IMG/VR virus record: IMGVR_UViG_2526164599_000006
Length of the DNA stretch: 51,662 nt
Direction: 5' to 3' (one strand)
From: a virus
Lineage: Duplodnaviria > Heunggongvirae > Uroviricota > Caudoviricetes
Numbering within the stretch: the first letter of the stretch is position 1; every line of letters begins with the position of its first letter. Both the position numbers and the translations under genes were made by a program. Shown one piece after another: positions 1 to 51,662 of the stretch. The notes under the pieces were generated by a model that did no database searches, had not been told where the DNA came from, and worked only from the letters and a program-made list of their open reading frames with translations.

Positions 1-1131
1 TCAAATGACCAGTTTTTTCCATTCCTTACCGCGTGCGTCGTTGTAAATATCGGTCATTTTTTGATTCGAATGGCCCAGCAAAATTTTGGTATCAACCCCC
101 TGCTCTCTGAACAATCGCTCTGATAAAGATCTCTGCTCATGGAAAGAGGGAGGGGTGCCATTAGCACGCCAGTTGTAATCCACAGAATCCCGGGCTTTTT
201 TAAATGCAACGGTTAATGTTGCTGGCTTAACCATCCCGCCGCGCTTAGCTGTCCCTTTCGCGTGATGGTGGTGCAATAGCCACGGACTAAGAACGCAATC
301 GCGGCAGGATGACACCACATCATCCAGGGTGAGATTTAATTTATCGCAACGCAGAGCCAGAGGGATGGCAATCCGGGTTCCTGTTTTTTGCTGTTCGACA
401 TGAAGATAACCATCCCGGATATCCGAAAATTGCATTTTGAAAATATCTGAAAGGCGCTGGCCTGTCATCAGTGCCAGCAGCATACCGCGCTGTAAAAAGT
501 AACCATCCTTTTCCGCTGCGTTATAAATCATCATCCACTCATCAAAAGTCAGTCGCTGTCTTGATATCCGCACCTGCGGTTTTTTTGCCGATTCTGCAGG
601 GTTAAAGCCTGGCGGGACATCGCCCGTTTGCTGAGCTTCCCGGAAAACATCGATCAGTACTTTCCTGAAAATTTGTCCCATTCTGTTATGTCCTCTGGCC
701 TTGTACTCTTCCAGTACTGATACCACATCTTTTACGGTTATGGCATCTAACGGTCTGGTGCCAAAACGTTCATCAAATACCCTGAGAGGGGCCGCTTTCT
801 GTTTCAGCGTGTTGAGTTTGATCTCGCCGTTTTCATATCTTTCCTGTTGAATTTTTCTGTAATTATTCAGAAAAATGGTAACGGTTGATGAACCGCCGGT
901 ATCACTAATAATTTTCTCCTGCAGACTGAGCATTTGTTCCATTTGCTGCCGGGCAAGACGGCTGTTCGCTTCTGCTGCAATAGTTTCTGCCAGTTTCTGG
1001 TCAATACTGCCGAGACCGTGATTTTTGCCTGTTATGGGATGCCTGTAACGCCAGTAAACTTTGTTATTTCTTTTGTCAAAATACGGAGATAATCCCGGAA
1101 CATCGGTTTTATATTTTCGCGGGCGCGCCAT
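1..1131 (-). CDS. int: phage integrase, tyrosine recombinase family
   Basis: 376-aa ORF; C-terminal region (HHHHAKGTAKRG...LLGHSNQKMTDIYNDARGK) has the layout of lambda-type integrase catalytic domain; sits at prophage end next to an excisionase-like gene. Confidence 0.9.
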   Translation of the reverse strand: MARPRKYKTDVPGLSPYFDKRNNKVYWRYRHPITGKNHGLGSIDQKLAETIAAEANSRLARQQMEQMLSLQEKIISDTGGSSTVTIFLNNYRKIQQERYENGEIKLNTLKQKAAPLRVFDERFGTRPLDAITVKDVVSVLEEYKARGHNRMGQIFRKVLIDVFREAQQTGDVPPGFNPAESAKKPQVRISRQRLTFDEWMMIYNAAEKDGYFLQRGMLLALMTGQRLSDIFKMQFSDIRDGYLHVEQQKTGTRIAIPLALRCDKLNLTLDDVVSSCRDCVLSPWLLHHHHAKGTAKRGGMVKPATLTVAFKKARDSVDYNWRANGTPPSFHEQRSLSERLFREQGVDTKILLGHSNQKMTDIYNDARGKEWKKLVI

Positions 1132-1357
1132 CTTCCAGTATCCTCTTCAAAGCAGGGTGATCTGTGGCGATCACCTCCGGCTTGTTTACCATTCCGACAA
1201 AGCGAGCTTGCGGATCCACTCGCCAGCGTCTTCCAACTTTTTTGGGGAGAGGAAATATCATTCCGGCTTTAGCGTATTTACTTAACGTACTCGGAGTAGG
1301 GACCGGTTCACTGAATTCCTCTTTTGCCCACTCAGTGAGCAGAATAAGTCTTGCCAT
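1109..1357 (-). CDS. xis: excisionase-like small DNA-binding protein
   Basis: 82-aa ORF overlapping int start; basic, winged-helix-like sequence (TLSKYAKAGMIFPLPKKVGRRWRV) typical of Xis/AlpA-type proteins. Confidence 0.7.
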   Translation of the reverse strand: MARLILLTEWAKEEFSEPVPTPSTLSKYAKAGMIFPLPKKVGRRWRVDPQARFVGMVNKPEVIATDHPALKRILEDGAPAKI

Positions 1358-1421
1358 GAGCGTCGTTCGCTAATCATGGTCGCCGCCACTATAGCTGGTG
1401 GGCAACGACCGGGGTTGAACA

Positions 1422-3893
1422 TTAAAAATCAGCCTGATTCGGGATCAGTTTTTGCCAGATAGCTGAAACGTATTTTGCCTGGTAACGGGCATCATCCAGC
1501 GCATTGTGGCGCTCACCTTCGAATGGGATAGCAGTTCTGGCATCGAAGTCTACGGCTTTCCCCAGCTCAACGATTGTGCGTACATCGCGATCGTTGCAGT
1601 AGCGCCACGGGCAGGGGATACCCTGTCGTTCGTATGAACGGCGCAAAATCGTGTTGTCGAAGTTGGCCCCATTACCCCAGACCTGAACAAAAAACTCACC
1701 GGAGTTTTCGTCGATAAATTCCCGCAATTGCAGTAGTGCATCATCTAACGGGATTTCATCGGTCATAATGGCAGACTGCGCTTCACGTGATTGCTTCAGC
1801 CACCATTTAATGACGTCACGATCAATGACTCCGCCAGCAGTATCCAGATCGATGGTCTTGCTAAATTCTGGTCCCATATCTCCGGTTTGCGGATCGAAAA
1901 ATATTGCGCCTATTGAGATAATCGGGGCATCGGGATTTTTTCCCATGGTTTCAAGGTCGATCATTAGATGGTCACACGTCCTGCTGGTGGATGTGATAAC
2001 GTGATGACCGTTCATCGTAATTAAGGGATCTGCCGTCTCGCCAGTTTCACTATCGCTGGCGTGATCCTGAGCGCTACCAGCATTCTCCTTGTGTGGATGT
2101 TCAGCGCCTTCCATTTCCTTCGGATCATTTTCCTGAACTTCAACCTGATTCTCTTCATCGAATGTTTCCTGGTATGTTGCGTCACCCATCACCGCGCCAC
2201 AATCAGGGCAGTTGCCGCCACCGCTTTGACCGCAGGCGGTGCAGACTTTTTCCGGTTCCTGTTGCGCTACTGGCTCAGGTTGTTTCGTTTCTGGCTCGTT
2301 TTGTTGCGTATTTGGGCTGTTTTGTTCCGCTTTCTGGTCGTTCTGTTCCGATTCTTGCTGGTTCTGGTTTACAGAATCGCGGGTTTCAATCCCCTTTACC
2401 CATTTCGGATCATTCGGGTCGCTAATCCCTGCAACAAATTCTCCGCGAGAGGCAGCAAGCAACTTATCGGCGTCAGGCTGGCTGATATTGGCTGCCTGCA
2501 TAATTTTGTTTACTTCGTCAGCGGTAACTTTTACCGGCTCTGGTTGTGCGGTCGTGTCAGATGCACCAGTATTTTGTTGTGAACCTGAGTACGTGCCGTT
2601 TTTACGTGCGAAGTATTCCTCTTTTGTGATTTCCGTAGCTCCCAAGGCTAGTGCTTTTTCCAGACCAGAAAGTTTGTTTGCGCGACCGTATTTTTCGCCA
2701 TCCTTGTCGGTGAAGAGGAAGTAGAACGGCCCCTCACGCTCTACAGATGGTTCGACTTCCACTTTGCATTCGGTTTTTTCGTTGCCCGGAATTGCCGTTT
2801 CCACTGCATCAGTTTCTGGTACTGGCGACGAGAGAGTATCAGTTGCGCTCTGATTTCTTCCTTCATCTTCAAACACGCCCTTTGTAGTCAGGTATTCAGT
2901 AATGTATTTGTTCAGTGCCACAGGGTCTTTGTGAATGTCGATCGGACGTTCACGGACAAGGCCAAAAATAGTCTGGCGGTCGTAGCGAAGGGCATCAGGC
3001 TGTTTGCGCATTGATGCCGAGATACGCTTCCAGTCTTCGCGGTCGTTGTCGATAACTTCATTTTTTGCCCAGCGATGGATGCTGCCGTCAATGTTTCCGG
3101 CATCCACATCACCAGGCCAGAGAGCGTAGGCCAGTTCGTCATCCAGTGTTTTCCATGTCTGCTTGTATTCGCGATGAATGGCAGCAATGACCGGGCTGAT
3201 TTTTCCTGTTGAATTTTCACTGTGCTGTTGATTGGTTCTGGCGCGGGCGAGATCAACAACAGACGTGTATTTTCCGGTTTCCTTGCGTTCACCTTCGCGA
3301 CGTTTTTTCCAGATGCGCATCTCTGCCTGAATTTCGGGCCATTTGGCACCAGGCTTACATTTATGCTTAACCCACCCGATGGCATGCAGCTTAAGCTCCG
3401 GATACATGGCGTTAACTTCTGGCATTTTCATCAACGCTTCAACGATATGTCCGTCGAATGTTGCCATGTCTTCCTGCAACAATTCCTGTGCGCTAATAAC
3501 CATATCAACGGTGATGTTTTCACATGTGTCGAACTTAACCATGACAGCGTTCTGTACTTCAGGGGCCAGCTTGTCAAAAGTGACGTTCATCGGATCGGAT
3601 TCAGTCTCAACCGGGACAAAGGAAGCAGACTCCTCATCCCAGCGGTTTTCCTGCATATATTCAGCATCCCAGGAATCGAGGGCAGGGCGGGGTATACCGG
3701 GTTTATCCTCGCAGACAAGAAATTTATAAGCGCAGTCCTGAGCAGCCGGATAATGCTCCAGGAATTGCCAGTGAAATTTTGCGCGGGCGCGACGTTCATC
3801 ACCGGCTTCAATGGCAGTGGCTACAGCGACGGCACCTTCTTCCTTTATTGCCTGTTCGTCCGGAATGGCGGCGCAAATAAAGACTTTACTCAT
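1422..3893 (-). CDS. putative exonuclease, C-terminal DEDD-type 3'-5' exonuclease domain (class often annotated exodeoxyribonuclease VIII in prophages)
   Basis: 823-aa ORF; C-terminus has DnaQ-like motifs (DLETMG..., FDNTILRR..., HNALDDARY); central low-complexity Q/E/N-rich linker and a CxxC...CxxC zinc-ribbon. Confidence 0.65.
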   Translation of the reverse strand: MSKVFICAAIPDEQAIKEEGAVAVATAIEAGDERRARAKFHWQFLEHYPAAQDCAYKFLVCEDKPGIPRPALDSWDAEYMQENRWDEESASFVPVETESDPMNVTFDKLAPEVQNAVMVKFDTCENITVDMVISAQELLQEDMATFDGHIVEALMKMPEVNAMYPELKLHAIGWVKHKCKPGAKWPEIQAEMRIWKKRREGERKETGKYTSVVDLARARTNQQHSENSTGKISPVIAAIHREYKQTWKTLDDELAYALWPGDVDAGNIDGSIHRWAKNEVIDNDREDWKRISASMRKQPDALRYDRQTIFGLVRERPIDIHKDPVALNKYITEYLTTKGVFEDEGRNQSATDTLSSPVPETDAVETAIPGNEKTECKVEVEPSVEREGPFYFLFTDKDGEKYGRANKLSGLEKALALGATEITKEEYFARKNGTYSGSQQNTGASDTTAQPEPVKVTADEVNKIMQAANISQPDADKLLAASRGEFVAGISDPNDPKWVKGIETRDSVNQNQQESEQNDQKAEQNSPNTQQNEPETKQPEPVAQQEPEKVCTACGQSGGGNCPDCGAVMGDATYQETFDEENQVEVQENDPKEMEGAEHPHKENAGSAQDHASDSETGETADPLITMNGHHVITSTSRTCDHLMIDLETMGKNPDAPIISIGAIFFDPQTGDMGPEFSKTIDLDTAGGVIDRDVIKWWLKQSREAQSAIMTDEIPLDDALLQLREFIDENSGEFFVQVWGNGANFDNTILRRSYERQGIPCPWRYCNDRDVRTIVELGKAVDFDARTAIPFEGERHNALDDARYQAKYVSAIWQKLIPNQADF

Positions 3894-3985
3894 TTTGTTT
3901 TACCTCATTACAGATTTAAGGGTGAACAAATCCCTGCCATTGCTGGCATATAAGAATGAAACCGGATATTTATTACGGAACTGTT

Positions 3986-4231
3986 TTAAAGACCTGCCGG
4001 GATTTCGTTATTATCCTGGTGAATAACTTTATCGACCGGGTAACAGTTACCGGGAATTTTCTGTTCGGTTGCTGCAGTCACACACTCCTGCATTGTCCTG
4101 TGAACACTGACTGCAATATCAACTGGCTCTCCGGAAACAAGAAAAACTGTCAGAACAAGTGCAAATGCTGTATTCATTGCCAGCATCCTTTTTGTATCGG
4201 ACGTAAACGGGCCAGCATTGAAAGAATGCAT
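3986..4231 (-). CDS. hypothetical small protein with N-terminal hydrophobic segment
   Basis: 81-aa ORF; possible internal start at Met16 (MLAMNTAFALVLTVFLVSG, start 4186); no recognisable family. Confidence 0.3.
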   Translation of the reverse strand: MHSFNAGPFTSDTKRMLAMNTAFALVLTVFLVSGEPVDIAVSVHRTMQECVTAATEQKIPGNCYPVDKVIHQDNNEIPAGL

Positions 4232-4467
4232 ATTTTATTTAATAGCTCCCGTTCGTGTTTTCTCTTGTTAATGGCATCTTCAGTAAATACAGGGTTACTG
4301 ATAGTGACACCAATTTCAAAACAACCTTCAGACGTATTAACGTTTGGTAATAACGTTTCCATTATCGCGTCCTCAACAATGAATTTTGTGATGCGGTGCC
4401 TGGTGCCTCCAGGTGACGTTAACCAGTTAACAATTAACGCCGGATACAGAGAATCCACCCATAACAC
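4174..4467 (-). CDS. hypothetical protein
   Basis: 97-aa ORF in early-left operon orientation; no recognisable family. Confidence 0.3.
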   Translation of the reverse strand: MLWVDSLYPALIVNWLTSPGGTRHRITKFIVEDAIMETLLPNVNTSEGCFEIGVTISNPVFTEDAINKRKHERELLNKICILSMLARLRPIQKGCWQ

Positions 4468-4892
4468 TGTTTTTGGTTTTAACTGTTCCGCGTGCGCTCA
4501 GCCGCATTCACCACATCACAAAATTCACTTTAAAAAGGGCGGCAGAGCAGTCACGGAGTAAAACTGATACCGCCAAACGTCACCAGAAAATTGATAACAG
4601 AGGGCGTTGCAGCGGGGTTGTCACTTAAGCGTATGGTCAACCTGACAACCCGGTGTCCTCAACGGGGGAAGGAATAACCCCGCCATACTTACCGCCGCGC
4701 CATTTCGCGGATTGCCACAACCGGAAGCGCACGGTCGACGAAAATTTAACGACAGGCTATCTATGAACCAGCTACCTCGCCGTGCGCTTTCGCGTTATGG
4801 TCTGACTTTTCAGGGAAATATCCTTTCAGTAAACTTGTCAACGCCAAGATTATTGGCCGTTTTTCGCCATTTTTAATGTCCGCTATTGGTCA

Positions 4893-6859
<1,967 letters not shown>

Positions 6860-7057
6860 GAGTGTTCCCTTTGTGGTGTAGGAACCTTAAGGAAACAACA
6901 TGTTGGGTGGAGCGGACAATCCAAATGGTGAATTACTGTCTTATATCATTGGCGCTGACAAACTGTCAGTGCCGGATTCTTATCCGTGTCCGGCGCACGA
7001 CCACACGCTGTCACGAGAGGTCTCCATTCTCAACCAGTAACCTCAATGGAGGATAAA

Positions 7058-7252
7058 ATGTCAGAGCAGGAGTTAAAACTTGGTGCATGTTATTGTGTTC
7101 TCAAGGAGCTGGTACACATGCTTCCATCTACTCAGTATCAACAGTTAGTTGGCAATTTAAATCAGCGAATCGAAGCTATGTTAAAATCTGATGGTTTTAA
7201 TAACGTAGAAACGCTGATGCTAAAAAGATATCTTGATGGATTAATCAGATAA
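7058..7252 (+). CDS. hypothetical small protein
   Basis: 64-aa ORF (MSEQELKLGACYCVLKEL...) with strong RBS GGAGG at 7048..7052; convergent with neighbouring minus-strand gene; adjacent to IS21 end. Confidence 0.4.
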   Translation: MSEQELKLGACYCVLKELVHMLPSTQYQQLVGNLNQRIEAMLKSDGFNNVETLMLKRYLDGLIR

Positions 7253-7591
7253 CATTTTTTTACGGCGTTCATATTCGTTAATATTTATGAAGCCTGTTGC
7301 CAGAAGCAGTTCGTTAATTTCATGGTTGTTTGGCTGTTTCTGGCTCTTTGAGCTGGGATCTTCCACTTCTTTTTCTGCAAATTGTTTTGCTGTATCCTCT
7401 GTGCCATGGATATTTAAAGCTGTATCTGAAAACAGCCCAGTAAACGCATCGCGCACATTACGAGCCATATTATCAGTGTCTTTTTTTGTTACCGATTCCA
7501 ATTCAAGTTCGTTCAGACGATGACGAAGTGTGTGTGCTGCAATCTCCTGGATTGAAGGAGGTAAATCTTTAAATTCCATCGTCAACCTCAT
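7241..7591 (-). CDS. hypothetical early-left protein
   Basis: 116-aa ORF; acidic, no recognisable family. Confidence 0.4.
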   Translation of the reverse strand: MRLTMEFKDLPPSIQEIAAHTLRHRLNELELESVTKKDTDNMARNVRDAFTGLFSDTALNIHGTEDTAKQFAEKEVEDPSSKSQKQPNNHEINELLLATGFININEYERRKKMLSD

Positions 7592-7830
7592 CAGTCAGTG
7601 TTTCTTGCTAACCAGCGATGCGCACCAGCTGCGGTTTTAAACGTTTTACTTTTGGTATACGTCATCGCGGTGAAGGTGCCGTCCTGGTTAGGGAACACAC
7701 CGCATACCAGAGATTCGTTGTTGCCAAGATTGAGCGTATCCATGTTGACCTCATTTCCCCTTAACGCCGGGGTAGCGGAACAAAAAACCTGCTGCGCTGT
7801 TATACAAAGTGTTCCCGCCGTCATGTTCAT
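7591..7830 (-). CDS. hypothetical small protein
   Basis: 79-aa ORF; likely real start at internal Met (MDTLNLGNNES..., about 7743); abuts the downstream gene. Confidence 0.35.
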   Translation of the reverse strand: MNMTAGTLCITAQQVFCSATPALRGNEVNMDTLNLGNNESLVCGVFPNQDGTFTAMTYTKSKTFKTAAGAHRWLARNTD

Positions 7831-7922
7831 ACGCCTCGGGCTGGCTACTTAACCCCTGACCACTGCCGGGTAACTCGAAGTATTTCCCTGCGTTCTGTGG
7901 GGCGGGGTGGGTTGGTATTTTT

Positions 7923-7950
7923 AGTTTAATAAACATTAAACTTAAGTCAA
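7923..7950 (-). promoter_or_regulatory. candidate leftward early promoter/operator (pL-like)
   Basis: Minus-strand TTGACT (7945..7950) and TAAACT (7923..7928) with 16-bp spacer; region is an imperfect inverted copy of the pR-like region at 8937..8966. Confidence 0.3.
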
Positions 7951-8034
7951 GTAAAAACTAAACCGCGGGGCATAACAAACACAACGCTTTTGATAAAGTC
8001 GTTGCGGTTGTTATGTTTCTATTGGTAGTGAAAG

Positions 8035-8313
8035 TTAGGGAAACTGGCGTCTTGCGTGGATCACGTTTACTACTTCAACGCTTGATGTTGTTACGCGGTA
8101 TAGAATTATATAGTTAGGGTGGGCTACAATCTCACGCAAGCCAGGTACTCTGTCGCTTGGTGGGTATAAATACGGATGTTCGGATAACGGCAGCACACAA
8201 CCCCTTAATCGCTGCCATAAGCGTTCAGCCGCATCTATGTCGAAACGAGCAATATAACTAGTTATATCATCTAGGTCGGTATCTGCGCTTTCAAGCCATA
8301 ACACGGGTAACAT
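8035..8313 (-). CDS. parE2: ParE-family toxin (ParE2-like)
   Basis: 92-aa product from internal Met of the 124-aa ORF (MLPVLWLESADTDLDD...HPNYIILYRV...); start overlaps stop of upstream antitoxin with 1-nt spacing. Confidence 0.8.
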   Translation of the reverse strand: MLPVLWLESADTDLDDITSYIARFDIDAAERLWQRLRGCVLPLSEHPYLYPPSDRVPGLREIVAHPNYIILYRVTTSSVEVVNVIHARRQFP

Positions 8314-8314
8314 T

Positions 8315-8506
8315 TTACTGCTTGCTCCGTTCCTTACGCATCTTAGCAAAGCGTTCTGCCATTCTGCGCTCAACTTCGTCATGGGGAATTGCTGGGCGCG
8401 GATCTGCAAGGCTCGTTGCTACTTTCGCACGCAGCCATTCGTTGTAACTGTTTTCTTGTTCAATGGTTTCAAATTCAGAAACCATTGGTGAAAGGGCTCT
8501 ATTCAT
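8315..8506 (-). CDS. paaA2: PaaA2-like antitoxin
   Basis: 63-aa product (MNRALSPMVSEFETIEQENSYNEWLRAK...) immediately upstream of parE-like gene; matches remembered PaaA2 of the E. coli O157:H7 paaR2-paaA2-parE2 system. Confidence 0.7.
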   Translation of the reverse strand: MNRALSPMVSEFETIEQENSYNEWLRAKVATSLADPRPAIPHDEVERRMAERFAKMRKERSKQ

Positions 8507-8526
8507 GTTTCCTCCGGTTTTATAAC

Positions 8527-8805
8527 TCAGGCGCGGCGGCATTTTTGCGCCGCAATCCATCTCGCTATGAGATCTTCCATTGATTCTTTTTTCTGCTTTA
8601 ACTCGCTGATTATCTGGCGTTGCTCATCCTCAGGGAAGGCTGAAAAAATCTGCAATAATTCCAGTTGATTAGACGTTAACCCTGCATGTGGTGGAGAAAC
8701 CCCCGGTTGTTCTGCGTATTCCGCATCCAGATACCCTTCCGGCATCCCGTATGTTTGCTCTATTCTTCTGGCAGCCTTTTCTCCAAACGAGGCTCTCCCA
8801 CTCAT
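8527..8805 (-). CDS. repressor-like regulator (PaaR2/CI-like), N-terminal HTH region apparently out of frame
   Basis: 92-aa ORF from ATG 8805; the same frame continues upstream without a start codon and encodes HTH-like residues (EIRRLRLKEWFKDKTLPPKEKSYLSQL); an ATG at 8897 is in another frame separated by an A7 tract (8887..8893). Confidence 0.5.
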   Translation of the reverse strand: MSGRASFGEKAARRIEQTYGMPEGYLDAEYAEQPGVSPPHAGLTSNQLELLQIFSAFPEDEQRQIISELKQKKESMEDLIARWIAAQKCRRA

Positions 8806-8936
8806 TAGTTGAGATAGGTAGCTCTTCTCTTTGGGTGGCAGAGTTTTATCTTTAAACCACTCCTTGAGACGTAAACGGCGAATTTCTTTTTTTGCATGTG
8901 GTAATTATCTTTAGTAATCACTAAACAAGCAAATAC

Positions 8937-8966
8937 TTGACTTAATGGTTTATTAAACACTAAACT
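8937..8966 (+). promoter_or_regulatory. candidate rightward early promoter/operator (pR-like)
   Basis: TTGACT (8937..8942) and TAAACT (8961..8966); three CACTAAAC repeats at 8919, 8958, 8977; RBS GAGGAAGG before ATG 8995. Confidence 0.35.
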
Positions 8967-8994
8967 CGCAAAAAAACACTAAACCGAGGAAGGT

Positions 8995-9297
8995 ATGACA
9001 TTAAAAGAGTTTATTAAATCATTAAGGGTTGGTGATGCTAAGAAATTCGCGGCCAGACTTGGTGTATCGCCATCTTACTTATCGCAAATGGCGTCTGGAC
9101 GAACAGCTATATCTCCAACCCGCGCCCTTATGATCGAATCTGCGACGGAAGGCCAAGTAAGTAGGGCGGAGCTACGACCCCATGATTGGGAGCTTATTTG
9201 GCCTGAGTATGCGAGCGGCATTCGTTTGGGGCAAACACATGTAGTTCATGCTGAAGGTGATTGTAGTACATGCTTATCTGATGGAGTTGATTCATGA
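8995..9297 (+). CDS. Cro/YdaS-like HTH regulator
   Basis: 100-aa ORF with XRE-type HTH (FAARLGVSPSYLSQMASGRTAIS); first gene of rightward operon, divergent from repressor-like gene. Confidence 0.7.
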   Translation: MTLKEFIKSLRVGDAKKFAARLGVSPSYLSQMASGRTAISPTRALMIESATEGQVSRAELRPHDWELIWPEYASGIRLGQTHVVHAEGDCSTCLSDGVDS

Positions 9298-9719
9298 AAA
9301 TCAAGCATGAACACATCCGCATGGCGATGAATGTCTGGGCGCATCCGGACGGCGAAAAAGTACCGGCTGCGAAAATTACCAAAGCGTATTTCGAGCTGGG
9401 AATGACGTTCCCGGAACTGTATGACGACAGCCATCCGGAAGCCCTGGCCCGTAATACCCAGAAAATTTTCCGTTGGCTGGATAAAGACACCCCTGATGCT
9501 GTTGAAAAAATGCAGGCTCTGTTACCGGCGATCGAAAAGGCGATGCCGCCTTTGCTGGTGGCCCGTATGCGCAGCCACAGTTCTGAATATTACCGTGAGA
9601 TCGTCGAACGGAGGGATCGGCTGGTGAAGGATGTCGATGATTTTGTTGCGTCAGCGGTTGTTTTGTATGACCAGATGAATCGCGGCGGCCCGGCAGGGAA
9701 TGCTGTGGTGATGCACTAA
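9294..9719 (+). CDS. YdaT-like protein (CII-position regulator)
   Basis: 141-aa ORF beginning MKIKHEHI, as remembered for Rac YdaT; overlaps stop of upstream gene. Confidence 0.6.
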   Translation: MKIKHEHIRMAMNVWAHPDGEKVPAAKITKAYFELGMTFPELYDDSHPEALARNTQKIFRWLDKDTPDAVEKMQALLPAIEKAMPPLLVARMRSHSSEYYREIVERRDRLVKDVDDFVASAVVLYDQMNRGGPAGNAVVMH

Positions 9720-9726
9720 AAGCACG

Positions 9727-10704
9727 GTGTTCGGGGGTTTTATGAGCAGCAAGCTTCATGGTCTTGTCTGGGAAGGGTGCGCCTTCACCGGCATGATCTT
9801 ATCCAGGGTGGCGGTTATGGCCCGTCTTGCAGACTACAGCAATGACGAGGGTGTGTCATGGCCTGCCATTGAAACTATCCGGCGTCAGATCGGTGCAAGA
9901 AGTGAATCCACAGTGAAATCGGCTATTGCAGAACTGGCGAAAGAGGGCTGGCTGACGAAGGAAGAGCGTAAGGTCGGTGGGCGTAATGTAAGCAATATCT
10001 ATCGGCTTAATGTGGAAAAACTCGAAGCAGCTGCGGCGGCGGCGCGTGAGTCATATAAACCGAAAAGAAAAATTAGCCCGGCAAAAAATGACCCGTTAAC
10101 AGTTGACCCGTCAAATATTGACCCCTCAACGGTTGACCCGTCAAATTTTGATGGATCAACTGTTGATAAAAAACTGCCGATTAGGGGGGCGATGATTGAC
10201 CCCGATCCGTCAGTATTAAAACCTGATCCGTCAGATAAAAGATCTTCTTGTCCGGACGCTTCGCAACCGGACCCGCAGACGGCTGAACAGGATTTTTTAA
10301 CCCGACACCCTGACGCGGTTGTGTTCAGTGCGAAAAAACGCCAGTGGGGAAGTCAGGAAGATTTGGTGTGCGCACAGTGGATCTGGGGACGAATCGTGAG
10401 TCTTTACGAGCAGGCGGCCAGCTATGATGGCGAGATCACTAGACCGAAAGAACCCAACTGGACAGCATGGGCCAATGACGTTCGCACAATGCGGATGCTG
10501 GATGGCAGAACTCACAGACAAATTTGTGAAATGTTTGGGCGTCTCCAGCGGGATTCGTTCTGGGTAAAAAACATCATGAGTCCGGCAAAACTCCGGGAAA
10601 AATGGGATGAACTGGTTATCCGCCTGGGGCGTTCGCCTGCGCAGCGTTGCGTGAATCACATTTCTGAACCGGACACTGAAATTCCGCCGGGCTTCAGGGG
10701 GTAA
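9727..10704 (+). CDS. putative replication initiation protein (O-like position), iterons embedded in coding sequence
   Basis: 325-aa ORF (track start GTG 9727; ATG at 9742 is an alternative); N-terminal winged-helix-like region, peptide repeats DPLTV/DPSNI/DPSTV/DPSNF encoded by 15-bp iterons. Confidence 0.65.
   Translation: MFGGFMSSKLHGLVWEGCAFTGMILSRVAVMARLADYSNDEGVSWPAIETIRRQIGARSESTVKSAIAELAKEGWLTKEERKVGGRNVSNIYRLNVEKLEAAAAAARESYKPKRKISPAKNDPLTVDPSNIDPSTVDPSNFDGSTVDKKLPIRGAMIDPDPSVLKPDPSDKRSSCPDASQPDPQTAEQDFLTRHPDAVVFSAKKRQWGSQEDLVCAQWIWGRIVSLYEQAASYDGEITRPKEPNWTAWANDVRTMRMLDGRTHRQICEMFGRLQRDSFWVKNIMSPAKLREKWDELVIRLGRSPAQRCVNHISEPDTEIPPGFRG
10089..10178. repeat. candidate replication origin iterons (six 15-bp-spaced TGACCCGTCAAnnnn-like repeats)
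   Basis: Direct repeats starting at 10089, 10104, 10119, 10134, 10149, 10164; followed by paired GATCCGTCAG motifs at 10204 and 10225. Confidence 0.5.
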
Positions 10705-10744
10705 GTGTTAATTTCTGGTCATGAGGTAATTTTCAGGAGGGCTT

Positions 10745-11167
10745 GTGGCAAAAGTTTTTACACAAGAAGAGCGGGAAAAAATTAAAGGGCTGATCGTGGA
10801 ATTCGTACGCCTTAACGGACGAGGCACGATTCGGCAGTTATCGGATGAAATTGGTGTCAGTCATGCGTCTGTCGGTCGTTTATGCATGGAGCTGGCCGCC
10901 AGTGGTGATGTTTACAATTCCGGTTACGGAGTATTCCCGTCTGAGCAGGCGCGCAAGGACTGGCAAAACGCCCGCAAAAAACTCTCAAGGGCAAAGCTGA
11001 AGAAACCATCTGTGGTTGATCCGGACCTTATCTGGCTATTACCAGACGGCGAAATACGCCGCTACGACAGGCGTCAGAACATAATCTGTCGCGAGTGCCG
11101 GAAGAGCGAAGTTATGCAGCGCATATTGTCGTTTTATCAGGGTAATTTTCAGGAGGTAGCGCAGTGA
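10745..11167 (+). CDS. hypothetical protein with HTH-like segment
   Basis: 140-aa ORF, GTG start preceded by GGAGGG; RQLSDEIGVSHASVGRL resembles an HTH. Confidence 0.45.
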   Translation: MAKVFTQEEREKIKGLIVEFVRLNGRGTIRQLSDEIGVSHASVGRLCMELAASGDVYNSGYGVFPSEQARKDWQNARKKLSRAKLKKPSVVDPDLIWLLPDGEIRRYDRRQNIICRECRKSEVMQRILSFYQGNFQEVAQ

Positions 11168-11658
11168 GTGCACCGGCAACCATTCTTGATATGTGCTGTG
11201 GCAGCCGCATGTTCTGGTTCGATAAGAATGACGACCGGGCGATATTTAGCGATATCAGAAAGGAAGAGCACACATTATGTGATGGACGAAGACTGATAAT
11301 TAGCCCTGACCTGATAGCAGATTTTCGTGCATTACCATTTGCAGACGCATCGTTTCCGGTGGTTGTATTCGACCCTCCGCATCTTGAGCGTGTTGGTGAT
11401 AACGCCTGGATGGGAAAGAAATATGGACGGCTGAATAAAGATACCTGGCGTGATGATTTGCGGCAGGGATTTAAAGAAGCCTTTCGTGTGTTGCGGCCAT
11501 ACAGCGTTCTGATTTTTAAATGGAATGAAACGCAAATACCTGTTCGCCAGATATTGGCACTGACCGACAGAAAGCCTGTTATCGGTCAACGAACAGGAAA
11601 GGGTGACAAGACCCACTGGATTATTTTTATGAAGGAGGCGACCAGTGAGCAAGATTGA
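11164..11658 (+). CDS. small phage Dam-like DNA N6-adenine methyltransferase (putative)
   Basis: 164-aa ORF with glycine-rich motif (DMCCGSRMFWFD) and DPPH variant of the DPPY catalytic motif (VVVFDPPHLERV). Confidence 0.5.
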   Translation: MSAPATILDMCCGSRMFWFDKNDDRAIFSDIRKEEHTLCDGRRLIISPDLIADFRALPFADASFPVVVFDPPHLERVGDNAWMGKKYGRLNKDTWRDDLRQGFKEAFRVLRPYSVLIFKWNETQIPVRQILALTDRKPVIGQRTGKGDKTHWIIFMKEATSEQD

Positions 11659-11827
11659 CTATCAAGAACTGCGCGAGGCGGCGGAACAGGCAACGCAAGA
11701 TGAATGGGTAGCATATATTTTGCCGGGTCATAACGCATTTATCCTGCGCGCACGTCTGAGGGTAGGCATTGCGGATACTTTATTGACTGGCCTGGCGTCT
11801 GTCAGGGGCGGGAGAGCATCAACATGA
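11645..11827 (+). CDS. hypothetical small protein
   Basis: 60-aa ORF; N-terminus MSKIDYQELREAAEQA is paralogous to N-termini of ORFs at 12327 and 13752. Confidence 0.35.
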   Translation: MSKIDYQELREAAEQATQDEWVAYILPGHNAFILRARLRVGIADTLLTGLASVRGGRAST

Positions 11828-12330
11828 GCATCAGAACCTACGCAGTGAATTGCAATGACGCATGGCTAAACACCGAAGGTGATGACATCTCCGGCTCATA
11901 CGTTAAGTACAAAGACCATCAGGAAGTGGTTGCCGCTCTTGAGGCCAAGTGCGCGGCGCTGACAGCGGAGAATGCGGGAATAAAGTCTGCAATTCCAGAA
12001 TCACGGGATATTGAGGATGACAATGACAATATGGATGACGTATCTCTCGCGGAAGACTTCGGGTTCAATCATGCAATAGAACGGATGAGGAGACAGATAC
12101 CTGAAACGCCAACCACTGATGCTTTCCTGGCTGAAGTCCGGGCGCAGGGGGTGGATGCTGCTATAGAAGCTGCAAAAAATCTGGTGGCCCAAGAATATGA
12201 GTATAAGGATTTCAAAGCGGCGCAGAGTGATTGCTGTATGCACCCTGGTTCAGACCTGGTAGGGAAGGTTGAAATGACTGAGTGGTTAGTTGACTTTGCT
12301 GCCCAGCTTCGCAAAGGAGGCAACCAGTGA
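11824..12330 (+). CDS. hypothetical early-region protein
   Basis: 168-aa ORF translationally coupled to neighbours; no recognisable family. Confidence 0.45.
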   Translation: MSIRTYAVNCNDAWLNTEGDDISGSYVKYKDHQEVVAALEAKCAALTAENAGIKSAIPESRDIEDDNDNMDDVSLAEDFGFNHAIERMRRQIPETPTTDAFLAEVRAQGVDAAIEAAKNLVAQEYEYKDFKAAQSDCCMHPGSDLVGKVEMTEWLVDFAAQLRKGGNQ

Positions 12331-12974
12331 GCGAAATTAATTACCAGTCACTGCGTGAGGTGGCGGAACGTGCAATTCCAGCAATGGAACGCCTGTTAAT
12401 GTTGCCAGCTGATGATGATTTGTTAAGTGAACAGGAACTTAAAGATTACGGTGTGGATATTGATGCGCTCAATGCCTTCAAATTTCTGACCGGACCAGAA
12501 ACCGTGCTGGCACTACTGGACGAACGGGAAAGAAACCAGCAATACATCAAACGCCGCGACCAGGAGAACGAGGATATTGCACTAACGGTTGGGAAACTGC
12601 GTGTTGAGCTGGAAGCCGCAGAGAAGCGCAACGCAAAATTACAAAGCGAGAATGCATACATCCGCAACCGGTTCAAAGAGCTGGACCTGTTAATCGGGAA
12701 AAACATTCTGGTCATGCAGGCTGCGATTATCGAATGGCAGGCAACTGGCGACGCTAAAAGCGGACTGGCATGGATTTATAACACACTGTTTGGCCTAGGC
12801 GAATTGCCGGACGAATCTGAGAAAGATGCTCAGGCCTACTTTAATCGCAAATATGCACCGATTGACGAAAAGCTCATGGAGCTTCACAAGTGGTTTTGGG
12901 AACAAAGTGAAGCCGAGCGCGCCGCTGGCATTCGCATCAAAGGAGAGGAGCATGGAAATAAAACCAGAGGATGA
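12327..12974 (+). CDS. hypothetical coiled-coil protein (Ea22-like class)
   Basis: 215-aa ORF; N-terminus MSEINYQSLREVAERA; central heptad-rich region. Confidence 0.45.
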   Translation: MSEINYQSLREVAERAIPAMERLLMLPADDDLLSEQELKDYGVDIDALNAFKFLTGPETVLALLDERERNQQYIKRRDQENEDIALTVGKLRVELEAAEKRNAKLQSENAYIRNRFKELDLLIGKNILVMQAAIIEWQATGDAKSGLAWIYNTLFGLGELPDESEKDAQAYFNRKYAPIDEKLMELHKWFWEQSEAERAAGIRIKGEEHGNKTRG

Positions 12975-13308
12975 GTTAAGCAATATCGTTTTATTTCCGG
13001 TAAAAGAGGATGACCCTCGTAATCAGGTTAATTTTCTTTATGAGCCATCGGAAAGACCATATTGCCATCACGCCTCTGTTCGGGTTGACGAAAAAGAGCG
13101 TCAGGTCCGCTGTAAAATCTGCGGTGCAGTTGTGGAGCCGTTTGACTGGATGCTCTCTGTGGCGAAAAGAGAAACCAGACTGGCAGATGATGTAAGGCTA
13201 TTGCGCCAGGAGGAACAGGAAAGGCGGAAAAATATAGAAAAGTTAATTCAGATTGAGCGTAACGCAAAAGCGCGGATATGCAGGGCGACAAAATCCAGAA
13301 CTGAATAA
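12952..13308 (+). CDS. hypothetical protein with CxxC...CxxC zinc-ribbon
   Basis: 118-aa product from internal Met (MEIKPEDEL...) of 160-aa ORF; cysteine pairs CHH...CKIC. Confidence 0.4.
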   Translation: MEIKPEDELSNIVLFPVKEDDPRNQVNFLYEPSERPYCHHASVRVDEKERQVRCKICGAVVEPFDWMLSVAKRETRLADDVRLLRQEEQERRKNIEKLIQIERNAKARICRATKSRTE

Positions 13309-13403
13309 TTAAATTTAGCACTGTAAATAAAATCAAATCCTTAACCGGAGGGATTTCTGCACCCTCAGAACATCAGGAGGCCGTCCGAAAGGGCGGTAGT
13401 GAA

Positions 13404-13586
13404 ATGCGAAAATTCAAAATAATTATTGAAACGGGAATAGCCGGTGGAGATTTCGAGGATGAATTCGAAGTGGATGATGATGCAACACCAGATGAAATAC
13501 AGGATGAAGCTAAAGATATTTTCTTTAACTACTGCAATTACTCATACCACGAAATAAAAGACGAAGAGGAAGAACAAAATGGCTGA
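13404..13586 (+). CDS. hypothetical acidic small protein
   Basis: 60-aa ORF rich in D/E. Confidence 0.3.
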   Translation: MRKFKIIIETGIAGGDFEDEFEVDDDATPDEIQDEAKDIFFNYCNYSYHEIKDEEEEQNG

Positions 13587-13755
13587 TTTTGGTTCAACTA
13601 AATATAACGCCAGTTTTGAAGAATGGCATGAACTGTTAATGGATTATGCAGAGTTACGCGGTGGAAGTGCCGCTGATGCTGAAGCATGGCGTGATGATTA
13701 TGAAGCAGGGAAAACACCGGTCGAAGCATATTGTGATGAGTGGGGCGATGAATGA
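13579..13755 (+). CDS. hypothetical small protein
   Basis: 58-aa ORF (MADFGSTKYNASFEEWHELL...) below the track cut-off; ATGA overlap with the next gene. Confidence 0.3.
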   Translation: MADFGSTKYNASFEEWHELLMDYAELRGGSAADAEAWRDDYEAGKTPVEAYCDEWGDE

Positions 13756-14111
13756 GCGAGATTAATTATCAGGAAGGGCATGAAAAGGCAGGGCAGGCAA
13801 AACCAGTGGCATGGCGATATCGCTACGTGAAAAAAGGCGTTACAGACTTTCAGGGGAAGCAGTGGGTTGGTGACTGGAAATATGTCCCGACAAAAGAGGA
13901 TTGCAACGACAGACCGAACTATGAAATTCAGGCGTTATTCACTGCCCCGCCTGTGCCACTGACACCAGAAGGATTGATTAAAGCAGTGCGTTTCTATGAA
14001 CAGGTAAAGCGTGAGAATCCGCCAGTCGAAACCGGAGCATGGAAAGACGCTGTTGACTGGGTGCTCAAAGAGGCTTGCCAGTCTGTAAACATTGGCATCA
14101 AAGGAGAGTGA
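13752..14111 (+). CDS. hypothetical protein
   Basis: 119-aa ORF; N-terminus MSEINYQ paralogous to ORF at 12327. Confidence 0.4.
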   Translation: MSEINYQEGHEKAGQAKPVAWRYRYVKKGVTDFQGKQWVGDWKYVPTKEDCNDRPNYEIQALFTAPPVPLTPEGLIKAVRFYEQVKRENPPVETGAWKDAVDWVLKEACQSVNIGIKGE

Positions 14112-14112
14112 T

Positions 14113-14376
14113 ATGGCAACTTTGACAAAAAAAGAACAAGCATGGTTGAGCGAATTACAGGACGTTCTTGATCGCTGTCCATCACCGAAAAAAATTGGTT
14201 TTTACACCATTGGCGATAAAAGCATTTACCTGTATGACCTGCGCCGCATGGATGAAATCATGGAGGCTCTTGATAATCGTTCGTCGATGGATTGGTGTGT
14301 TGCTGTTCATGATATGAATGCAGGGTTTGATGAAAAGATTTTGTTCCCCTCATCAGTTGAAAGCACTGCGGGTTAA
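14113..14376 (+). CDS. hypothetical protein
   Basis: 87-aa product from internal Met (MATLTKKEQ...) of the 94-aa ORF. Confidence 0.4.
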   Translation: MATLTKKEQAWLSELQDVLDRCPSPKKIGFYTIGDKSIYLYDLRRMDEIMEALDNRSSMDWCVAVHDMNAGFDEKILFPSSVESTAG

Positions 14377-14386
14377 GGAGTAACAC

Positions 14387-14554
14387 ATGACCACTATTAC
14401 CAAAGAACGTATTGAATTGTTCATTAAAAATCCGGTTGAAAACGGGCTTACCCGTGGTGAACAAATGGAACTGGCACGGATTGCGCTGGCATCGCTGGAA
14501 GCAGAGCCGGTTGTGTTCTGGTTTGAAAAATATCAAGAAGGGGCTACGGCATGA
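14387..14554 (+). CDS. hypothetical small protein
   Basis: 55-aa ORF ([12 protein letters not shown]...SLEAEP) resembling the N-terminus of the next ORF; ATGA overlap downstream. Confidence 0.3.
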
Positions 14555-14895
14555 CGACTTTTACCAGAGAGCAGTTAATAGCTCACGCAGAGGAGACTAT
14601 TGAAGCACAGAGACTGTGCATACCGGGCACAATCGACCATGACATCATCCGCACATATAAGATGGATATTGCTGTTCTGGAAATCGCACTGGTATCGCTG
14701 GCAGCAGAGCCAGCCGGTAAATTGCATGAATACAAACCAGTGGGATATCAGCGTCTGGTCGATGAGTTAACCATGCTGGTAAAGCAGTTAACCTGGCAAC
14801 TGAGGAAAGCGAAGCCAGACTGCAAATTACCGGATAAGGCGATGAGTTATCTGGAGCGGAACGGACTGATAAGCGTGGAGGATATTTTACGATGA
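14551..14895 (+). CDS. hypothetical protein
   Basis: 114-aa ORF. Confidence 0.4.
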
Positions 14896-15186
14896 CCTGG
14901 CCTGAAGCATTAACAACGGTAGGAATTGCGATGGCGGTGGCGCTGGTGGTGTATTCGATTTGCCGCTGGGGATAAAAACGGTTTGCGGTAAAGCGAGAGT
15001 TAAGTAGAATTGCTGCGGGTGCTTGAGGCTATCTGCCTCAGGCATGAACACCAAAAGGCAGATAGAGAAAAGCCCCAGTTAACATTACGCGTCCTGCAAG
15101 ACGCTTAACATTAATCTGAGGCCCAATCTATGTCTCACAAATGTAGGTTAGCCTCTTACGTGCCGAAAGGCAAGGAGAAGCAGGCT

Positions 15187-15342
15187 ATGAAGCAGCAAAA
15201 GGCGATGCTAATCGCCCTGATCGTCATCTGTTTAACCGTCATGGTGACGGCACTGGTAACGAGGAAAGACCTCTGCGAGGTACGAATCCGAACCGGCCAG
15301 ACGGAGGTCGCTGTCTTCACAGCTTACGAACCTGAGGAGTAA
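15187..15342 (+). CDS. hokD: Hok/Gef-family small membrane toxin (HokD/RelF-like)
   Basis: 51-aa product MKQQKAMLIALIVICLTVMVTALVTRKDLCEVRIRTGQTEVAVFTAYEPEE; RBS AAGGAG 8 nt upstream; in-frame upstream extension from ATG 15130. Confidence 0.8.
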   Translation: MKQQKAMLIALIVICLTVMVTALVTRKDLCEVRIRTGQTEVAVFTAYEPEE

Positions 15343-15410
15343 GAGACCCGGCGGGGGAGAAATCCCTCGCCACCGCTGATGTGTCAGGCATCCTCAACGC
15401 ACCCGCACTT

Positions 15411-15436
15411 AACCCGCTTCGGCGGGTTTTGTTTTT
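15411..15436 (+). terminator. rho-independent terminator after hok
   Basis: Hairpin ACCCGC-TTCG-GCGGGT followed by TTTTGTTTTT. Confidence 0.5.
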
Positions 15437-15508
15437 CCTGGCATTCTGGTTTACAATTCGCACACCAGCCTGAACAACTGGCACCTGCTGCGCCAGCAGA
15501 GACAACCG

Positions 15509-15787
15509 ATGGCGCACGATACCAAATTACACAATTCTGATAATTCAGCCGTCTTTGCCAGCAGGCGCGGACGGTGTTTTCACGCATTCAAATCTGACTG
15601 GTACCAGCATCCCCCATGCACTGAAGAACAGGCCGAATGGCTCATTCAGTGTTACCGCAGGCGCGGATACGAGGTTAAAAAAGCCCTTAACCTCGACTAC
15701 CGTCACTGGATAATCTCCGTCAGGCTTCCTTACTCTGAACGCCCACCGCGTCCGTCCCGCACATTCCAGCAACGCATCTGGAGGTAA
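15509..15787 (+). CDS. hypothetical protein
   Basis: 92-aa ORF. Confidence 0.35.
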   Translation: MAHDTKLHNSDNSAVFASRRGRCFHAFKSDWYQHPPCTEEQAEWLIQCYRRRGYEVKKALNLDYRHWIISVRLPYSERPPRPSRTFQQRIWR

Positions 15788-15788
15788 C

Positions 15789-16181
15789 GTGCGGGTATTA
15801 CTTCGACCTGTTCTGGTACCGGAACTCGGGCTGGTGATCGTTAAGCCGGGCCGTGAATCCATGCCGGTATTCCACAATACCCGGGTACTGGTGGAGCCGG
15901 AACCGAAAAGCATGCGTAATCTGCCGTCCGGGGTCGTTCCTGCCGTTCGCCAGCCGCTGGCGGAGGATAAATCATTACTGCCATTTTTCAGCGACGAACG
16001 AGTGATTCGTGCTGCTGGTGGCGCTGGCGCATTGTCTGACTGGTTACTGCGCCATGTTAAATCCTGCCAGTGGCCACACGGCGATTATCACCACAGTGAA
16101 ACCGTCATTCACCGTTATGGTACCGGCGCAATGGTGTTGTGCTGGCACTGCGACAACCAGTTGCGTGACCAGACCTCCTAA
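15789..16181 (+). CDS. hypothetical protein with Cys/His cluster
   Basis: 130-aa ORF; CQWPHGDYHH...CWHCDN. Confidence 0.35.
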   Translation: MRVLLRPVLVPELGLVIVKPGRESMPVFHNTRVLVEPEPKSMRNLPSGVVPAVRQPLAEDKSLLPFFSDERVIRAAGGAGALSDWLLRHVKSCQWPHGDYHHSETVIHRYGTGAMVLCWHCDNQLRDQTS

Positions 16182-16220
16182 TCACTTGAGCAACTTGCTC
16201 ACCAAAACCTGTCAGCATGG

Positions 16221-16838
16221 ATGATTGACGTCATTCGTCACGCAATGAATGGCACACAGGAGCGTGAATTATCGCTGGCTGAATTATCCTGGTGGGCGGC
16301 CTGCAATCAGGTGGTGGATGCACTACCTGAGGCAGTAGCGCGTCGTTCGCTGGGATTACCAGCGGAAAAAATCCGCTCCGTATACCGTGAGAGTGACATC
16401 GTACCGGGAGAACAGACAGCCATCAGCATACTGAAGCAGCGCACAAAAAATATTGCGCTGCCACTTCACGTCCACCAGCAACAAAATCCACCACAGGAAA
16501 AGACGGTGGTCAGCATTGCCGTTGATCCGGAGTCTCCGGAATCCTTCATGAAACGACCTAAACGTCGCCGCTGGGTTAACGAGAAATACACGCGCTGGGT
16601 GAAGACACAGCCGTGTGCGTGTTGTGGTAAGCCAGCCGACGATCCCCATCACCTGATTGGTCATGGTCAGGGCGGAATGGGGACAAAATCTCACGATATT
16701 TTCACGCTACCGCTGTGTCGGGAGCATCACAACGAGCTTCATGCGGATCCGCTGGCGTTCGAAGAAAAGCATGGCTCTCAGGTTGATTTAATTTTTCGTT
16801 TTCTTGATCACGCCTTTGCAACCGGCGTGCTCGGGTAA
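16221..16838 (+). CDS. DUF968-like protein with HNH-type motif
   Basis: 205-aa ORF; C-terminal CACCGK...DPHHLIGH...CREHHNELH; sits upstream of rusA as YdfU does in Qin. Confidence 0.5.
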   Translation: MIDVIRHAMNGTQERELSLAELSWWAACNQVVDALPEAVARRSLGLPAEKIRSVYRESDIVPGEQTAISILKQRTKNIALPLHVHQQQNPPQEKTVVSIAVDPESPESFMKRPKRRRWVNEKYTRWVKTQPCACCGKPADDPHHLIGHGQGGMGTKSHDIFTLPLCREHHNELHADPLAFEEKHGSQVDLIFRFLDHAFATGVLG

Positions 16839-16850
16839 AAGAGGTTACTG

Positions 16851-17225
16851 ATGCGTATAGAGTTTGTTTTGCCTTACCCGCCGACGGTGAACACCTACTG
16901 GCGACGTCGTGGCAGCACATATTTTGTATCAAAAGCCGGTGAGCGTTATCGCCGGGCTGTGGCGCTTATTGTTCGCCAGCAGCGGCTGAAATTAAGCCTG
17001 TCCGGAAGGCTGGCGATAAAGATTATTGCCGAGCCACCGGATAAGCGCCGCCGTGACCTGGACAATATTCTGAAAGCGCCGCTGGATGCGCTGACGCATG
17101 CGGGGTTGCTAATGGACGATGAGCAGTTTGATGAAATCAATATCGTTCGTGCTCAGCCAGTATCTGGTGGACGTCTGGGGGTGAAGATTTACCCCATAAT
17201 GCTTGCAGGGCAGGTCAAAAAATGA
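16851..17225 (+). CDS. rusA: Holliday junction resolvase RusA
   Basis: 124-aa ORF with RusA hallmarks (DxDN core RRRDLDNILKAPLDALT). Confidence 0.85.
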   Translation: MRIEFVLPYPPTVNTYWRRRGSTYFVSKAGERYRRAVALIVRQQRLKLSLSGRLAIKIIAEPPDKRRRDLDNILKAPLDALTHAGLLMDDEQFDEINIVRAQPVSGGRLGVKIYPIMLAGQVKK

Positions 17226-18043
17226 AACTGGAAGATTTACCGAAATACTACTCCCCAAAATCCCCCGGCCTGACTGATGCATCGGCCTCAACGTCGAAAG
17301 ATGCGCTGAGTATCACTGATGTGATGGCCGCGCAGGGCATGACACAGAATCGGGCTGAGATGGGGTTTTCTGCGTTCCTTGGGAAAATGGGCATTAGTAT
17401 GAATGACAGAGAGCGGGCAACAGAATTGCTGACAGAATATGCACTCAGTCGGTGTGATCGCGTGGCGGCGTTAAGAAAACTCCCGGCAGAAATAAAACCG
17501 GTAGTGATGCGCATTATGGCTTCGTACGCTTTTGAGGATTATGCCCGTAGCGCAGCGAGTAAAAAGCAGTGCCCTTGTTGCTATGGGGAAAAATTTATTG
17601 AAAGCGTAGTTTTTACAAACAAGGTCCAGTATCCGGATGGTAAGCCGCCGGTATGGGCAAAGTGTACGAAAGGTGTGTATCCGTCTTACTGGGAAGAATG
17701 GAAAAAAGTCAGGGAGGTGGTAAAAGTTGCCTGTCCGGAGTGTGGCGGAAAGGGTGAGGTTTCCACCGCCTGTAAGGATTGCCGTGGGCGTGGTGTCGCC
17801 ATTCATCGTGAAGAGTCGGTAAAACGTGGTATGCCTGTTATCAGAGACTGCCAGCGTTGTGGTGGTCGTGGCTGTGAAAGACTACCATCAACGGAGGCAT
17901 TTAATGCCATATGCGAAGTGACGAGTGCTATCACGCTTGATACGTGGAAAAAATCAGTGAAACGCTTTTACGATACGTTGGTGGTTCGGTTTGACATTGA
18001 AGAGGCATGGGCGGAGCGGCAGTTAAAGAGGGTAACGCGATAG
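17222..18043 (+). CDS. late-gene antitermination protein Q (QuuQ-like)
   Basis: 273-aa ORF with multiple CxxC zinc-finger motifs; located after rusA and immediately before a promoter/terminator pair and the lysis genes. Confidence 0.65.
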   Translation: MKLEDLPKYYSPKSPGLTDASASTSKDALSITDVMAAQGMTQNRAEMGFSAFLGKMGISMNDRERATELLTEYALSRCDRVAALRKLPAEIKPVVMRIMASYAFEDYARSAASKKQCPCCYGEKFIESVVFTNKVQYPDGKPPVWAKCTKGVYPSYWEEWKKVREVVKVACPECGGKGEVSTACKDCRGRGVAIHREESVKRGMPVIRDCQRCGGRGCERLPSTEAFNAICEVTSAITLDTWKKSVKRFYDTLVVRFDIEEAWAERQLKRVTR

Positions 18044-18048
18044 TGTTG

Positions 18049-18076
18049 TTGATTTTTCCCGAATCTGTGGTAAATT
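18049..18076 (+). promoter_or_regulatory. candidate late promoter pR'
   Basis: TTGATT (18049..18054), 16-bp spacer, extended -10 TGgTAAATT (18068..18076), directly downstream of the Q gene. Confidence 0.4.
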
Positions 18077-18125
18077 TGCTCTAACGATGGGCGTTTTATG
18101 CCTGACGTTAGAAGATTTTTTACAC

Positions 18126-18147
18126 CCCGCCGCCTGGCGGGTTTTTT
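18126..18147 (+). terminator. candidate tR'-like intrinsic terminator
   Basis: Hairpin CCCGCC-GCCT-GGCGGG followed by TTTTTT, about 50 nt downstream of candidate pR'. Confidence 0.45.
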
Positions 18148-18269
18148 ATGACTGAAATCGCGTCAGTACAGTAAACGCGCTGGTGGCGGTGAATACCTGT
18201 CTTTCAGCTTGCTGGCTTTTTCGACAAGAGTTATTGGTGTGTCACGTTAACCGGAAAAGGGAAAAAGAC

Positions 18270-18467
18270 ATGCTAAAACAGCAGGATATGACAGAAACCG
18301 CCAGAGTAGTGTTTAATGAATTAAGCGTTACCGAACCGGCGACAGTCGGGGAGATAGCGCAGAATACTTACCTTTCACGCGAACGCTGCCAGTTAATACT
18401 GGCCCAGCTGGTTATGGCGGGTCTGGCAGACTATCAGTTCGGTTGTTACAGACGCCTTCCGCAGTGA
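18270..18467 (+). CDS. hypothetical small protein
   Basis: 65-aa product from internal Met (MLKQQDMTE...) of the 94-aa ORF; stop codon lies inside a terminator hairpin. Confidence 0.35.
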   Translation: MLKQQDMTETARVVFNELSVTEPATVGEIAQNTYLSRERCQLILAQLVMAGLADYQFGCYRRLPQ

Positions 18468-18477
18468 AGGCTTTTTT
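18454..18477 (+). terminator. intrinsic terminator-like hairpin
   Basis: GCCTTC-CGCAGT-GAAGGC followed by TTTTTTATT. Confidence 0.4.
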
Positions 18478-18617
18478 ATTTGTGGTAAATGGGCGGCTGG
18501 TGGGTGTTAGGGGCACCCACCAGCCATCTGCTCATGCGTTGGGTTCACAAGCAAACCTCAGGCCCACTGCTTTGCGCAAAAGCAGAATGAGCCTATCAGA
18601 GACAGGCTTAATGATCC

Positions 18618-19667
18618 ATGCTTAATACTGTAAAAATATCCAGTTGTGAGTTAATCAACGCCGACTGCCTGGAATTTATCCGGTCGTTACCCGAAAATTC
18701 TGTTGACCTGATAGTCACGGACCCGCCGTACTTTAAAGTGAAGCCTGAGGGCTGGGATAACCAGTGGAAGGGCGACGATGATTACCTGAAGTGGCTGGAC
18801 CAGTGTCTGGCGCAGTTCTGGCGGGTGCTGAAACCTGCCGGAAGTCTTTACCTGTTCTGTGGTCATCGCCTGGCATCTGATATCGAAATCATGATGCGTG
18901 AACGCTTCAGTGTGCTGAACCATATTATCTGGGCGAAGCCGTCCGGACGCTGGAACGGATGCAACAAGGAAAGCCTGCGGGCGTATTTCCCCGCCACAGA
19001 GCGCATTCTGTTCGCGGAACATTATCAGGGGCCGTATCGTCCGAAAGATGCCGGGTATGCGGCGAAGGGCAGTGCACTGAAACAGCATGTGATGGCCCCG
19101 CTGATTTCTTACTTTCGTGATGCGCGCGTGGCCCTGGGGATAACGGCAAAACAGATTGCAGATGCCACAGGAAAGAAAAACATGGTGTCGCACTGGTTCA
19201 GTGCCAGTCAGTGGCAGCTACCGAACGAAAGCGATTATCTGAAATTACAGTCGCTGTTTGCCCGGGTGGCAGAAGAGAAACATCAGCGCGGTGAACTGGA
19301 AAAGCCCCACCACCAGCTGGTGGATACGTATACGTCACTGAACCGGCAGTATGTGGAGCTGCAGAGTGAATATAAGCATCTGCGGCGGTATTTTGGTGTG
19401 ACGGCGCAGGTGCCGTACACGGATGTGTGGACACATAAACCGGTGCAGTTCTATCCCGGGAAACATCCGTGCGAAAAACCGGCAGAAATGCTGCAGCAGA
19501 TAATCAGCGCAAGCAGTCGTCCGGGTGACCTGGTTGCAGATTTTTTTATGGGCTCAGGTTCAACGGTAAAAGCTGCACTGGCGCTCGGGCGTCGTGCGAT
19601 TGGCGTTGAACTGGAGACCGGACGTTTTGAGCAGACAGTCAGGGAAGTTCAGGATTTAATCGTTTGA
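18618..19667 (+). CDS. DNA N6-adenine methyltransferase (orphan, phage-encoded)
   Basis: 349-aa ORF with DPPY catalytic motif (LIVTDPPYF) near the N-terminus and SAM-binding motif (DFFMGSGST) near the C-terminus. Confidence 0.8.
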   Translation: MLNTVKISSCELINADCLEFIRSLPENSVDLIVTDPPYFKVKPEGWDNQWKGDDDYLKWLDQCLAQFWRVLKPAGSLYLFCGHRLASDIEIMMRERFSVLNHIIWAKPSGRWNGCNKESLRAYFPATERILFAEHYQGPYRPKDAGYAAKGSALKQHVMAPLISYFRDARVALGITAKQIADATGKKNMVSHWFSASQWQLPNESDYLKLQSLFARVAEEKHQRGELEKPHHQLVDTYTSLNRQYVELQSEYKHLRRYFGVTAQVPYTDVWTHKPVQFYPGKHPCEKPAEMLQQIISASSRPGDLVADFFMGSGSTVKAALALGRRAIGVELETGRFEQTVREVQDLIV

Positions 19668-19716
19668 AACGGATGAGATTGCAGAATTAATTACGCACCA
19701 TTATTATTCTGCTTCC

Positions 19717-19792
19717 GGCCCTTTAGCTCAGTGGTGAGAGCGAGCGACTCATAATCGCCAGGTCGCTGGTTCAAATCCAGCAAGGGCCACCA
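19717..19792 (+). tRNA. ileZ: tRNA with CAU anticodon, tRNA-Ile2 (lysidine)-like
   Basis: 76-nt cloverleaf GGCCCTT...AAGGGCCACCA; anticodon loop CTCATAA; close to remembered E. coli ileX. Confidence 0.8.
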
Positions 19793-19892
19793 TCACAAAC
19801 CGCCATTAGCTTATCAGGAAGAGCAGACGACACGATAACAGGGTTGTTGGTGCGGGGGCGGGTCCCCGATGGCGGTCCATTATCGGTATTCA

Positions 19893-19969
19893 GCGTTGTT
19901 AGCTCAGCCGGACAGAGCAATTGCCTTCTAAGCAATCGGTCACTGGTTCGAATCCAGTACAGCGCGCCA
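19893..19969 (+). tRNA. argO: tRNA-Arg (anticodon UCU)
   Basis: 77-nt cloverleaf GCGTTGT...ACAGCGCGCCA; anticodon loop CTTCTAA; TTCGAATCC T-loop. Confidence 0.8.
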
Positions 19970-20076
19970 TATTCATTCTTCCAGATTCCTTTCGGCAGAG
20001 CCTTATACTGAAATATACCTGGCTCAGGATATTGTTGAAAATATTATATGTTTGTCAAAAATAAAAGTTCTGTTAA

Positions 20077-20433
20077 GTGTTGATTGAGTGTTTGTTATAC
20101 GGTCTAATGGTTTTTTCAGCATTAAATATTTATCATTCATATGGTGTGGGTAGAGTGAATATTGATGAGGCGTCGGGGTGTTTCATCCTTAGGCAGCGTA
20201 TTGATATAGTCAATGCAGAACGAGCAAAGGCCTTCAGCCGTTTGACAGTTTTGTTCTGTACTCCTGATCGTCTTTCGGGAAGAGACGTTATTATTCTGAA
20301 TAGTGATGCTATACAGAGGGTTTGCGATGAGTTCATGGTGGCTAATTCAGAATTATTTGCTCTTGTTCAGGAGTACAACAGAATAGCCAGGACCTGTGGT
20401 ATGGATGAACTTCGGATTACTCATCTGGGGTAG
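20077..20433 (+). CDS. hypothetical protein in AT-rich cargo DNA
   Basis: 118-aa ORF (track start is GTG); no clear RBS; no recognisable family. Confidence 0.25.
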   Translation: MLIECLLYGLMVFSALNIYHSYGVGRVNIDEASGCFILRQRIDIVNAERAKAFSRLTVLFCTPDRLSGRDVIILNSDAIQRVCDEFMVANSELFALVQEYNRIARTCGMDELRITHLG

Positions 20434-20889
20434 ATACATATCTGGATTATCACCGGTTACGGTAAAAAGTGATTGCTTACTGTTTTTGTGAATGGCATTG
20501 CAGCAGCCGGATAATGTCAGTGCTGGCTGACGGTGTGCTGGTGGCGGGTGTGGTGGTTGCTGCTTTCCCGTTGCTGAAAAAGAAAACGCCAGACTGTTAG
20601 CCGGGTATCAGTTAGCGGGAGAAATTTTTAAATACTTCACAATTCAGGCGGTTGACTGTTGTCTGGTTTGCGGGGAGTTTGTTAAAAGAAACTGGCATGG
20701 TGAATCCCCCTGTGCGGAGGGGCAATCAGCGAGTAGGTATATGGGATAATCGCGGATTCAGGTGCTGGTACTGAATTCACCGGGAGGCACCCGGCACCAT
20801 GCAATGGCACATAGCGCCACTCTCCAGCCCCTCTCCGGAGGGGCTGTTTATATTGATTTTGTCAGATGTGAGTAAACTCCTTATGGACT

Positions 20890-21216
20890 TTATTGTTTTA
20901 GCCCATAAGGACATATTTGCAGAGTGCAACGGTTATTAAAGCATTCATTCAATACGTTATCTGTATTTGTAGGGCATTCCTGGCTGTTTTTGATTAAATT
21001 CCAGAATGTTTTATTGAATGGTACTACGTTGTAAATGGTTACAGGTAGCACTTTGTTATTGAGCATGATGCCTGTGTGAGTCAGTGTAAATATACTTTCA
21101 GGAGGTAAGAAAGCATCCGATTGATACCAGATTATTAATTTTATTTTACTCCATATGACTGAAAAAGATATTCCGCATGATGGCTGGATAACTGTATCAA
21201 TCACAATCCACTTCAT
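20890..21216 (-). CDS. hypothetical Cys-rich protein in AT-rich cargo DNA
   Basis: 108-aa ORF with RBS AGGA 6 nt upstream of ATG; C-terminus has five cysteines ([26 protein letters not shown]). Confidence 0.3.
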
Positions 21217-21476
21217 TTAGTTTCCTTGTTTATGCCTTGCTGGTGATGTTCTGAAAAGTATAAATGATATTTTTGATTGTAAACCATAGAGCAGAATTAT
21301 TTTTCTGATGTTGTTTATTGTTTATTTAAATGCAGGGTGGTTTATATCTCGTCTTGTAGTTTATCCATGCATATCTGCTTGATGATGAGGTTTTTAATTA
21401 AGGTATGGTTTTGTGTTTTTTCTGTATTACATGTCAGGTATTTTAAAGAATCATTTTTCAGATGGTGGAAAGAACC

Positions 21477-23330
21477 ATGGCATTTAAACACTATGATGTT
21501 GTCAGGGCGGCGTCGCCGTCAGATCTTGCGGAAAAGCTGACACATAAACTGAAAGAGGGCTGGCAGCCGTTTGGTAGTCCGGTGGCCATAACCCCTTATA
21601 CCCTGATGCAGGCGATTGCAGCAGAAGGTGATGTGGTCGTCAGTGGTGCAACTGAGCCGGAGTGGTACTACGTCATCGTACTGGCCGGGCAGTCCAATGC
21701 CATGGCTTACGGTGAAGGGCTTCCGCTTCCGGATTCATACGATGCGCCCCATCCGCGCATTAAGCAACTGGCCCGTCGTAACACAGTGACTCCCGGTGGT
21801 GAAGTATGCGTATTTAACGACATCATTCCTGCTGACCATTGTCTGCATGATGTTCAGGATATGAGTACGATTAACCATCCCCGGGCTGACCTGAGCAAAG
21901 GGCAGTACGGCTGTGTCGGACAGGGCTTACATATTGCCAAAAAACTGCTTCCGTATATCCCTAATAACGCGGGGATCCTGCTGGTACCATGCTGTCGTGG
22001 TGGTTCGGCATTCACCCAGGGCACGGAGGGGACATTCAGCGAGTCCACGGGGGCCAGTCAGGATTCGGCTCGCTGGGGAGTGGGTAAGCCGTTATATCAG
22101 GATCTGCTTTTCCGCACGAAGGCAGCATTGCAGAAAAACCCGAAAAACGTTTTGCTGGCGATATGCTGGATGCAGGGGGAATTCGATATGACGAATGCCA
22201 GTTACGCCCAGCAGCCAGCAGCATTTCTTGCAATGGTACAGCAGTTCCGTGCTGACCTTGCCGGGCTGGCGGCGCAGTGTCACGGTGGAAGTCCGGCATC
22301 AGTCCCCTGGATTTGTGGCGACACGACATACGCGTGGAAACAAGAACACGGTACGCAATATGAAGTGGTATATGGTGCATATAAAGGTAAAGAATCCCAG
22401 CAGATTTATTTTGTTCCCTTTATGACCGATGGTAGCGGAGTTAATACACCGACAAACAACCCGTCAGAAGATCCTGATATTGTCGGGTCTGGTTATTACG
22501 GTTCGGCATCCCGAACGAACAAAAACTGGGTATCATCAAATCGCCCGACGCATTTCAGCTCATGGGCGCGTCGTGGCATTATTCCCGATCGTATGGCAAC
22601 CGCTATTCTGAACGCAGCCGGGCGCACCTCAGCTTTCATCAGTGGTAAGGCACCGGAAATCAAACCCTCGCCCGGCGGCAACACGCCATCGGGGCCGTCT
22701 GAAGATGCATCCGTACGCACAATCTCCCTGTTGCCGACAGCCGGAGAGGCTGCTGCGCAGGGCTGGACCATTAAGGACGGCGGAATTCAGTTGTCGGGTG
22801 GTGTATTTAAGATCGCCAAGCAGAGCAATAAAACCTGGTCCCTGATGCATCCGGTGGATGACGCAGTCTCCCTGCTGACACGGGGTGGCAGACTGAGCTG
22901 TAAGTTTCGACTGTCAGGCGCACTGACCAACAACCAGTTCGGCCTGGGAATTTATCTGTATACCGATGTAGCGTTACCTGACGTCGTGGCGATGACCGGG
23001 ACTGGTAACCCGTTCCTGATGTCGTTCTTCACCCAGACCACAGACGGCAAACTGAATCTGATGCATCACAAGAAAGCAGGAAACACAAAGTTGGGCGAGT
23101 TCGGGAATTACAGTAATGACTGGCAGACGCTGGAACTGGTGTTCACCGCCGGCAGTGCCACGGTTACTCCGAAACTGAATGGAGTGGCTGGCCCGGCATT
23201 CCAGGTCATAAAAGACAGTCTGACACTGGGGCTGAATGCGCTGACGCTGACGGATATTACCAAAAATGCAGCGTATGGCGTTGAGATAGAAAGTCTGGTG
23301 CTGGAGATAAATGCACCGGCATCATCATAA
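21477..23330 (+). CDS. nanS-p: NanS-p-like sialate O-acetylesterase (DUF1737 N-terminus plus SASA domain)
   Basis: ORF with GQSN motif (VLAGQSNAMAYG) and DUF1737-like N-terminus (MAFKHYDVVRAASP); track start 21462, ATG 21477 preferred. Confidence 0.75.
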   Translation: MAFKHYDVVRAASPSDLAEKLTHKLKEGWQPFGSPVAITPYTLMQAIAAEGDVVVSGATEPEWYYVIVLAGQSNAMAYGEGLPLPDSYDAPHPRIKQLARRNTVTPGGEVCVFNDIIPADHCLHDVQDMSTINHPRADLSKGQYGCVGQGLHIAKKLLPYIPNNAGILLVPCCRGGSAFTQGTEGTFSESTGASQDSARWGVGKPLYQDLLFRTKAALQKNPKNVLLAICWMQGEFDMTNASYAQQPAAFLAMVQQFRADLAGLAAQCHGGSPASVPWICGDTTYAWKQEHGTQYEVVYGAYKGKESQQIYFVPFMTDGSGVNTPTNNPSEDPDIVGSGYYGSASRTNKNWVSSNRPTHFSSWARRGIIPDRMATAILNAAGRTSAFISGKAPEIKPSPGGNTPSGPSEDASVRTISLLPTAGEAAAQGWTIKDGGIQLSGGVFKIAKQSNKTWSLMHPVDDAVSLLTRGGRLSCKFRLSGALTNNQFGLGIYLYTDVALPDVVAMTGTGNPFLMSFFTQTTDGKLNLMHHKKAGNTKLGEFGNYSNDWQTLELVFTAGSATVTPKLNGVAGPAFQVIKDSLTLGLNALTLTDITKNAAYGVEIESLVLEINAPASS

Positions 23331-23480
23331 AAAGTGAGCCAGTCAAATGGAAGGTATCGTTAAACTCACCGGTAGTGTCAGTGGGTCGTCTGAGATGCCT
23401 GCATGAGTTATCAGAGCCATCAGTACTTAACTGGTGGCTTTTTTTATTGTTGTCAGCTTCCGGATAACGGGAGACGGGGT

Positions 23481-23696
23481 ATGTACCAGATGGAAAAAAT
23501 CACAACAGGTGTGTCATACACCACGTCAGCGGTGGGAACGGGCTACTGGTTCCTGCAGTTGCTGGACAGGGTTTCCCCGTCTCAGTGGGCGGCAATAGGC
23601 GTGCTGGGGAGTCTGCTGTTTGGGCTGCTGACATATCTGACTAACCTGTATTTCAAAATCAGAGAGGACCGTCGTAAGGCTGCACGGGGAGAGTAA
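23481..23696 (+). CDS. S: pinholin, phage 21 S-type class II holin
   Basis: 71-aa product with dual start MYQMEK and two TM segments; close to remembered S21 (…[14 protein letters not shown]…[15 protein letters not shown]). Confidence 0.8.
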
Positions 23697-23700
23697 TTCA

Positions 23701-24051
23701 ATGACTCAAAACTATGAACTGATTGTGAAAGGGATCCGCAATTTTGAGAATAAAGTTACGGTAACTTTAGCGTTACGGGACAAAAAACGCTTTGACGGTG
23801 AAATTTTTGACCTGGACATCTCGCTGGACCGTGTTGAAGGTGCCGCGCTGGAGTTTTATGAGGCAGCAGCCAGAAGGAGCATCAGACAGGTCTTCCTGGA
23901 TGTTGCTGCCGGGTTATGTGAAGGGGATGAGCAGTCGCCGGAAAAGCGCCCCGTAATTTTAGAGGCGCAGAATGTGTGGATAACCTACAAAGGAAAGCTA
24001 CCAGGAAGAATTACTGGTTCTCTGAAGACTCCTCCGGAATCACAACCTTAA
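23701..24051 (+). CDS. hypothetical protein between holin and endolysin (YdfR-like position)
   Basis: 116-aa ORF; same position as ydfR between essQ and rrrQ in Qin. Confidence 0.45.
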   Translation: MTQNYELIVKGIRNFENKVTVTLALRDKKRFDGEIFDLDISLDRVEGAALEFYEAAARRSIRQVFLDVAAGLCEGDEQSPEKRPVILEAQNVWITYKGKLPGRITGSLKTPPESQP

Positions 24052-24114
24052 GTCACTGACCGGAACAGATAAACCTGTCCGTGGGCAGAAACCGATAAAT
24101 CCTGATAAATATCC

Positions 24115-24648
24115 ATGAACGCAAAAATCAGATACGGCCTGTCGGCTGCCGTTCTGGCACTGATTGCCGCTGGTGCGCCTGCGCCTGACATTCTCGACCA
24201 GTTTCTGGATGAAAAGGAAGGTAACCACACCACGGCATACCGTGATGGCGCGGGTATCTGGACCATCTGCCGCGGTGCCATCCTGGTGGATGGCAAACCT
24301 GTCGTTCCGGGCATGAAGTTGTCGAAGGAAAAATGCGACCGGGTTAACGCCATTGAGCGTGATAAGGCGCTGGCATGGGTGGAGAAAAACATCAAAGTGC
24401 CATTGAGCGAACCCCAGAAAGCGGGGATCGCGTCATTCTGTCCGTACAACATTGGTCCCGGTAAGTGTTTCCCGTCGACGTTTTACAGACGAATTAATGC
24501 TGGCGATCGCAGGGGAGCATGTGAGGCGATTCGCTGGTGGATTAAGGACGGTGGCAGAGACTGCCGTATTCGTTCAAATAACTGCTATGGACAGGTCTCA
24601 CGGCGTGACCAGGAGAGCGCGCTGGCGTGCTGGGGTATCGACAGATAA
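24115..24648 (+). CDS. R: SAR endolysin (lysozyme)
   Basis: 177-aa ORF with N-terminal signal-anchor-release segment (LSAAVLALIAAGA) and lysozyme catalytic region. Confidence 0.85.
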   Translation: MNAKIRYGLSAAVLALIAAGAPAPDILDQFLDEKEGNHTTAYRDGAGIWTICRGAILVDGKPVVPGMKLSKEKCDRVNAIERDKALAWVEKNIKVPLSEPQKAGIASFCPYNIGPGKCFPSTFYRRINAGDRRGACEAIRWWIKDGGRDCRIRSNNCYGQVSRRDQESALACWGIDR

Positions 24649-24806
24649 GCAGAATATTTTGCTGAAAATAAGGCATGGCCACGCGGGCGGATAACATGAA
24701 ATCCTGCGAAGTGGCGAAACGTAAGTGAATAAAAGTAAAAACCCCGTTTGTTGGCACCAAGCGGGGTTTTGTGTTTCCTGACTCCGGAAAAGTCAAAGGA
24801 GAAAGT

Positions 24807-24944
24807 GTGTTTGATTTTAGCAAACTGATTCGGGAGATTCGAGTGGTGGCTGAAAAATTATCCACCTGGAAGTTCATTCTTATCTGGCTGGTGTTTGTGA
24901 TTATGGCCTCCGGTTATTTCATCGGTCAGATACGCTGGTGGTGA
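24807..24944 (+). CDS. candidate small membrane protein
   Basis: 45-codon ORF from GTG with RBS AAGGAG 5 nt upstream; one TM segment (FILIWLVFVIMASGYFIG); ends 1 nt before Rz ATG. Confidence 0.25.
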   Translation: MFDFSKLIREIRVVAEKLSTWKFILIWLVFVIMASGYFIGQIRWW

Positions 24945-24945
24945 A

Positions 24946-25413
24946 ATGAACCGCGTACTGTGCGTGGTCATCATTGCCCTGCTGGTGGCCTGTGGTGCGC
25001 TTAGTCTGGGGCTGAATCATTACCGTGATAACGCCATAACCTACAAAGAGCAGCGCGATAAAAAAGTCAGTGAGCTGGAGCAGGCAAATGCAACCATTAC
25101 TGATATGCAGCAGCGCCAGCGTGATGTTGCTGCACTTGATGCCAGATACTCGAGGGAATTAGCCGATGCGAGAGCTGAAAATGAAACTCTGCGCGCTGAC
25201 GTTGCCGCTGGTCGTAAGCGCCTGCGGATCAACGCCACCTGCCCCGGTACCGTGCGTGAAGCCCCCACCACCTCCGGCGTGGATAATGCAACCGGCCCCC
25301 GACTGGCAGACACCGCTGAACGGGATTATTTCACTCTCAGAGAGCGGTTGATGCTGATGCAGAAGCAGCTGGAAGTGGCGCAGGAATATATCCGCACTCA
25401 GTGCCTGAAATAA
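24946..25413 (+). CDS. Rz: i-spanin Rz
   Basis: 155-aa ORF with N-terminal TM anchor and coiled-coil periplasmic domain. Confidence 0.8.
   Translation: MNRVLCVVIIALLVACGALSLGLNHYRDNAITYKEQRDKKVSELEQANATITDMQQRQRDVAALDARYSRELADARAENETLRADVAAGRKRLRINATCPGTVREAPTTSGVDNATGPRLADTAERDYFTLRERLMLMQKQLEVAQEYIRTQCLK
25181..25351 (+). CDS. Rz1: o-spanin Rz1 (lipoprotein), embedded in Rz in the +1 frame
   Basis: Product MKLCALTLPLVVSACGS... with lipobox VSAC and proline-rich mature region. Confidence 0.7.
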   Translation: MKLCALTLPLVVSACGSTPPAPVPCVKPPPPPAWIMQPAPDWQTPLNGIISLSESG

Positions 25414-25629
25414 GTTTTGCTGATGCGCGGTATTGTCGCCGTATCCCCGCATTAACAGAGACCGCAGCCCGACCGGGAGACTCCTCTGCGCGAGTGTGCG
25501 GGGATAATCAAAAACGATACACACCGGGGTTTACCGCGTTAACGGAGCGCGGCGTTGTCCCCTCATAGTCGCCTGTCCGGTGCGATGGTGGAAGAAACCG
25601 GACTACATTGAAAATGATAACCATTATCA

Positions 25630-25850
25630 TTTTTGCGGGTCCTTTCCGGCGATCCGGGCCGTTACGGGGCGGCGACCTCGCGGTTTTTCACTATTTATGA
25701 AAATTTTTCAGGGAAAATCGTGTCGGTACTTCTCGAATATAACTTTTTGTTTTTTTAATATTGCATTCATAAATGTCCGACATGAAAGTGTCCGAAAATG
25801 CCTTTTTCTGGCGTTTTCATGTCGGGCCTTGTATTTGATAATGGGTTGTT
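25630..25850 (+). other. cos site (cosN at 25667..25678 with cosB-like repeats downstream)
   Basis: GGGCGGCGACCTCGCGG...CTATTTATGAAAATTTT matches remembered lambda cos; repeated GTCCGA(C/A)A(T/A)G-like elements at about 25770..25830 before Nu1. Confidence 0.7.
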
Positions 25851-25852
25851 CT

Positions 25853-26401
25853 ATGAAGGTTAATAAAAAGAGGCTTGCCGAAATTTTTAACGTGGACCCG
25901 CGGACGATTGAACGCTGGCAGTCTCAGGGGCTCCCTTGCGTCTCCAAAGGCAGTAAGGGCATTGAATCTGTATTTGATACTGCCATGGCAATTCAGTGGT
26001 ATGCGCAGAGGGAAACTGATATCGAAAACGAAAAGCTCCGCAAAGAACTGGCCGATTTGCGTGCGGCAGCGGAGTCAGATTTACAACCCGGCACCATTGA
26101 CTATGAACGCTACCGGCTCACAAAAGCGCAGGCAGATGCGCAGGAACTGAAAAATGCCCGTGAAGACGGAGTGGTGCTGGAAACTGAACTGTTTACCTTC
26201 ATTCTGCAACGTGTGGCACAGGAGATTTCGGGGATACTTGTGCGTGTGCCGTTGACATTACAGCGTAAATATCCGGACATTTCACCATCACACCTTGATG
26301 TGGTGAAAACTGAAATCGCGAAAGCCTCCAATGTTGCAGCTAAGGCCGGTGAAAACGTGGGCGGGTGGATCGATGATTTCAGACGCACAGAAGGCAGCTA
26401 A
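25853..26401 (+). CDS. nu1: terminase small subunit (Nu1)
   Basis: Product [28 protein letters not shown]... colinear with lambda Nu1. Confidence 0.85.
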
Positions 26402-28301
26402 TGCAGCCGGTGCGATAGCTACAGGGCTTTTATCTCTCATTATTCCTGTTCCACTGACGACAGTTCAGTGGGCCAATAAACATTATTACCTTCCTAAAGA
26501 GTCGTCTTATACCCCGGGGCGGTGGGAAACACTGCCGTTTCAGGTTGGCATCATGAACTGTATGGGCAACGATTTGATTCGCACTGTTAACCTGATTAAA
26601 TCTGCCCGTGTTGGTTATACAAAGATGTTGCTGGGAGTGGAGGCTTATTTTATTGAGCATAAATCACGCAACAGCCTTCTTTTTCAGCCCACGGACTCAG
26701 CTGCTGAAGATTTTATGAAATCTCATGTTGAGCCAACGATAAGGGATGTTCCTGCATTGCTGGAGCTGGCTCCATGGTTCGGAAGAAAACACCGCGATAA
26801 TACGCTCACCCTGAAGCGTTTTTCCTCCGGTGTGGGTTTCTGGTGTCTGGGGGGAGCGGCAGCAAAAAACTACCGTGAAAAATCCGTGGATGTGGTTTGT
26901 TATGACGAGCTTTCCTCGTTCGAACCGGATGTTGAAAAAGAGGGTTCGCCAACCCTGCTGGGGGATAAACGTATTGAGGGCTCTGTATGGCCAAAATCCA
27001 TTCGCGGCTCGACGCCTAAAATCAAAGGCTCCTGCCAGATCGAAAAAGCCGCTAACGAGTCGGCACATTTCATGCGTTTTTATGTGCCCTGTCCGCACTG
27101 TGGGGAGGAGCAGTATCTGAAATTTGGCGATGATGCCTCGCCTTTCGGTCTTAAGTGGGAGAAGAATAAGCCAGAAAGTGTTTTCTACCTTTGTGAGCAT
27201 CATGGCTGTGTGATCCATCAGTCTGAGCTTGACCAGAGTAACGGGCGGTGGATCTGTGAAAACACGGGCATGTGGACTCGTGACGGTCTGACATTTTTCA
27301 GCGCCGCGGATAATGAAATTCCGCCGCCGCGCTCCATCACATTCCATATCTGGACGGCGTACAGTCCGTTCACCACCTGGGTACAGATTGTCTATGACTG
27401 GCTGGATGCACTGAAAGATCCCAACGGCCTGAAAACCTTTGTGAACACCACGCTGGGCGAGACCTGGGAAGAGGCCGTGGGCGAAAAACTCGATCACCAG
27501 GTGCTGATGGATAAGGTTGTGCGTTACACGGCTGCGGTGCCTTCCCGGGTGGTTTATCTGACGGCGGGCATTGACTCGCAGCGAAACCGTTTTGAGATGT
27601 ATGTCTGGGGATGGGCTCCGGGAGAGGAAGCCTTTCTGGTGGATAAAATCATCATTATGGGGCGTCCCGATGAGGAAGAGACGCTGTTACGTGTGGATGT
27701 GGCGATCAACAAAAAATACCGCCATGCAGACGGAACCGAAATGACCATTTCCCGTGTCTGCTGGGACACCGGGGGGATCGATGGCGAAATTGTCTATCAG
27801 AGGTCAAAAAAACACGGTGTTTTCCGGGTGCTGCCGGTAAAAGGTGCATCTGTTTATGGCAAGCCGGTGATCACCATGCCAAAAACCCGCAATCAGCGGG
27901 GCGTGTATCTGTGCGAAGTGGGGACGGACACCGCAAAAGAAATTCTCTATGCCCGTATGAAAGCCGATCCCACGCCTGCGGATGAAGCCACGTCGTATGC
28001 CATCCGTTTTCCTGATGATCCGGAGATTTTTTCGCAGACAGAGGCGCAGCAACTGGTGGCGGAAGAGCTTGTGGAGAAGTGGGAAAAAGGAAAGATGCGT
28101 CTGCTGTGGGATAACAAAAAGCGGCGTAACGAAGCGCTGGACTGCCTGGTGTATGCCTACGCGGCATTACGTGTGTCCGTGCAACGCTGGCAGCTTGATC
28201 TGGCTGTACTGGCAAAATCCCGGGAAGAAGAGACGACCCGGCCAACCCTTAAAGAACTGGCAGCGAAGCTGTCCGGAGGAGTGAATGGTTACAGTCGCTG
28301 A
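26373..28301 (+). CDS. A: terminase large subunit (A)
   Basis: 643-aa product highly similar to remembered lambda gpA along its length. Confidence 0.9.
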
Positions 28302-28491
28302 ACTGCAGGCGCTGCGTCAGGCGCGCCTTGATTTATTAACCGGTAAACGGGTGGTGTCTGTCCAGAAAGATGGTCGCAGAATTGAATATACGGCAGCTTC
28401 TCTGGATGAGCTTAACCGGGCGATCAATGATGCGGAGTCGGTACTGGGGACAACCCGCCGTCGCCGTCGTCCGCTGGGAGTGAGGTTATGA
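28285..28491 (+). CDS. W: head-tail joining protein W
   Basis: 68-aa ORF similar to lambda gpW (LTGKRVVSVQKDGRR). Confidence 0.8.
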   Translation: MVTVAELQALRQARLDLLTGKRVVSVQKDGRRIEYTAASLDELNRAINDAESVLGTTRRRRRPLGVRL

Positions 28492-30080
28492 AACGAACGC
28501 CTGTCCTGATTGATGTGAACGGCGTTCCGCTTCGGGAGAGCCTCAGCTACACCGGTGGCGGTGCAGGATTTGGCGGGCAAATGGCAGAGTGGTTGCCACC
28601 CTCGCAGAGTGCCGATGCGGCCCTGCTGCCCGCGTTGCGTCTGGGGAATGCCCGTGCAGATGATCTGGTGCGCAATAACGGAATAGCGGCCAATGCGGTG
28701 GCCCTGCATAAGGATCACATTGTCGGGCATATGTTTCTGATTAGCTACCGTCCGAACTGGCGCTGGCTGGGGATGCGGGAGACCGCGGCAAAAAGTTTTG
28801 TCGATGAGGTGGAGGCGGCCTGGTCAGAATACGCAGAAGGGATGTTTGGTGAGATCGACGTGGAAGGGAAACGCACGTTTACGGAATTTATCCGTGAAGG
28901 TGTGGGCGTTCATGCGTTTAACGGCGAAATCTTTGTGCAGCCGGTCTGGGATACGGAGAGTACGCAACTGTTTCGTACGCGTTTTAAAGCCGTGAGTCCG
29001 AAACGGGTGGACACGCCAGGACACGGTATCGGGAACCGTTTTCTGCGGGCCGGTGTGGAGGTTGATCGATATGGCCGTGCCGTTGCGTACCATATCTGTG
29101 AGGATGATTTTCCTCGCTCCGGGAGTGGACGATGGGAACGGATCCCGCGTGAACTACCCACCGGGCGTCCGGCCATGCTGCATATTTTCGAGCCGGTGGA
29201 GGACGGGCAGACCCGTGGAGCCAATCAGTTTTACAGCGTTATGGAACGGCTGAAGATGCTGGATTCCCTGCAGGCAACACAGCTTCAGTCGGCCATAGTG
29301 AAGGCGATGTATGCAGCGACGATTGAAAGTGACCTTGATACCGAAAAGGCCTTTGAATATATCGCCGGTGCGCCGCAGGGGCAGAAGGATAATCCGCTTA
29401 TTAATATTCTGGATAAGTTCTCCACCTGGTATGACACGAATAGCGTGACGCTGGGCGGTGTCAAAATTCCGCACCTTTTCCCCGGTGATGATCTGAAACT
29501 TCAGACCGCGCAGGATTCAGACAATGGATTTTCGGCGCTTGAACAGGCGCTGCTGCGGTATATCGCCGCCGGTCTTGGCGTTTCCTACGAACAGTTGTCC
29601 CGTGATTACTCGAAGGTCAGTTACTCAAGTGCCCGCGCATCCGCCAATGAGTCGTGGCGCTATTTTATGGGGCGGCGAAAATTTATTGCGTCCCGGCTGG
29701 CCACGCAGATGTTTTCCTGCTGGCTGGAAGAGGCACTTCTTCGGGGGATTATTCGTCCGCCACGGGCACGGTTTGATTTTTATCAGGCGCGATCAGCCTG
29801 GTCACGGGCTGAGTGGATTGGAGCCGGAAGAATGGCCATTGACGGGCTCAAGGAGGTTCAGGAATCAGTGATGCGCATTGAGGCCGGACTGAGCACGTAT
29901 GAGAAAGAGCTGGCGCTGATGGGCGAGGATTATCAGGACATTTTCCGCCAGCAGGTCAGGGAATCTGCAGAGCGGGAAAAAGCCGGACTCTCACGTCCGG
30001 TGTGGATAGCGCAGGCGTATCAGCAGCAGATAGCGGAGAGTCGCAGGCCGGAAGAGGAGACAACACCACGTGAGACGTAA
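28488..30080 (+). CDS. B: portal protein (B)
   Basis: 530-aa ORF in lambda gpB position and size. Confidence 0.9.
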   Translation: MKRTPVLIDVNGVPLRESLSYTGGGAGFGGQMAEWLPPSQSADAALLPALRLGNARADDLVRNNGIAANAVALHKDHIVGHMFLISYRPNWRWLGMRETAAKSFVDEVEAAWSEYAEGMFGEIDVEGKRTFTEFIREGVGVHAFNGEIFVQPVWDTESTQLFRTRFKAVSPKRVDTPGHGIGNRFLRAGVEVDRYGRAVAYHICEDDFPRSGSGRWERIPRELPTGRPAMLHIFEPVEDGQTRGANQFYSVMERLKMLDSLQATQLQSAIVKAMYAATIESDLDTEKAFEYIAGAPQGQKDNPLINILDKFSTWYDTNSVTLGGVKIPHLFPGDDLKLQTAQDSDNGFSALEQALLRYIAAGLGVSYEQLSRDYSKVSYSSARASANESWRYFMGRRKFIASRLATQMFSCWLEEALLRGIIRPPRARFDFYQARSAWSRAEWIGAGRMAIDGLKEVQESVMRIEAGLSTYEKELALMGEDYQDIFRQQVRESAEREKAGLSRPVWIAQAYQQQIAESRRPEEETTPRET

Positions 30081-31575
30081 TCTTTCACACATTATTGCAG
30101 CAGCATTCAATGAACCGCTGCTTCTGGAGCCCGCCTATGCGCGGGTTTTCTTTTGCGCGCTGGGGCGCGAGATGGGGGCAGCAAGTCTTTCGGTACCGCA
30201 ACAGCAGGTACAGCTTGATGCGCCCGGGATGCTGGCTGAAACGGACGAGTACATGGCCGGAGGTAAACGACCGGCCCGTGTTTACCGGGTGGTGAACGGT
30301 ATTGCGGTACTGCCGGTGACCGGCACGCTGGTGCACCGGCTGGGGGGGATGCGGCCATTTTCCGGAATGACTGGCTATGACGGCATTGTCGCCTGTCTTC
30401 AGCAGGCAATGGCAGATAGCCAGGTGCGGGGCATACTGCTGGACATTGACAGTCCGGGCGGGCAGGCCGCCGGCGCGTTTGACTGCGCTGACATGATTTA
30501 CCGCCTCCGGCAGCAGAAGCCGGTCTGGGCACTGTGTAATGACACGGCCTGTTCTGCGGCCATGCTGCTGGCGTCGGCCTGCTCCCGACGGCTGGTTACC
30601 CAGACATCCCGTATCGGTTCCATTGGCGTGATGATGAGCCATGTCAGCTATGCCGGTCATCTGGCGCAGGCCGGTGTGGATATCACGCTGATTTACTCAG
30701 GGGCGCACAAGGTGGATGGCAATCAGTTTGAAGCGTTGCCGGCAGAGGTTCGCCAGGACATGCAGCAGCGGATTGATGCGGCGCGCCGGATGTTTGCCGA
30801 AAAAGTGGCGATGTTTACCGGTCTGTCTGTTGATGCAGTCACGGGAACAGAGGCCGCTGTTTTTGAAGGTCAGTCCGGCATTGAGGCCGGGCTGGCGGAT
30901 GAATTAATCAATGCGTCGGATGCCATCAGTGTGATGGCCACGGCGCTGAACAGTAATGTCAGAGGAGGCACTATGCCGCAATTAACTGCAACGGAAGCCG
31001 CCGTGCAGGAGAACCAGCGAGTGATGGGGATCCTGACATGCCAGGAAGCGAAAGGACGTGAACAGCTTGCCACGATGCTGGCAGGGCAACAGGGCATGAG
31101 CGTTGAACAGGCCCGGGCGATTCTGACCGCGGCGGCACCGCAGCAGCCGGTGGCATCCGCGCAGAGTGAAGCCGATCGCATTATGGCGTGTGAAGAAGCG
31201 AACGGTCGTGAACAACTGGCGGCAACGCTGGCGGCGATGCCGGAGATGACGGTGGAAAAAGCCCGCCCGATCCTGGCGGCTGCACCACTGGCGGATGCCG
31301 GGCCCTCGCTTCGTGATCAGATCATGGCCCTGGATGAGGCAAAAGGGGCAGAAGCGCAGGCTGAAAAACTGGCGGCCTGCCCGGGAATGACCGTGGAGAA
31401 CGCCCGGGCTGTGCTGGCTGCGGGATCAGGTAAGGCCGAACCGGTCTCTGCATCCACAACCGCCCTGTTTGAACATTTCATGGCGAATCATTCACCGGCA
31501 GCGGTGCGGGGTGGCGTGTCACAGACGTCAGCAGACGGTGATGCGGACGTGAAAATGCTCATGGCCATGCCATGA
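30070..31575 (+). CDS. C: head maturation protease / capsid assembly protein C
   Basis: 501-aa ORF; ClpP/S49-like protease region in N-terminal half, repeat-containing scaffold-like C-terminal half. Confidence 0.8.
   Translation: MRRNLSHIIAAAFNEPLLLEPAYARVFFCALGREMGAASLSVPQQQVQLDAPGMLAETDEYMAGGKRPARVYRVVNGIAVLPVTGTLVHRLGGMRPFSGMTGYDGIVACLQQAMADSQVRGILLDIDSPGGQAAGAFDCADMIYRLRQQKPVWALCNDTACSAAMLLASACSRRLVTQTSRIGSIGVMMSHVSYAGHLAQAGVDITLIYSGAHKVDGNQFEALPAEVRQDMQQRIDAARRMFAEKVAMFTGLSVDAVTGTEAAVFEGQSGIEAGLADELINASDAISVMATALNSNVRGGTMPQLTATEAAVQENQRVMGILTCQEAKGREQLATMLAGQQGMSVEQARAILTAAAPQQPVASAQSEADRIMACEEANGREQLAATLAAMPEMTVEKARPILAAAPLADAGPSLRDQIMALDEAKGAEAQAEKLAACPGMTVENARAVLAAGSGKAEPVSASTTALFEHFMANHSPAAVRGGVSQTSADGDADVKMLMAMP
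30973..31575 (+). CDS. nu3: candidate Nu3-like scaffolding protein from in-frame internal start within C
   Basis: Internal in-frame ATG at 30973 preceded by AGGAGG at 30963..30968; analogous to nested C/Nu3 in lambda. Confidence 0.45.
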   Translation: MPQLTATEAAVQENQRVMGILTCQEAKGREQLATMLAGQQGMSVEQARAILTAAAPQQPVASAQSEADRIMACEEANGREQLAATLAAMPEMTVEKARPILAAAPLADAGPSLRDQIMALDEAKGAEAQAEKLAACPGMTVENARAVLAAGSGKAEPVSASTTALFEHFMANHSPAAVRGGVSQTSADGDADVKMLMAMP

Positions 31576-31611
31576 AGTCAGTGCTGACCATCAATATGAG
31601 GTTTTAACAAA

Positions 31612-31959
31612 ATGGTGACGAAAACCATCACTGAACAGCGTGCGGAAGTACGTATTTTTGCCGGTAATGATCCGGCTCATACCGCCACAGGCAGCAGCGG
31701 GATTTCTTCTGCAACACCGGCTCTGACGCCCCTGATGCTGGATGAAGCCACCGGGAAACTGGTGGTCTGGGATGGACAGAAAGCCGGTAGTGCGGTTGGC
31801 ATACTGGTACTGCCGCTTGAAGGCACAGAGACGGTGCTGACCTATTACAAGTCGGGGACCTTTGCGACGGAGGCAATCCGCTGGCCTGACAGTGTGGATG
31901 AACACAAAAAGGCAAATGCCTTTGCCGGCACAGCCCTGAGTCACGCGGCTCTGCCGTAA
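31612..31959 (+). CDS. D: head decoration protein D
   Basis: 115-aa ORF similar to lambda gpD (DPAHTAT...YKSGTF). Confidence 0.85.
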   Translation: MVTKTITEQRAEVRIFAGNDPAHTATGSSGISSATPALTPLMLDEATGKLVVWDGQKAGSAVGILVLPLEGTETVLTYYKSGTFATEAIRWPDSVDEHKKANAFAGTALSHAALP

Positions 31960-32016
31960 CACGTTATCAGGCCACCATGGTGACCTGACTGATTTCTGAA
32001 TGAAAGGAACTGATTT

Positions 32017-33045
32017 ATGGGATTGTTTACGACCCGCCAGTTACTCGGTTATACCGAACAAAAAGTGAAATTCCGTGCGCTGTTTCTGGAGCTGTTTTTC
32101 CGCCGTACGGTGAATTTCCACACCGAAGAGGTGATGCTGGACAAAATTACCGGAAAAACGCCGGTGGCGGCCTATGTCTCCCCGATCGTTGAAGGAAAAG
32201 TGCTTCGCCATCGCGGTGGTGAAACCCGCGTGTTACGTCCGGGCTACGTCAAGCCGAAACACGAATTTAATTACCAGCAGGCGGTTGAGCGCCTTCCTGG
32301 TGAAGATCCGGCTCAGCTGAACGACCCGGCCTACCGTCGTCTGCGTATCATTACCGATAACCTCAAACAGGAAGAGCACGCCATTGTCCAGGTGGAAGAA
32401 ATGCAGGCGGTGAATGCCGTGCTGTATGGCAAATACACCATGGAAGGGGATCAGTTTGATACTGTCGAGGTGGATTTCGGGCGCTCTGAAGGAAATAACA
32501 TTGAGCAGGCTGACGGTAAAAAATGGTCTGAGCAGGACCGTGATACGTTTGATCCGACGCATGATATTGACCTCTACTGCGATCAGGCCAGCGGCCTTGT
32601 GAATATCGCCATTATGGACGGTACGGTCTGGCGTCTGCTGAATGGCTTTAAGCTGTTCCGCGAAAAACTGGATACCCGTCGCGGCTCAAATTCACAACTC
32701 GAAACGGCAGTGAAAGATCTGGGCGCAGTGGTGTCCTTCAAGGGGTATTACGGCGATCTGGCCATTGTGGTGGCGAAAACGTCTTATGTGGCAGAGGACG
32801 GTACCGAAAAACGTTATCTGCCGGAGGGCATGCTGGTCCTGGGGAATACGGCGGCAGAGGGGATTCGTTGCTATGGTGCCATTAAGGATGCACAGGCGTT
32901 GTCTGAAGGAGTGGTGGCTTCTTCCCGTTACCCGAAACACTGGCTGACCGTGGGCGATCCGTCCTGTGAATTCACCATGACGCAGTCCGCTCCGCTGATG
33001 GTGCTGCCGGATCCGGATGAGTTTGTGGTGGTACAGGTGAAATAA
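32017..33045 (+). CDS. E: major capsid protein E
   Basis: 342-aa ORF similar to lambda gpE throughout. Confidence 0.9.
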   Translation: MGLFTTRQLLGYTEQKVKFRALFLELFFRRTVNFHTEEVMLDKITGKTPVAAYVSPIVEGKVLRHRGGETRVLRPGYVKPKHEFNYQQAVERLPGEDPAQLNDPAYRRLRIITDNLKQEEHAIVQVEEMQAVNAVLYGKYTMEGDQFDTVEVDFGRSEGNNIEQADGKKWSEQDRDTFDPTHDIDLYCDQASGLVNIAIMDGTVWRLLNGFKLFREKLDTRRGSNSQLETAVKDLGAVVSFKGYYGDLAIVVAKTSYVAEDGTEKRYLPEGMLVLGNTAAEGIRCYGAIKDAQALSEGVVASSRYPKHWLTVGDPSCEFTMTQSAPLMVLPDPDEFVVVQVK

Positions 33046-33096
33046 TCCGTGAGCGGGGGCGAAATGCCCCCGTGTCTTTTTTCACAGGAGGCTGAG

Positions 33097-33480
33097 ATGG
33101 CAACAAAAGAAGAAAATCTGAATCGTCTTCGTCAACTGGCTGACCTGCTGGGGCGCGAGGCGGATATGTCGGGGAGTGCTGCGGATATTGCTCAACGTGT
33201 GTCTGAGTGGGAAGAGGAGCTTGCTGTTTCCCCGGAGGGCATTATGCACTCTGATGAGAGCGGGGCTGATCAAAATCACACAGACGATGGTGAGCAGTTG
33301 AACAACACGGATGCTCCGGATGATGTTAAAGCCGTCCGGGTACGGAAGTGCCTGCAAGTAATGGGGTATTGCCCGGAGACAGGTCGTCCCGTTGAGCTGG
33401 CGTTACGGGGTATGCGTGTTCTGGTGCCATCATCACTGGCAACGGCCATGATACAGCACGGAACGGCTGAATATGCGTGA
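33097..33480 (+). CDS. FI: DNA packaging protein FI
   Basis: Product from ATG 33097 with RBS AGGAGG; position and acidic composition as lambda FI. Confidence 0.6.
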   Translation: MATKEENLNRLRQLADLLGREADMSGSAADIAQRVSEWEEELAVSPEGIMHSDESGADQNHTDDGEQLNNTDAPDDVKAVRVRKCLQVMGYCPETGRPVELALRGMRVLVPSSLATAMIQHGTAEYA

Positions 33481-33826
33481 TTTTCAGAATGCCTTTGATG
33501 CTGCCCTCGCCGGGGTAGACAGTACGATCGTTGAAGTGATGGGGCTCTGTGCGCAGTTCACCTCGGGGGCACAGTGTGGCAGCGAAGTTCAGGGGGTTTT
33601 TGATGATCCGGAGTCGCTGGGGTTTGCCGGTGGCGGGGTCCGTATTGAAGGAAGCAGCCCGTCATTATTTGTGCGGACGGATACGGTTCGTGCCGTGCGG
33701 CGTGGTGACACGCTGACCATTAATGGTGAGATATTCTGGGTGGATCGTGTTTCTCCGGATGACGGGGGCAGCTGTTATCTCTGGCTCAACCGTGGTCAAC
33801 CACCCGCAGTTAACCGGCGACGATAA
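33473..33826 (+). CDS. FII: head completion protein FII
   Basis: 117-aa ORF similar to lambda FII (…FWVDRVSPDDGGSC…PPAVNRRR). Confidence 0.8.
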   Translation: MRDFQNAFDAALAGVDSTIVEVMGLCAQFTSGAQCGSEVQGVFDDPESLGFAGGGVRIEGSSPSLFVRTDTVRAVRRGDTLTINGEIFWVDRVSPDDGGSCYLWLNRGQPPAVNRRR

Positions 33827-33841
33827 ACGCAGGGTGAAATT

Positions 33842-34375
33842 ATGGCGATAAAAGGGCTTGATCAGGCGATTGACAATCTGAGCCGGGTTCGTAAAAACGC
33901 CATTCCGGCGGCTTCAGCAATGGCCATTAACCGCGTGGCCACAACGGCGATTAATCAGTCTTCATCACAGGTTGCCCGGGAGACAAAGGTTCGCCGGAAA
34001 CTGGTTAAGGAACGGTCCAGACTGAAACGGGCGACGGTCAGAAATCCGAATGCCAGAATTATCGTTAACCGCGGTGATCTCCCTGTGATTAAGCTGGGGA
34101 TCAGGATGCTGGGGCGTCGCCCGAACAGCATACTTAAAGCCGGTCAGCATCGGTATCAGCGGGCATTTATTCAGCGATTAAAAAATGGTCGCTGGCATGT
34201 CATGCAGCGTGTGGCCGGGAAAAACCGTTACCCCATTGATGTGGTGAAAATCCCGATGGCGGCCCCACTGAAACAGGCATTTGATGAGAATGTTGACCGT
34301 ATCCGGCGTGAACGCCTGCCTAAAGAACTGGCATACGCGCTGAAACAACAACTGAGGATTGCAATAAAACGATGA
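33842..34375 (+). CDS. Z: minor tail protein Z
   Basis: 177-aa ORF in lambda Z position. Confidence 0.8.
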   Translation: MAIKGLDQAIDNLSRVRKNAIPAASAMAINRVATTAINQSSSQVARETKVRRKLVKERSRLKRATVRNPNARIIVNRGDLPVIKLGIRMLGRRPNSILKAGQHRYQRAFIQRLKNGRWHVMQRVAGKNRYPIDVVKIPMAAPLKQAFDENVDRIRRERLPKELAYALKQQLRIAIKR

Positions 34376-34767
34376 AACACACTGACATTCGTGCCGCAGT
34401 GCTGGATGCACTCGAGCAGCATGAACACGGGGCGACGCTGTTTGATGGTCGCCCCGTTGTTTTTGACGAAGAGGATTTTCCTGCGATCGCGGTTTATCTG
34501 ACGGATGCAGAGTATACCGGTGAAGAGCTGGATGCAGATACCTGGCGGGCCACGCTGCATATTGAGGTGTTTTTACCGGCACAGGTACCGGATTCAGAGC
34601 TTGATCAGTGGATGGAAAGCCGGATTTACCCGGCGATGACCGCGATCCCGGCACTGGCAGGACTGATTACCACGATGGTTACGCAGGGCTATGAGTATCG
34701 TCGTGATGACGATATGGCGTTATGGAGTTCTGCAGATCTGACTTATTCCATTACATACGAGATGTGA
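34372..34767 (+). CDS. U: tail terminator protein U
   Basis: 131-aa ORF highly similar to lambda gpU. Confidence 0.85.
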
Positions 34768-34774
34768 GGACGAT

Positions 34775-35527
34775 ATGGCAACACCAAATCCCCTTGAGCC
34801 GGTAAAAGGTGCCGGTACCACTCTGTGGGTTTACAACGGCAAGGGTGATGCTTATGCAAACCCGTTGTCAGACGATGACTGGCAGCGACTGGCTAAGGTG
34901 AAGGATCTGACGCCGGGCGAGATGACGGCAGAATCCTACGATGATAACTACCTGGATGATGAAGACGCGGACTGGACCGCGACCGGGCAGGGGCAGAAAT
35001 CTGCAGGTGATACCAGTTTTACGCTGGCCTGGAAACCGGGAGAGGAAGGCCAGAAAGGGCTTATAGGCTGGTTTGAAAGCGGCGATGTCCGGGCCTATAA
35101 AATCCGTTTTCCGAATGGCACGGTGGATGTGTTTCGTGGCTGGGTCAGCAGTATCGGTAAGGCCGTGACGGCGAAAGAAGTGATCACCCGCACGGTGAAA
35201 GTCACTAACGTGGGTAAACCTTCTGTAGCGGAAGAACGCAGCAAAATTACGCCGGTCAGTGCGATTAAGGTGACGCCGACATCCGGTACGGTGGCAAAAG
35301 GGAAAACAACCACCCTGACGGTTTCTTTTGAGCCGGAAAGTGCAACCGACAAGACGTTCAGAGCGGTTTCCGCCGATCCGTCGAAAGCCACCATTAGTGT
35401 GAAAGATATGACAATTACGGTAAACGGCGTGGCGACAGGTAAGGTGCAGATCCCTGTGGTGAGCGGAAATGGTCAGTTCGCCGCAGTGGCTGAAGTCACC
35501 GTTACTGAAGCGGGCGCTGCAGGGTAA
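34775..35527 (+). CDS. V: major tail protein V
   Basis: 250-aa ORF similar to lambda gpV, with C-terminal Ig-like extension. Confidence 0.85.
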
Positions 35528-35540
35528 ACGGAGGTAATAC

Positions 35541-35969
35541 ATGTTTCTGAAAACAGAACAATTTGAATATAACGGTGTGTCTGTCACGCTTTCCGAATTG
35601 TCTGCGCTGCAGCGTATCGAGCATCTTGCCCTCCTGAAACGGCGTGCAGAACAGGCAGAATCCTGCGGCAACCTGCAGGTAAGCGTGGAAGATCTCGTCA
35701 GAACCGGCGCGTTTCTGGTGGCGATGTCCCTGTGGCATAACCATCCACAGAAAACGCAGTCACCGTCAATGAATGAGGCCGTGATGAAGATAGAGCAGGA
35801 AGTGCTCACCACCTGGCCTGCCGATGCCATTGCCCGGGCGGAAGACGTGGTGTTGTGCCTGTCCGGGATGATCGAAGCTGTTCGTCCGGATACTGATATT
35901 ACTGAAGTGGCGAAAAATAACACGCTGACTGATGATTTTTCTGCGGGAAAGTCTTCGACGGCGAGCTGA
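35541..35969 (+). CDS. G: tail assembly chaperone G
   Basis: 142-aa ORF similar to lambda gpG. Confidence 0.85.
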   Translation: MFLKTEQFEYNGVSVTLSELSALQRIEHLALLKRRAEQAESCGNLQVSVEDLVRTGAFLVAMSLWHNHPQKTQSPSMNEAVMKIEQEVLTTWPADAIARAEDVVLCLSGMIEAVRPDTDITEVAKNNTLTDDFSAGKSSTAS

Positions 35970-36400
35970 ACTTTGCCCTCAGACTGGCGCGTGAGATGGG
36001 GAGACCCGACTGGCGCGCCATGCTTGCCGGGATGACATCCACCGAATATGCCGACTGGCACCGTTTTTACCGCACGCATTATTTTCAGGATACCCAGCTG
36101 GATATGCATTTTTCCGGGCTGACGTACGCTGTACTCAGCCTGTTTTTTTGCGATCCGGATATGCATCCCTCTGATTTCAGTCTGCTTGTCCCCCGGCATG
36201 AGGAAGAGCAGGTGGAGAGGCCGGATGAGGACAAAATGCTGATGCAGAAAGCGGCAGGACTTGCCGGAGGCGTCCGGTTCGGTGGGGACGGAGGGCGCGA
36301 TATTTTATCGTCTGCGGATGTCATGGTGGATGATGCCGCATTAATGATGGCTTCAGCGGGGATTCCGGGAGGTGTGAGATATGTCCCAGCCGGTTGGTGA
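35541..36400 (+). CDS. GT: tail assembly protein G-T fusion via programmed -1 ribosomal frameshift
   Basis: Slippery heptamer G GGA AAG at 35945..35951 near the 3' end of G; -1 frame is open through 36400 (T segment). Confidence 0.75.
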
Positions 36401-38954
36401 TCTTGTTATTGACCTGAGTCTGGATGCTGTCCGTTTCGATGAGCAGATGAGCCGGGTAAGGCGTCATTTTTCAGGTCTGGATACCGACGCCAGAAAAACC
36501 GCCAGTGCTGTTGAACAGGGCCTGAGCCGCCAGGCGCTGGCTGCACAAAAAGCCGGGATTTCCGTCGGGCAGTATAAAGCGGCCATGCGAACCCTGCCCG
36601 CACAGTTTACGGATATCGCCACGCAGCTTGCAGGTGGTCAGAATCCCTGGCTGATCCTGCTGCAACAGGGCGGTCAGGTGAAGGACTCCTTCGGCGGGAT
36701 GATCCCCATGTTCAGGGGGCTTGCCGGTGCGATCACCCTGCCGATGGTCGGGGTCACCTCGCTGGCGGTGGCGACAGGTGCGCTGGTGTACGCCTGGTAC
36801 CAGGGAGATTCCACGCTTTCAGCGTTTAATAAAACCCTGGTTCTTTCCGGTAATCAGTCCGGACTGACTGCCGATCGTATGCTGACTCTCTCAAGAGCCG
36901 GGCAGGCAGCAGGGCTGACGTTTAACCAGGCGAGAGAGTCACTGGCAGCCCTGGTGAATGCCGGTGTGCGTGGTGGTGAACAGTTTGATGCCATCAACCA
37001 GAGTGTCGCGCGTTTTGCGTCTGCATCCGGTGTGGAGGTGGATAAAGTCGCTGAAGCCTTCGGGAAGCTGACCACTGACCCGACGTCGGGACTGATGGCG
37101 ATGGCGCGCCAGTTCCGTAACGTGACGGCAGAGCAGATTGCGTATGTTGCACAGCTGCAGCGTTCCGGAGACGAGGCCGGGGCATTGCAGGCGGCGAACG
37201 ATATCGCCACGAAAGGCTTTGATGAGCAGACCCGTCGCCTGAAAGAAAACATGGGAACACTGGAGACCTGGGCGGATAAAACAGGGAAGGCATTCAAATC
37301 GATGTGGGATGCCATTCTGGATATCGGTCGTCCTGAATCCTCAGCGGATATGCTCGCCAGTGCGCAGAAGGCATTTGATGAGGCGGATAAAAAATGGCAG
37401 TGGTACCAGAGTCGGAGCCAGCGCCGGGGAAAGACCTCCTCTTTTCGTGCGAACCTTCAGGGGGCATGGGATGACCGGGAAAATGCCCGTCTGGGTCTGG
37501 CAGCGGCCACGCTGCAGTCGGATATGGAAAAAGCCGGTGAACTGGCGGCAAGGGACCGGGCTGAGCGTGAGGCGTCACAGCTGAAGTATACCGGAGAGGC
37601 GCAGAAGGCGTATGAGCGCCTGCAGACGCCGCTGGATAAATATACCGCCCGTCAGAAAGAGCTGAATAAGGCCCTGAAAGACGGAAAAATCCTGCAGGCG
37701 GATTACAACACGCTGATGGCGTCGGCAAAAAAGGATTATGAATCGACGCTGAAAAAGCCGTCAGGTGTGAAGGTGTCTGCCGGTGAGCGCCAGGAAGACC
37801 GGGCGCATGCAGCCATGCTGGCGCTTGAAACCGAGCTCAGGACGCTGGAAAAACACAGCGGTGTGAATGAGAAAATCAGCCAGCAGCGCCGGGATTTATG
37901 GGAAGCGGAAAATCAGTATGTGGTCCTGAAAGAGGCCGCCACGAAACGGCAGTTATCTGAGCAGGAAAAATCCCTGCTGGCTCATGAGAAAGAGACGCTG
38001 GAGTACAAACGCCAGCTGGCTGAGCTGGGAGACAAGATTGAACACCAGAAGCGGCTGAATGAGCTGGCACAGCAGGCGGCGCGGTTTGAACAGCAGCAGA
38101 GCGCGAAGCAGGCGGCAATCAGCGCAAAAGCCCGCGGCCTCACTGACCGTCAGGCGCAGCGGGAGTCGGAAGAGCAGCGCCTTCGTGAGGTGTACGGTGA
38201 TAATCCGGCTGCGCTGGCGAAGGCCACATCTGCACTGAAGAACACCTGGTCTGCGGAGGAGCAGCTTCGTGGAAGCTGGATGGCCGGGATGAAGTCCGGC
38301 TGGGGCGAGTGGGCGGAAAGTGCGACGGACAGTTTTTCGCAGGTTAAAAACGCGGCCACGCAGACCTTTGACGGTATTGCACAGAATATGGCGGCGATGC
38401 TGACCGGCAGCGAACAGAACTGGCGTGGTTTCACCCGTTCTGTGCTGTCCATGCTGACAGAGATTTTTCTGAAGCAGGCGATGGTGGGGATAGTCGGGAG
38501 TATCGGCAGCGCCATTGGCGGTGCTTTCGGTGGTGGTGCGTCTGCCTCCACGGGGACGGCCATTCAGGCTGCGGCGGCGAACTTCCATTTCGCGACCGGG
38601 GGATTTACGGGGACGGGGGGGAAATATGAACCTGCGGGGATTGTTCATCGCGGGGAGTTTGTCTTCACGAAGGAGGCGACCAGCCGGATTGGCGTGGGAA
38701 ATCTTTACCGGCTGATGCGCGGCTATGCCACCGGCGGTTATGTCGGTGGCACCGGAAGTCCGGCGCAAATGCGGCGTTCAGAGGGTATCAGATTTGAGCA
38801 GAACAACAACGTGGTGATTCAGAACGACGGTACGAATGGTCTGCCAGGTCCACAGATGCTGAAGGCAGTGTATGACATGGCCCGCAAGGGTGCCCGTGAT
38901 GAAATTCAGGCACAGATGCGCGATGGTGGTCTGTTCTCCGGAGGTGGACGATGA
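36381..38954 (+). CDS. H: tail tape measure protein H
   Basis: 857-aa ORF in lambda gpH position and size. Confidence 0.9.
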   Translation: MSQPVGDLVIDLSLDAVRFDEQMSRVRRHFSGLDTDARKTASAVEQGLSRQALAAQKAGISVGQYKAAMRTLPAQFTDIATQLAGGQNPWLILLQQGGQVKDSFGGMIPMFRGLAGAITLPMVGVTSLAVATGALVYAWYQGDSTLSAFNKTLVLSGNQSGLTADRMLTLSRAGQAAGLTFNQARESLAALVNAGVRGGEQFDAINQSVARFASASGVEVDKVAEAFGKLTTDPTSGLMAMARQFRNVTAEQIAYVAQLQRSGDEAGALQAANDIATKGFDEQTRRLKENMGTLETWADKTGKAFKSMWDAILDIGRPESSADMLASAQKAFDEADKKWQWYQSRSQRRGKTSSFRANLQGAWDDRENARLGLAAATLQSDMEKAGELAARDRAEREASQLKYTGEAQKAYERLQTPLDKYTARQKELNKALKDGKILQADYNTLMASAKKDYESTLKKPSGVKVSAGERQEDRAHAAMLALETELRTLEKHSGVNEKISQQRRDLWEAENQYVVLKEAATKRQLSEQEKSLLAHEKETLEYKRQLAELGDKIEHQKRLNELAQQAARFEQQQSAKQAAISAKARGLTDRQAQRESEEQRLREVYGDNPAALAKATSALKNTWSAEEQLRGSWMAGMKSGWGEWAESATDSFSQVKNAATQTFDGIAQNMAAMLTGSEQNWRGFTRSVLSMLTEIFLKQAMVGIVGSIGSAIGGAFGGGASASTGTAIQAAAANFHFATGGFTGTGGKYEPAGIVHRGEFVFTKEATSRIGVGNLYRLMRGYATGGYVGGTGSPAQMRRSEGIRFEQNNNVVIQNDGTNGLPGPQMLKAVYDMARKGARDEIQAQMRDGGLFSGGGR

Positions 38955-39280
38955 AGACCTTCCACTGGAAAGTGAAACCCGGTATGGATGTGGCTTCAGC
39001 CCCTTCCGTCAGGAAAGTGCGCTTTGGTGATGGCTATTCCCAGCGAGCGCCTGCCGGGCTGAATGCCGACCTGAAAACGTACAGCGTGACGCTTTCTGTT
39101 CCCCGTTGGGAGGCCACGGCGCTTGAGTCGTTTCTGGCTGAGCACGGGGGCTGGAAATCCTTTCTGTGGACGCCGCCTTATGAGTGGCGGCAGATAAAGG
39201 TGACCTGCGCAAAATGGTCGTCGCGGGTCAGTATGCTGCGTGTTGAGTTCAGCGCAGAGTTTGAACAGGTGGTGAACTGA
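38951..39280 (+). CDS. M: minor tail protein M
   Basis: 109-aa ORF similar to lambda gpM. Confidence 0.85.
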   Translation: MKTFHWKVKPGMDVASAPSVRKVRFGDGYSQRAPAGLNADLKTYSVTLSVPRWEATALESFLAEHGGWKSFLWTPPYEWRQIKVTCAKWSSRVSMLRVEFSAEFEQVVN

Positions 39281-39978
39281 TGCAGGATATCCGGCAGGAA
39301 ACACTGAATGAATGCACCCGTGCGGAGCAGTCGGCCAGCGTGGTGCTCTGGGAAATCGATCTGACAGAGGTCGGTGGAGAACGTTATTTTTTCTGTAATG
39401 AGCAGAACGAAAAAGGTGAGCCGGTCACCTGGCAGGGGCGACAGTATCAGCCGTATCCCATTCAGGGGAGTGGTTTTGAACTGAATGGCAAAGGCACCAG
39501 TACGCGCCCCACGCTGACGGTTTCTAACCTGTACGGTATGGTCACCGGTATGGTGGAAGATATGCAGAGTCTGGTCGGCGGAACGGTGGTCCGGCGTAAG
39601 GTTTACGCCCGTTTTCTGGATGCGGTGAACTTCGTCAACGGAAACAGTGACGCCGATCCGGAGCAGGAGGTGATCAGCCGCTGGCGCATCGAGCAGTGCA
39701 GCGAACTGAGCGCGGTGAGTGCCTCCTTTGTACTGTCCACGCCGACGGAAACGGATGGCGCTGTTTTTCCGGGACGTATCATGCTGGCCAACACCTGCAC
39801 CTGGACCTATCGCGGTGATGAGTGCGGTTATCACGGTCCGGCAGTCGCGGATGAATATGACCAGCCGACGTCCGATATCACGAAGGATAAATGCAGCAAA
39901 TGCCTGAGCGGCTGTAAGTTTCGCAATAACGTCGGCAACTTTGGCGGCTTCCTTTCCATTAACAAACTTTCGCAGTAA
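39280..39978 (+). CDS. L: minor tail protein L
   Basis: 232-aa ORF similar to lambda gpL. Confidence 0.85.
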   Translation: MQDIRQETLNECTRAEQSASVVLWEIDLTEVGGERYFFCNEQNEKGEPVTWQGRQYQPYPIQGSGFELNGKGTSTRPTLTVSNLYGMVTGMVEDMQSLVGGTVVRRKVYARFLDAVNFVNGNSDADPEQEVISRWRIEQCSELSAVSASFVLSTPTETDGAVFPGRIMLANTCTWTYRGDECGYHGPAVADEYDQPTSDITKDKCSKCLSGCKFRNNVGNFGGFLSINKLSQ

Positions 39979-39982
39979 TCCC

Positions 39983-40726
39983 ATGACAGAGACAGAATCA
40001 GCGATTCTGGCGCACGCCCGGCGATGTGCGCCAGCGGAGTCGTGCGGCTTCGTGGTGAGAGCGCCGGAGGGGGAAAGATATTTTCCCTGCGTGAATATTT
40101 CCGGTGAGCCGGAGGATTATTTCCGGATGGCTCCGGAGGACTGGCTGCAGGCAGAGATGCAGGGTGAGATTGTGGCACTGGTCCACAGTCATCCCGGTGG
40201 TCTGCCCTGGCTGAGTGAGGCTGACCGGCGGCTGCAGGTGCAGAGTGATTTGCCGTGGTGGCTGGTCTGCCGGGGTGAGATTCATAAATTCCGCTGTGTG
40301 CCGCATCTCACCGGGCGGCGCTTTGAGCACGGGGTGACGGACTGTTACACGCTGTTCCGGGATGCTTATCATCTGGCGGGGATTGAGATGCCGGATTTTC
40401 ATCGCGGGGATGACTGGTGGCGTCACGGTCAGAATCTCTATCTGGATAATCTGGAGGCCACAGGGCTGTATCAGGTGCCGTTGTCAGCGGCGCAGCCGGG
40501 CGATGTGCTGCTGTGCTGTTTTGGTTCATCGGTGCCGAATCATGCCGCCATTTACTGTGGTGACGGCGAGCTGCTGCACCATATTCCTGAACAACTGAGC
40601 AAACGAGAGAGGTACACCGACAAATGGCAGCGACGCACACACTCCCTCTGGCGTCACCAGGCATGGCACGCATCTGCCTTTACGGGGATTTGCAACGATT
40701 TGGCCGCCGCATCGACCTTCGTGTGA
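39983..40726 (+). CDS. K: tail assembly protein K (NlpC/P60 and JAB-like)
   Basis: Product MTETESAILAHARRCAPAESCGFVV... as lambda gpK. Confidence 0.85.
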   Translation: MTETESAILAHARRCAPAESCGFVVRAPEGERYFPCVNISGEPEDYFRMAPEDWLQAEMQGEIVALVHSHPGGLPWLSEADRRLQVQSDLPWWLVCRGEIHKFRCVPHLTGRRFEHGVTDCYTLFRDAYHLAGIEMPDFHRGDDWWRHGQNLYLDNLEATGLYQVPLSAAQPGDVLLCCFGSSVPNHAAIYCGDGELLHHIPEQLSKRERYTDKWQRRTHSLWRHQAWHASAFTGICNDLAAASTFV

Positions 40727-41264
40727 AACGGGGGCTGAAGCCATCCGGGCACTGGCCACACAGCTCCCGGCGTTTCGTCAGAAACTGAGCGATGGCTGGT
40801 ATCAGGTACGGATTGCCGGGCGGGATGCAGGAGAAACCGAATTATCATCCCGTCTTAATGAGCCGCTGGCAAATGGTGCCGTGATCCACATCGTGCCGCG
40901 TCTTGCGGGAGCAAAAAGTGGCGGTGTGTTTCAGGCGGTGCTGGGTGCGGCGTTGATTGCTACGGCAATCTGGATGCCGGGGATCAGTATCGCTTTCAGT
41001 GACATTCTCTTTTCAATGGGTGCGGCGATGACGCTTGGTGGTGTGGCGCAGATGCTGGCACCGAAAGCCAGAACTCCACGTACACAGACAACGGATAACG
41101 GCAAACAGAACACCTATTTCTCCTCACTGGATAACATGGTTGCCCAGGGCAATGTCCTGCCTGTTCTGTACGGTGAAATGCGCGTGGGGTCACGTGTGGC
41201 ATCTCAGGAGATCAGCACGGCAGATGAAGGGGATGGTGGTCAGGTTGTGGTAATTGGGCGGTAA
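40624..41264 (+). pseudogene. I: tail assembly protein I, interrupted by a 1-nt frame disruption
   Basis: N-terminal 54 codons in frame 1 (ATG 40624, stop 40786..40788); remaining I-like sequence in frame 0 is open from 40599 to 41264 with no ATG; shift lies at AAA/GGGGG tracts 40726..40734. Confidence 0.5.
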
Positions 41265-41336
41265 TATTATTTACTCATGTTCTAACTGATTTAATATTTA
41301 TATCGAACACTGATAATTATTCTATTGGTTAGCTAT

Positions 41337-41675
41337 ATGAACAAAACGATTTTATTCTGCACGATTATTGCCTTAACAGGATGTAAATCTTTGGATTACG
41401 TAAAATCCGGAAAACCTGTAATGGAAGGTAATTCATTAAAAAATATTGATGAATTGTCAGGCTGCATATCCAGACAATGGGCTGGTAATGGAACACCTAT
41501 AACATCCCTTCCTATTGAGAATGGGGTAAGCCTTTTAGTTCCACAGGCTATGGGGGGATATGATGTTGTGCTTGATATCAAAAAAGCAGGAAATGGCAGT
41601 AGTTTTACTCTTTATGAACGTGTACCAGCATTAACGCCAAAAATTTTTGCTGATAGTGTTAATGCATGTAAATAA
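41337..41675 (+). CDS. lipoprotein of unknown function (moron between I and J)
   Basis: Product MNKTILFCTIIALTGCKS... with lipobox LTGC; AT-rich DNA; own terminator downstream. Confidence 0.5.
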   Translation: MNKTILFCTIIALTGCKSLDYVKSGKPVMEGNSLKNIDELSGCISRQWAGNGTPITSLPIENGVSLLVPQAMGGYDVVLDIKKAGNGSSFTLYERVPALTPKIFADSVNACK

Positions 41676-41699
41676 TAGTTAATCCTGCCGTAACTCATG

Positions 41700-41727
41700 A
41701 GCCGCCTTTTGGGCGGCTTTGTTGTTT
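41700..41727 (+). terminator. rho-independent terminator
   Basis: AGCCGCC-TTTTG-GGCGGCT followed by TTGTTGTTT. Confidence 0.5.
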
Positions 41728-41741
41728 ATGGAGTGTGAGGA

Positions 41742-44700
41742 ATGGGTAAAGGAAGCAGTAAGGGGCATACCCCGCGCGAAGCGAAGGACAACCTGAAGTC
41801 CACGCAGCTGCTGAGTGTGATCGATGCCATCAGCGAAGGGCCGGTTGAAGGTCCGGTGGACGGATTAAAAAGCGTGCTGCTGAACAGTACGCCGGTGCTG
41901 GACAGTGAGGGGAATACCAATATATCCGGTGTCACGGTGGTGTTCCGGGCAGGTGAGCAGGAGCAGACACCGCCGGAGGGATTTGAATCCTCCGGCTCCG
42001 AGACGGTGCTGGGTACGGAAGTGAAATATGACACGCCGATCACCCGGACCATCACGTCGGCAAACATCGACCGTCTGCGCTTTACCTTCGGTGTGCAGGC
42101 ACTGGTGGAAACCACCTCAAAGGGGGACAGGAATCCGTCGGAAGTCCGCCTGCTGGTTCAGATCCAGCGTAACGGTGGCTGGGTGACGGAAAAAGACATC
42201 ACCATTAAGGGCAAAACCACCTCGCAGTATCTGGCCTCGGTGGTGGTGGATAACCTGCCGCCGCGCCCGTTCAATATCCGGATGCGCAGGATGACGCCGG
42301 ACAGCACCACAGACCAGCTGCAGAACAAAACGCTCTGGTCGTCATACACCGAAATCATCGATGTGAAACAGGGCTACCCGAACACGGCACTGGTCGGCGT
42401 GCAGGTGGATTCGGAGCAGTTCGGCAGCCAGCAGGTGAGCCGTAATTATCATCTTCGCGGGCGCATTCTGCAGGTGCCGTCGAACTATAACCCGCAGACG
42501 CGGCAATACAGCGGTATCTGGGACGGAACGTTTAAGCCAGCATACAGCAACAACATGGCCTGGTGTCTGTGGGATATGCTGACCCATCCGCGCTACGGCA
42601 TGGGGAAGCGTCTCGGTGCGGCGGATGTGGACAAATGGGCGCTGTATGTCATCGGCCAGAATTGCGACCAGTCGGTGCCGGATGGCTTTGGTGGCACGGA
42701 GCCGCGCATCACCTGTAATGCCTACCTGACCACACAGCGCAAGGCGTGGGATGTTCTCAGTGATTTCTGCTCGGCGATGCGCTGTATGCCGGTATGGAAC
42801 GGGCAGACGCTGACGTTCGTGCAGGACCGACCGTCGGATAAGGTGTGGACCTATAACCGCAGTAATGTGGTGATGCCGGATGATGGCGCGCCGTTCCGCT
42901 ACAGCTTCAGCGCCCTGAAGGACCGCCATAATGCCGTTGAGGTGAACTGGATTGACCCGGATAACGGCTGGGAGACGGCGACAGAGCTTGTGGAGGATAC
43001 GCAGGCCATTGCCCGTTACGGTCGTAACGTCACGAAGATGGATGCCTTTGGCTGTACCAGCCGGGGGCAGGCACATCGCGCCGGGCTGTGGCTGATTAAA
43101 ACAGAACTGCTGGAAACGCAGACCGTGGACTTCAGCGTGGGCGCAGAAGGGCTTCGCCATGTGCCGGGCGATGTCATTGAAATCTGTGATGATGACTATG
43201 CCGGTATCAGCATCGGCGGGCGCGTGCTGGCGGTAAACAGCCAGACCCGGACGCTGACGCTCGACCGTGAAATCACGCTGCCATTCTCCGGTACCACGCT
43301 GATAAGCCTGGTTGACGGAAGTGGCAATCCGGTCAGCGTGGAGGTTCAGTCCGTCACCGACGGCGTGAAGGTGAAAGTGAGCCGTGTTCCTGACGGCGTT
43401 GCTGAATACAGCGTGTGGGGGCTGAAGCTGCCGACGCTGCGCCAGCGCCTGTTCCGCTGCGTGAGTATCCGTGAGAACGACGACGGCACATATGCCATCA
43501 CCGCCGTGCAGCATGTACCGGAAAAAGAAGCCATCGTGGATAACGGGGCGCACTTTGACGGCGACCAGAGCGGCACGGTGAATGGTGTCACGCCGCCAGC
43601 GGTGCAGCACCTGACTGCCGAAGTCACCGCAGACAGCGGGGAGTATCAGGTACTGGCCCGCTGGGACACGCCGAAGGTGGTGAAGGGCGTGAGCTTCCTG
43701 CTTCGCCTGACCGTGACAGCGGACGATGGCAGTGAGCGGCTGGTCAGCACGGCCCGGACGACGGAAACCACATACCGCTTCAGGCAGCTGGCGCTGGGGC
43801 GTTACATGTTGACGGTCCGGGCGGTAAATGCGTGGGGACAGCAGGGCGATCCGGCGTCGGTATCGTTCCGGATTGCCGCACCGGCAGCGCCGTCGCGGAT
43901 TGAGCTGACGCCGGGCTATTTTCAGATAACCGCCACGCCGCATCTTGCCGTTTATGACCCGACGGTACAGTTTGAGTTCTGGTTTTCGGAAAAGCGGATT
44001 ACCGATATCAGGAAGGTTGAAACCACAGCGCGCTATCTTGGCACGGGGCTGTACTGGATAGCCGCCAGTATCAATATCAAACCGGGCCATGATTATTATT
44101 TTTACGTTCGCAGTGTGAACACCGTTGGCAAATCGGCATTCGTGGAGGCTGTTGGTCAGCCGAGTGATGATGCATCCGGTTATCTGGATTTTTTCAAAGG
44201 CGAGATAGGGAAAACCCATCTGGCTCAGGAGCTGTGGACGCAGATTGATAACGGTCAGCTTGCGCCTGACCTGGCTGAAATCAGGACGTCCATTAAGGAT
44301 GTCAGCAATGAAATCACGCAGACCGTCAATAAGAAACTGGAAGACCAGAGTGCGGCAATTCAGCAGATACAGAAAGTTCAGGTTGATACAAATAATAACC
44401 TGAACAGCATGTGGGCTGTGAAGCTGCAACAGATGAAGGACGGACGCCTTTATATTGCGGGTATCGGTGCCGGTATTGAGAATACGCCAGCAGGAATGCA
44501 GAGTCAGGTGCTGCTGGCGGCAGACAGGATTGCGATGATTAATCCTGCGAATGGCAACACAAAGCCGATGTTTGTTGGTCAGGGCGATCAGATATTCATG
44601 AACGACGTGTTCCTGAAACGCCTGACGGCTCCGACCATTACCAGCGGCGGTAATCCTCCGGCATTTTCCCTGACACCGGACGGGCGGCTGACGGCGAAAA

Positions 44701-45221
44701 ATGCCGATATCAGCGGTAACGTGAATGCGAACTCCGGGACGCTCAACAACGTCACGATTAACGAGAACTGTCGGGTTCTGGGAAAACTGTCCGCCAACCA
44801 GATTGAAGGCGATCTCGTTAAAACAGTGGGCAAAGCTTTCCCCCGGGACTCCCGTGCACCGGAGCGGTGGCCATCAGGGACCATTACCGTCAGGGTTTAT
44901 GACGATCAGCCGTTTGACCGGCAAATTGTTATTCCGGCGGTGGCATTCAGTGGCGCTAAGCATGAGAGAGAGCATACTGATATTTACTCCTCATGCCGTC
45001 TGATAGTGCGGAAAAACGGTGCTGAAATTTATAACCGTACCGCGCTGGATAATACGCTGATTTACAGTGGCGTTATTGATATGCCTGCCGGTCACGGTCA
45101 CATGACACTGGAGTTTTCGGTGTCAGCATGGCTGGTAAATAACTGGTATCCCACAGCAAGTATCAGCGATTTGCTGGTTGTGGTGATGAAGAAAGCCACT
45201 ACAGGCATCACGATTAGCTGA
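41742..45221 (+). CDS. J: host specificity protein J (central tail fibre)
   Basis: 1159-aa ORF in lambda gpJ position and size. Confidence 0.9.
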
Positions 45222-45288
45222 ATTTTATAACCCAGATACGGGCACCAGAAATGGTGCCTTTTTTATTGCAGAAAAGCGAGAGGTAATT

Positions 45289-45888
45289 ATGCGTAAATTA
45301 TGTGCTGTTATTCTGTCCGCAGTAGTCTGGCTGGTTGCCGCTGGTATGCCAGCGAGCGCAGCAGAGCATCAGTCCACACTAAGCGCCGGGTATCTTCAGA
45401 CCCATACTGATATGCCAGGCAGCGATGATCTGAACGGGATTAACGTGAAATACCGTTATGAGTTTACGGACACGCTGGGGCTGGTGACGTCATTCAGTTA
45501 TGCCAATGCCAAAGATGAGCAAAAAACGCATTACAGCGATACCCGCTGGCATGAAGATTCCGTTCGTAACCGCTGGTTCAGCGTAATGGCGGGGCCGTCT
45601 GTGCGCGTGAATGAATGGTTCAGCGCGTATGCGATGGCGGGTGTAGCTTACAGCCGTGTGTCGACTTTCTCCGGGGATTATCTTCGCGTAACTGACAACA
45701 AGGGGAAAAAGCACGATGTGCTGACCGGAAGTGATGACGGTCGCCACAGCAACACGTCTCTGGCGTGGGGGGCTGGCGTGCAGTTTAACCCGACCGAATC
45801 CGTGGCCATTGATATTGCTTATGAAGGCTCCGGCAGTGGTGACTGGCGCACTGACGGTTTCATCGTGGGTGTCGGTTATAAATTCTGA
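45289..45888 (+). CDS. lom: outer membrane protein Lom (Ail/Lom family)
   Basis: 199-aa ORF with signal peptide and beta-barrel signature ending in GYKF. Confidence 0.85.
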   Translation: MRKLCAVILSAVVWLVAAGMPASAAEHQSTLSAGYLQTHTDMPGSDDLNGINVKYRYEFTDTLGLVTSFSYANAKDEQKTHYSDTRWHEDSVRNRWFSVMAGPSVRVNEWFSAYAMAGVAYSRVSTFSGDYLRVTDNKGKKHDVLTGSDDGRHSNTSLAWGAGVQFNPTESVAIDIAYEGSGSGDWRTDGFIVGVGYKF

Positions 45889-45914
45889 TTAGCCAGGTAA
45901 CACAGTGTTATGAC

Positions 45915-45941
45915 AGCCCGCCGGTTCAGGCGGGCTTTTTT
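45915..45941 (+). terminator. rho-independent terminator
   Basis: AGCCCGCC-GGTTCA-GGCGGGCT followed by TTTTTTGT. Confidence 0.5.
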
Positions 45942-45952
45942 GTGGGGTGAAT

Positions 45953-48900
45953 ATGGCAGTAAAGATTTCAGGTGTACTGAAAGACGGCACAGGAAAACCG
46001 GTACAGAACTGCACAATCCAGCTGAAAGCAAAACGTAACAGCACCACGGTGGTGGTGAACACGCTGGCCTCAGAAAATCCGGATGAAGCCGGGCGTTACA
46101 GCATGGACGTTGAGTACGGTCAGTACAGCGTTATTCTGTTGGTGGAAGGGTTCCCGCCGTCACATGTCGGGACCATCACCGTGTATGAAGATTCCCGACC
46201 CGGTACGCTGAATGATTTTCTCGGTGCCATGACGGAGGATGATGCCCGTCCGGAGGCTCTGCGCCGTTTTGAACTGATGGTGGAAGAGGTGGCGCGTAAC
46301 GCGTCCGCGGTGGCACAGAACACGGCAGCCGCGAAGAAGTCAGCCGGCGATGCCGGCACATCTGCCCGTGAGGCGGCAACCCATGCGACTGATGCTGCAG
46401 GCTCAGCACGCGCAGCCAGCACGTCAGCCGGACAGGCCGCTTCGTCGGCTCAGTCAGCGTCTTCCAGCGCAGGAGCGGCATCAACAAAGGCCAGTGAAGC
46501 ATCGAAAAGTGCTGCTGCTGCAGAGTCCTCAAAAAGCGCGGCAGCTACCAGTGCCAGTGCCGCGAAAACGTCAGAAACGAATGCGGCAGCGTCACAACAA
46601 TCAGCAGCCACTTCTGCATCCACCGCGACCACGAAAGCGTCAGAAGCAGCCACTTCAGCACGGGATGCGTCGGCTTCAAAAGAGGCGGCAAAATCATCAG
46701 AAACGAACGCAGCCTCGAGCGCCAGCAGCGCAGCTTCCTCGGCAACGGCGGCAGCAAATTCTGCGAAGGCGGCAAAAACGTCCGAGACGAACGCCAGGTC
46801 TTCTGAAACGGCAGCGGGACAGAGCGCCTCAGCTGCGGCAGACTCAAAAACAGCGGCTGCATTATCTGCCAGTGCCGCGTCAACAAGTGCCGGGCAGGCC
46901 TCAGCCAGTGCCACCGCCGCCGGAAAATCGGCAGAAAGTGCTGCATCGTCTGCTTCAACAGCCACAACGAAGGCTGGCGAAGCCGCTGTACAGGCCAGCG
47001 CAGCAGCGAGGTCTGCTTCCGCAGCGAAGACATCCGAGACGAACGCGAAAGCGTCGGAAACCAGCGCAGAATCCTCAAAAACGGCTGCCGCATCGTCCGC
47101 CAGTTCGGCGGCGTCATCGGCATCATCTGCGTCTGCTTCAAAAGATGAGGCGACCAGACAGGCGTCAGCAGCAAAGGGCAGCGCCACGACGGCATCCACG
47201 AAGGCGACAGAGGCAGCTGGCAGTGCGACGGCGGCAGCTCAGAGCAAAAGTACGGCGGAATCCGCGGCAACGCGCGCTGAGACAGCGGCAAAACGGGCAG
47301 AGGATATTGCATCCGCCGTGGCGCTTGAGGATGCGAGCACGACGAAAAAGGGGATAGTACAGCTCAGCAGTGCGACTAACAGCACTTCCGAGTCACTGGC
47401 GGCAACGCCAAAAGCCGTTAAGGCCGCGTATGAGCTGGCTAACGGGAAATACACCGCACAGGATGCAACGACAGCACAGAAAGGGATAGTTCAGCTTAGC
47501 AACGCGACCAACAGCACATCTGAAATGCTGGCGGCAACGCCAAAGTCGGTAAAGGCAGCCTATGACCTTGCTAACGGGAAATATACTGCTCAGGACGCTA
47601 CGACAGCACAAAAAGGAATTGTCCAGCTCAGTAGTGCAACCAACAGCACATCTGAAATGCTGGCGGCAACGCCAAAGTCGGTAAAGGCAGCCTATGACCT
47701 TGCTAACGGGAAATATACTGCTCAGGACGCTACGACAGCACAAAAAGGAATTGTCCAGCTCAGTAGTGCAACCAACAGCGCATCTGAAACGCTTGCCGCG
47801 ACACCGAAAGCAGTGAAAGCAGCTAATGATAATGCGAATGGTCGGGTACCTTCTGCCCGTAAGGTGAATGGTAAGGCGCTTTCAGCGGATATAACACTGA
47901 CGCCGAAAGATATTGGTACGCTTAACTCAACAACAATGTCATTCAGCGGTGGTGCTGGTTGGTTCAAATTAGCAACGGTAACCATGCCACAGGCGAGTTC
48001 TGTTGTTTCAATTACGTTGATTGGTGGTGCGGGATTTAACGTGGGGTCACCTCAACAGGCAGGTATATCTGAACTTGTTTTGCGTGCAGGTAATGGTAAT
48101 CCGAAGGGGATTACTGGTGCTTTATGGCAGCGCACATCGACAGGGTTTACAAATTTTGCCTGGGTCAATACATCTGGTGATACTTACGATATTTACGTTG
48201 CAATCGGAAATTATGCGACTGGTGTAAATATTCAATGGGATTATACCAGTAATGCCAGCGTGACGATTCATACGTCACCAGCATATTCTGCTAATAAGCC
48301 GGAAGGGTTAACGGACGGTACAGTTTATTCACTCTATACGCCATCAGAGCAGTTTTATCCGCCTGGCGCACCAATCCCGTGGCCATCAGATACCGTTCCG
48401 TCTGGCTATGCCCTGATGCAGGGGCAGACTTTTGACAAATCTGCATACCCGAAACTTGCAGCCGCTTATCCGTCAGGCGTGATCCCTGATATGCGTGGCT
48501 GGACGATTAAGGGCAAACCCGCCAGTGGTCGTGCCGTATTGTCTCAGGAACAGGACGGCATTAAATCGCACACCCACAGCGCCAGCGCATCCAGTACGGA
48601 TTTGGGGACGAAAAACACATCGTCGTTTGATTACGGAACCAAATCCACGAATAACACCGGGGCGCATACGCACAGTCTGAGTGGCTCTACGGGGTCTGCC
48701 GGTGATCATACTCATGGTAATGGTATTCGTTGGCCAGGAGGCGGCGGTTCTGCGTTAGCATTTTATGATGGCGGTGGGTTCACTTATGTCCAGGATTCAC
48801 AGTATCAAGTAAGCCCGGGGACTTCTTCCCGTAGATCGTATTATCAACGTATTCAGACACAGTCAGCAGGTGCTCATACCCACTCGCTGTCTGGTACTGC

Positions 48901-49060
48901 AGCAAGTTCTGGCGCACATGCACATACTGTAGGTATTGGTGCGCATACGCACTCCGTTGCGATTGGTTCACATGGACACACCATCACCGTTAACGCTGCT
49001 GGTAACGCGGAAAACACCGTCAAAAACATCGCATTTAACTATATTGTGAGGCTTGCATAA
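45953..49060 (+). CDS. stf: side tail fibre protein Stf
   Basis: About 1035-aa product (track start GTG 45947); Ala/Ser-rich low-complexity region, four 44-aa tandem repeats, His-rich C-terminal region (HTHS repeats). Confidence 0.85.
47338..47850 (+). repeat. tandem 132-bp repeats (about 4 units) inside stf
   Basis: Near-identical units beginning at about 47338, 47470, 47602 and 47734, each encoding [18 protein letters not shown]...AYDLANG. Confidence 0.7.
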
Positions 49061-49644
49061 TGGCATTCAGAATGAGTGAACAAGCACGGACCATAAAAAT
49101 TTATAATCTGCTGGCCGGAACTAATGAATTTATTGGTGAAGGTGACGCATATATTCCGCCTCATACAGGTCTGCCAGCAAACAGTACCGATATTGCACCA
49201 CCAGATATTCCTGCTGGCTTTGTGGCTGTTTTCAACAGTGATGAGGCATCGTGGCATCTCGTTGAAGACCATCGGGGAAAAACGGTTTATGACGTAGCGT
49301 CAGGGGACGAGTTATTTATTTCTGAACTCGGTCCGTTACCGGAAAATGTTACCTGGTTATCGCCGGAAGGGGAGTTTCAGAAGTGGAACGGCACAGCCTG
49401 GGTGAAGGATACGGAAGCAGAAAAAATGTTCCGGATCCGGGAGGCGGAAGAAACAAAAAACAACCTGATGCAGGTAGCCAGTGAGCATATTGCGCCGCTT
49501 CAGGATGCTGCAGATCTGGAAATTGCAACGGAGGAAGAAACCTCATTGCTGGAAGCCTGGAAAAAGTATCGGGTGTTGCTGAACCGTGTTGATACATCAA
49601 CTGCACCTGATATTGAGTGGCCTACGAACCCTGTCAGGGAGTAA
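49060..49644 (+). CDS. tfa: tail fibre assembly protein Tfa
   Basis: 194-aa ORF overlapping stf stop; Tfa-like N- and C-termini. Confidence 0.85.
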
Positions 49645-49693
49645 TCATTGGGATTATGCCGCAGCACGTCTTAAGCAAGAACGTGCTGCGGTT
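49483..49693 (+). repeat. direct repeat copy 1 (tfa 3' end plus downstream hairpin)
   Basis: About 90 percent identical to 50532..50743; includes an 11-bp perfect-stem hairpin CCGCAGCACGT...ACGTGCTGCGG. Confidence 0.7.
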
Positions 49694-49698
49694 GGATG

Positions 49699-50367
49699 CT
49701 ATTTTTTCCCTGAAGCGGAAAACATTACTACAGTACCTTGAACCTTGGTTTTAACATTCTCGAAATGCTCTGAGAGTATATGTGTTAAGCCTTCTTCGGA
49801 ATCTTTTGTGTTTGAAAAGATGCCTTTCTGATTGTAAATGCGCATCAGTTTTTGACCGAAGCTATTGTGCACAACTCCATCGCCAAGAATTGTGGCTCCG
49901 TATAGAGTTCCATCGTCAGTTAAGGCCTGCGCCGCATTGCGTATTACACAGCTTTTTGTAGATATATTTCCAGGCAGGCAGTGAAGAAGGTAAAACATGG
50001 AAATGGAATCAAATTGACCATGTAACGCCGCGGGATAAGGTTCAAAAACATCATGGCTAATTTTATGTTTAATTTTTGATTCCCCAGCCCTTGTAGATGC
50101 CGCGTTCAGGCTAGCTTCGTTCAAATCCATTAAAGATATCAGACTACTCTCAGGTACGTGAGTAAGGTAAAACCCAGTTCCAACACCAATATCCAGATGG
50201 TTGTTACCTACATGTTCCAGAAAGTGTGGAAGAAGGTGTTCCTTTGTAGGACATCCCCATGCAAGCCGATTTGATACTCCCAAAACCCACCAGTCATAAA
50301 GCTTTAGGGTAAGTGGTGTGTAAATTTTAGCCCCATCATCTGTGTTTTTTTTCATTGATTTCACCAT
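49699..50367 (-). CDS. class I SAM-dependent methyltransferase (substrate unknown)
   Basis: 222-aa ORF with motif I LDIGVGTG; AT-rich DNA; opposite strand to late operon. Confidence 0.55.
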   Translation of the reverse strand: MVKSMKKNTDDGAKIYTPLTLKLYDWWVLGVSNRLAWGCPTKEHLLPHFLEHVGNNHLDIGVGTGFYLTHVPESSLISLMDLNEASLNAASTRAGESKIKHKISHDVFEPYPAALHGQFDSISMFYLLHCLPGNISTKSCVIRNAAQALTDDGTLYGATILGDGVVHNSFGQKLMRIYNQKGIFSNTKDSEEGLTHILSEHFENVKTKVQGTVVMFSASGKK

Positions 50368-50423
50368 GTTATAGTTTTATTTGTGAATTAAATCAATTAT
50401 GGCGATGAATTACAAGGGGTTAA

Positions 50424-50693
50424 ATGCTGCCGCAGCATAGCGATATTGAAATAGCCTGGTATGCTTCGATACAGCAGGAGCCGAATGGCTGGAAGACCGT
50501 CACCACACAGTTCTACATCCAGGAATTCAGTGAGTATATTGCGCCACTGCAGGATGCTGTAGATCTGGAAATCGCAACGGAGGAAGAAAGATCGTTGCTG
50601 GAGGCATGGAATAAATATCGGGTATTGTTGAATCGTGTTGATACATCAACTGCACCTGATATTGAGTGGCCTGCAAATCCTGTCAGGGAGTAA
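50424..50693 (+). pseudogene. tail fibre assembly gene fragment (duplicated tfa C-terminal region)
   Basis: 89-aa ORF whose C-terminal about 55 aa nearly match the Tfa C-terminus; N-terminal part unrelated. Confidence 0.5.
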
Positions 50694-50743
50694 TCATTGG
50701 GATTATGCCGCAGACACGTCGTATGCAGGAACGTGCTGCGGTT
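50532..50743 (+). repeat. direct repeat copy 2 (tfa 3' end plus downstream hairpin)
   Basis: Matches 49483..49693. Confidence 0.7.
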
Positions 50744-50807
50744 AGTTTGTGAGCTTTCGATAGTGGTTGTTATTTTTGCCCTTATTTGTTCCGGAGGCCA
50801 TGGTTCA

Positions 50808-50978
50808 ATGGTCCGTCTGCCCCCTGTGGTGATGTCAGCAAAATCAGCCACTGCGCGAACCACAATAGCCCGGGAAGATGCTGAAGATCACCAGGTAAAG
50901 CTGTCAGCGCAGAAACTGGAAGAACTGCTCGCATCAATGGTTAAGGATGAGGTTGATCGCAATGATGGGATTTATTGA
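50808..50978 (+). CDS. hypothetical small protein
   Basis: 56-aa product from internal Met (MVRLPPVVMSAKSATAR...) of the 93-aa ORF. Confidence 0.3.
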   Translation: MVRLPPVVMSAKSATARTTIAREDAEDHQVKLSAQKLEELLASMVKDEVDRNDGIY

Positions 50979-51072
50979 CGTCAGCGAGAGCAGAAGGAAG
51001 AACTGAATAACCTGAATGATTTACGCTCAATCAGAGCGATGGCGATTAGCGGCAATCACGCTCGATAAAATT

Positions 51073-51097
51073 AACCCCGGTGATCATCCGGGGTTTT
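51073..51097. terminator. bidirectional terminator-like hairpin
   Basis: AACCCCGG-TGATCAT-CCGGGGTT with T-run on plus strand and A/T-rich flank on minus strand; lies between convergent genes. Confidence 0.45.
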
Positions 51098-51104
51098 GCA
51101 TTCA

Positions 51105-51662
51105 TTAAAACCGCATCAACCTTTCCACCAATTGTTCTTTACGGGCAACGATCCACCCATGTTGCTCCAGATAAAATTTAAACCGTTCCAGCGTGCATAC
51201 CATCGCATCGGCGGGGACTTTTTCTGTGAACTCGACCTGACCGTGTTTATCGAAGTGGATCAGTAATGCGCATCCATTATTTGGGGCGGGGGAGTTTTGT
51301 GCTGCAGGAGGACGTTTGTGGAGTTCTTCTTCCATTGCGTTAAATTTTTCAATGTAAGCTTCTTTTAGTCTGGCTGCTTTTTTGCCAGTAAATCCCATTA
51401 CGAGGAACATGAAGCCGTCTTTTGTGATCAGGTAGCATCGTGATTCACGTTCTGCGCCGTTGCCAATTTCGACAGTCTGAACATCGGCCGAAAAGTTGGC
51501 TGATGTAAATTCGGGAGAGCAGTCGAGTGTGTCAATCTTAGCTAAAACGTGTTTATGTTGTTTATCGAAGTAGTCGGCAACAGCTTGAGAGGTGGTAACC
51601 AGGCGACCATCTTTGAAAAAGACTTTTGGTGACTCGTTAGAAAAAGTTATAGCTGTATTCAT
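51105..51662 (-). CDS. Rha-family phage regulatory protein (antirepressor-like)
   Basis: 185-aa ORF; N-terminus (VTTSQAVADYFDKQHKHVLAKI) typical of Rha/ORF6N; start codon at the window edge, so the true N-terminus could lie outside. Confidence 0.55.
   Translation of the reverse strand: MNTAITFSNESPKVFFKDGRLVTTSQAVADYFDKQHKHVLAKIDTLDCSPEFTSANFSADVQTVEIGNGAERESRCYLITKDGFMFLVMGFTGKKAARLKEAYIEKFNAMEEELHKRPPAAQNSPAPNNGCALLIHFDKHGQVEFTEKVPADAMVCTLERFKFYLEQHGWIVARKEQLVERLMRF

Follow-up and report, generated by a model that had tools for sequence, protein, structure and literature searches.

The ybcY-tfaX module of a lambdoid prophage: a predicted methyltransferase moron between two copies of a tfa 3' end

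Results

The minus-strand methyltransferase block behind the tail-fibre genes of the prophage analyzed here is the ybcY-tfaX module of DLP12-type Escherichia coli lambdoid prophages, which has already been catalogued and named. We favor reading it as a moron, that is, an accessory gene that would have a promoter of its own and occupies the non-essential stretch behind the tail-fibre genes, and estimate the probability of this reading as a whole at about 0.75. The gene would encode a small-molecule or lipid enzyme, the block would have originated by a crossover and would be lost by recombination between the repeats that flank it, and the equivalent of tfaX would be a relic. The locus is a real but ordinary case of phage mosaicism and is already known; its description is modestly refined here by the chimeric make-up of tfaX and by the deletions between the repeats.

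Layout of the tail-fibre locus

The window, meaning the whole stretch of 51,662 nucleotides that was analyzed, is a lambdoid prophage that runs from an integrase gene (1-1131, minus strand) to a terminal Rha-family regulator gene and is apparently complete. The identical DNA of 2017C-4173W12 shows the order J, lom, stf, tfa, methyltransferase, partial tfa, DUF4376 pseudogene, rha, and ash, beyond which lie an ompW fragment, yciE/F/G, and the trp operon. The methyltransferase block thus sits in the non-essential region directly 3' of the tail-fibre genes, and the locus is composed of the following parts.

49060-49644, plus strand: tfa, intact, for a tail-fibre assembly chaperone of 194 aa; its 58 final codons specify the conserved C-terminal domain and form repeat copy 1
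49468-49693, plus strand: direct repeat copy 1, made up of the codons for the Tfa C-terminal domain, the tfa stop codon, and a hairpin with a perfect 11-bp stem (about 49658-49690)
49694-50423, minus strand: AT-rich moron core, with the ybcY-type predicted class I SAM methyltransferase gene and the upstream spacer (50368-50423) that bears the candidate promoters
50371-50399, minus strand: candidate sigma-70-like promoter TTGATT-17-TATAAC, read from the sequence and predicted for ybcY in K-12 (PMC3946193)
50424-50693, plus strand: chimeric 89-aa open reading frame (ORF), the equivalent of tfaX, with about 36 codons from the 5' end of a phrog_3893 gene followed by Tfa codons 137-194
50517-50743, plus strand: direct repeat copy 2, in which the codons for the Tfa C-terminal domain and the stop codon precede a hairpin bulged by an extra A and a U-rich tail
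50790-51068, plus strand: DUF4376 or tail-fibre-related pseudogene fragment, from the PGAP annotation of the identical DNA and matches to phrog_7703 and phrog_1141

The tfa product matches Caudo_TAP of Pfam (1.3e-44, profile positions 1-130), and the identical protein (WP_000885577.1) is annotated both in 2017C-4173W12 and in EFF60, a strain whose prophage lacks the methyltransferase block. In such cassette-less prophages (EFF60, Evo1, PigCaeca_2, and others), the DUF4376 fragment is the native right-hand neighbor of tfa.

The direct repeat and its hairpins

A repeat search paired 49468-49664 with 50517-50713 at 89% identity, and 49665-49693 with 50715-50743. Taken as a single gapped alignment, the copies are 226 and 227 nt long and 88.5% identical, and both contain tfa codons 137-194 (58 codons), the stop codon, and a hairpin. 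A repeat of this kind cannot be due to chance. An earlier reading of this DNA from its letters only (the sequence-only reading) had described repeats on both sides of the minus-strand methyltransferase gene; these are real, although they start 15 nt upstream of where they had been placed (49468, not 49483). That reading had also given each copy a perfect 11-bp-stem hairpin. This holds for copy 1 (CCGCAGCACGT/ACGTGCTGCGG; MFE z = -4.0 on the plus strand) but not for copy 2, where an extra A bulges the stem (6+5 bp; z = -2.1). A terminator-like match was found in copy 2 at 50724-50740. The copy-1 hairpin, 5 nt past the methyltransferase stop codon, also folds stably on the minus strand (z = -4.5); no U-tract follows it there, so the hairpin does not explain how the methyltransferase transcript is terminated.

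A chimeric ORF and a proposed origin of the module

Only residues 31-86 of the 89-aa ORF match Caudo_TAP, at profile positions 75-130 of 131. Tfa proteins have a variable N-terminal domain that binds the fibre and a conserved, helical C-terminal domain (PMC9608196). The ORF has the second of these domains and lacks the whole of the first. Over its full length it corresponds to phrog_2341, and its residues 3-37 match phrog_3893. In a Citrobacter contig, the core (49687-50510) is present at 91.8% identity with no tfa repeat on either side, and the same ORF start runs on into a full 80-aa phrog_3893 protein (7.6e-38). Another full-length member of this family, gp29 of HK225, is encoded in the equivalent region of that phage. 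The N-terminal 36 or so codons of the ORF thus derive from the 5' end of this small b-region gene (phrog_3893). The phrog_3893 part and the full-length Citrobacter gene confirm the earlier proposal that the second tfa copy is fused to unrelated N-terminal sequence (50424-50693). At the base level, homology to the small gene gives way to homology to tfa within a CAGGxA microhomology near 50515-50525, and the left edge of the core coincides with a second microhomology, TGCGGT, where the hairpin ends. In phage Ayreon, a tfa 3' end and the hairpin are followed by no more than the 12 final codons of the methyltransferase gene, which lead into the start of the small gene (phrog_3893); the methyltransferase has undergone an internal deletion there.

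This anatomy suggests a donor phage with the order tfa, hairpin, methyltransferase (minus strand), and a small gene X (plus strand), and a second phage with the order tfa, hairpin, and DUF4376. An out-of-register illegitimate crossover at a short microhomology would have fused X, at codon ~36, to the second phage's tfa, at codon ~137. The product would be tfa, hairpin 1, methyltransferase, X' fused to the tfa C-terminal domain (X'::tfa), hairpin 2, and DUF4376'. The 226-nt direct repeat is best read as the scar that this single crossover between the two phages left, and it would afterwards have served for homologous deletion. The sequence-only reading had suggested a cassette acquired or exchanged by recombination between tfa copies. 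The repeats do not mark out the unit that first moved, however: in Citrobacter the core has no tfa repeat, and in phage ev243 the module has no intact tfa upstream.

Duplicated tfa or stf 3' ends are also a hallmark of invertible tail-fibre segments, and the locus might instead be an alternative host-range system, with a second functional chaperone or a switchable segment of the kind known from Mu (G), P1 (C), and e14 (P). In favor of this, the 89-aa ORF is in frame and preceded by a good Shine-Dalgarno sequence (AAGGGG), and it belongs to a recurrent family, PHROG 2341. However, the repeats are direct rather than inverted, neither an invertase ORF nor a second stf 3' end is found between tfa and the end of the prophage, and the fibre-binding domain is missing. 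The ORF itself comes in many lengths (48-108 aa); K-12 has a stop codon inside it, IS66 truncates it in O157, and UPEC 26-1 lacks it. We therefore give a host-range system almost no credence; to judge by these sequences, the ORF behaves as a decaying relic and not as a second chaperone. A Gin/Cin/Pin-type invertible segment in particular was rejected, given the direct repeats and the lack of an invertase among the ORFs from 49000 to the end of the window. A gix-like 26-mer gave no match, although this is a weak test. On the minus strand opposite the chimeric ORF, Pfam scans of the two longest open stretches gave no match, and the 'DinI family' pseudogene that PGAP annotates there in some genomes was dropped for this reason.

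Identity with the K-12 module and distribution

Positions 49206-50670 of the window align with tfaD'-ybcY-tfaX' of the K-12 prophage DLP12 as one collinear block of 1465 nt with 96.9% identity. The collinear order expected of an ortholog of the DLP12-type module (tfa 3' end, hairpin, ybcY on the minus strand, spacer, tfaX) was found at this high identity, and the orientation, the junctions, and the promoter hexamers in the spacer are shared as well. The two loci differ in their state of preservation: here, tfa and the methyltransferase gene are intact in an apparently complete prophage, whereas in K-12, tfaD is truncated, ybcY is frameshifted (a pseudogene), and tfaX has its internal stop.

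Methyltransferase DNA was detected in 3836 of 5426 complete E. coli genomes (71%). The left junction (tfa end, hairpin, and methyltransferase 3' end) was present in 3066 genomes and the right junction (spacer and chimeric ORF) in 3436, which points to one old event in which each joint arose once and was then inherited or spread. The block is not a recent or unusual insertion in this prophage but this widespread module, with the same two junctions. A full-length methyltransferase gene was found in 14 phage records, including ev243, 2G7b, and the PhiR series; active temperate phages are among its carriers. The surroundings of the block vary. In ev243, the methyltransferase gene is followed by a partial tfa, an alpha/beta hydrolase gene, ompT, and the integrase gene. 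In O157:H7, tfa is separated from the hairpin by a yciG/F/E-catalase-like block, and the partial tfa is cut short by IS66. UPEC 26-1 retains no more than stumps of the integrase gene and tfa, the intact methyltransferase gene, and ompT. As the repeat consists of the conserved C-terminal domain common to many tfa genes, the module would travel with tail-fibre modules and spread with them via homologous exchange. In the literature that we searched, ybcY is mentioned only in passing (lists of genes, a deletion, and a table of SELEX sites), and no functional study was found.

Probable loss of the block and recombination between the repeats

Six prophages (EFF60, Evo1, PigCaeca_2, 200177, 190693, and rl0044) have an empty site, at which tfa is followed directly by hairpin 2 and the DUF4376 fragment. 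The block is therefore present or absent between otherwise adjacent genes, as is expected of a moron. Most of the empty-site examples that were fetched are of the same prophage type and occupy the same ompW site. The Tfa protein of EFF60 is identical to the one here, and the sequence upstream is 98.8% identical. The view that the block is an add-on is upheld by this absence from same-site sister prophages with identical Tfa, and by its GC content, which differs from that of the flanks. A search with a synthetic deletion junction containing one repeat copy gave about 20 genome records that match over the full length; the raw count of 663 overstates the number, since a cassette-bearing locus attains 82% coverage from copy 2 and its flank alone.

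The two repeat copies differ at 26 sites, and all six empty-site alleles resemble copy 1 at their 5' end and copy 2, bulged hairpin included, at their 3' end. In EFF60, the switch falls after 49629, inside the last 35-nt identical block. That in rl0044 is clean and lies between 49584 and 49624, and 190693 switches nearly as rl0044 does, with one extra type-2 site. The three others (Evo1, PigCaeca_2, and 200177) are patchy mixes of type-1, type-2, and private states that a single switch does not describe. Copy 2 of K-12 is the converse, a 2-to-1 mosaic. The expectation that the duplicated tfa 3' ends recombine is borne out by these copy-1/copy-2 hybrids with their varied switch points and by the K-12 mosaic. 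These alleles are most simply read as products of repeated homologous recombination and gene conversion between the two repeat copies, by which the block is lost precisely: recombination between the copies would delete the block cleanly and leave one intact hybrid tfa. The empty-site alleles, above all the patchy ones, could in principle be ancestral alleles that recombined later instead of deletion products.

Carried further, the arrangement with the methyltransferase might be ancestral for the lineage, and the empty prophages might carry tfa alleles that never had it, with no repeat-mediated loss at all. The patchiness of half of the six alleles, which are not clean single-crossover products, would agree with this. 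Against it, EFF60 changes to copy-2 sequence exactly inside the last identical block behind an otherwise near-identical upstream region, rl0044 has a clean switch at a different place, and the X'::tfa joint shows the right copy to descend from a tfa whose immediate 3' neighbors were once hairpin 2 and DUF4376. We consider an ancestral arrangement unlikely, and deletion between the repeats remains our preferred explanation of the empty sites.

In a bolder version, the same recombination might turn the block into a mobile cassette that is targeted by homology and needs no integrase. A circle with one hybrid repeat would be freed by recombination between the copies, and a single RecA- or Red-mediated crossover could reinsert it behind any tfa that shares the domain, regenerating the repeats. 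The methyltransferase would then be a selectable lysogenic-conversion trait (e.g., quinone, lipid, or toxic-metabolite methylation). Such a trait would explain why the gene is retained in ~71% of E. coli genomes, even in prophage stumps; we nevertheless rate a mobile cassette of this kind as an outside chance.

The methyltransferase

The methyltransferase ORF (49699-50367, minus strand, 222 aa) matches Methyltransf_12 of Pfam (4e-9) and three related families above their cut-offs, in agreement with the class I SAM-dependent methyltransferase that the sequence-only reading had placed there. Of 24 aligned homologs, 23 begin at the residue matching M5, PHROG 2132 covers residues 5-222, and the -10 hexamer of TTGATT-17-TATAAC abuts the annotated ATG. 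The true start is therefore probably M5 (50355), which would give a protein of 218 aa. A family alignment of 25 sequences (56-90% identical) contains a GxGxG motif and an invariant acidic residue, D81, after beta-2; other invariant residues include C39, H57, H105, H129, and C130. An AF2 model, with a confident pLDDT of 89.8, is a soluble Rossmann fold with a single domain of 218 aa. Motif I, the acidic residue after beta-2, and the seven-stranded sheet fold that characterize class I (Rossmann-fold) SAM methyltransferases are thus all present. The values of dN/dS against the genes of Citrobacter, Salmonella, and Enterobacter range from 0.11 to 0.21, so that the gene is under purifying selection.

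Sequence profiles link the protein weakly to JHAMT (7e-6) and UbiG (1e-3), and NCBIfam gave sub-threshold matches solely to CpaM, RquA, and PmtA, with all equivalog scores far under the cut-offs. Methyltransferases of the UbiE/COQ5, UbiG, PmtA, and JHAMT types are set apart from it by these scores, by an identity of at most 21% to solved structures, and by the family-specific invariants C39, H57, H105, H129, and C130, to which no role is assigned. In Enterobacter and Salmonella, homologs with 56-68% identity stand alone on the chromosome. In the neighborhoods examined (Enterobacter, Salmonella, Yersinia, Aeromonas, and Pasteurellaceae), the homologs are solitary or in unrelated or mobile contexts with no conserved partner, so that gene neighborhood gives no functional clue. 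Within the main explanation, we lean, somewhat beyond even odds, toward a cytoplasmic small-molecule or lipid methyltransferase of the UbiE/COQ5-like type.

Orphan DNA methylases are frequent in phages, and the sequence-only reading had left the substrate open, DNA included; a DNA (or RNA) methyltransferase serving anti-restriction or epigenetic control would be an alternative. The protein has no (D/N/S)PP(Y/F) or PC/ENV motifs, its motif IV being LHCLPG, and it has no Pfam DNA-methylase match and no target-recognition domain in its single-domain fold. The prophage already has a genuine DNA methylase elsewhere, an N6_N4_Mtase at 18618-19667 (1.8e-44). Such a substrate is thus very unlikely, and an N6-adenine, N4-cytosine, or C5-cytosine DNA methyltransferase was rejected given its motifs, Pfam matches, and fold. 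Among the PADLOC defence-system models, only mad2 gave a match (E = 0.009), which is non-significant, and no stretch passed; a defence-system reading was dropped for lack of a significant match.

The enzyme might also serve the phage by modifying an envelope component, a receptor, or the tail-fibre protein, leading to superinfection exclusion or altered adsorption, as lom and cor, which occur at this position, would suggest by analogy. Yet the gene lies on the strand opposite to the late operon, its sequence has no signal peptide or membrane segment, and the modeled fold is soluble. The intact gene is also kept in remnants without tail genes, such as that of UPEC 26-1, and the unrelated contexts of its homologs include no conserved envelope partner. 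An envelope or tail role is accordingly improbable, and a cytoplasmic enzyme acting on a small molecule or lipid is the function that we retain.

Promoter and expression

Genomic SELEX in K-12 found an RpoD-holoenzyme site and H-NS binding in the ybcY/tfaX spacer, with TTGATT-17-TATAAC predicted for ybcY (PMC3946193). These hexamers are conserved here at 50399-50371. A second candidate, TTAACC-16-CATAAT, lies at 50423-50396 and comes from a consensus scan that yielded no more sites than shuffled sequence. Both candidate promoters are thus predictions, from consensus or SELEX, and the methyltransferase gene would be transcribed from this AT-rich, H-NS-bound spacer. The gene is antisense to the late operon, and we infer that it is expected to be expressed in the lysogen and not during virion assembly. 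The base composition of the core departs from that of the neighboring phage genes, as is expected of a moron. The DNA around the gene is AT-rich, as described earlier, but only modestly, with a GC content of 0.37-0.445 in the core versus 0.49-0.51 in tfa.

Comparison with known systems

Morons of lambdoid phages, such as lom and bor of lambda, follow the concept of Juhala and Hendrix. Like them, the block adds an extra gene between otherwise adjacent neighbors, with deviating composition and a predicted promoter of its own, beside a terminator hairpin and after the tail-fibre genes. Unlike them, it has on either side a 226-nt direct repeat of the 3' end of the preceding gene, which would provide a built-in route to precise loss.

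The lambdoid prophages of EHEC carry exchangeable effector loci downstream of their tail-fibre genes. The same slot gathers cargo here, as seen with the yciGFE/catalase-like block and IS66 in O157:H7 and with the alpha/beta hydrolase gene and ompT in ev243. The cargo of the present block differs in being a metabolic-type methyltransferase with no secretion signal and not a type III effector. The invertible segments (G of Mu with Gin, C of P1 with Cin, and P of e14 with Pin) likewise have duplicated 3' sequences of tail-fibre or chaperone genes at the tail-fibre locus. They differ from the present locus, which has direct repeats, no invertase, no alternative stf end, and a chimeric relic as its second copy.

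The locus can serve as a worked example of how lambdoid mosaics may be built, in that an illegitimate out-of-register join would create both a chimeric ORF and a direct repeat, and the repeat in turn would allow precise loss. The question of wider value is the substrate of the enzyme, which is highly conserved, under purifying selection, present in most E. coli genomes, and carried by active temperate phages; ybcY is pseudogenized in K-12, the laboratory strain in which its study would normally happen. The tfaX of K-12, for its part, is not simply a truncated tfa but the start of a phrog_3893 gene fused to the Tfa C-terminal domain.

Cargo at the same slot in other genomes

The slot that holds the methyltransferase gene carries further genes in other genomes. 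In E. coli O157:H7 FRIK2455 (L003), a yciG-yciF-yciE-like block and a manganese catalase gene (1295-3508) lie between tfa and the hairpin/methyltransferase, and the partial tfa is interrupted by an IS66-family element. Because these yci- and catalase-like genes resemble the chromosomal neighbors of the ompW attachment site, there are hints that the block was picked up by aberrant excision. Behind its methyltransferase gene and partial tfa, the isolated temperate phage ev243 (L020, 4276-9760) carries an alpha/beta hydrolase gene, ompT, and the integrase gene. Given this order, the ompT region of E. coli DLP12 looks like the cargo region of an ev243-type phage.

Right end of the prophage

Just 3' of the second repeat copy is a further piece of tail-fiber-module debris:

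50790-51068, DUF4376/tail-fiber-related pseudogene fragment (phrog_7703, phrog_1141)

At the right end itself lies a rha-ash pair, which spans 51105-51662 and extends beyond the window (10105-10934 of L001, the locus that continues past its end). The EFF60 prophage, cassette-less and otherwise very similar, lacks this pair; rha-ash is a second presence/absence difference from that prophage, adjoining the attachment site.

Doubtful annotations over the methyltransferase block

Two RefSeq annotations concern this block:

~50442-50521, minus strand, equivalent of a "DinI family" pseudogene called in E. coli AR216.2b
49617-49754, plus strand, 45-aa ORF overlapping the tfa stop codon, the hairpin, and the methyltransferase 3' end

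The first is annotated as a frameshifted pseudogene (L032, 3573-3652) and lies on the strand opposite the beginning of the chimeric ORF; it looks doubtful, as neither of the two longest open stretches on the window's minus strand returned a match when scanned against Pfam. RefSeq genomes label the 45-aa ORF "hypothetical protein" or, in some cases, even "nucleocapsid protein"; it is probably not a real gene.

Other features of the prophage

The side tail-fiber gene stf (45947-49060) contains three tandem coding repeats of 132 nt each (47328-47841), which are 75-83% identical and encode a repeated motif of ~44 aa. The late-regulatory region (17222-23330) has a Stx-phage-like organization from which the toxin genes are absent. 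Its genes are, in order:

17222-18043, antiterminator-like ORF
18618-19667, N6_N4 DNA methylase
19717-19792, tRNA gene with anticodon CAT (annotated as tRNA-Ile in a related genome)
19893-19969, tRNA gene Arg-TCT
21462-23330, SASA-family esterase
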